DNA from: Mytilus trossulus
Taxonomy: Eukaryota
Length of the DNA stretch: 64,000 nt
Reading direction: 5' to 3'
NCBI RefSeq assembly: GCF_036588685.1
Contig: NC_086385.1
Coordinates: forward strand, 14,407,216-14,471,215
Below the pieces are notes generated by a model that searched no databases, was not told the origin of the DNA, and saw only the letters and a list, made by a program, of their open reading frames with translations. Position 1 is the stretch's first letter. Every line of letters begins with the position of its first letter. Shown piece after piece: positions 1-64,000 of this stretch. Position numbers and translations under genes: made by a program.

Positions 1-1118
1 ATAAATAAATATGTTTATACTAAACTAAATGAAATAGAAGTACAAGTTTTCAAAGGTTTGTCTGTCAAACCACAAATATTGACATTTTATGGAATGGTTT
101 GGCTGTTATGTACATTTTGTACATATGTACGTCGAGGAATAATTATATTTGAATAACATTTTATAACACTGTTCTGATCCTTATAAATCATAGTATTAAC
201 AACATGTACATGTATATGTAGGAGAAATTAATTTTGGACGTCAATCAAAAAAGGAAGCAGTTTTCCTGTTTGATGTGTGATTATGCAAAAATACCTGGAA
301 TTTTAAAGTACTTTTGCACTAAAGTGAGTATACATTTGTATATATTTAGTATACTTCATCTGGTGAATGTATTCATGTACATGTAAGTTCATGAGTAAGT
401 TTTAATTTTTGTACACATACATGTACTTTAGAAATGGAGTGATTTAAAATGAGTCAATATTAATCAGGTGGTCTGTTTTTGATTGATTAAACCCTATGTT
501 AAATGTAAGTTAATTACATGTGCATCAGTCTTCATGATAAACTTTTGAGTGACAGTCCACAAGCCCAAAGATCAATTTTTCAAAAAAATTAGTTGGATTC
601 TGTTGGCTTGTACTAGAGAAGAATTTTACACGCCAGGGCTATAGGACTTGTGCACATGGTATAAAGTATGAAGACTGTGTACATAACAGGAATGAGATCA
701 TGTGGTATAATGAGTGCCAATGAGATAACTCTACATCTAAGTACCAATGTGTAAACAATGATCTACAGTTATAAATTGGTGATGGCATGCCAGGTGATTG
801 AAAAAGTAGGAAAACACATGAAGACGTCATTAATGTTAAAAAAAATAATGAAATATTTGACCATTAAATTGAATTCATGGAATTTGCAAGATAAAACTGA
901 AAATGAATTGAAGGCTTTATTAAGTATTATTATTTCATGTGTTTCATTCCCTCTGAAAAGGGAGTTAACTCTGTCATAATTGATTCATAATCAGTGAAAG
1001 AGTACATGTTTATCATATTATTTTACACTTATTTAAAAACTAAAAAAATAAAAATAAAGATAAAAAAAAACCCTGTATTTAGGGTTTCCATTCATAAGAA
1101 AATAAGCTCTATAATAAA

Positions 1119-1278
1119 CATACCCGTAGCCAGGGGGGTTCTGGGGGTTCGGACGACCCCCCCCCCTTGAAAACAAATAAGCACTGTTAAAGTCAATGTT
1201 CTGTTCGAATTGTGACTGTTAAAGTCAAGTTTGTGAGTCCAACGAACTCCCCTTTGGAAATTCCTGGCTACAGGCCTG
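1119..1278. mobile_element. Small MITE with G-run/C-run interior
   Basis: catacccgtagccagg / cctggctacaggcctg imperfect TIR; similar architecture near 10791-10950. Confidence 0.6.
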
Positions 1279-1972
1279 AAAAATCCTTTTACCTTAATAC
1301 CCTAATTTCTAAATGAGGAAAACATATACATGTACATGTACACATATTCTTTATTTAGCTTTTGTCAGAAATGTGTTTTAATCTTGTAAATGTAACATAT
1401 TATGTCATCCATGTCAGAATCTTGTTTGAAAGTTCTTAGGAAAACCATAAGCGTTACCTTTCAAATCTTGATTTTAACTAAGAGAAAATTTATGAGTGAG
1501 ACTTTATTGTAATTATAAAGTATCATGTTGTTAAGATTACATTTCTTAATTTTGCATGTTTTTGCATTTTAATTATTCTTGGAATTAAATGCATGACATA
1601 ATATTCAATTTTAATAGAGATTATAATCTTATGTAGATCGAGCTGATAAAAACCAAGGACAAAAATATAACTCTATTTTACCAAGGATTTCTATACAAAT
1701 ATCTGTCTAAAAATTCAAAAACAAGGGTAGCAAAAATCATTAACACAATGTATTTTTTCTTTAAAGTTCCCTAATTATAAGTTGAGGAGATTGGGGGACA
1801 CTGACTGTCATTAGAGGGGATTGTACAATGTTGTATAGTCATGTTTCAGTTATTCTCTAAATAATCAATGGAATTTTCCCCTGAAAAGGGTGGGGAGCAA
1901 TACCCAGACATATGTTTGCACAATTTTACGAATAGATCAGACTGTAGATTATATTGTATATATTTTTTAAAA

Positions 1973-2228
1973 ACATGGTCATGGTCAAGTAATTTGATCA
2001 GATCTACATGGACATGGTCAAGTAATTTGATTAGATCTATATGGACATGGTCAAGTAATTTGATTAGATCTATATGGTCATGGTCAAGTAATTTGATCAG
2101 ATCTACATGGATATGGTCAAGTAATTTGATCAGATCTATATGGACATGGTCAAGTAATTTGATCAGATCTATATGGACATGGTCAAGTAATTTGATTAGA
2201 TCTATATGGACATGGTCAAGTAATTTGA
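1973..2228. repeat. 33-bp minisatellite, about 7.7 copies
   Basis: atggacatggtcaagtaatttgat(c/t)agatctat. Confidence 0.95.
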
Positions 2229-3043
2229 ATAGCTCTGTGGACATGTTATAAAAAGACAATAAATTTTCTCAAAAGTAATACTTTTCATCATGTACCTACA
2301 AAAAAACAAGAAAGGGTATGAAATACTAACATAAATATATATACAGGTACATGCTTAAGTACTGTTAAGTTTAGCAACAAATGTTTTTAAAATTTAAATT
2401 TCACAACCATAAACATGATAAACATGATAAACAGATATCATAAAATAACAAATGATATTATTTATCTTATATATAGGCTAAAGTGCAAACTTACTCAACC
2501 GAAAAATTATTAAAAAGTAACTTCCTCAACTTACATTTAAAGTCATATAACACTTTATCACTTTATACATGTATATGTTAATGCATGATTTAATCTTGGG
2601 AAAATCTAGATTCAGAATAATTTTTTGTCACCTGCTAGACTATAATATTTATTTTCATCAAATTGGGGATCAGAATATATTTTAGGGAAAAAGTCATAAC
2701 CCCAGTCCCTTACCCCCCTCCTTTTTTTGAAGTTTAATGGTTGTTCCCTTAGTTAAATGTGATAACGCTATGGTGCATAATGGTGAAATAGTAAAACTGC
2801 GACAATACATGTATTGGCAATCGATTACCGTTGAATTAATTTTGGGGTGAGTTTTTGTGATAACCACATGCAATTTCTGTGGATTACGATATCGATGTTC
2901 TTCTATATTATATTGTAAATAAATAATTTATTCATCTGGCATGTATCTGTTGTATTGTAATTTATATAAACTGAAACAACACATTGTTAAAAAGGCCTGG
3001 AAGACTAGATGTACAAATTATGTAAAAAAATAATTTCTACACT

Positions 3044-3107
3044 AATAAAATTGAGAAAGGAAATGGTGAATGTGTCAAAGCGACAACAACCCGACCATAG
3101 AGCAGAA
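3044..3107 (-). mobile_element. Family A end fragment
   Basis: aataaaattgagaaaggaaatggtgaatgtgtcaaagcgacaacaacccgacc. Confidence 0.7.
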
Positions 3108-3139
3108 AACTTAATATATATTATATTGAGATCAAATAA

Positions 3140-3615
3140 CATGCACATAAAATAAATAAAGAAAACATGATAAATAACATACACAGATTTAATAAATAAG
3201 GACTTAGATAAATTTGGAAAGATTCATAAATTTTGAAAAAAAAAAAAAAAAATCATTTTGATTACCTCATGTACAAAAATGTATATTTATTGTAATAAAA
3301 TAAATAATGTGCAGATGTGAAAAAAGGTAACATGATAAATAACATATACATAGACTTAATTAGGACTGGGAATTTTTTGTAAAAATAAATAAATTTTCTT
3401 TTGGATTTCTACAGTAATTGAGATACAATTTGTATTGTAAATAAATACTGTGCAGATGTAAATAAAGGAAACATGATAAATAACATGCATAGATTTAATT
3501 AGGACTGGGATTTTTTTTGTTAAAATAAATAAATTTTCTTTTGGATTTCAAGTATACATGGTATATGAGATATCGTAAATAAATTATGTGCAGATGTAAA
3601 TAAAAGGAAACATTC
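3140..3615. repeat. Diverged tandem repeat, about 140-165-bp unit, 3+ copies
   Basis: Recurring aacatgataaataacat and tgtgcagatgt. Confidence 0.7.
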
Positions 3616-4375
3616 AAAGAGATAATCCCTTAAAATTTAGGACACCGTTTTATCAGTTGTTTACGAGGAATTTTAAATTAAAATCTTCTGTAAATATTGT
3701 CCAGCATACACACAACTTTTCATAAGTTTATTTATCCTAAGGTTACTTTTATCATGTTTGACGAGGTCGTGAAGGTCAAATTCATTTCGAAATCAGATGA
3801 TTTAAGACGAAATAGGATTGGAAGACAACATTTGTTTTACGAAAGTTTGACGTAACGAGAAGATTTAAAATCTTAGTGTCATAGATATATTTACAAAAAT
3901 ATAGTAGTGAATTTGCTTAAAGGGTTATTTGTTTTTCTGTTAACAGTAAGTGCTAGTGGACTCCTTAATGTTAGCGTCATGATATATTTACAAAATATAG
4001 TAGTATAATTGATCATGATTACATGGATCTTTGATATCTGGATTAGATCTAGAAGTTTGAAGTAACAAGAAGACTAAAATCTGATTGGTTTATGATTTTG
4101 TGATTACATTCACTGTTTTACAGTAAGAACTATTTCTAGAAGATTTATGTAACAAAAAGACTCTTTAATCCTAGTGTCAGTCACTGTTATAAAAATTAAT
4201 ATAGTACATGTAGTGATTTTGTGGTTAACAGTAATTAAGGACTTAAATTCTATATACCGGTAGTTTGACTTATAAAGAAAACTCAAAATATTAGTGTCAT
4301 AATATATACAAAATTTGTTGATATGGTGATACATTTGATATTTCTGATAAATATACAAAATTTGCTGATATTTAT

Positions 4376-4623
4376 AGATTATCGTTGATCATCTCAACGA
4401 GATTGATTTTCTCGCTTGAGCCGGGACGGTGAAAGCGAGAAAATCAATCTCGTTGAGATGATCAACGATAATCTGTTTATCGCTATTTTACCTATGACGA
4501 CGTTGTCAATTTCGTTAGCAACGCCATGTGCCTGCTTAGTTTCTAGCAATAATATTCCAAGAAGCCTGATATGAAAATTATCACAAAAAAAGATCAAAGG
4601 TAAAATGCACAAAATAGCGATAA
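4376..4623. mobile_element. Palindrome plus inverted-repeat element
   Basis: Perfect 42-bp arms (4376-4417, 4433-4474), then perfect 13-bp IR TTATCGCTATTTT (4477-4489, 4611-4623). Confidence 0.75.
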
Positions 4624-6164
4624 GATTATTTATTTCATATTTTGGTAAACAGGTAGTTCTAGGACTGTTCTAGAATTTTTGTGTATCAAGATAGAGCAAG
4701 ACTCAAAATTTTATAATTATGTATATACATGTAACTATAAACATTGTATTTTCTCATTGGCTTTAAAAGCATACAGAACGTTCACATAATGAATATAATA
4801 TATTTTATTTTTATACATGTATATACATGTATGTATCTGTATTGCAACCGGGCTCAAGAAAAAATCACTCACTGAGAGTGTAAATAATAGATTTAGTTCA
4901 ATGTACCTAAATAATTATTTTCCTATATATCATGTATATATGCAACAGCAATGATTATGAGTTATGACATCATGGAAATTACATGTTTATGATTTTTTTA
5001 CCTTTGATATTAAAACAGATAACATTTTAAGTGTAAAAGCAGTTAATATCTTGAGCAAATCTTAAAACTTGGACAAAAAAAGTCTGATACAAGTTGACTT
5101 ACACATACATATCAGTATCAAATCAGTGTGATGTATTATGCCTTCACGATTTACAAAATAGTAGCGAAATTCATTATATGGTTTATAATATATAATTTTC
5201 TGGTTAAACTATGAAATTTTGATGTAACAACATTTTAAAGCCTTATATGCATTTCTATTTTCAAAAATTTAGAAGTGACTTGTTATTGGTCTATATATAT
5301 ACGTGTAATCAGGTTATTTGATTCAGCGCTAAAACAGGTACAACTGTACTTAAGTAGTTTGACTTGACAATATTTACAAAGTTTTGAAGTGACTTTTGTT
5401 TGGTCTGTACTTAGATTATTTGATTCTGTGCTTAAAACAGGTTCAACAGTGAGTGTTCTTGTAGTTTGCTGTAGTTTTACGTAATACGTAAGAAAACTAA
5501 ATCTTCTGGTAATGTTTACAAAGTTTGGAAGTGAATTCTGATTGGTCTATAATTAAGTCATCTGATAACCTAGTTGTAGAAAATTGATTTACATTATAGG
5601 TACATTGTACATGTATTTATCATTTTCAATTTTGTAGTTGTTTTGTTTTAAGATTTAAATACTTATCGATGAATAATCTTAACAATTCTGCATGAATATG
5701 CAATAAGCATAAAGTTTATAGAAATACATGTAAATGTATGCTGTTTAAGGAAAAAGGGGTGTTCAATAGAAAATGATTGTTTTTATTTGACAGCGATCGA
5801 TGCTTATTAGAGATTTGTGACAGAAAGCCGTTTCAGAACATTATGGGTAATATTTCAAAATGTAAAGCACCAAAACATGGCATTGGCTTCTACCATTCTT
5901 TAATTTGGAAATCAACCAGTGATATGACCAAAATTTTTTTGGGGGTTCAACACAATGAAACTACCAATTAATTCCAGTAGATTCTGAAATGGCAAAATGT
6001 TCTGATTTGGGTTGTTTTAAAGAGCTTTTAAAAGTACATGTATGTAAATGTACATGCATGTTTGATGGAAGTTGATGTTTTTGTTTTGTAATATAAAGAT
6101 ATATGCATTGAAGATTATAACCAGTGCTACATGTATTTCCAATTCTGACTTTGTTTATTTTTAG

Positions 6165-6284
6165 AAGTGTGACTTTTGGACGACAATTGCTGCTCCACAG
6201 ATTAAGACAAAGGATAATATCTTAAACAAGCAAACTATCGAAAAGATAAATAAAGAAGCCAACTAAAGCAGGAAAAGTTCAAAG
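6165..6284 (+). other. Candidate non-coding 5'-UTR exon
   Basis: Acceptor ctttgtttatttttAG, donor AAG|GTATAT, 120 nt non-repetitive. Link to the SLC4 gene is inferred only. Confidence 0.35.
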
Positions 6285-7386
6285 GTATATTATCAGTTCA
6301 TTAGAATATGAATGTTTTTGTCTGAAAATGCTTCATGAGAGTGCTTCAAAAGCAAATTTGATATCAGATATCTCGGGGCGGGCACAGTTTTTTTGCAGTT
6401 CAGTGTCAAGTTCTAGGTATATTATAACTAACCAATGGCAGTGAAGCGTATTGTAGTATACCTGTCAACAGAATGTCCATCTGTTTTGATGTACATGTAC
6501 ACGTATCACTAAATCTCAAAATCTTTAAATATCCTTCAACATTAACATAACATATATGTCCCTATGTTTTTATGTAAAAAAATTACATGTCCAAATCTCA
6601 AAATCTTAGAAAAATTATCTACCTTACTTGCATGGCCCAAAATCTTTAAAAAAAAAATTAAAAAAATTAAGATCTAAGATTAAAGTTATAGAATTTTTGG
6701 GCTAGTCAATGGTCATGTGTAGTTTCACATTTATTTAACATAAATCATGTCATTGACTATATCAGGATCCTTTTGATTACAATTTGTTATGACTTTATGA
6801 GTTTTGAAGGTTGCAGTAACATCACATTTGATATGGGTTTTGAATCTTAACGGATACAAAAAATGTTTTTGACATTATTTTTCAATCATTTTTTTTATTT
6901 CAAAATTTATAAGACATTGAAGCCTTGAGGTAAGCCTCCTTTAATTTGATTTTTATTTTCACAAAACAGTTTCGGAGATGAAATCTTAACAGAGGCAACT
7001 TAATGTGGACTTTTTAACCTGGTTTATATATTTAAATATCGTCCAAATTGAATATTAATTCAAACTTGAGATAAAAAGGATCAAAATTCCGATTTATCTC
7101 TAAGTGATTTTGAGGTCATGTGACAGTAAAACATTCGTAAATTATGTTTGGCGGTCATTTACTGATATGAATGGCTTTGTAGTCATTTCTTCAATATTAC
7201 TATTAGGAGTGTTTACCTTTATAAAATTATCTGTAAATCAGTGTTTCCTAAGGCTTTTAGAAAAAAATGGACATATTACCTTAACTGGACCAAAATCTTC
7301 CTACAGGGCATTTACACATATGATTTAAATATTTTTGCTGCTCATTTTGACCAATTAAACATATCATAACTGGACCTAACCAATAT

Positions 7387-7546
7387 ACCTTATTGCTTTT
7401 TGGAAATCTTTGCCGCAAGAACTATTGACGTCATACAACAATCACTTTTCAATTGTGGTGTTAGATATTTTGTTACAAATGACGTCAAAATTTTACTGAA
7501 ACATTTGTGATGTCCAGTAATTATGACGAACAAAAAGCAATAAGGT
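7387..7546 (-). mobile_element. 160-bp MITE, same family as 58372
   Basis: TIR accttattgcttttt; reverse complement aligns with 58372-58490. Confidence 0.7.
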
Positions 7547-7602
7547 TTATATTACTGGTCAATTGACCTTGGGAATGACTGGTACATATAGAATAATAGG
7601 TA

Positions 7603-7693
7603 GTTTCGTTTTTGATACTGACTATATCATGGTGAAAATCTAGATGAGCTCGTAAGATATTCCACATGATATAGTCAGTATCAAAAACGAAAC
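7603..7693. repeat. Palindrome with perfect 29-bp arms
   Basis: gtttcgtttttgatactgactatatcatg / catgatatagtcagtatcaaaaacgaaac. Confidence 0.85.
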
Positions 7694-8065
7694 ATAACGT
7701 GTGTAATTATTCTGTTTATTGGAAATTATGACTCCCAAAATGTATTGCCTAATATTTTCAGTGATACAGCCAGTACGTTGATACTCTAATATATTAGGCA
7801 GTAAGATCAAAGGGAAAGTATATGAATTACCGATAAATACATGTAGCTCAAAAATTATTTTAAACCTAAGGTCTTAACATGTTAGGGCAAAGTTGACAAT
7901 ATAAGGATTTAGCTTTTCAAAGTTTTGTCATGTAGCTCCTCAGTTACTCCATATATAATCTATATGTTTACATCCTGGGCTTTTAATTTCTTTTAGAGCC
8001 TTCCTTCATCTCTAAGTAAATCAATCACCAAATTTATAAAGTGATATTTTCATAGTGCAATTACA

Positions 8066-8538
8066 TATTATTCTATAAAATAAAAGTTGTACATGTTATT
8101 GCATCCTGTAGAGAGAGGACTAGACTGTGTAAAACTATGTTGGTTGATAATATAATATATAATCGTCCTTCCCTACGCCTACATCACCCTGCTCTGTTGC
8201 TCAATAATTCTCTTATCAAGACTTCAAAACGAGACCAGACATTATCAACGACATTACAATGTGAGAGGAGAAGTTATCAACAACATCACAATGCGAGAGG
8301 AGACGTTATCAAGCTTGCTTTTGTCAAGCGTAAAACTGTCTTAGGGAGAGGAAAAAATACCATTTTAATAGAACAATAAACAGATAATCAGGTTTTCTAC
8401 GTATAGATATCGTTAAATATCAGCTGCCTGACACAATGTGAAACTTTTTAGCTCGTTCACTACGCTCACTCCCCAAAAAAGGTTCACATTGTGGCTCGCG
8501 GCTGATATTTTACGATATCAATATGTAGTAAACCTGAT
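8066..8538. mobile_element. Palindrome plus inverted-repeat element, opposite orientation, decayed
   Basis: IR tattattctataaaat / attttaatagaacaata (8066-8081, 8362-8378), then imperfect palindrome 8387-8538. Confidence 0.65.
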
Positions 8539-8785
8539 ACATGTAATTTATACTTATTATACTCCAGCTCCTGTGGAGAGGAGAATAAACATTAGTTAAC
8601 ATAAATAATATTAAGGGCCCTTCATCCCTTACAACAAGTCTTTGAGGTGGCATGTTTCTATACGTAGCCTACAAGGGTGGATTCAGCCCTTTCTAAAAGG
8701 GTTCAGTTTCATCCAAGGGAAAAAGGGGGAGGCATACTGCCACTGGTCTAAATTTCTGTCCCTTTATAAGCAGTTATTGTCCAAA

Positions 8786-9003
8786 TTACCTTCCGTTTAT
8801 TTTTGTTCACCCATATTACAGGACCTTTCTTCTGTTTTTATTTGCATTGTAAATTATTTGGTCCTCAATGTTCTTCAACTTCATACTTTATTTTGGCCTT
8901 TTAAACTTTTTTGGATTTGAGCGTCACTGATGAGTCTTTTGTAGACCAAACATGCGTCTGGCGTATATACAAAATTTAGTCCTGGTGTCTATGATGAGTT
9001 AAT
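8786..9003 (+). mobile_element. Diverged retrozyme-family copy with mutated hammerhead (8921-8964)
   Basis: gcgtca CTGATGA gtct-tttgt-agac CAAA catgc GTC tggcgt; GAAA core changed to CAAA; flanks similar to the 38945 element. Confidence 0.75.
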
Positions 9004-12000
9004 TTAGTTCTCATCCTGAACATGCAGGAAATATTGGCCACTGGACATTAACATAGTTACACCTGACTTTTTGATAGCTCTTAATGAATTCAAAAAAGAA
9101 TTCCAAAACTGCAAGCTACATGGTTTAATTCTGCTGTTATGATCAGCTGTTGAAATTCACTTGCACCATTATCCTGAAGTTATTACAGCAATTAGTGTAT
9201 AATTTAAAATAACTTATAAATGTTTATATAAGATCAAAAGATGGTTTTCAATGGATGAGATTAAAAGTTTTTATTTTGTTTGGTCTACATCTTACATGAA
9301 TGAAGATTTCCTCATTTAGATACATCTGTAGGTTCATTTTGGCTTGAATGTTGATGCAAGAATTCTTTTCTTCGAAAAAACAGAATAGAATCTTTGAATT
9401 TGTAGGTGTACTTCAAGAAACAGTAAAATCTGTTATTTTGGCACACATTTTACAAAATTCTTATAATTGATTGATTTATTCTTGTTTACTTTAAATAAAT
9501 ACTTTCAAAGTCAAATAAATTACAACCCATTTTAGTGGTATGACTTTTTTATGAAAATGATTCACGTTTTTTAGTAGAAATTAAGTAAAATATTATTCAT
9601 GTATGCTTGTTTAGATTATGCTCGTTCTGCTTCAAGTTGCAGCCATTTTTGGGACTTTTTACAGACCCCAAGACAGGGTCCATAATGAAGACTATGTTTT
9701 TAATGTCAATTATGCATGTTTCTAATTAATTTTTTTTTATTTACATCACTTCACTTTTATATCATTGTCTATTTTTAAAACTACTTTATGGGGAAGTCAA
9801 ATAACATGAATATCCTGCTTAGTGATTTAACAGAAATGCTTAATTTTATATTCCATATGCAACTACATATACATGCATTGATTAGTTTTTGATTTAATGC
9901 ATTTACCAGGCCATCAATGAAAAAGATAGATTTTTACAAAAATAACTTTGTTTTGTTAACTGTATCCTGGCAAAGTATTGGTTTAATACAATTTATCATT
10001 TCACCTGATTAATTTGACTTGAGTTCATACCAATAAATTTCGCTTGGAGGATGTTGTTAAAAGTACGCATGACCTTTGCTTTAAATTCATCATTGCCATA
10101 TTAAACCAAAAGCAATATTGAATATTTTTGTTTGTTTATTTGCGTAAAAATCCAACTCAGAAAGGGAATTATTCTTATGTATTGCTAAGGTTTATAGTGA
10201 CATCGCCATAAAGGTATAAGGACTTCAATTTATCAAAAATCCTGAATTTTTAATTTGTTTTCCTCTAAAAGGTTAAAATAAATGTTATATCAATGTAAAT
10301 GCAGTGGTATTTTCAAGTAAAACACACAAATTTTGATTGGAAGTTCAAAACTACTTTGTGCATATGTTGTGTTAAGAAGTACAAATAAAATTTGAATTTT
10401 GACAAGGATTTTAACAAATAAAAAATGCATCTAAGTGCACTGAAGTATTTGTTTTGAATATCCTGCAAGTCTGACCGGTGAGTAATCATTTGGAGATTTG
10501 AAACAAAATATATTTATTGCTCATAGCATGAATATTTAAGCTGACATGCTATAAAATAATTCATAAAATATTGTTTTATTTACATATTGCCATCAAAGAA
10601 TTATAGGCATACAAGGTTGCATGTATTTTTCAGTAAGGAATTTTTGTGGTACATTATTTATTATTTTTAAATTCCAGTAATACTTGATGTTTATTTTAGT
10701 AAATAAGTTAGACAGAATTTTAAACATTAAAAACAAACTGACATTAAAACAGAAACCAGGAAGTAGTCAAGTAAGTAAGTAAAATTTATTTCACTGGCAG
10801 GATCCAGGGGAGGGTTCCGGGGATTGGAACCGCCCCCCCCCCTTTTTCTTTGGATGATAAATGCATTTGAATGGGGAGCTGGGTAAGGAATCCCCCCTTT
10901 ATCCTGGGTTGAGAACCTCCCCTTTTGAAGATGGTTCGATATGCAGCTGGATTTAGTGTTGTCCAGAGTATAAATATGTTAACAGTCTCCAAGCTCAGGC
11001 TAAATGTTTATAAAATGCCTATAATGGTTACTGTGGATCATTCCAAATTTTACGAATTGAGCTAGCGTCTCAGCAAGGAACAATTGTTAAATTTAAGAAA
11101 ATATTTGATTTCATGGTTTTTTCAAAGTTTGCATACAGCACAAGACTTTTAATGCATTGGTGCTTGAGGCACATGTTTTTGAAGGAAAAACCTAATTCTA
11201 AGTTTGAACTGTTATTAAAACCAATTATGATGTACACATGATAATTAATACTCTCCAAAAATAAGAGCTGTCAGCATTTAATGGATTTAAGATTAAAAAT
11301 TTTGAAAATTGCAATTGTCATCAAAATCAGTTTTTTTCAATGATAAAATCAAAATTAATTCAACTCTGAAATTGAGATCAATTTAAATACATACATGGTA
11401 ATATTGTCCAAAAATAAGAGCTGTCATTGTTGTTTTTTTAATGTCCTTTTAAAGCTATATAGGACGAATTGGATACTGTTATAGACCAGGGGTCATGGCG
11501 GTGACAATTATGTCATTCATACTTGCTGTTTGAAGTATAATTATTTTAGATCACATGGCACAAAATTTTGCTGGCATGATGACTTTTTTATACCCGCATG
11601 CTCCCATGACCCTAATATTAAATTCCGTGTTGAACAACCTTGATAAGACCTTGAAAACTACTTTTTGGGATGCTTCGATCTTATTTAAAAAGTAATAAAC
11701 TAAAAAGGGTGGATGTTATACAATGTATCAAATTTAATGTTGTAAAAAAACCTTGAAAAGACCTTCAATTCTTAATGTACTTGAATATAAGGACATGTTA
11801 GATAATAAGAAAAAGTCATATAGGTTAGATAAGAATATTTAAAAGGAAATAACCAAAGAACTTTTCTTTCTGGTTCTCATCTCATCTTGACTACAAAAAG
11901 GAGGTACTATATCTAGATGAAGGGACACAACTCTCAATGATCATTGGTATGTTTTATGATATTCATTTTAATTATTATAACACAAGCTTTAAAGTAACAC

Positions 12001-13911
12001 AGGCAAATTTAATTCTGTTTCACATGATTCTTTCAAGTTTATTAAGAAATCATACTTTTACAAACACATTAATGATTAAATGAGTTGTCTATCTTAACTC
12101 TGAGGCTTATGCCCTTGTAAGGACCTCACATCTTCCAATTCAGAAATTATTGCAATCTTTTTATGATTGTGAAAATTGCAACAATGTTATAATTGTAATG
12201 ATTTAAACTTCCATTTAAACAGGATTTTTCTCAATATTGCAAAATATTTATCAAATAATAATCACATTTATGTCCAGAATGACAAAATCACAAAAATAAA
12301 TACATGCAATAATTGATGATTTTACAATATTTAGATACAAATTGATATACAGTAGTTTTAAGCGTCAGTTAGCTGGGGAACTTTAAAATGCTGTAAACTT
12401 AAAAAAAATATGGCCTATTTTTTTTTGTAATTGTATAAAAAATGCTTTAATAGATAATTAGATTTTCAATAGATGTAGCAAAGTATTGTAAATTCAGAAA
12501 TTTTGGCATGCATTTAACAATAGCAAATGTGGAACACTTTAACAAAATGTGATATTTATTATTGCAATTTCATGAAATTTTTATTTCCCCATTTCCCCCA
12601 AACTTGATATTGCTTAAATTGTGACTAAAAATGGGATGAAGTCAGTTGTCTCATTGGCACTGACATACCACATCTTCTTATATCTTATATATTGTTGCTT
12701 TATATATATCATGTTTACGAGGTATAGCACCCCAGACTTTTATAATAACTATTTAAAGGAACAATTTGTATTAAATTATCAAAAATCATCGACTTGAAAA
12801 GTTTTCATACTGGCCATATGTGAATGGAATTTTAGTCAACAGAGGGATTGGTCTAGATCTGATTCCTAAAGCTGAATGTAAGGTCTATAAATAGAACGTG
12901 GGGAAATTATTTGGCAACCAAAATAGAAATATTTTGTCACATGGTATAATAACATTCCCTATACTCATACATGTAGAGTGAGTCAGATTTATTAATGTAA
13001 ACTTAAGACTTGTGATACAATAACATACACACTTTATACTGTTAGTAATGTACTTTGTATAATAGCCTATATATTTTTTCGTATTTTTGTGGAATTTACC
13101 TTGAAATATATCAGGTTTGTTTATATTTGTCACTATCAATTTTGTCATCTGCATGTATATATATTAATGGTGTAATTTAGTCTCCCAGTTATTTCAAAAA
13201 GAGCAGTCTGTGTCAAAAAAAAATTCAGCTTCTAGTCCTGGTGAGACACTCAATAATAGCAAAACTTGTCCCCATTTACGTTTAGGTGCTTATTTGTCAA
13301 TATGCCGAATCCAAATAAAGTTTTACTTACTTATATGACTATATAAAAAAATTGAAAATTTTCACTTGTCTAAATCAATTTTTGCTAGTCTGGGGCATTG
13401 GATTATATTAGTGGCTATAACAGTGCAAAAATAAATTTGCCAAAAAATCATTTTTTCTTGTAAAATTATCGCCCTATTACATGAAAACATTTTTTTGGGG
13501 CAAATTTATATTCTCAATCTAATAAAGCATTTTTTAATTTGCTGCTATTTAAAATTTAGCTTTACAATGATTGTATAATGGAAAGAGATGTGTATGGTGG
13601 TTTTTTTATTCATTACTAAAATCCATTAGGAAAATCCAGTGTATTTTTCGTCCTCATTTTCATATAACTTCTAAGGAAAGCGAAACAAAACCAATTATCC
13701 TCTATTTGAAATTCATTACACGTTGTAAGCACCTAAACGTAAATGAATTGCATAAATTTTAGCATATCAAGGGAATAAAACATAGAAAGTATGACAAGAG
13801 TTATCCAACTGCCCACCCCAAACAGACCACCAGCTATCAGGAACACTGACTCAGTTCAGTGACTACCTTTTCTGTCATCCTGTTTCTGGTTATATTTAAC
13901 ATTGTTATATT

Positions 13912-14110
13912 CCAGGCCTGTTATAGCTTACTATGCAGAATGGGTTTTGCTTATTGTTGAAGGCCATATGGTGACCTTTAGTTGTTAATTTCTATGTTAT
14001 TTGGTCTCTGGTTGAGAGTTGTCTGTTGTTTGTTATCCTACCCCATCTTCTTTTTTGTAAGAAATGTTAATATAAATAAGAAGATGTGGTATAAGTGCCA
14101 ATGAGACCAT
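13912..14110. mobile_element. Two family B fragments tail-to-tail
   Basis: + copy 13912-14058 and - copy 14070-14110. Confidence 0.6.
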
Positions 14111-14435
14111 TTACATCTGGGAAGTCATTTTCATGGGAGAGAACTCTTGTACAAATCAAGAAACTCAAAATGTTTTTCGCTGGTGAATTATAGCCTTATA
14201 GGATTCTTCACCTGACTACTTAGTGTTAAATTTTAGGGTTATTCGTCCTTCATTGCAACTAAACGAAAATTATCTGAATTATTCCATTGTCACTTGATAA
14301 CATGTTGCCCAATAGAACTGTTCGTTATATATGTATAATAAACTTAATTGTAATGTCATCAAATCAGATATTACATATTCACTACATATATTTTAATTAT
14401 AATAATGACTTGACATATCTTGGTTTTATTTTCAG

Positions 14436-14550
14436 ATTTCTTTGAATTTTTCACTAACCGTCGTGACGGCTCAGTTAGTCATCACGGAGTTACTTTGCAG
14501 TCACATCTGTTTTACCAATAGGATTTACCAACAAGATCTCACATAGCCTG
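14436..14550 (+). other. Candidate non-coding 5'-UTR exon
   Basis: Acceptor ggttttattttcAG, strong donor CTG|GTAAGG, 115 nt, no ATG. Confidence 0.4.
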
Positions 14551-14611
14551 GTAAGGCATACACATTATTATTAAAAAAATTTCATAATAAACATAGAGTC
14601 ATATTCATTTT

Positions 14612-14799
14612 GAGAATCCAAAGTCAGATGTTACTAGGAAGTCGGAGTGCCTTGTAAAAACTACTGACCTGTCATAGGAAAGCTGACAATCCTAGTCAGT
14701 TAAGATTGAAGTCAAGTGCACCTGCATGAGTGGGGTTTGAACTCACAACCTCAGTGATGACTGGCTGTACTCCTTAGACCACACGGCCACTGAGGCCTC
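14612..14799 (-). mobile_element. tRNA-derived SINE
   Basis: - strand begins gaggcctcagTGGCCGTGTGGtctaag (A box) ... GAGTTCAAACC (B box); related decayed pieces near 48270-48420 and 39630-39690. Confidence 0.7.
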
Positions 14800-15438
14800 T
14801 CAATTATTACTGAATTTACAGTATATACATGATATATAATCATGTATATATATATGTGAATATAGATTTTTTTTACAATGTACCATGGTACATGAAAATA
14901 AATCTATATAAATTCTGTGCTTTAAAAGCATTTTTTTTTTTTTCACAAATCAGGACTAGTTTGATTGAATTCTTTTTGGATTTATTATTACAGTCAATAT
15001 GCTGTGGTTGGTTATTTTTGATACACTTCTATCAATCAGCCAATCAAATTGTCTGTTTATATAAAAAACTTTCCTGATTTTAGTTAGGCAAATGTGGGTA
15101 TTTCGGACTGTTGCAACAGTTTGTTTTCTTAAATTTTTTGTTATAGTATTTTGACCAATCAAATGAATTAATGCTTATGTTAACTCATTATAGCTTAGAT
15201 AGGTTCAGCCGACAGTCTTCTCCTGTTCACTCAAATTTTACAACATATTTCAAACATTAAATCCTAAAACATTTTTCAACATAATTTTATTACATACACA
15301 TACATGTATTATATAATGAAAGAGCAGAACTGAGGCATGTAAAATTAGGCTTGGGAGACTTTTTGGAACTTTCATCTACTTTGTGCCCATTCCAACAAGG
15401 TAACAATGTTAAAGACAAAATCTGCTCCTTTTGGCTTA

Positions 15439-15629
15439 CTGTAGATTCAGAAATTATTGCAATGTTTTTATTATTGCAAAAAAATGCGACGTTGTAATAA
15501 TAACAATAATTTTAACTCGCATTTTGAAAATTTTTATTGGAATTCAACAGGATTTTTCACAGTATCACTAAAATTAAAATCGCATTTTAATCTTAAAGGA
15601 CAAAATGGCAATAATAAATGAATTTACAG
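15439..15629. mobile_element. TA-flanked MITE (CTGTA(G/A)ATTCA TIR)
   Basis: TA|CTGTAGATTCAG...TGAATTTACAG|TA; decayed relatives near 12137-12327 and 36727-36915. Confidence 0.7.
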
Positions 15630-16219
15630 TATTTAATTGTATTGTATTTCAACTCTGGTTAGTGTATAAAGGTTATGTTCATACTTGGTTTCAAGTTCAA
15701 CACATGAATCAAACCTTTAAATTTCAAGAAAGGTTTCAGGTGAAATATAAATCTCACCTTGACCTTTAATTGTAAAGTTAAATGCCTATTGTTAAATGGC
15801 ATATTTTTTCTCTCAGTCCAGTTATAACTGGATAAACAGCTGATTCAGCATTTTTACTGAGAAATGATTATTTTTTTCACTTATAAAGTTAATTTGAGTG
15901 TCAGACTAAATAAAGTAAAAACTTATCAAGAGACTATTGCCAAGGTGACATGGATCATGTTGATAACACAAAAATAAAATACCAACTTTGTGTTCAGCTG
16001 CGATTTTAATTTTTGCGATACTGAGAAAAATCCTGTTGAATTCATATAAAAAATTCACTGAGTGACCATTCATTAAAGTTAAGTTCACTCTAATTAATCA
16101 TAAATTTAACTTCATATTAAAGTATTTTGTAAAAGAATTGAATGATGAGAAAGTGGAGATCTATCTTAAAACAAAATTTAGGCAGTTAACTTATTACCAC
16201 AAGCTTCTTTTGATTTGTC

Positions 16220-16517
16220 TTTTTATGCCCCACCTATGATAGTAGAGGGGCATTATGTTTTTCTGGTCTGTGCGCCCGTTTGTCGGTCCATTCGTCCGTC
16301 CGTCTGTCCCGCCTCAGGTTAAAGTTTTTGGTCAAGGTAGTTTTTGATGAAGTTGAAGTCCAATCGACTTCAAACTTAATACACATGTTGCCTATGATAT
16401 GATCTTTCTAATTTTAATGCCAAATTAGAGATTTTACCCCAATTTCATGGTCCACTGAATATAGAAAATGATTATGCGAGTGGGGCATTCGTGTACTGAA
16501 GACACATTCTTGTTTTT
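16220..16517 (+). mobile_element. Short HINE-like element
   Basis: TTTTATGCCCCAC..AGGGGCAT, (GTCC)n, GTGGGGCAT, 3' hairpin GTGT..ACAC, T-tail. Confidence 0.8.
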
Positions 16518-17063
16518 CTCTCACTCATACACACAAATAATATGGCTTCACCTAACGACTAACGTAAGCTCCATTGAAGAACTATTGTGTTTTGAGACCT
16601 CTTAATGTCAATTTTCTCAGTATTTATACTCATTAAAAACAAGAAGTGCCCTAACATACAAAGACTTTTACCAGTAATTATTGACAGATATTTAAACAGC
16701 AGTAATCTTTTCCGACTTTTGATTTCTATTTTTGGAGTTTTATTTGAAATCCTCTTAATAAAGAAAAATGACTGTGCCTGAGATTTGACAGATAGATGGT
16801 TGTTCTATTTGTGACATCGGATTACTGATAGATTGGGGTTTAACAAGAGTGGAATTAAATATTGATCTCTATTGCGGTGTACCATACATATTGTGACAAA
16901 TCTATCTGTTTTTCTAATTCATGAATATAATAACTAGATAAAAAAAGATTGTCAACAGTTGAAAAAATCGATCCTAACAAATCAAATTTATTTTTAAACA
17001 AAAAGAAAACCTGAAGAAATATATTGTTAACACTTATTGTTGGGAGGGCAAAAAAAATAACTA

Positions 17064-17600
17064 TATAAAATAGAGAATGGAAATGGGGAATGTGTCAAAG
17101 CGACAAAAATCCGACCATAGAGTATACATCTGTGAGTGAGCCATAGGCCACCAACGATGGGTCTTCAATGTCGCGAGAAACTCCTGCACCTAAAGCATCC
17201 TAATACATGTATGATAAAACTGTTTGGGAAATGTGATTTGATTCACCCCTCCCCTTTTTTTCTCTCCAACTTTTTAACTTAAAATTTCAGAAAAGCATGT
17301 TTGTTTAATTGAAAATTTAAATGTGGTTAAAAACTCCAGAAAGAGCTTAAAAAAATTTCAGATGAGGAAAATAAAATTGAGAGTGGAAATGGGGAATGTG
17401 TCAAAGAGACAACAACTTGATCAAAGAGCAGATAACAGCGGAAGACCACCATTGGGTCTTCAACACAGCCAGAAATCAACATATCTGGAAATGGGCCTGA
17501 GATCTGGTTATAAATAAAAATGTGTGCTAGTTCAGTGAAAATGGACGCCATAATAATAACTCCACAACATATAAATGAACTAAAATTAATAAAAAATATA
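17064..17600 (-). mobile_element. Two family A copies (about 17064-17200 and 17369-17600)
   Basis: Both start ataaaa(t)t/ag agaatggaaatggggaatgtgtcaaag on +, with different truncation points. Confidence 0.75.
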
Positions 17601-17876
17601 GAAGACTAAAAAAGGCCAGGTATAGGATAAAAAAAAAAACATGTTCGTTCATTATAATTTTGTGAACTCAAATTGAGGAAAACGTTTTTTGATGCATTTT
17701 GTTATTTGATTTTGCCATGTGATTATGGACTTTCCGAAATTGAATTTCCTCTGAGTTCAGTTTTTTTGTGATTTTACTTTTTAGCATATTAAAATGATGA
17801 TAAATTATAACGTTTTAGAGTAGTTGTGATTTATATCATTTATTGGATATGTATATATAGATAATAAATATTGAAA

Positions 17877-18023
17877 AACTGGTCATTATCGTGATAATAT
17901 GGACTGCCCACAGGACAGTTGTATTGACTAAGACAGTGATAATGTGACTGAGCCGTAGGCGAGGTCTTTATCACCGTCACAGGAAATACCACTGTCCTAC
18001 GGGCTGTTCATGTATGACCAGTT
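17877..18023. repeat. Decayed long palindrome with GCC-GTA-GGC loop
   Basis: aactggtcat/atgaccagtt, aggacagt/actgtcct and gtgataa/ttatcac pairings. Confidence 0.6.
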
Positions 18024-18472
18024 CATATACAATTATCATGTTTATTTCATTGAGAAACCATGTTTTACAATTCAAATTCCTACATTAACTTCAAAAAATT
18101 TATAAAGCACACTTTAGTTAATGTATGATTTCTATTAGAAATGTCATGAAGACCAGTCATTGTAATACATGTAACTATATACGTTACTGCCATTCATTTG
18201 AATGCGATTTAAGTATATGAATACTAGATAAAGTTTCCTATAATTTTATAATTTACGAAAACATATGGTAAAGAATTCCACAATTTAAATATAAAATTGA
18301 AAACAGGAAATGTTTTTACTACAGGGACTATCATGATCTCTCTAAACAGAGGAACCATGGTCGATCATTAACATGTGCAACAGTTCATTGACGACTGGTT
18401 TTATGGTCCATTTTGTTCTGTTAATGACGGATGGAATTTATTACTGAAGAATACAGTGTCATGTGCCCCCCC

Positions 18473-20410
18473 TTTTTAGCTCACCTGTCCCGAAGGGACA
18501 AGTGAGCTTATGCCATCACTTGGCGTCCGTCGTCGTCCGTCGTCTGTCGTCGTAAACTATTTCAAGAATCTTCTCCTCTGAAACTACTGAGCCAAATACT
18601 TTCAAACTTTAACTGAATGTTCCTTAGGGTATCTAATTTATAAATTGTATCCGAAGTTATGATCTATCAACAAACATGGTCGCCATTGCTAAAAATAGAA
18701 CATAGGGGTCAAATGCAGTTTTTGGCTTATAACTCAAAAACCAAAGCATTTAGAGCAAATCTGACATGGGGTTATATTGTTTATCAGGTCAAGATCTATC
18801 TGCTCTGAAATTTTCAGATGAAGCAGACAACCCGTTGTTGGGTTGCTGCCCCTGAATTGGTAATTTTAAGGAAATTTTGCTGTTTTTGGTTATTATCTTG
18901 AATATTATTATAGATAGAGATAAACTGTAAACAGGAATAATGTTCAGCAAAGTAAGATTTACAAATAAGTCAACATGACGGAAATGGTCAGTTGACCCCT
19001 TTAGAAGTTATTGCCCTTTATAGTCAATTTTTAACCATTTTTCGTAAATCTTAGTAATCTTTTACAAAAATCTTCTCCTCTGAAACTACTGGGCCAAATA
19101 CTTCCAAACTTTAACTGAATGTTCCTTAGGATATCTAGTTTGTAAATTGTATCCGAAGTTATGATCTATCAACAAACATGGTCGCCATTGCTAAAAATAG
19201 AACATTGGGGTCAAATGCAGTTTTTGGCTTATAACTCAAAAACCAAAGCATTTTGAGCAAATCTGACATGGGATAATTATTAAGAGATAACTGTATTGTA
19301 TTTGAAGCTTTAAGGACGTCCATCGGTAGTTTTACTGTCGCAAATTTAGTTTACCTGGCGACGCGGAGCGGAGACAGGTAAACGGGTATTTGCGACAGTA
19401 AAACTACCGATGGACGTCCGCAAAGCTTCAAATACAATACAGTTATCTCTATTCTAATGCAAAACAAGTTCATTATAAAATTTTAATCATTATTTCAGTG
19501 TAAAATCTTCATTAAAGAAAATTCCGCGAAAAATTTTTATCTTCTTTGGTCCCTACACTAGGTGACGTCATAGTAATGCTTCCGGCGTCAAACATAAACA
19601 CCGGGCGTTTTATGGCTTCTGTGCCGCTTCAAAATGTAATAAAATTTGAAAAAAAAAAGAAGATTTTTAGGCGCAACAAGTGAGTTTTTTTGTTTATTAT
19701 TGTAGAAATGGCATGTCAATACATTCCGAAATTCAAAATGTCGGCTTCCCTAGTTACAGACGAGGAGATAGAGAATTTTAAGCTTCCTGTCGTCCAATCA
19801 GAACAATTGTTACAAAATAATTGCATTAGAATATTGTTTATCAGGTCAAGATCTATCTGCCCTGAAATTTTCAGATGAATCAGACAACCTGTTGTTGGGT
19901 TGCTGCCCCTGAATTGATAATTTTAAGGAAATTTTGCTGTTTTTGTTTATTTTCTTGAATATAATTATAGATAGAAATAAACTGTAAACAGCAATAATGT
20001 TCAGCAAAGTAAGATCTTCAATTAAGTCAATTTGACCAAAATTGTCAATTGACCCCTTAAGGAGTTATTGCCCTTTAAAGACTTTTTTCACAATTTGTTC
20101 ATCATGTTGACTTACTTTAAAAAATCTTCTCCTTTGAAACTGCTGTATCAATTTCAGCCAAACTTAGGCTAAATGAGTTTCAGAGTATCTAGTATAAATT
20201 TTATATTTTATTTCCTTGTATGTCAAGAAACATAGCTCCTATGGCTAAAATAGAACATAGGAGAAAATGATTATTTTTTTTGGCTTTTGAAGAAAATAGG
20301 ACGATCCAAAAAACATTTAAATAAATTGAAAAGCCAAAATAATCAGTGATGAGAGATTTAACCAAAAGAATTAAGGTGAGCGATTCAGGCTCTTGAGAGC
20401 CTCTTGTTTT
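18473..20410 (+). mobile_element. Helentron-associated non-autonomous element (HINE/DINE-1-like) with internal repeats and a nested insertion
   Basis: 5' TTTTTAGCTCACCTG..AAGTGAGC, (CGTC)n, about 500-bp repeats, 3' AGGTGAGCG, hairpin AGGCTCTTGAGAGCCT, T-tail. Confidence 0.85.
19279..19833. mobile_element. Palindrome plus inverted-repeat element nested in HINE
   Basis: About 75-bp arms over 19283-19450, 13-bp IR TATTCTAATGCAA (19450-19462, 19821-19833); host repeat resumes exactly after it. Confidence 0.85.
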
Positions 20411-20954
20411 TTTTATCCAATACTAATTCTTAACTGATATATGAAATAACATTTTTTTTTTTTTTTTTTAATATTTAGCTGGGAAAATTATAGTCAATTA
20501 ATCTATCTCGGTATGTTGAATCGTTGGTATTTAAGGGTCAGGGCTGAAGGGCATGTTATATATTCAGTAATTGATTTGTTTGAAATATTAGGTTCAAATG
20601 CTTTCAGTGCATTAAAGCATCAATTACATTTGAAAGAATTGTATAAGAAGAGAAAAGGACATTCAAACTTGTAAGTTCAAAAAATTAAAACAGACAATAG
20701 AAGAAAAAAGAAAAAAACCCAACATAAGACAAAAAGCATTATACAAAATCACTTCTTCGAGTATTAAAGAATAAGGTTACAATCTTGTTATGTCCTGCAT
20801 AGAGGTATTATTATTTTTTTTAGGTCTGTGGGTCTGTTTGTCTATCGGTTTGTCTGTCTGTTAGCTTCAGGTTAATGATTTTGGTCAATATACATGTAGG
20901 TAGTGTTTGATGAAGTTTAGGTCCAAATAAACACATGTTTCCTTTGATGAGATA

Positions 20955-21556
20955 ACTTAACATGGGTACCTTAACTCTATCACCTCAACTGGGTCACCTC
21001 AAATCAGTTACCTTCACTATTTCACCTCAAATCAGTCCCCTAAACTCAGTTCACCTCAACTGGGTCACCTCAATTTGGTTACCTTATAAAATTGAGAAAG
21101 GAAATGGGGAATGCGTCAAAGCGACAACAACCGGACCATAGAGCAGACAACAGCCGAAGGCCACCAATGTAGTGAGAAACTATTTTACCTCAGATCAGTT
21201 ACCTCAACTCATCAACTGGGTCACCTCAACTCAGTTCATCTCAACTGGGTCACCTCAACTCTGTTACCTTATAAAATTGAGATCGGAAATGGGGAATTTG
21301 TCAAAGGGACAACAACCCAACCATAGAGCAGACAACAGCCAAAGACCACCAATGTAGTAAGAAACTATTTTACCTCAAATCAGTTCACCTCAACTGGGTC
21401 ACCTCAACTGGGTCACCTTAACTGGGTCACCTCAAATCGGTTACCTAAACTCCATCATCTCAAATCAGTCACATCAAATCTGAGGCTGTTACTTCAACTC
21501 AGTTCACCTGAACTTGGTTACCTTAACTCGGTCATTTTAACTCGGTCACCTCAACA
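20955..21556. repeat. 14-15-bp minisatellite (tcacctcaactggg) with two embedded family A fragments
   Basis: Fragments at 21085-21176 and 21271-21363. Confidence 0.85.
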
Positions 21557-23491
21557 ATTTTGATGACTTACAATTGTGTTTGTTTGTGTTATCTTATATC
21601 TGATAACTTGTCAAATAGCAAAAATTTTTATCATTTAATTGTATTTGAATAAAATATTTACTGTCAATGCTGGTCAGGAAAAATTCATTGATACTTTAAT
21701 TATATTGGATACCCATTTTACATAAATTTCATTGGTAGGCAAAAAATTTCTTCAAGTTTTAACTCTATATATTAATAAACTTTCACTTTTGGCTCCATTT
21801 TTTATACATTGGTCAAGAATGGCTATAATAAAAGCATGCAAAATCTTTTGAAGAAATTACAGTAACACCCCTCTTTTTATTTGATCCTGTGAGCTGCCTA
21901 CTTCTTCTTTTGACACATATTGAAATGACCACATACTTATGATAGTTAACCATTTTGGGTGTGTCTATTGGAGAAGACTGTGGGAGAAAAAAACACATTC
22001 CATTCATGAATCTATATTGTTGCAATAGAGTTATTTTTGGGTTGAGACTGAACCACAGTACATCTAGCTCAAACTAGTAATTTCCTGATCTATGTGTTAA
22101 TATCTATTAATTAATCTGGAGTGTTGACAAGATTTTGGCAGATTTCTCGCTTATTTTTTGGTAATAACATTTCAAATGTTTCAAGATGGTGTTCAGATGA
22201 TGGAAGGCAATACATACTTATTACAGACCTGGGGTAATTAAAATTGTAATTGAATTACATGTAAAAAAAAAAAAAAAATAATATAAATGTAGTTACATGT
22301 AATTGATTAAAAAATGTAATTGCAATTACATGTGATTAATCAAAAAAATGTAAATGAAGTTACATGTTATTATTTACATGTTTGAAAGTTATTTAGAGTA
22401 ATGTGCAGTTGATGAGCATATTTTCAATTACAAGTAATTGAAAGTATTATGAATTACATCGCCCTTTCGCCTTGTATCTATGCATTGCTTTACAATTCCT
22501 TTGAAGTATTTGGAACTAAGTTTAAAACATTTCTTGCTTTTCTAATGAACAAACACATGTAAACAGCATTTTTTTTTTCATAAACTTCTACAAATAAAAA
22601 CAAATAAAAAATTGAAAAATAATAACAATTTATTGACATGAAATCTGTAAATTTGTTTTACTAACCATTAGAAAAATAATCGTAGGCGGCCTCTGGATAA
22701 ATTCTCTTACTTCACTAATTGATAATGTACAACATCGTCCCTTGGTTTTATGCCAAAGGCAATATAAAGTTCTTCCTTGAAAACTAATTGATGAATTTAC
22801 ATATATTAATTGAAATTTAATTGGTGCAAATCTTTTTTTGAGGTAAACACTTATTACAGATGCCTTTGAAACATACATATCAATTAATAGATAATAATAC
22901 AGAATAATTAGCAGAAAATAGAAAGAATAGAGAAAAATAAAACTACCAGTAAATAAGAGATAATACAGAAATTAAGGACACCAATCCAGACCAGTCACAA
23001 TGATACATGGTATACGTTTTTTTTCAGAGAAAATTGTGGTTAAACCTGGTTTTATAGCTAGCTAAACCTCCCACTTTTATGACAGTTATTGATGTGACAA
23101 GATAGATATATTGCTGTGACAACAGTGTACTTAATAAATTTGTCCTCAATTAAAAAATATTAACTACCTTTAAATTTTCTTGACTGCATGTAGGAAGGAG
23201 AATTAAAATAGTTTGACCTCAGACATTCATTAAAGATGATAGCTTACTTTATTTGACTTTTAAATCAGCTAGTTTTGTCCATGTAGTGCCATGAAAATTT
23301 TTGCCTGCTAGCCCTTTCTTTTCTTTTCATTGTTTTATTATATATTATAGTTTTAAAAGCAATGTTTGGTAATCTTATATTTTTTTTTCAAATTTTTGAA
23401 AGAAAAAGATGCCATAATGTCAAGTTTGTGAAAAGTCTAAAGAAAATCATTTCTTGCCAAATTTTTTCTTCGCTATGGATCTCAAAAACTA

Positions 23492-23647
23492 GGGTTGCTT
23501 CAATATTGTAGCATCTTCATAGATGTATATAGCTGCTATCCTTAGTCAAGATCTATGTAGCAGCTAGTCTAGCTACACGTTCAGTAGTCAAAAATCTTCA
23601 TAGCCCTATGTACATAAATGTAGCTGCTACAATATTGAATGCAACCC
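23492..23647. mobile_element. MITE with GGGTTGC-type TIR
   Basis: gggttgcttcaatattgtagc / gctacaatattgaatgcaaccc. Confidence 0.7.
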
Positions 23648-23681
23648 AGGTCAGTAACCTTTAATTTTATTTTGCTTTTAA

Positions 23682-23958
23682 GGTGGTACCCAACACTGTA
23701 AATAAAATTAAATTGAATCGTTTAATTTTCTTGAAATTTTGACAAAGTATTTACTTTCACCCTTTGACAAAAATATAAAAACTTTAAAAAATTTGAACCA
23801 ACCGTTTTATCAGAAAAATTACACTGGTTATATATATTGCAGTTTGACAAACACTTATTTTGATCATTGAGAAGCTTAATATTCCCTTAACAACACAACG
23901 TAATTAAAATGTTTAGCTGTTTTTACAGAGTTATCTCCCTGTAGTGTTAGGTACCACC
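23682..23958. mobile_element. MITE with TTAA TSD (Kolobok-like)
   Basis: TTAA|GGTGGTACCCAACACT ... AGTGTTAGGTACCACC|TTAA. Confidence 0.85.
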
Positions 23959-23979
23959 TTAAGTTCTGTTATTTATATA

Positions 23980-24123
23980 CTGTGGATTCATTATTATTCG
24001 TTGGATACCAATTTTCGTGGATTTCGTGGAAACAGACGAACCACGAAATTAAATGTTCAAAGAACATATAAGTTTTCCTCAATCCACGAAAATTGGTATC
24101 CACGAAAATAAATGAATCCACAG
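23980..24123. mobile_element. TA-flanked MITE (CTGTGGATTCATT TIR), internally deleted
   Basis: TA|CTGTGGATTCATT...AATGAATCCACAG|TA; longer copies at 33142-33352 and 63301-63508, partial at 62349-62495. Confidence 0.8.
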
Positions 24124-26049
24124 TAAGTATCAATTTATAACAGTCATTAAAAAGTTTGTACCAATGCAAGCAATTACGTTAACACCTCCATGGTTTATGG
24201 TGTACATGTTATAATTACTGGTAATTTATAGCCATATGCTCCCTAAAATGGAAAAGTTATCTACATGCAAATAAAGACATTTCCCTCCTAAATGCCATAT
24301 TGGGAATTATAGATGATAAGGTTTAAGTTGAAGAAATTTAAAGGGGATTTTCTTAAAATCAGTTCTCTTTTTATTTGACCTTTAACAAGCGTCAGCTCTA
24401 ACTCAAATTGTCAGATTTTCAACGCTAACAGCTAAGTCAAGTTCACAAAATTTAATGTTATGTAATAATGTGCTATTAATGTGAAAAAGCTATATATAGG
24501 TCAAGGCTATTATACTACATCATAATACAACTAATTGAAAATTCAGGATTAGATCAAGTTACCAATGCAAATTGATATTAATAATTGTTAAAAAAAAGTG
24601 GTATAATCAAGATATTTAAATTTTTAACCTTACATTGAAACAGAGTTTTAAGGAGACGAAATGCAAAATTGTTTATTTTTGGACAAGTATCGTTACCATT
24701 CAATTTAACCCCCCCTTTTTTTTACAGCTAAAACGATAAACAGCCAAAAAACACAGCATAAAAATCTAAATACATATACTGAGCTATACAAACCCAACCA
24801 AAAACTAGAGGTGGGCTCAGGTCTTCAAGAATTAGCAAATCCTCCTCCACATGTGGCGTCCGTAAAGTTACCTCTGTATAAAATGTTGATGGTACATAAA
24901 ATCAAGTTTAAACACCTCCTACTACCCCTGGATCCACCACTGTGGCATCAGGAAATAGAGGCTGCCACTGTGGCATCAGGAAATAGAGGATTTGAAATTT
25001 TAAGAAACAGTCTTTACGATGAAATGCTAAATCTACAGGCCCCGGAACTCAATTTTTGAAAATTTTTAGTTAGATTCTGTTGTCCTGAGTAGATATGATT
25101 TTTACAGGCCCGAGAGCAATTTTTCAAGCCGGGGCTGCCACTCAGTATGAAGACTAAAGAAAGTATAATTTGTATGGTTTTCAATGTTCACATTACTTTA
25201 AGTCCAAACTTTTGACCTACAAAATGATATGTCAGTCATATATAAATAAGTAGATCTAAGTATATCTTATCTGTCTTTTCAATGATCAAAACTGTAACTT
25301 AAACTAATCCAACTTTTATTCATCAGAAAATAAATAATAGGAGCCAATGGATTGTAATTTTTCATTTATAATAGTATTGAGATCTCTTTTTTATGTTGCT
25401 CGTAAATCAGGATGAAATTGAAAAGTGTTTTGTTGTGGTTAAAGTACAGTTATCTTAATCGAGCAGCAAAAATCTACGAATTGATTTTCTCCATGATTAA
25501 ATAATATGAAAGTATGGCATTGTTTGCGTACTATAAAGTGAGGGTGTCGAACATAGTTATATATATCAAAATTCTGGTAACCAGTAATTTTATTTCCTCT
25601 TAGTTTTTGGACCAGGTTTATGTTTGAAAGTTACGGCTCTTGGAAGGATGAGCAGTTGAAATAGGCCTCACTATATATGTAATATGAAAAAAGTATGATA
25701 TTGTTTGATTAATATTAAGTTTTGGTTTTGAAAAAGGGTTCAAGATATCAATTTGCCTTTTAAGAGTTATTTTATTTCTACTTAGTTTTTGGATCTCAGT
25801 TTATGAGTGGCGGCAGAGTGAGTGAGTGAGTGCAATATTAAGTGAGGATGAGGTTTTTAGTAACTTATCAAATTGCTTTTTGACAGTTATATTCTTTTTA
25901 GACCCAGTTTAGATTTGTTAGTAGGTCCACTTACTATGTACATGTAATGAATAGCTAAGGGATGAGCCATTGTTAAATGTATCTCATTGCATATGAGGCT
26001 ACACTTTATTAGATGTTTAGGAGGAGAAATATATACTGTAAACCAACTT

Positions 26050-26581
26050 GATCATATGATGAAGACATAATCTTTCAATCAGTTTAATTGAGGTCTGGAG
26101 CTGGCATGTCAGTTAACTGCTAGTAGTCTGTTGTTATTTATGTATTATTGTCATTTTATTTATTTTCTTTTGTTACATCTTTTTGACATCCGACTCGGAC
26201 TTCTCTTGAACTGAATTTTATTGTGCGTATTGTTATTCTTTTACTTTTCTACATTGGCTAGAGGTATAGGGGGAGGGTTGAGATCTCATAAACATGTTTA
26301 ACCCCGCCGCAATTTTGGGCCTGTCCCAAGTCAGGAGCCTCTGGCCTTTGTTAGTCTTGTATGATTATAAATTTTAGTTTCTTGTGTATAATTCGGAGTT
26401 TAGTATGACGTCCATTATCACTGTACTATTATGCATATTTTTAGGGGCCAGCTGAAGGGCACCTACGGGTGCGGGAATTCTCGCTACATTGAAGACCCAT
26501 TGGTTGCCTTCGGCTGTTGTTTGCTCTATGGTCGGGTGGTTGTCGCTTTGACTTATTCACCATTTCCTTTCTCAAATTTAT
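26050..26581 (+). mobile_element. Family A retroposon, longest copy, carries the twister
   Basis: Ends ...gttgtcgctttgac..ttcaccatttcctttctcaaatttat; interrupts a MITE between AACCAACTT and ATTTTCG. Confidence 0.8.
26256..26346 (+). ncRNA. Twister ribozyme, circularly permuted (type P5)
   Basis: P5 ggctagagg/cctctggcc; GGGG-GAGGG; U^AA-CCCC-GC; P3 cgca/tggg (1 mismatch); P4 CCTG-TCCCAAGT-CAGG-A. Matches the twister core UAA..GC..GUCCCAAG..GGA..GAGGG. Predicted cut 26299/26300. Confidence 0.8.
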
Positions 26582-26824
26582 TATTTTCGTGAGCGATTTA
26601 TTTTCGTGAGCGATTTATTTTCGTGAGCAATTTATTTTCGCGACTTTCGCGAGTAGAAAAATAACACGAATAAAAATTGTCGCGAATATGTCAATCTTTG
26701 ATCTTTCTTTATAAATTTCATCAAGGAAATCAGATAATTGCGAAATTAAATAGCCATGAAGTGGTCAAGAGAGAATAAAACGCGAAAAAAAGTATCGCGA
26801 AAATAAGTTGGTTTACAGTTTAGA

Positions 26825-27785
26825 AAATAATACTAGCTGGATTGAAAACATTGAATAATACAACCTAGATTGATAAAACATTGAATAATACTAGACAAAT
26901 TGAATTTATTGAATAATACTAGATAGATTGAATACATTGAATAATACTAAATTGATTGAAATCATTGAATAATACTAGATAGATTGAATTTATTGAATAA
27001 ATCAAGTTAGATTGAATACATTGAATAAAACAAGTTAGATTGAATACATTGAATAAAACTAGTTAGATTGAATACATTGAATAAAACTAGTTAAATTGAT
27101 AATACATTGAATAATACAACCTAGATTGAATACATTGAATAATACTAAATTGATTGAAATCATTGAATAATACTAGATAGATTGAATTTATTGAATAAAT
27201 CAAGTTAGATTGAATACATTGAATAAAACAAGTTAGATTGAATACATTGAATAAAACTAGTTAGATTGAATACATTGAATAAAACTAGTTAAATTGATAA
27301 TACATTGAATAATACAACCTAGATTGAATACATTGAATAATACAACCTAGATTGAATACATTGAATAATACAACCTAGATTGAATACATTGAATAATACT
27401 AGTTAGATTGATAATACATTGAATAACACAACCTAGATTGAATACATTGAATAACACAACCTAGATTGAATACATTGAATAACACAACCTAGATTGAATA
27501 CATTGAATAATACTAGATAGATTGAATTTATTGAATAATACCTGCTAGATTGAATGCATTGAATAGTACTTGATAGATTGAATTTATTGAATAATACTAG
27601 ATAATAGAATTTATTGAAAAAAAACTTGCTAGATTGAATATGTTGAATGATACTAGCTTGATTGAAAACATTGAATAATACAAGCTTGGTTGGATACATT
27701 GAATAATACAACCCATATTGAATAATACTAGATAGATTTAATATATTGAATAATACTTATAGATTAAATATATTAAATAATATGA
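26825..27785. repeat. 28-bp minisatellite, over 30 copies
   Basis: ctagattgaatacattgaataatacaac; includes a 198-bp higher-order duplication. Confidence 0.95.
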
Positions 27786-30242
27786 GCTTAGTCAGATTTT
27801 TTTTTAAATTTGAAGTATCATATGACATGGAGAGCTGTCTTATTGTCAATCATACTACATCTTCTCATTCTAATAAATTTATTTTGCCTATTTAAAAACT
27901 TTTCTCCCTTGGACACATATAGATGTCTAGCCTGATTATTTGATTTGTAATAATAGAGGGAGAAAGAAGTTATATAGAGTGGGGTTTGTAATAAAAGAGG
28001 GAGTATAAAAGTTATATAAATTTTGAAAAACAAACAAGTTGTCACTTGATTACCAATTAAAATTATCTAATATTTAAACCTGTTTATTTAATAATTTCAA
28101 ATAATCCTTAAATCTGATTATTTTGACTGAAACTTGTCTGATTTGTTTATTTCTCACCCAATTGCCATTGTAAACAATTGTATGGAATTTGTGATTATAA
28201 ATTAAAATAGACTGCTCAATTGATTAGTCAAATGTGTTATTTTTTACATGTGAATAATTAATTTGGAATTTGTGATTAAATTTGATTTAAAGAAAAGACT
28301 GCTCAATTAGATAAGTGGATTTGTCAATTTGACTTTATATTTGTTTTGTAAACAAGAAGAATTTTTGTGTTTTGGGACATATTTGAGTAGTTTAAGGATT
28401 ATAGTGTGAAATACACATACATTGGATATTGTCATGAAGCCAGTTATAGGAGGTAAGAAACACATAAAAATGATTTGATTTAATTTTATAGCTTCTTTTT
28501 TTTAAATGCATAAATGTATTATATGGATTTTTGAGAATGGAAAATGATATAAAAATAATTATTACCATTCCAGTAAAATGTTGCATAATTTGCCAAAACA
28601 AAAATAGATTTTTTTAATGCATTTTTTTTACAAAATTTGATAATTTAAAATTTTTGTCCTTTTTGTAAGAAATACAATCATACATGAATGCAAAATTCCT
28701 GAATTGTAATTTATATATTCTTCAATGCACATGTATACCCATTGGGGTTGAAATAAATTGTAAATTCATAAAATGCATTAAATCGTAAAATAAACAACAT
28801 AAAACCTTTATTTTGTATAATTGAAAAAACTATTTATCATATAACCCATTCAAGTTTTTTTTAAATATTTTGCTTCTTGTTCTCCAATGTTGATATATTA
28901 GCTCTATTTTTCATCATATTTATGATATTCTCTATTTTTAAAATCACATCTTTGATTATAGCTAAACTTTTTAGAGAGGGGAGAGGGGATGTGGTGCACA
29001 ATAATTTTACGATTTATTCTAGTCCATATAAAAAAAGTGTTTAAATACCAGTTATTTAATGAATACTTCAATTACAAAACTCCTGGCACTAAAAGAACCT
29101 TAATGATAAAATCAATTTTGATAATAGTTTTGTCTTTAATTATTCTAGCTGTATTGTAAAATATATAATTATATAAACAATTAACGCTTCACCCCTACGA
29201 ACCCTGTTGGCTTTGTTTGTTTTTATCCCAGCAATCAATTAGGTTAATACAAGTATGTTGTGAGAATTCTAAAAATAGAATATTCATGGCTATCTTATAA
29301 CTAGTATTTATATTTGTCAACAAGAAGTTTGTTTACGTGTTTGTTACATGTAATTATGTGCGGAAATGAATGTAGTGGCGTGTGATAACCTCGGGTGAGT
29401 ATTTGATGACATCATTGACCTGAAAAGTTGTAAATTTCATATTAGGAAATAGATAACTTGATTGAGTTGCGGTCAATCATCAAAAAGTTGTAAATTTCGA
29501 AATCGATATTTTCAAAGTGTTTTATCAAGGATAAGAATTGATATTAAAAGTGTTTTTACACAGAGAGTGTTCAGATAAAATTTATTCATAAGGTTATCAA
29601 AAAAGTTTCAAAAAGGGAAAAAGAAAAAGAAGTTAGGTATGATAAAGTTACTTTTATTTGACCCTTTGAATTTTGAAAGTTTTTAAATCTATCAAAAATA
29701 CATTTTTATAGAAAGAAAAATTGTTTTTGAATTATGTACTAAAAATGTGAAATATCATTTAAGGCTTGACTCATATCTATATTCAAAAAAATATCATGAT
29801 ATGGCCATATTAGGTCAAATGCATCAATTTAGTCTTATTTTTAAACGTTTATGACAATAACATATTAAAAGTCTTGAGTGATGGCTTGTATAATAACTCC
29901 TCTTTTATTTGACACACTGACTTTAAATCATTACTATATTTGAATATTTGAATTGTTCATTTTTATACTTTTTTTTACTTCATCTTTTTCCCCCCCATTA
30001 ATTTGAGAAAATGAAATAGAAAAATTCAAAGTTTATGAATGAATGAATGAATCTTTATTGCAAAAGAATTAATTTCCTATGGCAAAATAAACAACACTTA
30101 TTAATATTATTATTTAGTTGATAGTTTAAATTAAAAAAAATCTTTCCAATTTACAGTTTAATTATTTGAGGACCTCAATTTCATCATGATCAGTAAAGGT
30201 TTGATTCCAAGGTGTAAAAATGTAATTAAGATTCACATTAAA

Positions 30243-30446
30243 GAGGGGCGTAATGGGGAACAGGGGGTATCTGAATGGAAGAACGTGAAATAAAATTGCC
30301 ATTTCAAGCGCGTAAAAATAAAAAATGTCTTGCATGTGTTGATCTTTCACGAAACACAGTGAATAATACAAACCTTTTTCACGGCTGCACATGAAATAAG
30401 AATGGCAAAACAGGTTGCACGAAAATGCAACCCTTTACCACCCTCA
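30243..30446. mobile_element. MITE with GAGGG...CCCTC ends; inverted second copy at about 33975-34180
   Basis: Shared aaacctttttcacggctgcac and gaaataaaattgc.atttca between copies. Confidence 0.6.
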
Positions 30447-31004
30447 TTAAACTTTGATTCACCTCAGGAAGTAAAATTAATGTTTCTTATGTAAAAGACA
30501 TTTTGTGTGTAATTTTATTGATGTAATCTGGTTAAATGGTAATTTGTTTTTCCTTATTTTCATTAAATAAGCTGGAAAATTGACAATTGTTGTTTTTGAA
30601 TTGTTATTCATAGCAAGGATTTGTATACTATACAAACACTTGATCATTGGTATTTGTTTATATATAAGAAATTTAAACATAAACGAACATAAAGATATTA
30701 TTATTTATACAACACCCTTTGAACTTTAATTAATTAAAGTATTTTAGTTTACTTTGATTGTACTTAACAAAAAAGGAAGAATTTTAATTGAACATGAAGA
30801 TTGGTTTAAAAAAAAGTCCCCTGTTAAACCTTAAAACCTTAATTAATGATAGATATTTTAGGTATTTTGATTGTATTTAAAAAATTAAAAAAAAGAACAG
30901 AACATTTATTTATTTACACACTTACCATCTAAACCTTAATATCATTCATAGGTCAAAGTTTATAAGAAGAAAAAGAGAGCAGAAAAGAGGGGAGGGAGTC
31001 GGCA

Positions 31005-31338
31005 GACTTTTCTACATTGGCTAGAGGTATAGGGAGGGGGTTGAGATCTCAAAAACATGTTTAACCCGGCTGCAATTTTGCACCTGTCCGTCAGGAGCCT
31101 CTGGCCTTTGTTAGTCTTGTAATTTTTTATTTTAGTTTCTTGTGTATAATTCAGAGTTTAGTATGACATCCATTATCACTGAACTAGTATATATTTGTTT
31201 AGGGGCCAGCCGAAGGACTCCTCTGGGTGCGGGAGTTTCTCACTACATTGAAGACCCATTGGTGACTTTCAGCTGTTGTCTGCTCTATGGTGGGGTTGTT
31301 GTCGCTTTGACACATTCCCCATTTCCTTGCTCAATATT
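31005..31338 (+). mobile_element. Family A retroposon copy
   Basis: Colinear with 26243-26581. Confidence 0.8.
31019..31106 (+). ncRNA. Decayed twister ribozyme (family A copy)
   Basis: Same layout as 26256 but CAA deleted from loop 4 and GAGGG altered. Confidence 0.6.
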
Positions 31339-31602
31339 TTTTCGTGCCCCACCTACGATAATAGAGGGGCATTATGTTTTCTGGTCTGTGTGTCCGTTCG
31401 TCCAGCCATCTGTCCAGCTCAGGTAAAAGTTTTTGGTCAAGGTACTCCAATCGACTTCAAATTAGTACACATGTTCCCTATGATATGTTATTTCTAATTT
31501 TAATGCCAAATAAGAGTTTTTACCCCAATTTCACGGTCCACTGAACATGGAAAATGATAGTGCGAGTGGGGCATTCGTGTACTGAGGACACATTCTTGTT
31601 TT
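31338..31602 (+). mobile_element. Short HINE-like element, inserted in the T-tail of a family A copy
   Basis: Colinear with 16220-16517; a decayed third copy lies near 20790-20950. Confidence 0.8.
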
Positions 31603-32869
31603 GTATTTGTTTCAAATAGTCAAATCATTTATACAAAGTTTAATTGATTTGATTTTTAGTTAAAATTGAAATTAAGCAACTTTCATTGGACCATTTTCAG
31701 ACTTGGTTTAATTTTCTGTGTAATGACATATTTTTATGGAGACCATGATCTACTTGTTGACATTTTATCTCTTTTATCTGTGTTGTCCAATGTTAGATAA
31801 GGTTTAAAGATCAATATTTAGAGAAGCTAAATTCCAATGAAGACACCTATAGAGATATAGGCTACTAATAATAACAAGGGATCAACATTCTTAAGTTAAC
31901 GGCCGATCATCCACGCTTCATTTAGTTTGAAGTTACATAAATTTTATATAAACAACTTATGAAAATTTGTTTGTTTTTGTATGACCAATATTTGGGGATG
32001 ATTTTGGCCCAACAGATTCAGACACCTAGGAGAGGGTGGTGGGCTACTAACAATATTCTTATGTCAACATCTGATCAAACATGCTTTATTGAGTTTTGAA
32101 TTACATTAATTTCATAAACAATTTATGTAAATTATAATCCTGGTACCTTTGATAACTACTTGTATGACCAATATCTGATGATGATTTTGGCCCAAACAGT
32201 TTCTGAACAATATGAAGAACACATAAAGATAAAAATGTCCAATTAACCATGTAACATTCAGTTTTAACATATACAGCAAAGCATTCAATGTAACATCCAA
32301 AAAGAAAACTTGAAAATAAGAAACCAAAAAAAAGTAATTTTGTAAATGTGTCAATAAAACCACCTCTTTCAATTTTTTCGAATACAAATCAAATATTTGT
32401 CATTGTATGAGATGTGTACTAATTAATAGGTACTATATATAATAACTATCTACAATCTTTGTTTGACAAATGAATTTTAAGTCTAAAATCAAATATTAAA
32501 TGAAGATTTTAAAATATTACATGTAAATGTTAAAGAATATATGTGGCACTATAAAAACCAATGGCTAAAGAGGAACTATTTTTATTGAATGTCAGTTACA
32601 ATCTGAACTGTCTTGTAAGAGACAGTTCTTTTATACAACTACCAACGTGACTTAAATTTAGAAAGAATTTTGTTTATGATATGTAGGTACTTACTTTTAG
32701 AAAGCCCAAAGCCACAAATAACATGGTAACCTAAACAGTGACCATTACTTTTGGTCCAATATACTTAACATTAGGTTAATTAATTAAAGCAAACTATTAA
32801 AGTTTAATTAACTGACCACAACACGATGACCACAATGTGTCACTAAATGAAAAAGCAATTGTCATAAAC

Positions 32870-32952
32870 ATTGGTGGCCTTCAGCTGTTGTTTGCTCTAT
32901 GGTCGGGTTGTTGTCGCTTTGACACATTCACCATTTCCTTTCTCAATTTTAA
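32870..32952 (+). mobile_element. Family A end fragment
   Basis: ttggtggccttcagctg...ccatttcctttctcaattttaa. Confidence 0.7.
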
Positions 32953-33141
32953 TGAACATCCCTAAAGCAAAAGCATGTACATATATAGAAAGTCATGTTT
33001 GTAGTTTAACAATAATACATACTTTAAAACAATTGTGTACAAATTATATTTAATAATTTCAATTCTTTCAATCACTGCATAGTGCTACATTTAATATCTG
33101 TCAGAGTACTTTGAACTTAACAGGGTGTCAAATGTTAAATA

Positions 33142-33352
33142 CTGTGGATATAATATTATTCTTGGATACCAATTCTCTTGGGTTTTTGAGGGTACACTGT
33201 TGAAGCATGAATACATAAATGTTCAACAAATGACAAAATTTCCATAGGTTTGGTAAACAGAGATTGGCAAATCACGAAATCAAATACCCAGGAAAATGCA
33301 AGTTTTCCTCAATCCAGAAAATAGATACCCACGAAAATAAATGAATTCACAG
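33142..33352. mobile_element. TA-flanked MITE copy
   Basis: Same family as 23980. Confidence 0.7.
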
Positions 33353-35239
33353 TATGGCAGCTCACATGATAACAGCACTTACTGCAGTACAACATGCCTC
33401 ACTTGCAACCTGTAGTAATCAGAATTAAAGCTGTGTTTGACTTGAGCAATTTATTTTAAAAAAATTTACAAAAAAAAAAGTCATGAACATCTCCAATACA
33501 GTATTTACTTACAATCAGTTTTTTTCATAAGATTTTTCAGTAAGAAGGAGTCACAGACTTTTTTTTTCTTCAAGGCTACTTGCAGCAATTAGCGTATCCC
33601 ATTAAAACAGTCTTTGGTTTTCTTTGCTTTTGAGTTATAAGATCAAATATTGTATTAATTATTGCTAGTTTGGCTGTAGGATATTAACATTACTTTAAAT
33701 CAAATAAGAGCTCAGAATATTTAATTTGTGTTTGTTGAAAATTTCAATGTGTTTTTTACTGGATATCTTAAGTTCCCACGATGCTAATTTGATTTTTATC
33801 TTTTTATCTTTTTTTGTCAAATCTGCACAATATATGCATTAACATTCACTTGCATATATAATTTTATTATTTTTCATTTTAATTACTTTTCCGTGTTTCC
33901 TCTTGGTGTAAGACTGTACTTGCAAAAACTTTAATTTCAAGTTGAATTTGCACTTTTCCAAATAAATATTAAAAGAGGGTCAGATAAAGGGTTATTTTCG
34001 TGCAATGTGTTTTGCTATTTTTATTTCACGTGCAGCCGTGAAAAAGGTTTGTTATTCACAGTGTTTTGTGAAATTGGTAAAAAGATCAATGTGCAAATTT
34101 TGTTGACTTGTTCGTTCATAGTGAAATAGCAATTTTATTTCATGTTCTTCTGTGTATATACCCCCCTTTACCCCCCTCTTAAAACTTGTTGATTTCCTGT
34201 TAGGTAAGGGAAGGCAAACTTAAAATAACAACATTATGTAATTTTGAATTACAATAAAATCGATGAATATGGAAACCTATACAGTTTATATATATGTACA
34301 AATTAATCTTATCTGTTGTCAATCTTGTTCATAAATTTTAAGAATCCAATAAATTTTTTGAGGACAAAGGTTTTTAGGTGTGAAGGTTATTGTTGTCACT
34401 TTGATATATAGGACTTGAGGATATGAAAATTTCACACAGGGGTTGATGTTTAAGGTTTGTTGTTTTTATTTATATATCTATGTGACTTATTGGAATATGT
34501 CAAACCATGTTAACATGATTATGGGTAAGTGTGATATGGGTATATATAGATGTAAGATAGCAACCCAACAAGACTCTCAATTTAGATTTTTTTTTAATTT
34601 TTTGAAAAAATGCACACTGAAAACAGTTTGTCTCAGGAGTAAACAGATAGCTGTTTTAATAATATTTTTAAATATGGAAGAAGTTGCATAATTTCTTTCT
34701 TGTGCTTGAAATTTTTACTGAATTCTATGTTTATTCTGTATAATAATGTTCTGTGCTGCGTACATCATTACAAAGAAGATAGCACATTTTTAATAGAATG
34801 TACTGTACAAGTCACTATCTATTCAAAATACATTGTGACAGTGTGGAAAGTGTTATGCACCCCTCAAAACATTATAATACAGAATATACATGGAATTTAT
34901 CTAAAATTTCAAACACAAGAAATTATGCAAATTTCAAAATTAAAAGTAATTCCATTACTTCAAATAAAAGTCACTAAATATAGAACCAAATATATTTATA
35001 ACAAATTAAATTTACACCAATAAAATATATAGGTATATATAGAGCAAGGTCATTGGGGTCATCAGGTGCAAAGTTGTAATGCCTACAGGACTTGTAGGTA
35101 TGAATAAACAAGTCACACAGGGGTCAGATGATATGTTTGTAATTTTTATTTATATCCACAAACTAATGTGAAGAAATTTCTTTTGACCTATTAATTATTC
35201 TATTTCATTTTTTCAGACTTCCCTCTATGTAAGAAGACA

Positions 35240-35275
35240 ATGGCTTTACTTGGAAGAGACAACAGCGAAGATCTG
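35240..35275 (+). CDS. SLC4A2: SLC4 first coding exon ([12 protein letters not shown]); exon starts at 35217
   Basis: Acceptor tttcatttttttcAG ends 35216; ATG in ACAATGG context; donor CTG|GTTTGT phase 0, in frame with next exon. Confidence 0.65.
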
Positions 35276-38200
35276 GTTTGTATTATTCCAAGAAGTAGAG
35301 TTATTCCCCTTGTATACTTTAATTATAATCTTTATTTGTTATAAAAGTAACATTATACTTGTAACATATAAACAAAAGTAACAACAACAATAATATAACT
35401 GAGTTGAACACACACATATCTAAATATATTATATACAAGTAAAATGAAGGAGAGTGGTTTCCCCTTGTTTACCACTTTTATAAAGGAGAGTTATTTCCCC
35501 TTGTTCACTATTTTTATGAATGAGATTTATTTCCCCTTATGTATTTCTTGCCAGGATGAACACAAATTGCAGTTAAAAAAATCTTTTCATTTGTCCATAT
35601 TAATCATTTCATTTGTATCATTAATCAAGGCAATAGAATACGTCAAAGATATAAACTGAATTGAGAATTTTTATATTGACCCGACATAAAACATAGTAAA
35701 ACATATTCCTCATAAACCACAATCAGCATAAAACAGTTTGTGTTTGCATAAGATTAATAAAACATATTTCAAATAAATCACCACCATTACGTAACCTTAT
35801 ATTACGACAATGGTAGCAAAATTGAATACACTCAAGTAAAACTATTATAAAAAAGAAGATGTGGTGTGACCGTATGATTGCCAATGAGACAACTCTTCAC
35901 AAGAGACCAAATGACACAGAAATTTACAACTATAGGTCACCATACAGCCTTCAACAATGTGCAAAATGACAAATTTAAAACATTTAAAATGAGGAAACTA
36001 TTGGCCCAATTTATGTACAAAACAATGAAGGAAAAAGAAATATGTAACACATCAACAAACTACAACCCCTGAATTACAGGCTCCTGACTTTGGACAGGCA
36101 CATACAAGCAAAATGTGGTGGGTTTAAACATATAAGCAGGTTCCCAATCCTTCCCATAAGCATGAATTGTACACTTTTGTTATAACTTTATACTGCATTT
36201 ACATGTATATTGAAGAAACACAAAATATTGAAATGCTTTTTTCTCTTTACAGAATTATATTAAAGAAACAGAACCATTTCTCTCAACATCATCTAGTCAT
36301 GGGGGAAACCTCGAGTCTAATGGCAGACAAGATATTGCTCTCTTGCCAGGCCCTATTCCTTGCGTTTCGACGGCACCTGTACCATTTTCCCAGTTAGAGG
36401 AAGAGAGTAGGCCCCGTCTTTCAAGCTTCAGGAGTTCTTTTAACGAAGATGTCGAAAAACTGTTTTCTATGCCGGAGAAGTTTGACATTGCAGCACTATC
36501 ATCTGGGTCAGAGCTTGTTACTTCTAACCGTAGTGACCCTAACTTCCAGATTGGTGCTCAAGTTATGGAGAAGCAATTCCTAGATGATATTGAAGTTGAG
36601 AACTTTTCAAGTAAGATGATATGGGTTTATTAATACTCATCATAGACAGCTTAAATTGTTTTATATTATCAATAGGGGAAACCATTAACTTGTATACTGT
36701 TCGCTGACTCAATTTCAGTTACTGTACTATAAATTTAGAAATTATAGCGATGTTTTTATTATTGCGAAAAATGCCACAGGCTGATTATGAATCGCAATAA
36801 TTTTAACTCGCATTTTGAAATTTTTTATATGAGTTACGCTGGACTTTTCTGAAGATCTCAAAAATTAAAATGTCATTTAGTCTAAAATGACAAAATTGCA
36901 ATAATAAATGTAGCAGGTAGGAAAAAAATGAAAATTTGAATCTTCACAAATAGGTAAATCTTTGAGATTCTCTTTTATATATAACAACAACAAAATTAGA
37001 AAAATTATAGCCATGAAATCAGGGAATAAATGCTGAACATTAAAAACTTAGAGAGGAACTGAATCCAACAGGAAAAGTTGACCTTTAATTGATTCAGGTC
37101 TCATATAGCTTTTCATAAACATTCTTTGCTTTCAATTATTTGGCTTTAAGAGTTTTTGCCAAAGTTAAATCATGAAATGTGCTTCCAAAACATGAAATTT
37201 ATAAAATATAATTTTGATTTTTTACAGACCATCGAACCTCTAGATTTCCTCATCAGCACCACCCACTTAAAGCCATGAGGAGTAAATCGTTTAAACATGC
37301 CCCTCCATCTCAGGAAAAAGTAAAGAAAAAGAAGAAGAAGAAGAAAAGAAAAATGAAGACTCCTAAAAGTTTTCCCTCTCGATCGGCGATATTGTCACCT
37401 ACCATTCATGAAGTCGAGAATGAAGAAGATCATGTAAGATTTGTTTTGACAGCTTATTAGAAAATATCTCTTGTTGCTCTTTATGGTTGGGTTGATGTCT
37501 TATTGACATTTAGTCCAGCCTTTGCCTCAGTGACTATATTTTTTTAATTTTTTTTTTAAATGAGTCACTGAGGCCAAGGCTGGACTAATTGACATTTACC
37601 TACGTCTCCCTTTATTCACACACAGCATAATCTTCAGCAACTAAAATGAATGACGCAGGGTTTAAGCTAGGATTTTGAGGGCTTTAGTCACTTTTGCGCG
37701 CCATGGAAATCAACCTTTTTTTTGTGTAACAGCAAGGTACCAAGGATGTTTGTTACTAGCTTCATCTTTGACTCTGTCAGATTTTAAGGACTTGTAGCTA
37801 TATAGGCATGACTGGCAGTCAGTATTGTATGATTTGACTGTATTGCCCTTATTATGAAAGATTCTGACATGGATGTGGAAACTTAGTTCACAATATTCTC
37901 TTCAGTTTGTTCCAGAGGACATTCCTGAACAACACAAGTTGGATTCGTTTGTTTTAAACAAGGAATCACAGTAGAAATTAACTTGCAATGATTTTATCAC
38001 TGCATAATCATTATCCTTATAAATCGTCTAAATCGAAATCTGGAAATCATTTCTATTAAGTTGGATGTATAAAATCCTTTTTGGAACTAGTATAACGACT
38101 GAAAGGAGGTTGTAAACAAATCAAGAATAGATAACGTTTTCTACTTTCGGTTTTAAAATGAAACGAAAACGGGAAGTGACACGTGAATAGTAAATTCAAA

Positions 38201-41200
38201 ACGAGTCCGGATTCATCAGGAAATTATCATTTTTCGGTTTTAATTCCTTTAGTAAGAGATATATATTTGTCTCTCTCGTTTAATTGCTTCTAAATGATAT
38301 CGTATTTTACGTTTTTTTATCAGGGTCTATAAATAGTTATAGGATTACTTTCACGCATGCGTAGCACAAAGTACAGGAAGCACCTGTTTATCTCGTGAAG
38401 ACAATTTGAACGTTTTGAATAAAGTTCTATATAATATTTTTTAAATGGAAATTGTCGAAAGTTTTTGATGGCAATTTATATCAATTGTGACGAAAATGCG
38501 TTCAAATGACGAATCTACGACAAACGAACTTTAAATTGTGATCGTTTGAGAAATAATGAACTTCAAATGCGAACTGTCCGGGGGTAACAAATTATTTCAA
38601 TCAAATGACGAAACTATACTCCTGGTTGTTGAAAAGCCAACTGACTGATGTTCCTCGGGAAAAAAATATAGTGGTCAATTATGAGATTTATTAATAATTA
38701 ACGGATTAGTGACCCATCGGATGGCGAAAAGCAGATAAGTTGTAATCACAACTTGTAACACCTGTTGAAAATGTTAATTACCTGGGGGTCATAAACTTGT
38801 CAAAAACATAAAGACAGGTAGATTTATAGTATTTTAATGAGAAAATATTTTTACACTTTCTAAATTTAAGTGACGAAATTGATTTGAAAAACTTTCGTCA
38901 ATGCGAAAACCCTTTCGTAAATTACGAAAGTGACAAGCGCTAGCAAATAGTTATCAAAGGTACCAGGATTATAATTTAGTACGCCAGACGCGCGTTTCGT
39001 CTACATAAGACTCATCAGTGACGCTCAGATCAAAATAGTTAAAAAGCCAAATAAATACAAAGTTGAAGAGCATTGAGGATCCAAAATTCCAAAATGTTGT
39101 GCCAAATACGGCTAAGGTAATCTATGCCTGAGATAAGAAATTCTTAGTTTTTCGAAAAATTCAAAGTTTTGTAAACAGGAAATTTATAAAAATGACCACA
39201 TTATTGATATACATGTCAACACCGAAGTGCTGACTACTGGGCTGGTGATACCCTCGGGGACGAAACGTCCACCAGCAGAGGCATCGACCCAGTGGTGTAA
39301 ATAGTTATCAAAGGTACCAGGATTATAATTTAGTACGCCAGACGCGCGTTTCGTCTACATAAGACTCATCAGTGACGCTCAGATCAAAAATCACTGATGA
39401 CGATAAGTGGATCACAATATATATCGTGCCGATTTTCTTCGATTCGATTGAGAAAAACTTACATTCACATGAATATAGAACATTTTAACCATTGAAAGCC
39501 ATGAAATTTGGTATCCAATGAATAATAATGATTATTCACAGTTTTGTTTTACATGTTTAAAATCAAATGCTTTATGGACATATTTGCGATCAAATTTTTG
39601 TATATCACTTTAATTGTGATATTGTGTATATCCAGACACTCTGGTTTCCTCCACCATATAACTGACCACCACAAAATAGCACATTAGTGGCTTCAAACAG
39701 CCTCAGACTGCACAATTATTTAGTGTTAACATTATCACAAAATCTTGAGTGTTACAGATTCCGAAATAGCTAAGTCTATGGTTATACTAGATTGGAAGCA
39801 TTTCTGAATTAAGAAAAAGAATCGTTTGAAAAACGAAACATTTAAATTTTTTGCAAAAAAACAAACCAAAAAAAGACAAAGAGAATGCGAAATTTGGACA
39901 GGCAATTGTAAATTTTTTGTGTTGATTATAAATGTAGGTTTAATGTTTTTGTTTTTGTTGACAGTCATTGAACCTGTCCTCCTCAAGTTCCTATGAAACA
40001 GACGGCATGGAATCTGAGACAGAGAGACAAGAAAATGGGATAACATATACCCTTATGGATACAGGGATGCACCAGCCTGAAAACGGAAACTTTAAAGAAA
40101 TCGAACAACCCGACTCTGCAGACCTAATTGAAAAGGAAAGGTCCAGTTTTAGAGATCTTATCAGCAGTGATACAAAAAGAGATGATGATGTTATTGGGCT
40201 TAATCGACAAGGCTCTGAGCCTAATGACTTCAAGCTGGATCTCTCTGATGATGATAATCTGAAAGTTTCCCCCGCCATTATTCTAACTTCACCCTCGCCA
40301 ATTCATTTTGAATACCCTACATCTCCTGTCAACTCTTCAGCATTGAAGCCTCAATTTCAGCTTGGGCCCGTTTCATCTGGTGCCTCTTCCACTGAAGACA
40401 TTCAGCATTTGGGTAAAGTCTGGCCTATCAAAAAGAATGGTAATGGGTCCAAAGATGATGACAAAGTTGTATTTTATTTTGGCGACACTGAATCAGTCAG
40501 TTCTAAACAAAATACGCCGAAGAAAACGTTTTACTTAGCTGATGAGAATTCTTTGTCGTCACGAAAGAAAGAGTCGGAAGTAGGATCATTTAATTCTGTG
40601 ACATCATCAATGTCTAATCCCGCAGACACGGAATCGATATATTCGGGAACATCTGTTTCACAGGGACCTCCAGACACAAACTGGATTGATGTACTGTCCG
40701 ATGCCAGTGCAGAACCTCTGCTGTCACAAAGTGCATCACAGGAAGGAGCTAAAAGTATAAAGGAGGCTGTAGGGTCCAGCAAGGTCAAATTTCATATGGG
40801 TAGGTTGGAAAATCAATTACTACTTGTCTCAACAGTAATTGCCTATTATGATTAATGTTTTTGGGGGGTAGAGGAAATTTATTCTTTTGTAAGTTAGAAA
40901 ATGGGAAATTTAATATTACTTAGCAACTAAAATGAGAATGGATTTTAGACCCCAAAAATTTTTTAAATGAACTTTTTCCAGGCAAAATCATGAATAGAAA
41001 AAAATAAAACTATGAAAATCTGACTTAGAAAAAAAGTTATTTCAGTAGATACAAAAAAAAATTACTTTATTATTTATGGCTGCAAACAGATGCAGAATAG
41101 GTGAATAATGAATTAATTTGTAGACTCGCAGAACCAAGGATTCATTAATTTATATATTTGTTTTTGAAAAGTGTTTACTTACAAAGTTTTTCATTAATAT

Positions 41201-44200
41201 ATAGAGCGAGAGAGGAAAGAAGCCTATTTAAGTGCATTAGTTGAGGGTGAAGAAGGTAGACTTAACCTTTTATCATGTTTTATTGATAACCAATAGTCCA
41301 TTTGCCAATTACCAATTTGATTCTGTTATTACACACTTTAAACAAATTACTTCCCTTTGTCAATCATCAACTGGTTCTATACCAGACAAAGTTGGCTTTT
41401 GTCAATGCAAATCATGATGAATTGAAAGTGATGTGTATTGGCGGTTTAACTAATTTTTCATGAAAAATAATTTCTCATGTCAAAAGCATTTAGCTTAACA
41501 ACTAATTATTGTAATTGAAAGATTTGAAAACCTTAAAGATGACTCACATTACGCACAGGTAATTTTGCTCTTTCTGCTAGCTCTCCATTGTAAATAAGAA
41601 TTAATGTCCCTCATAAGGGAGACAACTAAAACAAGGGATCTTTATTTACAGGGTTAATAAAGGTAATTGGCAAATAGACTGTTCATTAATCGGAGCCTGA
41701 TCGTTTATAGATTTATAGATAATGGGTAGAATGCGGTAGAAAAATATTAGAGTCTAGTTTCCTAATACATGCAGAGTAAGAGATGTATTGTCTTAACTTG
41801 CCTGACTTGCATTGTAATTAAGATTGACATCTGATATAATAGCAATACAAGTAGGCAGAGTCAACATGAGTATAGTTAAACATTGATTATTTAAAAATGT
41901 CAAATCAAATTCAAATAAACCTCTTATAGCTGACTATGCGGTATGGGCTTTGCTCATTGTGGAAGGCTGTACGGTGACCTATAGTTATTAATGTATGTGT
42001 CATTTTGGTCTTTTTTTGGGTAGTTGTCTCATTGGCAATCGTACCACATCTTCTTTTTTATATATACTGTATATATACAACTCTGCCTTTTCATATTGTT
42101 TTCAGATGTCAATCTTAATTGCAATGTTTGAGCAAAAATTAATACAAAGCAAGTACGGCAAGTAGGCCACAACAACTTTTACTCTGCATGCATTAGGTAA
42201 ATAACTTTAAAAGCATAATTATTCGGAGTCTGATCTGTTATAGATATTAGATATTTGGAAAGAATGCGGCAGAAAAATATTACAAACTTATTTTTGCTGC
42301 TTAAAGTAAGAGATTGCTAATGATATTTTATGCTAGCAACTTATTTTTTTAGGTTTTGAGTTGGTTTGAAATGTTGTTCAACCAATAAGTGTTCTAGAGG
42401 TGTTTTGAAACTTTTTTCTTTTCTTTAGAAACTTAACAGGAATTTTTATTTCCAAGGCTATTAATCCTGTTTTATTCTCTGAGTTACAAAGAATCAACCT
42501 TCAATGGGAAAAACCAACAATGATTAAATTCTTATTAGAATCTAAAATAAAATGTGAATTCTTTAGGAGAGATTATCAACGTAGAAATACCTATGCATTT
42601 TGAACCTCAATTCAAAGGTCAACTTCTCAAGGTCATGAGAATGACCTTTTGATACAGGTTTGACCTTGTTTTTTCAACTTTCCTTGTTGATGCTATGCCT
42701 GTGGAACCCCTAATCTAAAATTTTGTTTATGTCAGATTACCTTAACCATTGTTAACTTAGGCTAGTTAATGCATATCTTACAGAATGCTTTTGTAGTTTA
42801 ATAGCTAGAGTTTTATAACTGATACTGGTATTGTAGAAATGTTTTATTCAAGTGCATATTTACCTAGTCACCTTTCTTTAACAATTGCAATGATTTTAAA
42901 TGCAAAACTGTTGTCAAAAGTTTAGATCAATTTTGTTGTGGGGGGGGGGGGAATTATTTTTAAAAATGAAAGTGAAATTAGAATAATTATGTTGCCAGGC
43001 CCACTGGAGAAATTCTAAGAAAAAGATTTATTTCTATACCACCAATCTTACTCAAAGTGGTGTCTTATAAAAAATCATGGATTGATCCTAAATTGTACAA
43101 GAATGAATGTTGTCTCTGTACCTATCTGTATTTGTATTTTGCAAAAAGCTACTAACTGATCATCCATATCATATCATGTCATAACGATTCAGGATGAACA
43201 GAGAAAATACATCATGGCAATATCATACCATTCATCCTGGACATTTTTGTAGCCTATATATCAATATGATATAGTACTGTGGAGGTTCATTCTTGATAAT
43301 GATCATAGAATTGTAGAGGTTCAATCTTAGTAGCGATCATAGAATTGTAGAAGTCTGTTCTTAATAGTGATCATACTATATTAGAGGTTCGTTCTTTATA
43401 ATGAACATAGTATTGTAGAGGTCCATTCTTTATAGTGATTAGTGTATTGTAGAGATCCACTCCTGATATTAAACTAATCATAGGATTGTAGAGGTCCCTT
43501 CTAAACTATGATCATGGTATTGTAGAGGTCTGTTCTCAACTATGATCATGGTATTGTAGAGGTCCGTTCTCAACTATGATCATGGTATTGTAGAGGTCCG
43601 TTCTCAACTATGATCATGGTATTGTAGAGGTCCGTTCTTAATAGTGATTATGGTAAATGTATCATCATGATCATAGAGGTTCATTCTGAGGATGGATTTC
43701 AATAAATAAATTTTGGTGTTTTAACCTTTTTAGCTCACCTGGCCCGAAGGGCCAAGTGAGCTTTTCCCATCACTTTGCGTCCGGCGTCCGGCGTCCGTCG
43801 TCCGTCGTCCGTCGTCGTTAACTTTTAGAAAAATCTTCTCCTCTGAAACTACTGGCCCAAATTGAACCAAACTTGGCCACAATCATCATTGGGGTATCTA
43901 GTTTAAAAAATGTGTGGCGTGACCCGGTCAACCAACCAAGATGGCCGCCACGGCTAAAAATAGAACATAGGGGTAAAATGCAGTTTTTGACTTATAACTC
44001 AAAAACCAAAGCATTTAGAGGAGATCTGACATGGGGTAAAAATGTTTATTAGGTCAAGATCTATCTGCCCTGAAATTTTCAGATGAATCGGTCAACCCAT
44101 TGTTGGGTTGCTGCCCCTGAATTGGTAATTTTGTGGAAATTTTGCAGTTTTTGGTTATTATCTTGAATATTATTATAGATAGAGATAAACTGTAAACAGC

Positions 44201-47200
44201 AATAATGTTTAGTAAAGTAGGATTTACAAATAGGTCAACATGACCGAAATGGTCAGTTGACCCCTTTAGGAGTTATTGCCCTTTATAGTCAATTTTTAAC
44301 CATTTTTCGTAAATCTTAGTTATCTTTTACAAAAATCTTCTCCTCTGAAACTACTGGGCCAAATTGAACCAAACTTGGCCACAATCATCATTGGGGTATC
44401 TAGTTTAAAAAATGTGTGGCGTGACCCGGTCAACCAACCAAGATGGCCGCCACGGCTAAAAATAGAACATAGGGGTAAACTGCAGTTTTTGACTTATAAC
44501 TCAAAAACCAAAGCATTTAGAGGAAATCTGACATGGGGTAAAAATGTTTATCAGGTCAAGATCTATTTGCCCTGAAATTTTCAGATGAATCGGTCAACCC
44601 GTTGTTGGGTTGCTGCCCCTGAATTGGTAATTTTGTGGAAATTTTGCAGTTTTTGGTTATTATCTTGAATATTATTATAGATAGAGATAAACTGTAAACA
44701 GCAATAATGTTTAGTAAAGTAGGATTTACAAATAAGTCAACATGACCGAAATGGTCAGTTGACCCGTTTAGGAGTTATTGCCCTTTATAGTCAATTTTTA
44801 ACCATTTTTCGTAAATTTTAGTTATCTTTTACAAAAATCTTCTCCTCTGAAACTACTGGGCCAAATTGAACCAAACGTGGCCACAATCATCATTGGGGTA
44901 TGTAGTTTAAAAAATGTGTGGCGTGACCCGGTCAACCAACCAAGATGGCCGCCACGGCTAAAAATAGAACATAGGGGTAAACTGCAGTTTTTGACTTATA
45001 ACTCAAAAACCAAAGCATTTAGAGGAAATCTGACATGGGGTTAAAATGTTTATCAGGTCAAGATCTATCTGCCCTGAAATTTTCAGATGAATCGGTCAAC
45101 CCGTTGTTGGGTTGCTGCCCCTGAATTGGTAATTTTGTGGAAATTTTGCAGTTTTTGGTTATTATCTTGAATATTATTATAGATAGAGATAAACTGTAAA
45201 CAGCAATAATGTTTAGTAAAGTAGGATTTACAAATAAGTCAACATGACCGAAATGGTCAGTTGACCCGTTTAGGAGTTATTGCCCTTTATAGTCAATTTT
45301 TAACCATTTTTCGTAAATCTTAGTTATCTTTTACAAAAATCTTCTCCTCTGAAACTACTGGGCCAAATTAATCCAGACTTGGCAATCATCATCTTTGGGG
45401 TATCTTGTTTTAAAAATGTGTCCGGTGACTGGACTATCAAATCAAGATGGCCACCACAGCTAAAAATAGAACATAGGGGTAAAATGCAGTTTTTGGCTTA
45501 TAACTCAAAAACCAAAGCATTTAGAGCAAATCCAACACGGGGTAAAATTATTAATCAGATCAAGATCTATCTGCCCTATAATTTTCAGATGAATCTGACA
45601 ACCCATTGTTGGGTTGCTGCCCCTGAATCGGTAATTTTAAGGAAATTTTGCTGTTTTTGGTTATTATCTTAAATTTTATTATAGATAGAGATAAACTGTA
45701 AACAGCAATTATGTTCAGCAAAGTAAGATTTACAAATAAGTCAACATGACCGAAATTGTCAATTGACCCCCTAAGGAGTTATTGTCCTTTATAGTCAATT
45801 TTTAACAATTTTCATAAAATTTGTAAATTTTTATTAACATTTTCCACTGAAACTACTGGGCCAAGTTCATTATAGATAGAGATAAATGTAAGCAGCAAGA
45901 CTAGTAAAGTAAGATTTACAAACACATCACCATCACCAAAACACAATTTTGTCATGAATCCATCTGCTTCCTTTGTTTAATATTCACATAGACCAAGGTG
46001 AGCGACACAGGCTCTTTGGAGCCTCTAGTTTTCTTTTTTTCCAGTACATTTGAAATTATGCAATGTGCATATTTCCTCAAGGTATATGGTATATTTTTCA
46101 AGTATTTTATTTGAATAGGTATGGACGAGGATTCAGAACCACAAAATAAAGTCACATTTAAAATGGGTAGGTATCCAGGTCACATTGATTGATTGATCAG
46201 CTTAGACTTATATTTGTTACCTCAAATTGGTCTGCCAAACTTTCTTTCAAAAAGTTTTCCATTGAAAACTTTAAGATATAGAATTTTTAACTTCAGCAAA
46301 TGAATATAAACAAAATGGCATTTAATTGTTGTTTTATAAATTTTTAATTAAAATTTGTTTAGAAAAATTGTTTTTCATTTGAAAATTTTTAAAAGAGGGA
46401 AACAAATATAATTTTAAGCGTGATTCTCACAGGACTTTGGATTTTCCACATCATTTTGATTAAGCTAGAAATATTTTTTCCATAACCTCAAGTCACTTTT
46501 CACAAGAGACATATTTACATCTATGTATGCAAATTTGTCTGCAATCATTAAAAAGTCACGCAAATTCAAGCAAAAACACTTGATGTTAAAATTCAAAATT
46601 GATTGTCACATTATATGAGAAAGAGAAAATTCAGCTAAATACCCAAAATGCAAATATGTCTATTCCTCTGTAACCATGTTAAGTATTCAACCCACCCCCC
46701 TCCCCCATAAAAAACTCAGGAAACAAAATAATACCATCTGCTGTGATAATGAATAGAATCAAACAAAAATTCTATTTCAAAAGGCAAAATAAATGTATGC
46801 AAGTTCACCTTGAAGAATGGTCGAATAGATTACAAAATCTTGTCCTAATAACTTCTTTTTTTCTTTAAGCAAAATCCAAAGAACAAAGACCAAATTGATG
46901 TGACCATATATGTTTCTAGCAATAGACATGACCAAAACTTACTAGTGTCGATTTAATTTTGCACAAATCCAACTTTTTTTTCTTTTATCGTATGCATTTG
47001 GTATGATCTTTTATTAATAACGACTATCTAGATCTGTTGATTTGCATTTTCACTTGACTACAGGTATAGATGAAATCTTAGATTGAAATTGATTGAGATG
47101 TTTTGTTAGATCTCTGAATAGATATCAGTAACATAAGCACTTAACAAATTCTTCTTTCTTCTTTTATGTATACACTTTTATAAAAAAGAAATATATATGA

Positions 47201-50200
47201 TGATAATTTCCTAAATTATATAGATAGCATTTTACAAATTTGTAATTTATCTAAATTTTGTATCACAAATTATGAATTTTGGCGTGTCTTTAATATTTTA
47301 AGTTCATCTAAATATTCTGATTAAAAAAATATCACTTTTCATACTTAAAAAGACAAACATAAATAACTAAAGTCCGTAAGATAAACAAAAATTGTGATCT
47401 GTCCTTGTTTTTTTTTTGTTTTTTTATATATATTCGTTTTATTTAGTGTACTCTGCTCACCTAACAACCATTCACCTTTGTCTGTTTTGATTTCACCTAT
47501 GATCATGTACACTACAACCTGGGAGTATTTTGTCATTTCTACCTTTACACAGTGGAAGAGGGTCAGAGTGGACGAAATTCAAAATGGCCACCTTTTGGAA
47601 AAGATGTGCCATTTCTTTTCTTTCATCATAAGAATGGAAATGAATATACATAGAAAGAATTATTGAAATCTACATTTTTCATTAAACCTTGAAATTTGAA
47701 TTCAAAGATATAGACTGTCCACTTTGGGTAGGTATAAAGGACAAAATCCACATGGCTGAAATGTATATATATCATTTTCAACATCTGCTTTTAATGCTTT
47801 TCCTGCTTCTTTGCTTCTATCATACAAATGTTTGTACTTTTGCTATAAATGGTAGATCATAGTAGCATTTTAGAAGACTTGTTTTTCTTTGTTTGTAGAA
47901 ATTTACCATTTCAGAATCGAGGGATTGCCTGTAATTTCATTGTTTTTTCATTGAAAAAACCTTATTGGTTAAAATTCTGTTGTTTAGAACTTTGTTTATC
48001 AATCACAATGCTTTAATGTATGCTTCAAAAAAAATATACCCAGAATGCATAAGATTGTGAAAGGGATGATTGGATAATTTCATATATAATTTGTGTAGCA
48101 TGTAGCATGTATTATATATACATGTGTAGTACAATGTTAGCATGGTTAAACATTTATTACTTTGGCACAGGTATGATTTATGATAAACCCGGCATTTTTT
48201 TCTTTTAATTTTTTATAGGGATTTTGTATCATGAGCTTATAAATCATTTCCCTTTTGGTCCATTATTTTTGATTGATTGATTGATTGATTTTTATTTATC
48301 AATGCTTCTTTTGGTGGAGGAAGAGAGGCTGGGGTGTCCAGAGAGAACCAAATAAAACCTCAATATCCACTTGCAGGGTTCAAATTAACAACATCAGTGT
48401 TGACAGGGTTGTGGTATTGCACAATAACTTCAGAATTTGCAGAACATATGATATCTGAAATTTAAAACTTCAGTTTTTCTGAGCTATTTAATTAAGTTTA
48501 TAGTTGATATGTATATTTATAGGGGCAGACAGTAACTCTAATCTAGAGGCTTTGGACAAAGAAAATGACCCATCTGTAGAGCAAGTGGTTCATAATCAGA
48601 GTAGGAGAGGTTCAAAGTAAGATATGATCCATTTCTACAATTTAATCTGTCCTTTCATAAATAATTCTAGAAAAGTAGAAAATTACTGTAAATCAACCTA
48701 TATTCATAGATAAAATTGAGAATGGAAATGGGGAATGTGTCAAAGAGACAACAACCCGACCAAATAAAAAACACAACAGCAGAAGGTCACCAACAGGTCT
48801 TCAATGTAGCGAGAAATTCCTGCACTCGGAGGCGTCCTTCAGCTGGCCCCTAAACAAAAATAGATACTTTATTTCTTGCTGACTTCACAGTATTTATTTT
48901 TGCAATTTTCTAATTTTCTTAATTTAGTTATGCAATGGAAAATCATTAACAACCATTTATTCAAATTCAAATTTTTTTTTTCAACTTGCAAAAGTCAAGA
49001 GAGAAAAAATGGTTAGTATCTTGATCACTGGAATTACAAATTAAACAAATTTCTATTGATAGGTCAAAAGATAGGCGGCCACACAAGCACCGTCATCACC
49101 ATCACCACCATGAGCATTATAAACAAGAAGATTTGTTGCTACGACGACAGAAGGGAAGTGAAGTCCACTTGGACCAAAACCTTCACCGTGTACCAACTGA
49201 AGCTGATGAGGCTAATTTACTACAAACTGCTGACTTGGATGAAATGGCCAGTATGTATTGTTTCTGTTATGGAGGCCTAACATGGGGATATCTAGGAATC
49301 ATAAAATTATTTATTTTTCATAAATAATTATCAATTTTTATAAAAGTAGTAATTAAATAATATTAAAAAAAATAAAAAGTGTTTACTAGTACATGTAATT
49401 GCATGATCATAAAAATTAGAATGTTATGCTATAAATGTAAAGCAATAAATGAGGGTACTTATTTCTGTTTAAAAAGAGGCAAAACATACTAAGGTACCTT
49501 AAAACTTACAGATCTAAGATTATCTAACAATATCACAGTAGAAATCAAAGACAAACAAATTTATATCAGTCTGCATGCTTAACCACAAAAAAAGACTTGT
49601 AAAATTGCTTTCTGGCTAGTACAATTCTTTTCTACAAGCCAACAGAATCCAACTAAAATTTTCATAAAGTGGAGATTTGGTTTCGTAGATTCAAAAGTAA
49701 TACACAGTACATTAAAACTAAAGACTGAGCATCACAAACTCCTTATGAAATTACAAAATGAACATTTAGTGTACATGTTTCCCTAAAAAGAGGCAAAAGA
49801 TATAAAGGGTACCTTAAAAACTTGCAAGATAAAGATAATTAACAATATCACAGCAAAAAACACAGACAAACAAATCCAAATACAGTACATAAAAATTAAG
49901 GGCCTTCTCATTGAGTTATGAAATGAAAAAATTACTTTTTAGGCCACAGATTGGAGAACTTACAAGGAATAAGGAGACATAAAATCAACAGGAAAAAACG
50001 TAATGCCATGGCGTCCATTGTCCATATTGGAAAGGCTGACAAAGGGAAGAAAAAGTTTTACAAGGAACCAAAGAAAAAGTTTGATCATAGTCCACATGAG
50101 GTAAACAATGGTATTCATAGTAACAATCTGACCTTAGGTCAGAGGTAGTAAGTTCAATCCTAGGCCAATCATACAAAAGACTTTTACATTACTATTACAG

Positions 50201-53200
50201 TGCTTTTTCTCCACTTATTGGAATGCGATGGTAGTTGAACGTTCAGTCACATATCAATCAAAAGAAGGACTTTAAATTAGTATTGGATTGCCGTACCTCT
50301 GTTAATCGCATGGCATTTAGGAGTGAGAACAAAGACTGGGCAGTAGGTTGTTAGTTCAGTCCTACATCAAGCAAAAGAAAGACTTTTATTGCAATGCTTT
50401 TACTCCACTAAGAATATGGCAATTAAGAGGTAGAGCATGGACCAATGGTTCAGAGTAGAAAATTTGTAAATTAAGAAATTATTTAAGAATTGAATGCTTC
50501 TTTTTGTAATTTTATTGGGGTTTAAAAGCCGTGAAGTGAGGTACATGTGTATGAAGTGCGATTTAATTATCTGGTGAAAAATAAATCATACCATCTTAGA
50601 CATGTATCTATAATTGCAGGTGTTTGTAGAACTTGATGAGTTGTATGTCGGAGAGTCTAAGGAATTTGAATGGAGAGAAAAAGCTCGTTGGATCAAGTTT
50701 GAGGAAGATGTAGAAGAAGGAGCAGAAAGATGGGGGAAACCCCATGTAGCCTCACTTTCATTTCATAGTCTGCTGGAACTTAGAAGGGGATTGGAGAATG
50801 GTTTGTAAAACATATGTTTTTATGTGGCTTCATCTTCAGTAAACTTTTTGAAGCTATATTGATTTCTTATGCTAGTAAAAGATATTTTTCAGCAAGTCAG
50901 TTCAGAAATGTCTTTTATATAAAAAGTATAGTCAGATTTTGATTTGATTTATACATTTTCTCTTTTGGAAAGTATTGTAGAAATTTTTGGAAATGATGCT
51001 CAGGATTTCATGGAATTCTTTTGACAAGATGACTAAAATTGAGAAAAGTATAATACAATTTTGAGTTAATATTTATTTCATGTATTCATTTCTTATTTAA
51101 GGTACAATGCTGTTAGACATAGAAGCAACCGATCTGCCAACAATTGTAAACAACATTATCGACAGCATGATTATACATGATCAAATTAAGCCGGAAAACA
51201 AAGGAAATATACTAAGAACTCTGCTTCTTAAACATAAGTATGTATTATCATAATATAGATTAGTGGTAAATTTAAGATTCCCTTAGTTACATAACACTCA
51301 ATGAATATTTTCATACTTTGTCTTGGTCACGGCACCAAAAAGTGAAATAATTTCATCTCTGTTTAATGGAGTACTTCATACTGATCTCAATATATTATAA
51401 ATGTGTGATGTTTTTGAACGTTAGTCAATGCAAGTTTTTGTTGTCACAATTTTACATGTTCTTTTCTTAGTTGTTATATTTTATAAGCTTTGGTAAGGAT
51501 TGAAGACATATACTTTCTTTATGTGTCTTTTTCATCTTTTCGTTGTGAATTATAACTTACTATGTAGAAAGTTCTGATTGAGTTGGTTCATATGTGAATT
51601 TAACAGAAATTGTTTATAGCAATGCAAGACTTTCTTCATAGATATAGGAAGATGTGGTGTGAGTGCCAATGAGACAACTCTCCATCCAAATAACAATTTA
51701 AAAATTAAACCATTATAGGTTAAAGAATGGCCTTCAATACATATTTATATGTTTTTCTCCAGTCTTGAAACTCTTTACTTGTTGTCTTATGTCATATCTT
51801 AGTGTTATTTTGTTCCTTGGAAAGTTCATTGTTGAAAGTTTCTGTAACATTTTATAGTCTAGAAGAATAAGAACTTTGCACATTTTATTGACAACTGATT
51901 ATTGTTTAAGAATGTGTTGCCCTCTAGTAGTCTAAGAACTAAGCCTACATCATAAATGTGATTGTACTGTTATAATTTTAGTTTTTTAATGATGGTTGTC
52001 CCATTGATGTTCAGCCCCTCCCCCTTATATTCATTCCTTCAGTTATAAGACATCTGATTGCCCTAATGTTATGTTCTGATATATGTGTTCCTTCTTAGTG
52101 TTATGAGTAAGCGACAAATTTTGAGGTCAGCTCTGCTAAATAATGAGTGCTGTGTCATTGATGTTAAGCCCCTCCCCGTTTTATTCATTCTTTCAGTTAC
52201 AAGATATCTGATTGGTCTAATGTTATGTTCTGATATAAGTAATTTGTTCCTTCTCAGTGTTATGAGTAAGCGGTAAGTGTTGAGGTCAGCTCTGCTAAAT
52301 AATGATTGCTCTCATCAGTAACAAAAGTAACCAATCATTTGAAGAGTGATCATTTCCATAGGTAACCAGCTGTGTTTGATTGTTGCCATTGGTTACTTGT
52401 CAATAGACAAGTGGATGTTACCATGGAAGGGCCACAATGTGTGATCGTTGGCAAGCATAACAAGGGTGTGATCATCTAAAAAGCTGATTTGAGTTTATTT
52501 AAGTTATTAGGTCGAAACTTAACTATACATTGTAAAATATTTCACCTTTAATGTTTTAAGTGCTTGTGTCTTCATAGATATCATCTTATGATAAAATCTC
52601 ATACATTGTTTCATTGTGACGCCATCATGTTTGTTGTTCTTGGTAGCTTTTTTAAGTAGAAAAATAATTACAGTTGTGTGTTGGTATAAGGAGTTATTGT
52701 ATCCACTGCGTGATATATTCAATTTGACAAGCTTAGTTGAGAAAAAGACTGATATAATAAGATTGCAGTGGTTATAATGTGTTTAAAACTTTGGTAGTCA
52801 TCAATGTCATTCATTGTGAAGATTACAGATTACTGTCGATAAACCGATAAATGATAACGGTAACCTCATCTCTCATTCAGGGGACATTTGATAGTTGTCA
52901 TTAGTAACAATGCGCTTTAAAAAATGATATGTGCGTAAGAAAGATTCAAAATTGATCGTGGCGGGGAGGATGGGAGCCACTCAAATTAGTTAATTGTAGA
53001 TGGTTGCATTTCTTGAGGCCCATGGTATGGGGGATTCCAATCATTTGATAACTATATGCAGCTTATATAAGATATCAAATTTTTCAGTAATTCCATGATT
53101 CAAAATGAAGGGATTATAAAAAAGAAGATTTGGTATGAGTGCCAATGAGACAACTATCCACAAAAGACCAAAATGACACAAACATTAACAACGATTGTTC

Positions 53201-56200
53201 ATTCAGAGGTTTTTTTTGCATGGAAATGTACTTTGCATTTTCAGCTTTTTAATATTCTGATCTAACTTTTAAAATCTGTATACTTTCTCTGAACATACTA
53301 ATAGGTATGAAAAAAAGTATAAGTGACTTTTGATAAAGCATGGGATAACCCAATAGTACTTACTCTGATTATTAAAAATTGAAGAAAGAAATACCTGAAT
53401 AATTCTGACTAATTTAAAAGTATTTAAAGTTTTGGACTACCAACATTTGGCAAAGGATCCACCTAGTTTTGCTATTTTTAAAGTAAAATAATAGTGAGGA
53501 ACTCTGGATAATTTAAGGACTTAATTAACTGATTAGACCTTGTGAATGAAGAAATATAATAAAATTTTAAAATACAGAACTCCAATGTAAATAAAAAGAG
53601 GGGAATTCAAAACAATTGGCTGGACTAAATCAATCAAAAGAATGATAACAAAATAATTGTCTATATGCTGACTTGGTACAGCCCTTTCAGAAGAAAATGT
53701 TGGGTTAAATCAACCCAAACAGGCATAAATGGAAAACATGACAATATTTAGGATCCAGCAGCCTTTATTGTGTGAACATTTAGTCTTGAATGCGTTTTAA
53801 GATAGAAGTGAACATAATATATAGATATCTACCAGTTTTTACATTTTGCTTTTTGCATTCCCAGAAAATGGCTTTTGAATTTAGATGCAAACATAAGAAG
53901 TTTAAATTTAGTTTTATCTTGAGCTTTTTTAAAACATAGTAGCATATGAATATTCAGATATGCAAATGCTTCACATACAATGCGTAAGTAATTTCGCTTG
54001 CAAATAAGCTTTGATTACAAGGAATTTTAACCTAGATCGACTTCAAACATGCTTTATCGGAGAATTCACCTTTAATAGATCTTATCATGTTCCAGTCTTT
54101 GTTAGAGTTGTCTACCTTTCAAGCAGATTTTTGCAATTACATTTCTCAAAACCTCACACAACCCCTTGAGTCTGACAACCATAGGTGTCAACAATTGAGA
54201 TTTTGATGGAAGCTTCCTCCCCTTTTTTAATTGAATATTTCCAATTTAAGATCTGTCATGAAGACATTTAAAATATCACACTTTAAGATTTAGTTTAACA
54301 GTTTAAGAAACAAAACCTGCTACAAAAGACATTCTCAGAATATTAAAATATTTGGTATTTTGTGCCTGCATTATTAAAAGATCAGCATTTGTCAAATTTT
54401 CTTCTCTTAAAATCATTTAAATACTATCAACATATTTATTAACCTCTAAAACAGTCATCAATTAAAATATTTCATTAAACAAACAAAAAATCTTTCAACA
54501 GATATGCATCAGTCATGTCACTGACCTACACAAATTAAATCCAGCTTTTTGAGAAAAAAATCAAAAAAATCATGACAAATATTTCATGTGTGTATATATC
54601 ACCATTCTAATAAATAACCACATTGATAAGCTTTCGATCATTAATTTGTTTGCATAGTTAACTTGCAAATTAATTTCACATCCTGTTTGTGGTATAACTT
54701 ATAATGAGTGATTATCTCCCTTTAACAGTTTTTTTATTTTCTCCCCTTAAGAGCTTTTTTATTATGTACCTTTAATAGCTTTAAGTAATTGGCTGGTAAT
54801 TTATTATAACAAATCTTTCTCATTATCTGGACTGATTCCTAAAAATAAACATGCTATTTCTTAATTGTATGCAGTGCTTTTAACAATGTAATTATTCTGA
54901 AGAAGAAAGTTTTATTTCAAAAACAACGTCCCTGTACCATTAAAAAATACAAGACTTTAGTTTTAAACTGTTTTGGAGAATCAAATACTCAATAAAGGCA
55001 CAGCAGAGTTTCAATCATAAAACATTAGTCAGTACAGGAATTACAATTTTTGCTAGAAAATGAATCCAGTATTTTGATTGACTGATTTCTGAGTCTGAAG
55101 AAGTCTAAATAAGTTTTATGACTGCTTTCTTGTAGTAAGATAAAAAGGTCATTAAAGTTCAAGGTGTCATTCTTTTTATCATTAATTATGGAAGAAAAAA
55201 ATATTGAAAAAAAAGTTTGAGACACTATCTTTAATAAATAGAGATTGCTTCCTTGCAGGAATAAAGGTCACCCTAGGTCAAGGTGTCATTTTGTCAACAG
55301 GTTATAAATATTTAGTAGATAGTAATGTTATTGTTTTGTTTTAAAGTTGATGATTATTTTGGTGACAAGATTTGTTAGCATGAGTTGTTATTTTTTCATT
55401 TCATAACATATCTGAGAGTCTAGGGGGGGGGGGGGGGGGGGGTGTGTCTTGTATTCTTGAATTTTTAAGTAACTTTTCTCAATTATTCATAAATTTTGCC
55501 CAATTTTTTTCTATTCTCTACCACCCCTTTATCTTTTATATTATTTTTTTTAGGTCATTTTTCTGGTATTAGATTAATCTTATTTATTATTCTCTAGTCT
55601 GTAATTGCCACCAGACCCTCATAAAATTGTAATGGTCCAATAAGATATGTACTTTGTTGATTAGTGGGGTCCAGATCTTGTAGGCAGATAAAGGACCCCA
55701 TAAGTTTGGTCCATATGGAATAAATGTTTCTGTTTAAATTTTCATTGCTTTTGGTTGCCTCTTTTTGCTTTGGTTATGGCAACAGGTTTAAATACTTGTT
55801 TCTTTCTCTTTGGTTGCTAATGGGCCATATTGTCAGAGCATGTAAAATTGTTTTGGCGAGACATTCAACCATGCATGAAAGGCTTAAAGGAAAATTTAAG
55901 CTGGAAGTTAGTTGACTTATGTGTTCTGATTTATTTGTAAGTCATATTTTGTTTAATTGTAACTTTATGGAAATGTATGTATGCTCAGCATGGCCTCTCA
56001 GCCATTTTGTTTAATTAGGATATTATCAGAGTTACCTCCCTTTTTCAGACATGTTGGTCAAAGAGAAAACTTTATCCGACGGAATTTTTCGTATATGAAT
56101 CTACGTGGATTAGACAGATACAGGTGGATATACCATGGTTGCCATGGTTACATTCTTCTTGGGAATCCTATATATTTATTAACCATTTTTAATTATGCAT

Positions 56201-59200
56201 TCAAATTCAAGAGGTCATGGGTCAATTTATTGATTGTATGTTTATAGATTGTCTGTTTTATTAGATATTTAATATCTGTTAAACATTTTTTTCTTCACAA
56301 GCTCAATTTCTATAAAATTATTAATTAGAATGACTTACTCAAGAGTTTATTATATATGAGCTTAAGGTGGCACCCAACACTTTCACTAAACTTAATTTGG
56401 CTAGTTTTTTTCATAAAATTTTGACAAGGTAATTACTTTGACCCTTTGACAAAAATAAAATAGATTAAAAAAAATTTAACCAACTGTTTTATCAGAACAA
56501 ATACACTGGTACATATAGCATTTTGATAAACACTTATTTGGATCATTGAGAAGCTTAATATTCCCTTGAAATACAAAGTAATTAAAACATTAAGAAGATT
56601 TTACACAGTTATCTCCCTGTAGTGTTAGGTACCACCTTAATAAAAAATATTTTACTAATCAGTAAAACTTGTAAAAACTTCATACATATACATATGAGTG
56701 AAAGTTGTTCTTTTGTGGTTCTTCTAGACAATTATTAAAATCAGTTAATCAAATTTTTCGTCAATGAATTTGAGCTATGAAAAAATTAAAACTTGAAAAA
56801 TCATTTTTATCATTTAATTTTTTTTTTTTTTAAATACATATCCCAGCACAAGCAGACAAACCTTGTTTTTTAATATCTCATTTCTATAGTATTTTGCTAT
56901 ATATTCCAACCATAAGCTTTTTTTTAATGCTTTGGGCATTTAGATATGCGACCAAATTTGTTATATGCACCAATCTGCTTGCATGCTGAAATTATAGAAA
57001 TGATAAATATTTAAATAAAGCTTACAGCTGAGGGCTCATTTATATTTAAAGAGCGATATACGATATGCATTCTTAGGTTAGATTAAATCAGGTTTTCTTA
57101 AACTTGAATACATTTTGGTATTATTTTCAAAAGTGCATTCCAAACATTGTGATTGGTTAATATGGCTACAAACATTGGAAATTTATCCAATGATGTGACT
57201 TCATTTTCATTATGGGGTAGGGACAATGAAATTTCCCATTGTGAATTTATCCAAATAAAAAAAATTAAAACTTTACAACATGCATAAGAAGTTTTTGGAA
57301 TTTTTTAAGCCAGAAATAAAACAAATAATCTAAATACATCCATGTAATAGAATTTGACCTTTGAATTTGAATATGTACTAAGCTAATTACTTGTAACCAT
57401 GGTAATAGTAGTCAGCATACTAACATGGCTTTTGTTGTTTATTTCTTTCTGTTAGTTTTAGCAGTTTTGTCCATATTCAAAAATATTGTTGTCTTATTAT
57501 CTTTGATAGCCATTAAATATTAGTTATTACTGAAAACATCAAAGGTATTATGTTTAGCCTGTATTATGTTTAGATCAAGTTAATTGAAAAAAAATCAAAG
57601 GAAAAGGTTTTTAAAACTGAAAAATACATATAGTTAGAGCAACGAAAAGAAATAAAATCAAGCTTACACTATGTACAATTTGTGGAAAAAAAATAACTGT
57701 TTTATGTTTTATACATGACAAAATCATTGCAAAACAGCTACTTTTTTCATCAAATTGTGCAGTTTTCAATCTTGATTTTACTGCTGTCATTTGTTCTTAC
57801 TTGACTTAGTACTTGAATGTCGTACAGAACAGTGTGAAGTCTGTCAAAAAAATTATATAATCTGGGGTTAAAAACCAGTAAGACAAAGATAGTCCAGTAA
57901 ATACTCTAGTAGGAAAGTTCTGAGATAGTCTCTGTTTCAGTGCGGAGTGTCATGTGACATTTTACCATGCGTCTGCCAAATCTTGTTGAACTCCATATTA
58001 ATCAAAATATAATGATTTTAACAGATTTCAATCAAACTGTTTTATTTTAACTCAATCACTCTGGCAAAAGCCTATATTATGATAACATTTCCCATAACTT
58101 GATATTTCATGTAAATCTTGTAACCACATGACTATTATGTGTAAAATTGGATAAGACATAGAAAAAAAAAGATTATCTCAGAACTTAACATTGGTTCCAA
58201 ACAAAAAAGTAGGAAAAGAAAATCTATTATTAAAATCTACGCGCTTTAATTGTAAAAATACAACAATATTTTCAGATGGACAAAACTACATTTCTACATA
58301 TTTTCTATCTTTTTATACTAACCAGTTATTTAGTTTGTTTTTACTCAGTTATCGTATCTGTTCACAATGTCACCTTATCGCTATTTGTCTGCCAATACTG
58401 GACATCTCAAAGGTTCACATAAAATTATGAAGTCACAATAGAAAATATCTGACGCCGAAAAGTGATTGTTGTATGACTTCAAAAGTTCACAAGGCGCAGT
58501 TTCTAGGTTCAAGAGGCGCAGTTTCTAGGGTCAAGAGGCGTAGCTTCTAGGGTCAAGAGGCGCAGCTTCTAGGGTCAAGAGGCGTAGCTTCTAGGGTCAA
58601 GAGGCATAGCTTCTAGGGCTAGAGGCGCATCTTCTAGGGTCAAGAGGCTTAGCTTCTAGGGCAAGAGGCGCATCTTCTAGGGTCAAGAGGCACAGCTTCT
58701 AGGGTCAAGAGGTGCAGCTTCTAGGGTCAAGAGGCGCAGCTTCTAGGGTCAAGCGGTGCAGGTTTCCAAATAGCGATAAGGTCTATGCCTGAATGAGCAC
58801 CTTTATCATTTGGTTTTTAATTAATACTGCACATTTTATTTCATTTACAGAATTACAGCTAACCAATTGGAGTGTGCACCAAGTGCATTTAATTTCAGTT
58901 TGCTATTTTATTTAGTGAACCATGAATTTTTTTATGAAGTATTGTAAAAATGGGTAAAAAACACTGGTCTAGATGTTCTAAATTTATCTTTTTCAACAGT
59001 CACATGATTTGATTACCTAGAAACTCTTTTGATAGGTTGTTAATGCAATTTCATGGTCCACCAAACAAATATGGAAACCTGACTTTTTCATTCATTGTAC
59101 ACACTCAAGTGCGTCTGCTGTCCCTCCTTAAGTCAGCAGAATTTGATATTGGCTTCAGTTACTATTTGAATATTAAACTTGGGGGTACCCATCTTTTTTT

Positions 59201-62200
59201 TACAAAATCATTTAATGAGTTTATTAGGTTTCAATTAGCATATCAATTGCCAAAACAAAAGTGGTTATTTGGTTTGAAAATTTTAACTCGTGTTCATAAG
59301 ATGCTTTTGATTTACAAAACTGTTGAAACATATTTTTTTTTAGCTTTTTCCCTTTCCCCATGAATCCTCCTTATTTGGAATGCATTATTAATTACTGTAT
59401 TTAGAAATAAAAATTATCAGACGAATTTAAAAGTTTGAACTTTTACAAGCATTTAATGGAATGTGGTGTTGGATAAGTTTAGAATAGAAAATGCTTATGT
59501 GGTGATTTTGTGTAGGTTTTATCCTTAAATGTCTGACCCCAGAACAGAAGTTTAATGATGGCTATAAATATCTGAAAATAAATGAATGAGCCATCATCAG
59601 TGATCAAATCAACTAAAGAATTAGGATTCATTTTAGATTATATTTGATAGATTAGAATATTTTAATGCATTGTTAAATTAAGTTTGTTTCATTGAATTGC
59701 ATTTCAGCCATGGTTTTTTTTAATCATTTTACTTTAATGTCTAACTTTCATGTTTATTCATATTGTTCATTCATGATTTTAGATTTTTTTCAGCTCGATA
59801 TGTTTAATTTTACAAAATCCTTGTGGATTAGTTCAGAATGTTTATGTCTTTGTGAATTTTGTCGTTAGAATATAGAATCTACTATTTTTTGTTCCTCATG
59901 TTATCTTAAAAATCACTTTATTTTGAGTATTATCTCCCTTGTATAATATGCAATGCAATCACAAGCTTATGCAATATAAAAGTCTGACAACATTCACCAA
60001 TAATCATGCAATTGCTCTTTTATGTCACTTGTTGTTTAAAATGCCACTTGCAGAATACTGTGAAACAATTTCAAATGTGAAAAAGACAAAAGAATACAAA
60101 TGATTTATCATGTGTGACATCAAACTCATTATAACATGGTCGATAAAATATATTTATTGGTTTAAAAAATACATAACTAAGATAACAGAAATCACACCAA
60201 ATACACAGTACATCAGACCACATCAATCTCTACCAATTTTAAAACAAGAATCCTATTCTAATGAATATTTAAATATGAGAATGACTCATGAATATGCATT
60301 ATAGGTTGTTTATTCTCTAAATCACTCATGAATTTTGGTTCATTAACTTTTTTAATCTTGGTAGTTTCTTCTTTATATTATGGATTCTAAATAAATTATT
60401 ATATATGCTTTCAAATTATTTAGTATGATCATAAATGAATATATAAGTATTTTGTTCCTTTTAGACATTCATTATTTCCTTTTATGAATATTCATAAATT
60501 AAGTTCATTAATGAATATGCAGTATATGTTCCTTTCAGACATCAGAGTACTAAGCATTCCTTGATGAAGTCACTGTCGACTGCTAGTTTCAATTCAGAAG
60601 GATCTCGAAACAGTCTTGACCACAAAGACAGGAACTTTAGTCGTCAGGATTCAGTGAGGGAGAAATTATTGGATGAGAACCATGACAACAAGGGCAAGCT
60701 AGAATTTGTTAAAGTCGATGTTGACAACAATATGGTATGATAATTTCCTCATCACATGATTGACATGTGACATGGAGTACAAAATAACATTAGTGGTGTA
60801 TACTAAATAGTTTTTAGTGTAAAAATAGACAAAGGATATGGAGCTTCCATCCATGACAAAAAATTAGTTAATGCACACACAATAGAAGGAAAACATGCAA
60901 ACAATAAACAAAGGAACAGTGCTTTTATTGCTGTTCTTCATCTCAAATTCACAGTGAGGCCTTCATCACAAGGGGAAAAAGTCTCCCCTCACTGCAAGTT
61001 TAAGACTAGCACTGACTTGAGCGTAATTCTTTGCAAAAAATTTGAATATACTTTGTGAAATGTAACACCACTTAATTGGGCCCTGTCAGAAACATATTTA
61101 AAACAAGATAGTTTCTTCGCATATAAATAAATCTTAAACTATTTAACATATATAATTAAGTTATTAAGTTATTAGATAAAAGGTGAAATACCAGCGATCC
61201 TTGTAGAACACACAATTTACTGATAATTTTGAATAAGACAAAAATGTCTAAATGAATTCTAAAAATGAGGCACATTTAGCCTGTTCCTGGTTTGGTTTCT
61301 CCAAAATTCTGGTAACCAGTGTAGTACTGTCTAATATGGATATTTTGATCCTGCTTCCATAAAATGTTTTGAAGTGAAATGTCTGTTTCTGTTAGAAAAA
61401 ACAAAAGAAAATTCACAAGTGTGTGTGTTCAGAAAAAAATTATTACAAAAAAAATTATATTTCAAATAATAATATTATGCAAGTCAGAAATAATACAGTA
61501 ATTTTGTTGATTATCCAGAAAGTTATTGAAACACCTCAAATGTAAAATATCAAATTGACAATTAAGAAACAAAAAAATTAAAGGCTACATTTTGTAATTT
61601 AGACAACTGGCCATAGTAAAGACACTTTTATCAATGTTCTGAATTTCAATATTTGTAGCCCAGATTTCAGATTTAAATATGTTGAGGGGAAGGGCATTTT
61701 TTTTAAAACAACAACTTACAAAATTCTATTCAAACAAACTGCAACCACTCACAATTTATTAATTTGAGTGCTTTCAAACCCCCTCCATCATGCATTTAAA
61801 TCTTTAACGGCCCCTATTTAGACAAAAATTGCTGTATCTATTAATGAGTGGAATTGAAAAAATTATTGCAAAATGGTGTTTATTGGTTTTACAGCCATCA
61901 GACGGTGTACATATTGGGATTGCTCCAGCTCAGGACCCTCATCACAAGAACATCCAGGATATAATGAGGAGGATCCCAAAGGGAGCAGAAGCTACCACAG
62001 TACTCGTAGGATGTGTGGATTACCTGACTAAACCAGCTGTTGCTTTCGTCCGATTGGCTGAGGGTCAATACCTTGATAACCTGACGGAGGTGCCACTTCC
62101 TGTTCGGTTTCTGTTTCTGTTACTCGGACCGGAGAATAGCGGAATGGATTATCATGAAGTTGGTAGATCTATATCTACTCTGATGTCCAATCAGGTATGA

Positions 62201-64000
62201 GTCTTACCGATGTATGTAAAGGGATGGGTGATAGTTCTCAGGGGTGGGGAAGTTTCACATTTAAATGAAATCCCTGATTGGAAATGGATTGTAGAAAATG
62301 AGGACTTGTCCTGTAGGGAGAAAAAATAGTGACATGAAGTTTAGAATGTACTGTGGATTTATTATTATTTGTGGGAAACAAATTTTCATGGGTATAGATA
62401 GATAAAAAAAAAATTATATATTTAAAGAAGAACAAGTTCTTTAGACTGGTATGCAAATTTTGGCAAATTTTGAAAATCTTATATCCACGAAACACACATT
62501 TTTGGGGGTTATCCTGATAGAGCTTCTTTGTTAATTTGATTAATCAGAAAAAAACCTGAAATGAATGCTGGACATGTTTGTTCTCAAGGCATACTTTCAA
62601 AAAATCATTTTTAATTTTTGTTACAAATTAAGGCATGGTGTACGTGAGCTTGCTCTTACAGTTCTTTCATTTGAATTTGAAGATGTAACCAAAAAAAACC
62701 ATAAAAAAAGCTCTGCATTTTGACAATATACATAAAAACGATATGTACAATGTAAAACTTGACTCATTTCAGCATTTTCACGATGTAGCTTACAAAGCTG
62801 AAAGTCGAGGTGAATTGTTGGGTGCCATTAATGAATTCCTTGATGAATCCATAGTGCTGCCACCTGGTGACTGGGACCAGAAGACACTCTTACCTATTAT
62901 GGATATGGCAAGGAAGAAAGCAAGACAGAAAAGGAAAAAACAACAAAAGGAAGAAGAAAAACAAGGTAATTTATAATTGGTCTTTTGGGAAAAGGTGAAG
63001 GTGTTTTCTTTGTATGGGTCAGTGCCTAGGTACTAACCTGACTTTTAACGAACTTTTCTTAAAGTTCTTCATTGATAAATTATGAACTATTAAGAAACTC
63101 ATTATATATACCAGGATTCTAAATGTGTATGCCAGAGGCTGGTTTCATCTATAAAAGACTCATCAGTGACACTTGAATCAAAAAAATTAAAAAGACCAAA
63201 TAAAGTGTCAAGTTGAAGAGCATTTTGGACCTAAAATGCCAAAGGTTCTGCTTGACCACCACTCGTGAGCTCAAGATTTCTGACTTTTGACAGAAATATA
63301 TTGTGGATTCATTATTATTCGTTGGATACCAATTTTCATGGATTTCATGGGTATAAGTAAATCACGAAATTCAATGTTCAACGAATGACAAATTTCCTAT
63401 AGGCTTGTTTGCAGACTTTGGCAAAACCATGAAATTAGATATCCACGAACATGTAAGTTTTCCTTATCCACGAAAATTGGTACCCACGAAAATAAATGAA
63501 TCTAAAGTAAACTATTATTGAATTTAACTACCTATATTAACTTTCTCTTGTTATGACAGATTAGGCTCTTCAAATTCTCAACTAAGGTTGGGTGTTTCTG
63601 GAAAATAAAAGTGTAAGTCATGTTAATTGCCTCTATATTGGCTTCAAAGGGATGTTTTTCAATAGTTAAAATAATCAATGATTTTAAAAGCTCCATCCTT
63701 GAAATTTGTTATGTTGTTATAGATATTGTTACCTTATTAAATCAGATATAGAAATTGGAAATGAAATTGGATTATTCTAATGAAAAATTATTAAATTCTG
63801 ATCCTATTTTCTTTTCAGCTCTTCTAGAGAAGGAGAAAAAAGATAAAATTCCGTTGGATCCATTGAAAAGGACTAAAAAGATATTTGGTGGACTTTATTA
63901 CGACATTAAAAGACGTTATCCTCACTATATTAGTGATTTTAAGGACGGATTTAATCTGAAATGCCTGGCAGCCATTGTATTTATATTTTTCGCCTGTTTC
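35240..64000 (+). CDS. SLC4A2: SLC4 anion exchanger (AE2/AE3-like, band-3 family), multi-exon, 3'-incomplete at the window edge
   Basis: Phase-consistent GT-AG exons encode SLC4 hallmarks: [134 protein letters not shown]. The symbol means closest vertebrate subfamily (AE1-3), not strict orthology. Confidence 0.95.
35847..36168 (-). mobile_element. Family B retroposon, longest copy, includes decayed twister
   Basis: Fixed end aaaaagaagatgtgg..attgccaatgagacaac shared with copies near 690, 12645, 13912, 14070, 27830, 41917, 51637 and 53114. Confidence 0.7.
36071..36168 (-). ncRNA. Decayed twister ribozyme (family B copy)
   Basis: - strand gggaaggatt...tgttTAAacccacc acat..atgt gCCTGTCCAAAGTCAGGA; several core substitutions. 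Confidence 0.55.
36253..36610 (+). CDS. SLC4A2: SLC4 coding exon (NYIKETEPF...DDIEVENFS)
   Basis: ctctttacAG acceptor, open frame including ORF 36343, donor A|GTAAGA phase 1. Confidence 0.8.
37228..37433 (+). CDS. SLC4A2: SLC4 coding exon ([13 protein letters not shown]...poly-Lys...[13 protein letters not shown])
   Basis: tttttacAG / CAT|GTAAGA; HR..H.HHPL and PTI.E resemble the AE2/AE3 N-terminus. Confidence 0.88.
37511..37587. mobile_element. 77-bp MITE with TAG...CTA ends and 9-bp TSD (Academ-like)
   Basis: 25-bp TIR with one mismatch (tagtccagcctt(t/g)gcctcagtgact); ATTGACATT at 37502-37510 and 37588-37596. Confidence 0.8.
38981..39024 (-). ncRNA. Minimal type I hammerhead ribozyme
   Basis: - strand: gcguca CUGAUGA gucu-uaugu-agac GAAAC gcgc GUC uggcgu; intact core, stems I and II, palindromic stem-loop III. 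Predicted cut between 38987 and 38986. Confidence 0.9.
39335..39378 (-). ncRNA. Minimal type I hammerhead ribozyme (second identical copy)
   Basis: Same sequence as 38981-39024, offset by 354 nt. Confidence 0.9.
39965..40799 (+). CDS. SLC4A2: SLC4 large Ser/acidic-rich exon (835 nt)
   Basis: ttgttgacAG acceptor phase 0, ORF 39968-40855, donor ATGG|GTAGGT phase 1. Confidence 0.85.
41205..41255 (+). CDS. SLC4A2: Candidate 51-nt symmetric cassette exon ([17 protein letters not shown])
   Basis: atatAG / AAG|GTAGAC, phase 1-1, open, purine-rich. Confidence 0.55.
41292..41683. mobile_element. Decayed TIR element just downstream of the 51-nt exon
   Basis: aatagtccatttgccaattacc / ggtaattggcaaatagactgtt (2 mismatches); no clear TSD. 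Confidence 0.55.
41917..42062 (+). mobile_element. Family B copy
   Basis: tatagctgactatgcggtatgggctttgctcattg...gttgtctcattggcaatcgtaccacatcttcttttt. Confidence 0.7.
43265..43685. repeat. 34-bp minisatellite, about 12 copies
   Basis: gtattgtagaggtccgttctcaactatgatcatg at 43517, 43551, 43585; more diverged 5'. Confidence 0.9.
43727..46032 (+). mobile_element. HINE/DINE-1-like element with four 502-bp tandem units
   Basis: Same termini as 18473; tcttctcctctgaaactact recurs at 43834, 44336, 44838, 45340. Confidence 0.9.
46119..46166 (+). CDS. SLC4A2: Candidate 48-nt symmetric exon ([16 protein letters not shown])
   Basis: ttgaatAG / ATGG|GTAGGT, phase 1-1; repeats the KVxFxMG ending of the 835-nt exon. 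Confidence 0.7.
48523..48616 (+). CDS. SLC4A2: SLC4 coding exon (GADSNSNL...QSRRGSK)
   Basis: tatttatAG / AA|GTAAGA; supplies the phase 1 to 2 change needed to join the flanking exons. Confidence 0.8.
48709..48860 (-). mobile_element. Family A copy inside a decayed CTGTAAA-type MITE
   Basis: gataaaattgagaatggaaatggggaatgtgtc...gctggcccctaaac. Confidence 0.75.
49063..49250 (+). CDS. SLC4A2: SLC4 coding exon (poly-His...[19 protein letters not shown])
   Basis: ttgatAG / A|GTATGT; AE-type E.EA..L.TADLD.M motif. Confidence 0.92.
49943..50100 (+). CDS. SLC4A2: SLC4 coding exon ([13 protein letters not shown]...DHSPHE)
   Basis: actttttAG / GAG|GTAAAC; SHR.E...G.RRH conserved in AE2/AE3. Confidence 0.93.
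50140..50460 (+). mobile_element. Three tandem decayed SINE-like segments
   Basis: Recurring agttca(a/g)tcc..caaaagacttt..tgctttt.ctccac and ttaagagg/aggagtgagaacaaagactgg. Confidence 0.4.
50620..50800 (+). CDS. SLC4A2: SLC4 coding exon, start of band-3 cytoplasmic domain
   Basis: ttgcAG / G|GTTTGT; [30 protein letters not shown]. Confidence 0.97.
51102..51237 (+). CDS. SLC4A2: SLC4 coding exon (GTMLLDIE...LRTLLLKH)
   Basis: atttaAG / AA|GTATGT, phase 1 to 2; DQI....N.LR.LLLKH motif. Confidence 0.95.
51985..52310. repeat. 159-bp tandem duplication
   Basis: gaggtcagctctgctaaataatga at 52123 and 52282. Confidence 0.85.
56049..56123 (+). CDS. SLC4A2: SLC4 75-nt symmetric exon ([24 protein letters not shown])
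   Basis: ccctttttcAG / CAG|GTGGAT, phase 2-2; RNFS sits where AE2 has RNIS after LLLKH. Confidence 0.75.
56366..56636. mobile_element. MITE with TTAA TSD (same family as 23682)
   Basis: Colinear copy with both TIRs and TTAA flanks. Confidence 0.85.
58372..58782 (+). mobile_element. MITE with 16-bp perfect TIR and internal 22-bp minisatellite
   Basis: ACCTTATCGCTATTTG / CAAATAGCGATAAGGT; about 12 copies of TAGGGTCAAGAGGCGCAGCTTC at 58488-58765. Confidence 0.85.
60539..60734 (+). CDS. SLC4A2: SLC4 coding exon ([13 protein letters not shown]...VDVDNNM)
   Basis: cctttcAG / ATG|GTATGA, phase 2 to 0, open frame. Confidence 0.87.
61895..62194 (+). CDS. SLC4A2: SLC4 coding exon ([15 protein letters not shown]...[11 protein letters not shown])
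   Basis: ttttacAG / CAG|GTATGA; highly conserved band-3 core. Confidence 0.97.
62773..62965 (+). CDS. SLC4A2: SLC4 coding exon (HFHDVAYKA...VLPPGDW...)
   Basis: catttcAG / AAG|GTAATT; FH..AY.A and FLD.S.VLPP motifs. Confidence 0.97.
63096..63248 (-). mobile_element. Diverged retrozyme-family fragment with decayed hammerhead
   Basis: - strand gtgtca CTGATGA gtct-tttat-agat GAAAC cagc CTC tggcat; flank matches 39030-39095. Confidence 0.7.
63301..63508. mobile_element. TA-flanked MITE copy
   Basis: Same family as 23980. Confidence 0.75.
63819..64000 (+). CDS. SLC4A2: SLC4 coding exon leading into TM1 (truncated by window)
   Basis: cttttcAG; [48 protein letters not shown]. Confidence 0.97.

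Follow-up and report, generated by a model that had tools for sequence, protein, structure and literature searches.

The CryptonA elements of animals, treated by Kojima and Jurka 2011 (PMC3212892), are among the closest described systems. That account reports no terminal repeats for animal Cryptons, the direct terminal repeats of 4-6 bp included, and it assumes a circular double-stranded intermediate. Eulor5/6 and the salmon Crypton-N1_SSa are described as non-autonomous CryptonA derivatives (PMC5753468), and Glomhopper stands among the CryptonA comparison systems (PMC13465315). In bacteria, the CTXphi attP(+) site, integrated by XerC, is described as two inverted site copies folding on one strand (PMC3442271).

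Four repeats (F4, F8, F17 and F19) were analysed in the window, that is, the whole stretch of 64,000 nucleotides from Mytilus trossulus. The original prediction had placed long palindromes at all four sites, and the arms were located at each, including the one at 17.9 kb. The tips GAG-CCG-GGA-CGG-TGA, GA-CGC-GGA-GCG-GA, GA-GCC-GTA-GGC-GA and GA-GC-GTA-GT-GA were found exactly as quoted, that of F8 reading on the minus strand. The sites were right, whereas the element limits were revised to 4372-4623, 8160-8553, 17851-20449 and 19280-19831, the start of F8 moving from 8066 to 8160. F4 (plus strand) begins with a 7-nt spacer (4372-4378), followed by arm A (4379-4417), the tip (4418-4432), arm A' to 4471, a 5-nt spacer (4472-4476) and arm B from 4477, with B' ending at 4623. 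Its palindrome arms (4376-4417/4433-4474) are 100% identical, the only perfect arms among 25 measured F4 copies. F8 lies on the minus strand, with the left spacer ending at 8553, the tip at 8467-8457, the 5-nt spacer at 8384-8380, B below 8380 and B' ending at 8160; its palindrome arms (8387-8449/8476-8538) are 86% identical, and a joint without the element was present in 3 of 4 runs. The arms had been called unrelated between elements, which does not hold wholly, as the first ~12 nt and the internal junction are common to F4 and F8.

F17 (plus strand) is diverged and lies in two parts with a nested insertion between them; its left end at 17851 is approximate because of the divergence. The tip is at 17950-17962, the 5-nt spacer at 18037-18041, B at 18042-18050 and B' at 20441-20449. 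The short inverted pair said to be absent at 17877 is therefore present, its right end having been displaced by the nested insertion; the family is mostly about 690-880 bp long. The nested, unrelated host repeat (~18475-20408, ends approximate, listed without strand) sits in a T-run of F17 and carries F19. Its GTCY microsatellite and the T-rich site make it look like a Helentron (HINE), judged by the features described in PMC7492417. F19 (plus strand) has its 7-nt spacer at 19280-19286, the tip at 19360-19372, the 5-nt spacer at 19447-19451, B at 19452-19461 and B' at 19822-19831; its palindrome arms (19283-19345/19388-19450) are 97% identical, and it is young, with 94-98% likeness among the top 40 copies.

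All four elements have one layout in common: target arm ^ 7-nt spacer - A - tip - A' - 5-nt spacer - B ... B' ^ 6-nt target spacer - target arm, where the tip of the long hairpin is GA-stem-GNA-stem-GA and the B' positions were read by eye, an automatic B' finder having given many chance matches. In this 7/5/6-nt geometry the internal junction comes close to being complementary to the joined ends, and from sequence the inverted site copies are predicted to fold within a single strand, leaving a spacer unpaired. The preferred target is palindromic, (G/T)ATAW ^ N6 WTA(T). Spacer geometry and target preference had both been overlooked in the original prediction. The left 7-mer was exact in 27/30, 27/29, 28/29 and 28/30 loci of the four families, these loci being the copies closest to the window copy, so that variants may be under-sampled; the right six target bases were free, except for a first-base T in F19. 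The element's own spacer stays on the left and that of the target on the right, a pattern that on balance fits the exchange of one strand only, from a single strand that is folded. The 7-against-5 spacer was seen in the four short families and in seven coding ones, eleven in all. No terminal inverted repeats (TIRs) pairing the two ends were found in the four families, nor any excess of target-site duplications (TSDs) over shuffled flanks, as is expected of CryptonA and not of ordinary TIR MITEs; direct terminal repeats of 4-6 bp, of the fungal and oomycete Crypton type, were also absent, with no more than one shared T, in F19. A literature search, with Repbase and Dfam outside its scope, found no published description of the 7/5/6 layout.

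The elements were predicted to be a class of non-autonomous elements, which was supported; all four are multi-copy families. The first look gave 2630 candidates for F4, 1123 for F8, 413 for F17 and 1929 for F19 (40 scored each), which are not copy numbers. G-N-A was retained within the families in 28/28, at least 28/29, 22/22 and 30/30 copies. As the signal defining the class it failed, other families having TT, TTT, AAC, TGT or GNNA loops. The strict GNA tip occurred in 0 of 84 long hairpins located independently of the motif in a 1-Mb sample, by a finder that was incomplete (an F4 copy in L253 was missed), and it was dropped as a genome-wide marker. Enrichment was seen for the GA...GA closure, the top non-pairing combination, found in 9/74 hairpins against 22/3000 random 36-mers. 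GA-closed hairpins were present in 15 of 20 8-kb DUF3504 loci (one being an F4 insertion), sampled from about 120 further DUF3504 matches, against 11 of 100 random 10-kb loci. Raw motif counts in a random Mb, a weak control, were 11 for GA/GA, 8 for AA/AA, 6 for AA/GA and 5 for AG/AG. At metagenome loci AG/AG, as control, and GA/GA scored alike with 16/80, but 11 of those AG/AG were shifted readings of the same tips; a first metagenome scan with one protein gave no match. The GA...GA closure is the class-wide signal, and the loops within it vary.

Long versions with open reading frames, which had been suggested as a check, were found: young coding elements of this genome with a DUF3504 (CryptonA-type) tyrosine recombinase show the same layout. 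Seven coding families, each with at least 2 independent copies, have the 7/5 layout and B/B' as read by eye (L184-188, L189-191, L181/183, L194/195, L312/313, L309/314 and L316/318), and their ORFs match DUF3504 (one locus per family scanned). The matches of the scanned partner ORFs were DUF3504, QRICH1, Phage_integrase and one weak sub-threshold DUF7418. The predicted link to Crypton-type tyrosine recombinases was thereby borne out and that to HUH enzymes was not, no HUH Rep protein being among these ORFs. The putative CryptonA assignment of the partners draws only on the Pfam DUF3504 and QRICH1 matches. The L184 protein carries the R-K-HxxR-H-Y motifs, with residue roles that we presume. The coding partners measure 3.2-4.3 kb and hold recombinase ORFs only; in L184-191 there was no other ORF of at least 150 aa and no reverse transcriptase or RNase H. 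The ends of F4 are 79-81% like those of L189-L191, the ends of F8 are 78-83% like those of L184/L186/L187, and the ends of F19 match locus L311 at 77% and 83%, which makes this single locus, with a nested hairpin inside, probably the F19 partner. L308 was rejected for F19 (hairpin 84% alike, but right end undefined and copies truncated). No sequence-matched coding partner was found for F17; L316/L318 share the identical 7-mer but have no BLAST similarity. F4 and F8 have partners that encode a DUF3504 recombinase and no reverse transcriptase or DDE enzyme, F19 probably has one, and F17 is linked by layout only.

Empty and filled sites were compared, as had been advised. Of 103 sites tested 11 were informative, and at 7 of these the empty paralogs showed an exact join at the predicted cut, with no gain or loss; the other 4, window F19 included, differ from the empties by 2-4 nt. 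F19 had been described as a clean insertion lacking a TSD: the family makes none, but the window site has 3 nt more than 15 of 23 empty paralogs. In 2 of 4 runs the empty allele of L184 lacks precisely 3649-7529, the two sides meeting without an intervening letter. Head-to-tail joints with a 7-nt spacer were seen in L181 and for F4 in X1, and one F17 tandem joint (L112) has 6 nt, not 7; tandem joints may also come from insertion into the element's own end. The junction pattern is consistent with an exchange of one strand that replication then resolves. In F4, F8 and three of the coding families the hairpin-5' strand carries tandem G.A mismatches, which are absent from the F17 and F19 arms. The bias in F8 is weak (136 purine-purine against 118 pyrimidine-pyrimidine mismatches, in copies that are not independent), and the ViennaRNA folding energies of both strands were similar and did not separate them.

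The four repeats carry no genes and belong to a class sharing the CryptonA end design, and it is reasonably likely that the recombinases of that type move them in the form of one folded strand. On the strand with the hairpin at its 5' end, A would pair with A' and B with B', and this pairing would bring the internal junction (A'-5 nt-B) opposite the joined ends (B'-7 nt-A), giving a recombinase site whose spacer bulges, 7 against 5. The enzyme would cut the folded strand and the like target strand directly after the left arm, only that one strand pair would be exchanged, and replication would complete the insertion. The GA-closed mini-hairpin and the tandem G.A pairs may nucleate the fold and select the strand. 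Recognition would then pass through a single-stranded or cruciform intermediate, as the original prediction held. CTXphi attP(+) and integron attC, as described, were counted as bacterial precedents in favour. Counted against were the absence of an encoded ssDNA source in the elements, F17 without a sequence-matched partner, the single locus behind the F19 partner, the similar strand energies, the weak F8 bias, the 6-nt joint of L112 and the 4 of 11 deviating sites.

The same elements and enzymes could also work with a fold that only copies out or circularises one strand, or that is an accessory binding site, a double-stranded circle being what integrates. This comes near the Goodwin model, or bacterial elements that circularise with a strand bias, and we consider it possible but rather unlikely. 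The joined ends form a normal inverted-arm site whose 7-bp spacer falls inside the 6-8 bp range given for these recombinases (PMC3212892), tyrosine recombinases performing strand-biased circularisation are described (PMC9345347), and the fixed left spacer is explained as well. A double-stranded circle alone does not account for the constant difference of two bases, in all eleven families, by which the internal copy falls short of the end spacer, and two exchanges would have difficulty in resolving a 7-bp spacer of the element paired with a free 6-bp spacer of the target.

In DIRS retroelements an internal complementary region (ICR) splints the cDNA into a circle, and the four repeats would be improbable non-autonomous derivatives of that type with the internal junction in this role. 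The internal complement of the joined ends does follow the logic of the ICR named for DIRS in PMC13465315, but the coding partners hold no reverse transcriptase, and 23 of 30 PF00589 loci have no such tip within 1.5 kb, 4 of the 7 with a tip belonging to the F4 partner family. HUH-driven elements (Helentron/Replitron-like) and ordinary TIR MITEs are hardly credible and these readings fail, for although Helentrons too are described with hairpins and without TSD (PMC7492417), the ends here neither pair as TIRs nor show a TSD excess and are held in common with recombinase-coding elements, the target is palindromic with a 6-nt spacer, and the partners encode DUF3504 recombinases.

Returning to the folded single strand moved by CryptonA-type recombinases, the elements resemble animal CryptonA in having a DUF3504/QRICH1-type recombinase as the sole gene, no TIR, no TSD and short non-autonomous copies far more numerous than coding ones. 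They are unlike the described animal Cryptons, compared without Repbase entries, in the internal mirror of both ends, the 7/5/6 spacers, the palindromic target and the strand-specific hairpin tip. The ends of animal Cryptons were earlier reported as featureless, and the layout supplies exact cut positions, a substrate strand and a target motif. L184 is a young, intact, polymorphic coding element, with which the question of movement becomes an oligonucleotide assay. With the layout there is also a structural rule by which many hairpin repeats without a name (about 11 per Mb here) can be classified and, if the reading is true, a eukaryotic integrase that is guided by structure and leaves no scar.

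Unlike DIRS, whose ITR/ICR ends likewise have an internal sequence complementary to the joined ends together with a tyrosine recombinase (PMC13465315), the partners lack reverse transcriptase and there are no long ITRs. With CTXphi, as described, the elements share the predicted double hairpin with unpaired overlap, tandem arrays and, presumably, the single exchange; CTXphi relies on XerCD of its host, a single fixed dif target and a rolling-circle protein of the phage, whereas the present elements have a recombinase of their own and a loose target, and lack a gene for replication. Diverse sequence with kept structure, an unpaired central spacer and a variable tip are described for integron attC sites and IntI, as are gene-less cassettes moved in trans (PMC2727003), which would be the case here too. 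Integrons differ in their attI platform and cassette array; the present site is eukaryotic and divided, with parts at the two ends and in an internal copy. We lean slightly towards animal CryptonA being the eukaryotic counterpart of integron cassettes and CTXphi, in which the recombinase would read the structure of one folded strand as a code (a bulged 7/5 spacer, sheared G.A pairs and a cap formed by the mini-hairpin) and make a single exchange without homology or duplication, a route that may have built a large, mostly unclassified share of invertebrate hairpin repeats.

The four short, gene-less hairpin repeat families F4, F8, F17 and F19, named after their window loci, are real and are non-autonomous CryptonA-type elements, a class assignment held with high confidence. 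The genome around the window is 1.3 Gb, AT-rich and in 14 large contigs, and each of the four loci is a member of a family dispersed through it. Mollusc metagenomes are among those in which a related element occurs. All four long palindromes with the GA-stem-GNA-stem-GA loops of the original prediction were verified in the window. Ends fixed from 30 loci per family placed F4 at 4372-4623 (+), F8 at 8160-8553 (-), F17 at 17851-20449 (+) and F19 at 19280-19831 (+). The inverted repeat pair earlier reported as missing at 17877 does exist; it was overlooked because a Helentron-like repeat (~18475-20408; features compared with passages of PMC7492417), itself the carrier of F19, interrupts F17. The window F4 copy (hairpin at 4379-4471) was the sole one with perfectly complementary arms among 25 measured; its 3' arm looks rewritten from the 5' arm, with the G.A and G.T mismatches of the family erased, either through a template switch or as an artefact of assembly polishing. 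Two more long palindromes (7603-7693, in a high-depth repeat, and 37504-37594) had no GA-closed tip.

With each element oriented so that its long hairpin comes first (5'), the arrangement of parts was common to all four families: target arm, cut, 7-nt element spacer, long arm A, tip, A', 5-nt spacer, short arm B, body, B', cut, six target bases and target arm. The 7-nt and 5-nt spacers were TTATAGA and TCTGT in F4 (7-mer exact in 27/30 loci), GTATAGA and TCTGT in F8 (27/29), TTATATA and TATGT in F17 (28/29), and TTAAGAG and CTCTA in F19 (28/30). The left flanks favoured (G/T)ATAW and the right flanks W-T-A (+7 to +9), seen in F8 as T at -3 in 28/29 and at +8 in 26/29, and weaker in F17 and F19; F19 additionally preferred T at +1 (26/28), which could form a pair with the internal spacer of the element. 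Two copies of one host repeat carry, respectively, an F8 copy (L079) and the window F19 copy at positions only a few bases apart, as a shared target motif would predict.

Practically every copy in the four families retained the G-N-A tip, with N varying and the tip always on the hairpin-5' strand; the F4 tip stem showed one T-A/C-G switch between two subfamilies. GCGNAGC and GCGNNAGC are stable mini-hairpins according to passages of PMC13037366 and PMC3201870. The tip is not shared by the whole class: the strict form occurred in 0/84 hairpins found blind in an evenly spaced 1-Mb genome sample. Among the non-pairing combinations there, GA...GA closure ranked first (9/74 vs 22/3000 random 36-mers). 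Direct scanning of the sample gave 11 GA-closed hairpins, two with GNNA and none with a GNA triloop; by eye, their GA strands repeated the spacer layout of the four families, and B' lay 270-730 nt further on in nine. On the hairpin-5' strand, F4, F8 and three coding families also had tandem G.A mismatches within their arms, which F17 and F19 lacked.

Tyrosine-recombinase frames are numerous in the genome, and the search for long versions with coding frames between the ends was successful for F4 and F8. A 3.88-kb element (L184, L186 and L187, 98.8-99.7% alike; L185 truncated, L188 a relative) carries the F8 tip and both F8 ends (78-83%), and a 4.26-kb two-frame element (L189-L191) has both ends in common with F4 (79-81%). 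Matches to both F19 ends (77%, 83%) surround an intact-looking frame at one locus only (L311), and no F17 partner was found among the coding loci examined. The partner proteins match DUF3504, some also QRICH1 and Phage_integrase, in accordance with the predicted non-autonomous, Crypton-type tyrosine-recombinase class. The L184 protein has the putative catalytic R-K-HxxR-H-Y motifs. Among 20 further DUF3504 loci, chosen by frame length from ~120 ahead of any hairpin scan, 15 had a GA-closed hairpin vs 11/100 random loci (8-kb and 10-kb loci, respectively); the tips were 10 GNA, 3 GNNA and 2 other, and one of the 15 hairpins is that of an inserted F4. The 7/5 layout with B/B' was present in seven coding families with at least two independent copies. 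Metagenome loci of related recombinases, many of them short, had the hairpin in 16/80, the AG/AG control also giving 16/80 (11 of them shifted readings of the same tips); GNA made up 13/17 tips there, and both ends were seen around a recombinase frame in L325 and L384. In a PF00589-only element (L128, L129, L131), the 408-aa recombinase frame is flanked by two inverted copies of a short GA-closed GAA hairpin, possibly a DIRS-type end. L196 has a 603-aa DUF3504/QRICH1 frame without a tip or the catalytic motifs, perhaps a gene that was domesticated or has decayed.

The flanks of the four families showed no duplication excess over shuffled pairs. The DNA examined contained empty paralogs for 11 of 103 filled sites; seven of these joined exactly at the predicted cut with neither gain nor loss, and in three the difference was 2-4 nt, measured against one or two diverged empties. 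The remaining informative site was that of F19 in the window, with 3 nt more than 15 of 23 empty paralogs. Contigs of 2/4 runs skip L184 exactly (3649-7529, no letters between), which confirms both predicted cuts. The window F8 site was skipped in 3/4 runs, with the junction within an AT tract 7 nt from the expected join, and the F4 site was bridged by one X4 contig. Head-to-tail joints carried the 7-nt spacer in L181 and X1, and 6 nt in one F17 joint. L181-L182 (G000:C8:8980600-8991600) holds a 3661-bp recombinase-coding element in three head-to-tail copies, >99.5% alike, with the predicted 7-nt junction. Inside a coding Crypton, another palindromic repeat has an F19-like element (L195:7227-7790) inserted in its tip; in L194 that repeat is empty.

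Terminal repeats were not found for animal Cryptons according to parts of PMC3212892 (text and supplement 1), passages of PMC13465315 make no mention of hairpin, single-strand or circular, and Eulor5/6 are linked to salmon Cryptons, without structure, in a portion of PMC5753468. No description of this end layout was found in the papers searched, relative to which the end design is new; Repbase, Dfam and one review lay outside that search and may have it.

Integration by a folded strand is somewhat favoured, all its steps being ones we infer. The hairpin-5' strand, perhaps from the lagging strand or a cruciform, would fold so that the joined ends pair with the internal junction, giving inverted arms around a 7-against-5 spacer. 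Both this strand and the target would be cut 3' of the left arm, followed by one strand exchange only, with no need for homology. Such a single exchange would place the element spacer on the left and the target spacer on the right, leave no duplication and form the same joint in tandems, all as observed. Were both strands of an excised circle propagated, some copies should have a former target spacer at their left end; none was conspicuous among 118 anchored left ends, all of them from the closest copies. The main rival, for which passages of PMC9345347 were considered, is that the fold serves strand-biased circularisation only. The favoured folded-strand integration would work in the same way as CTXphi, which uses a folded-strand, single-exchange route (passages of PMC3442271), and as integron attC sites, which follow the same folded-strand route (passages of PMC2727003).
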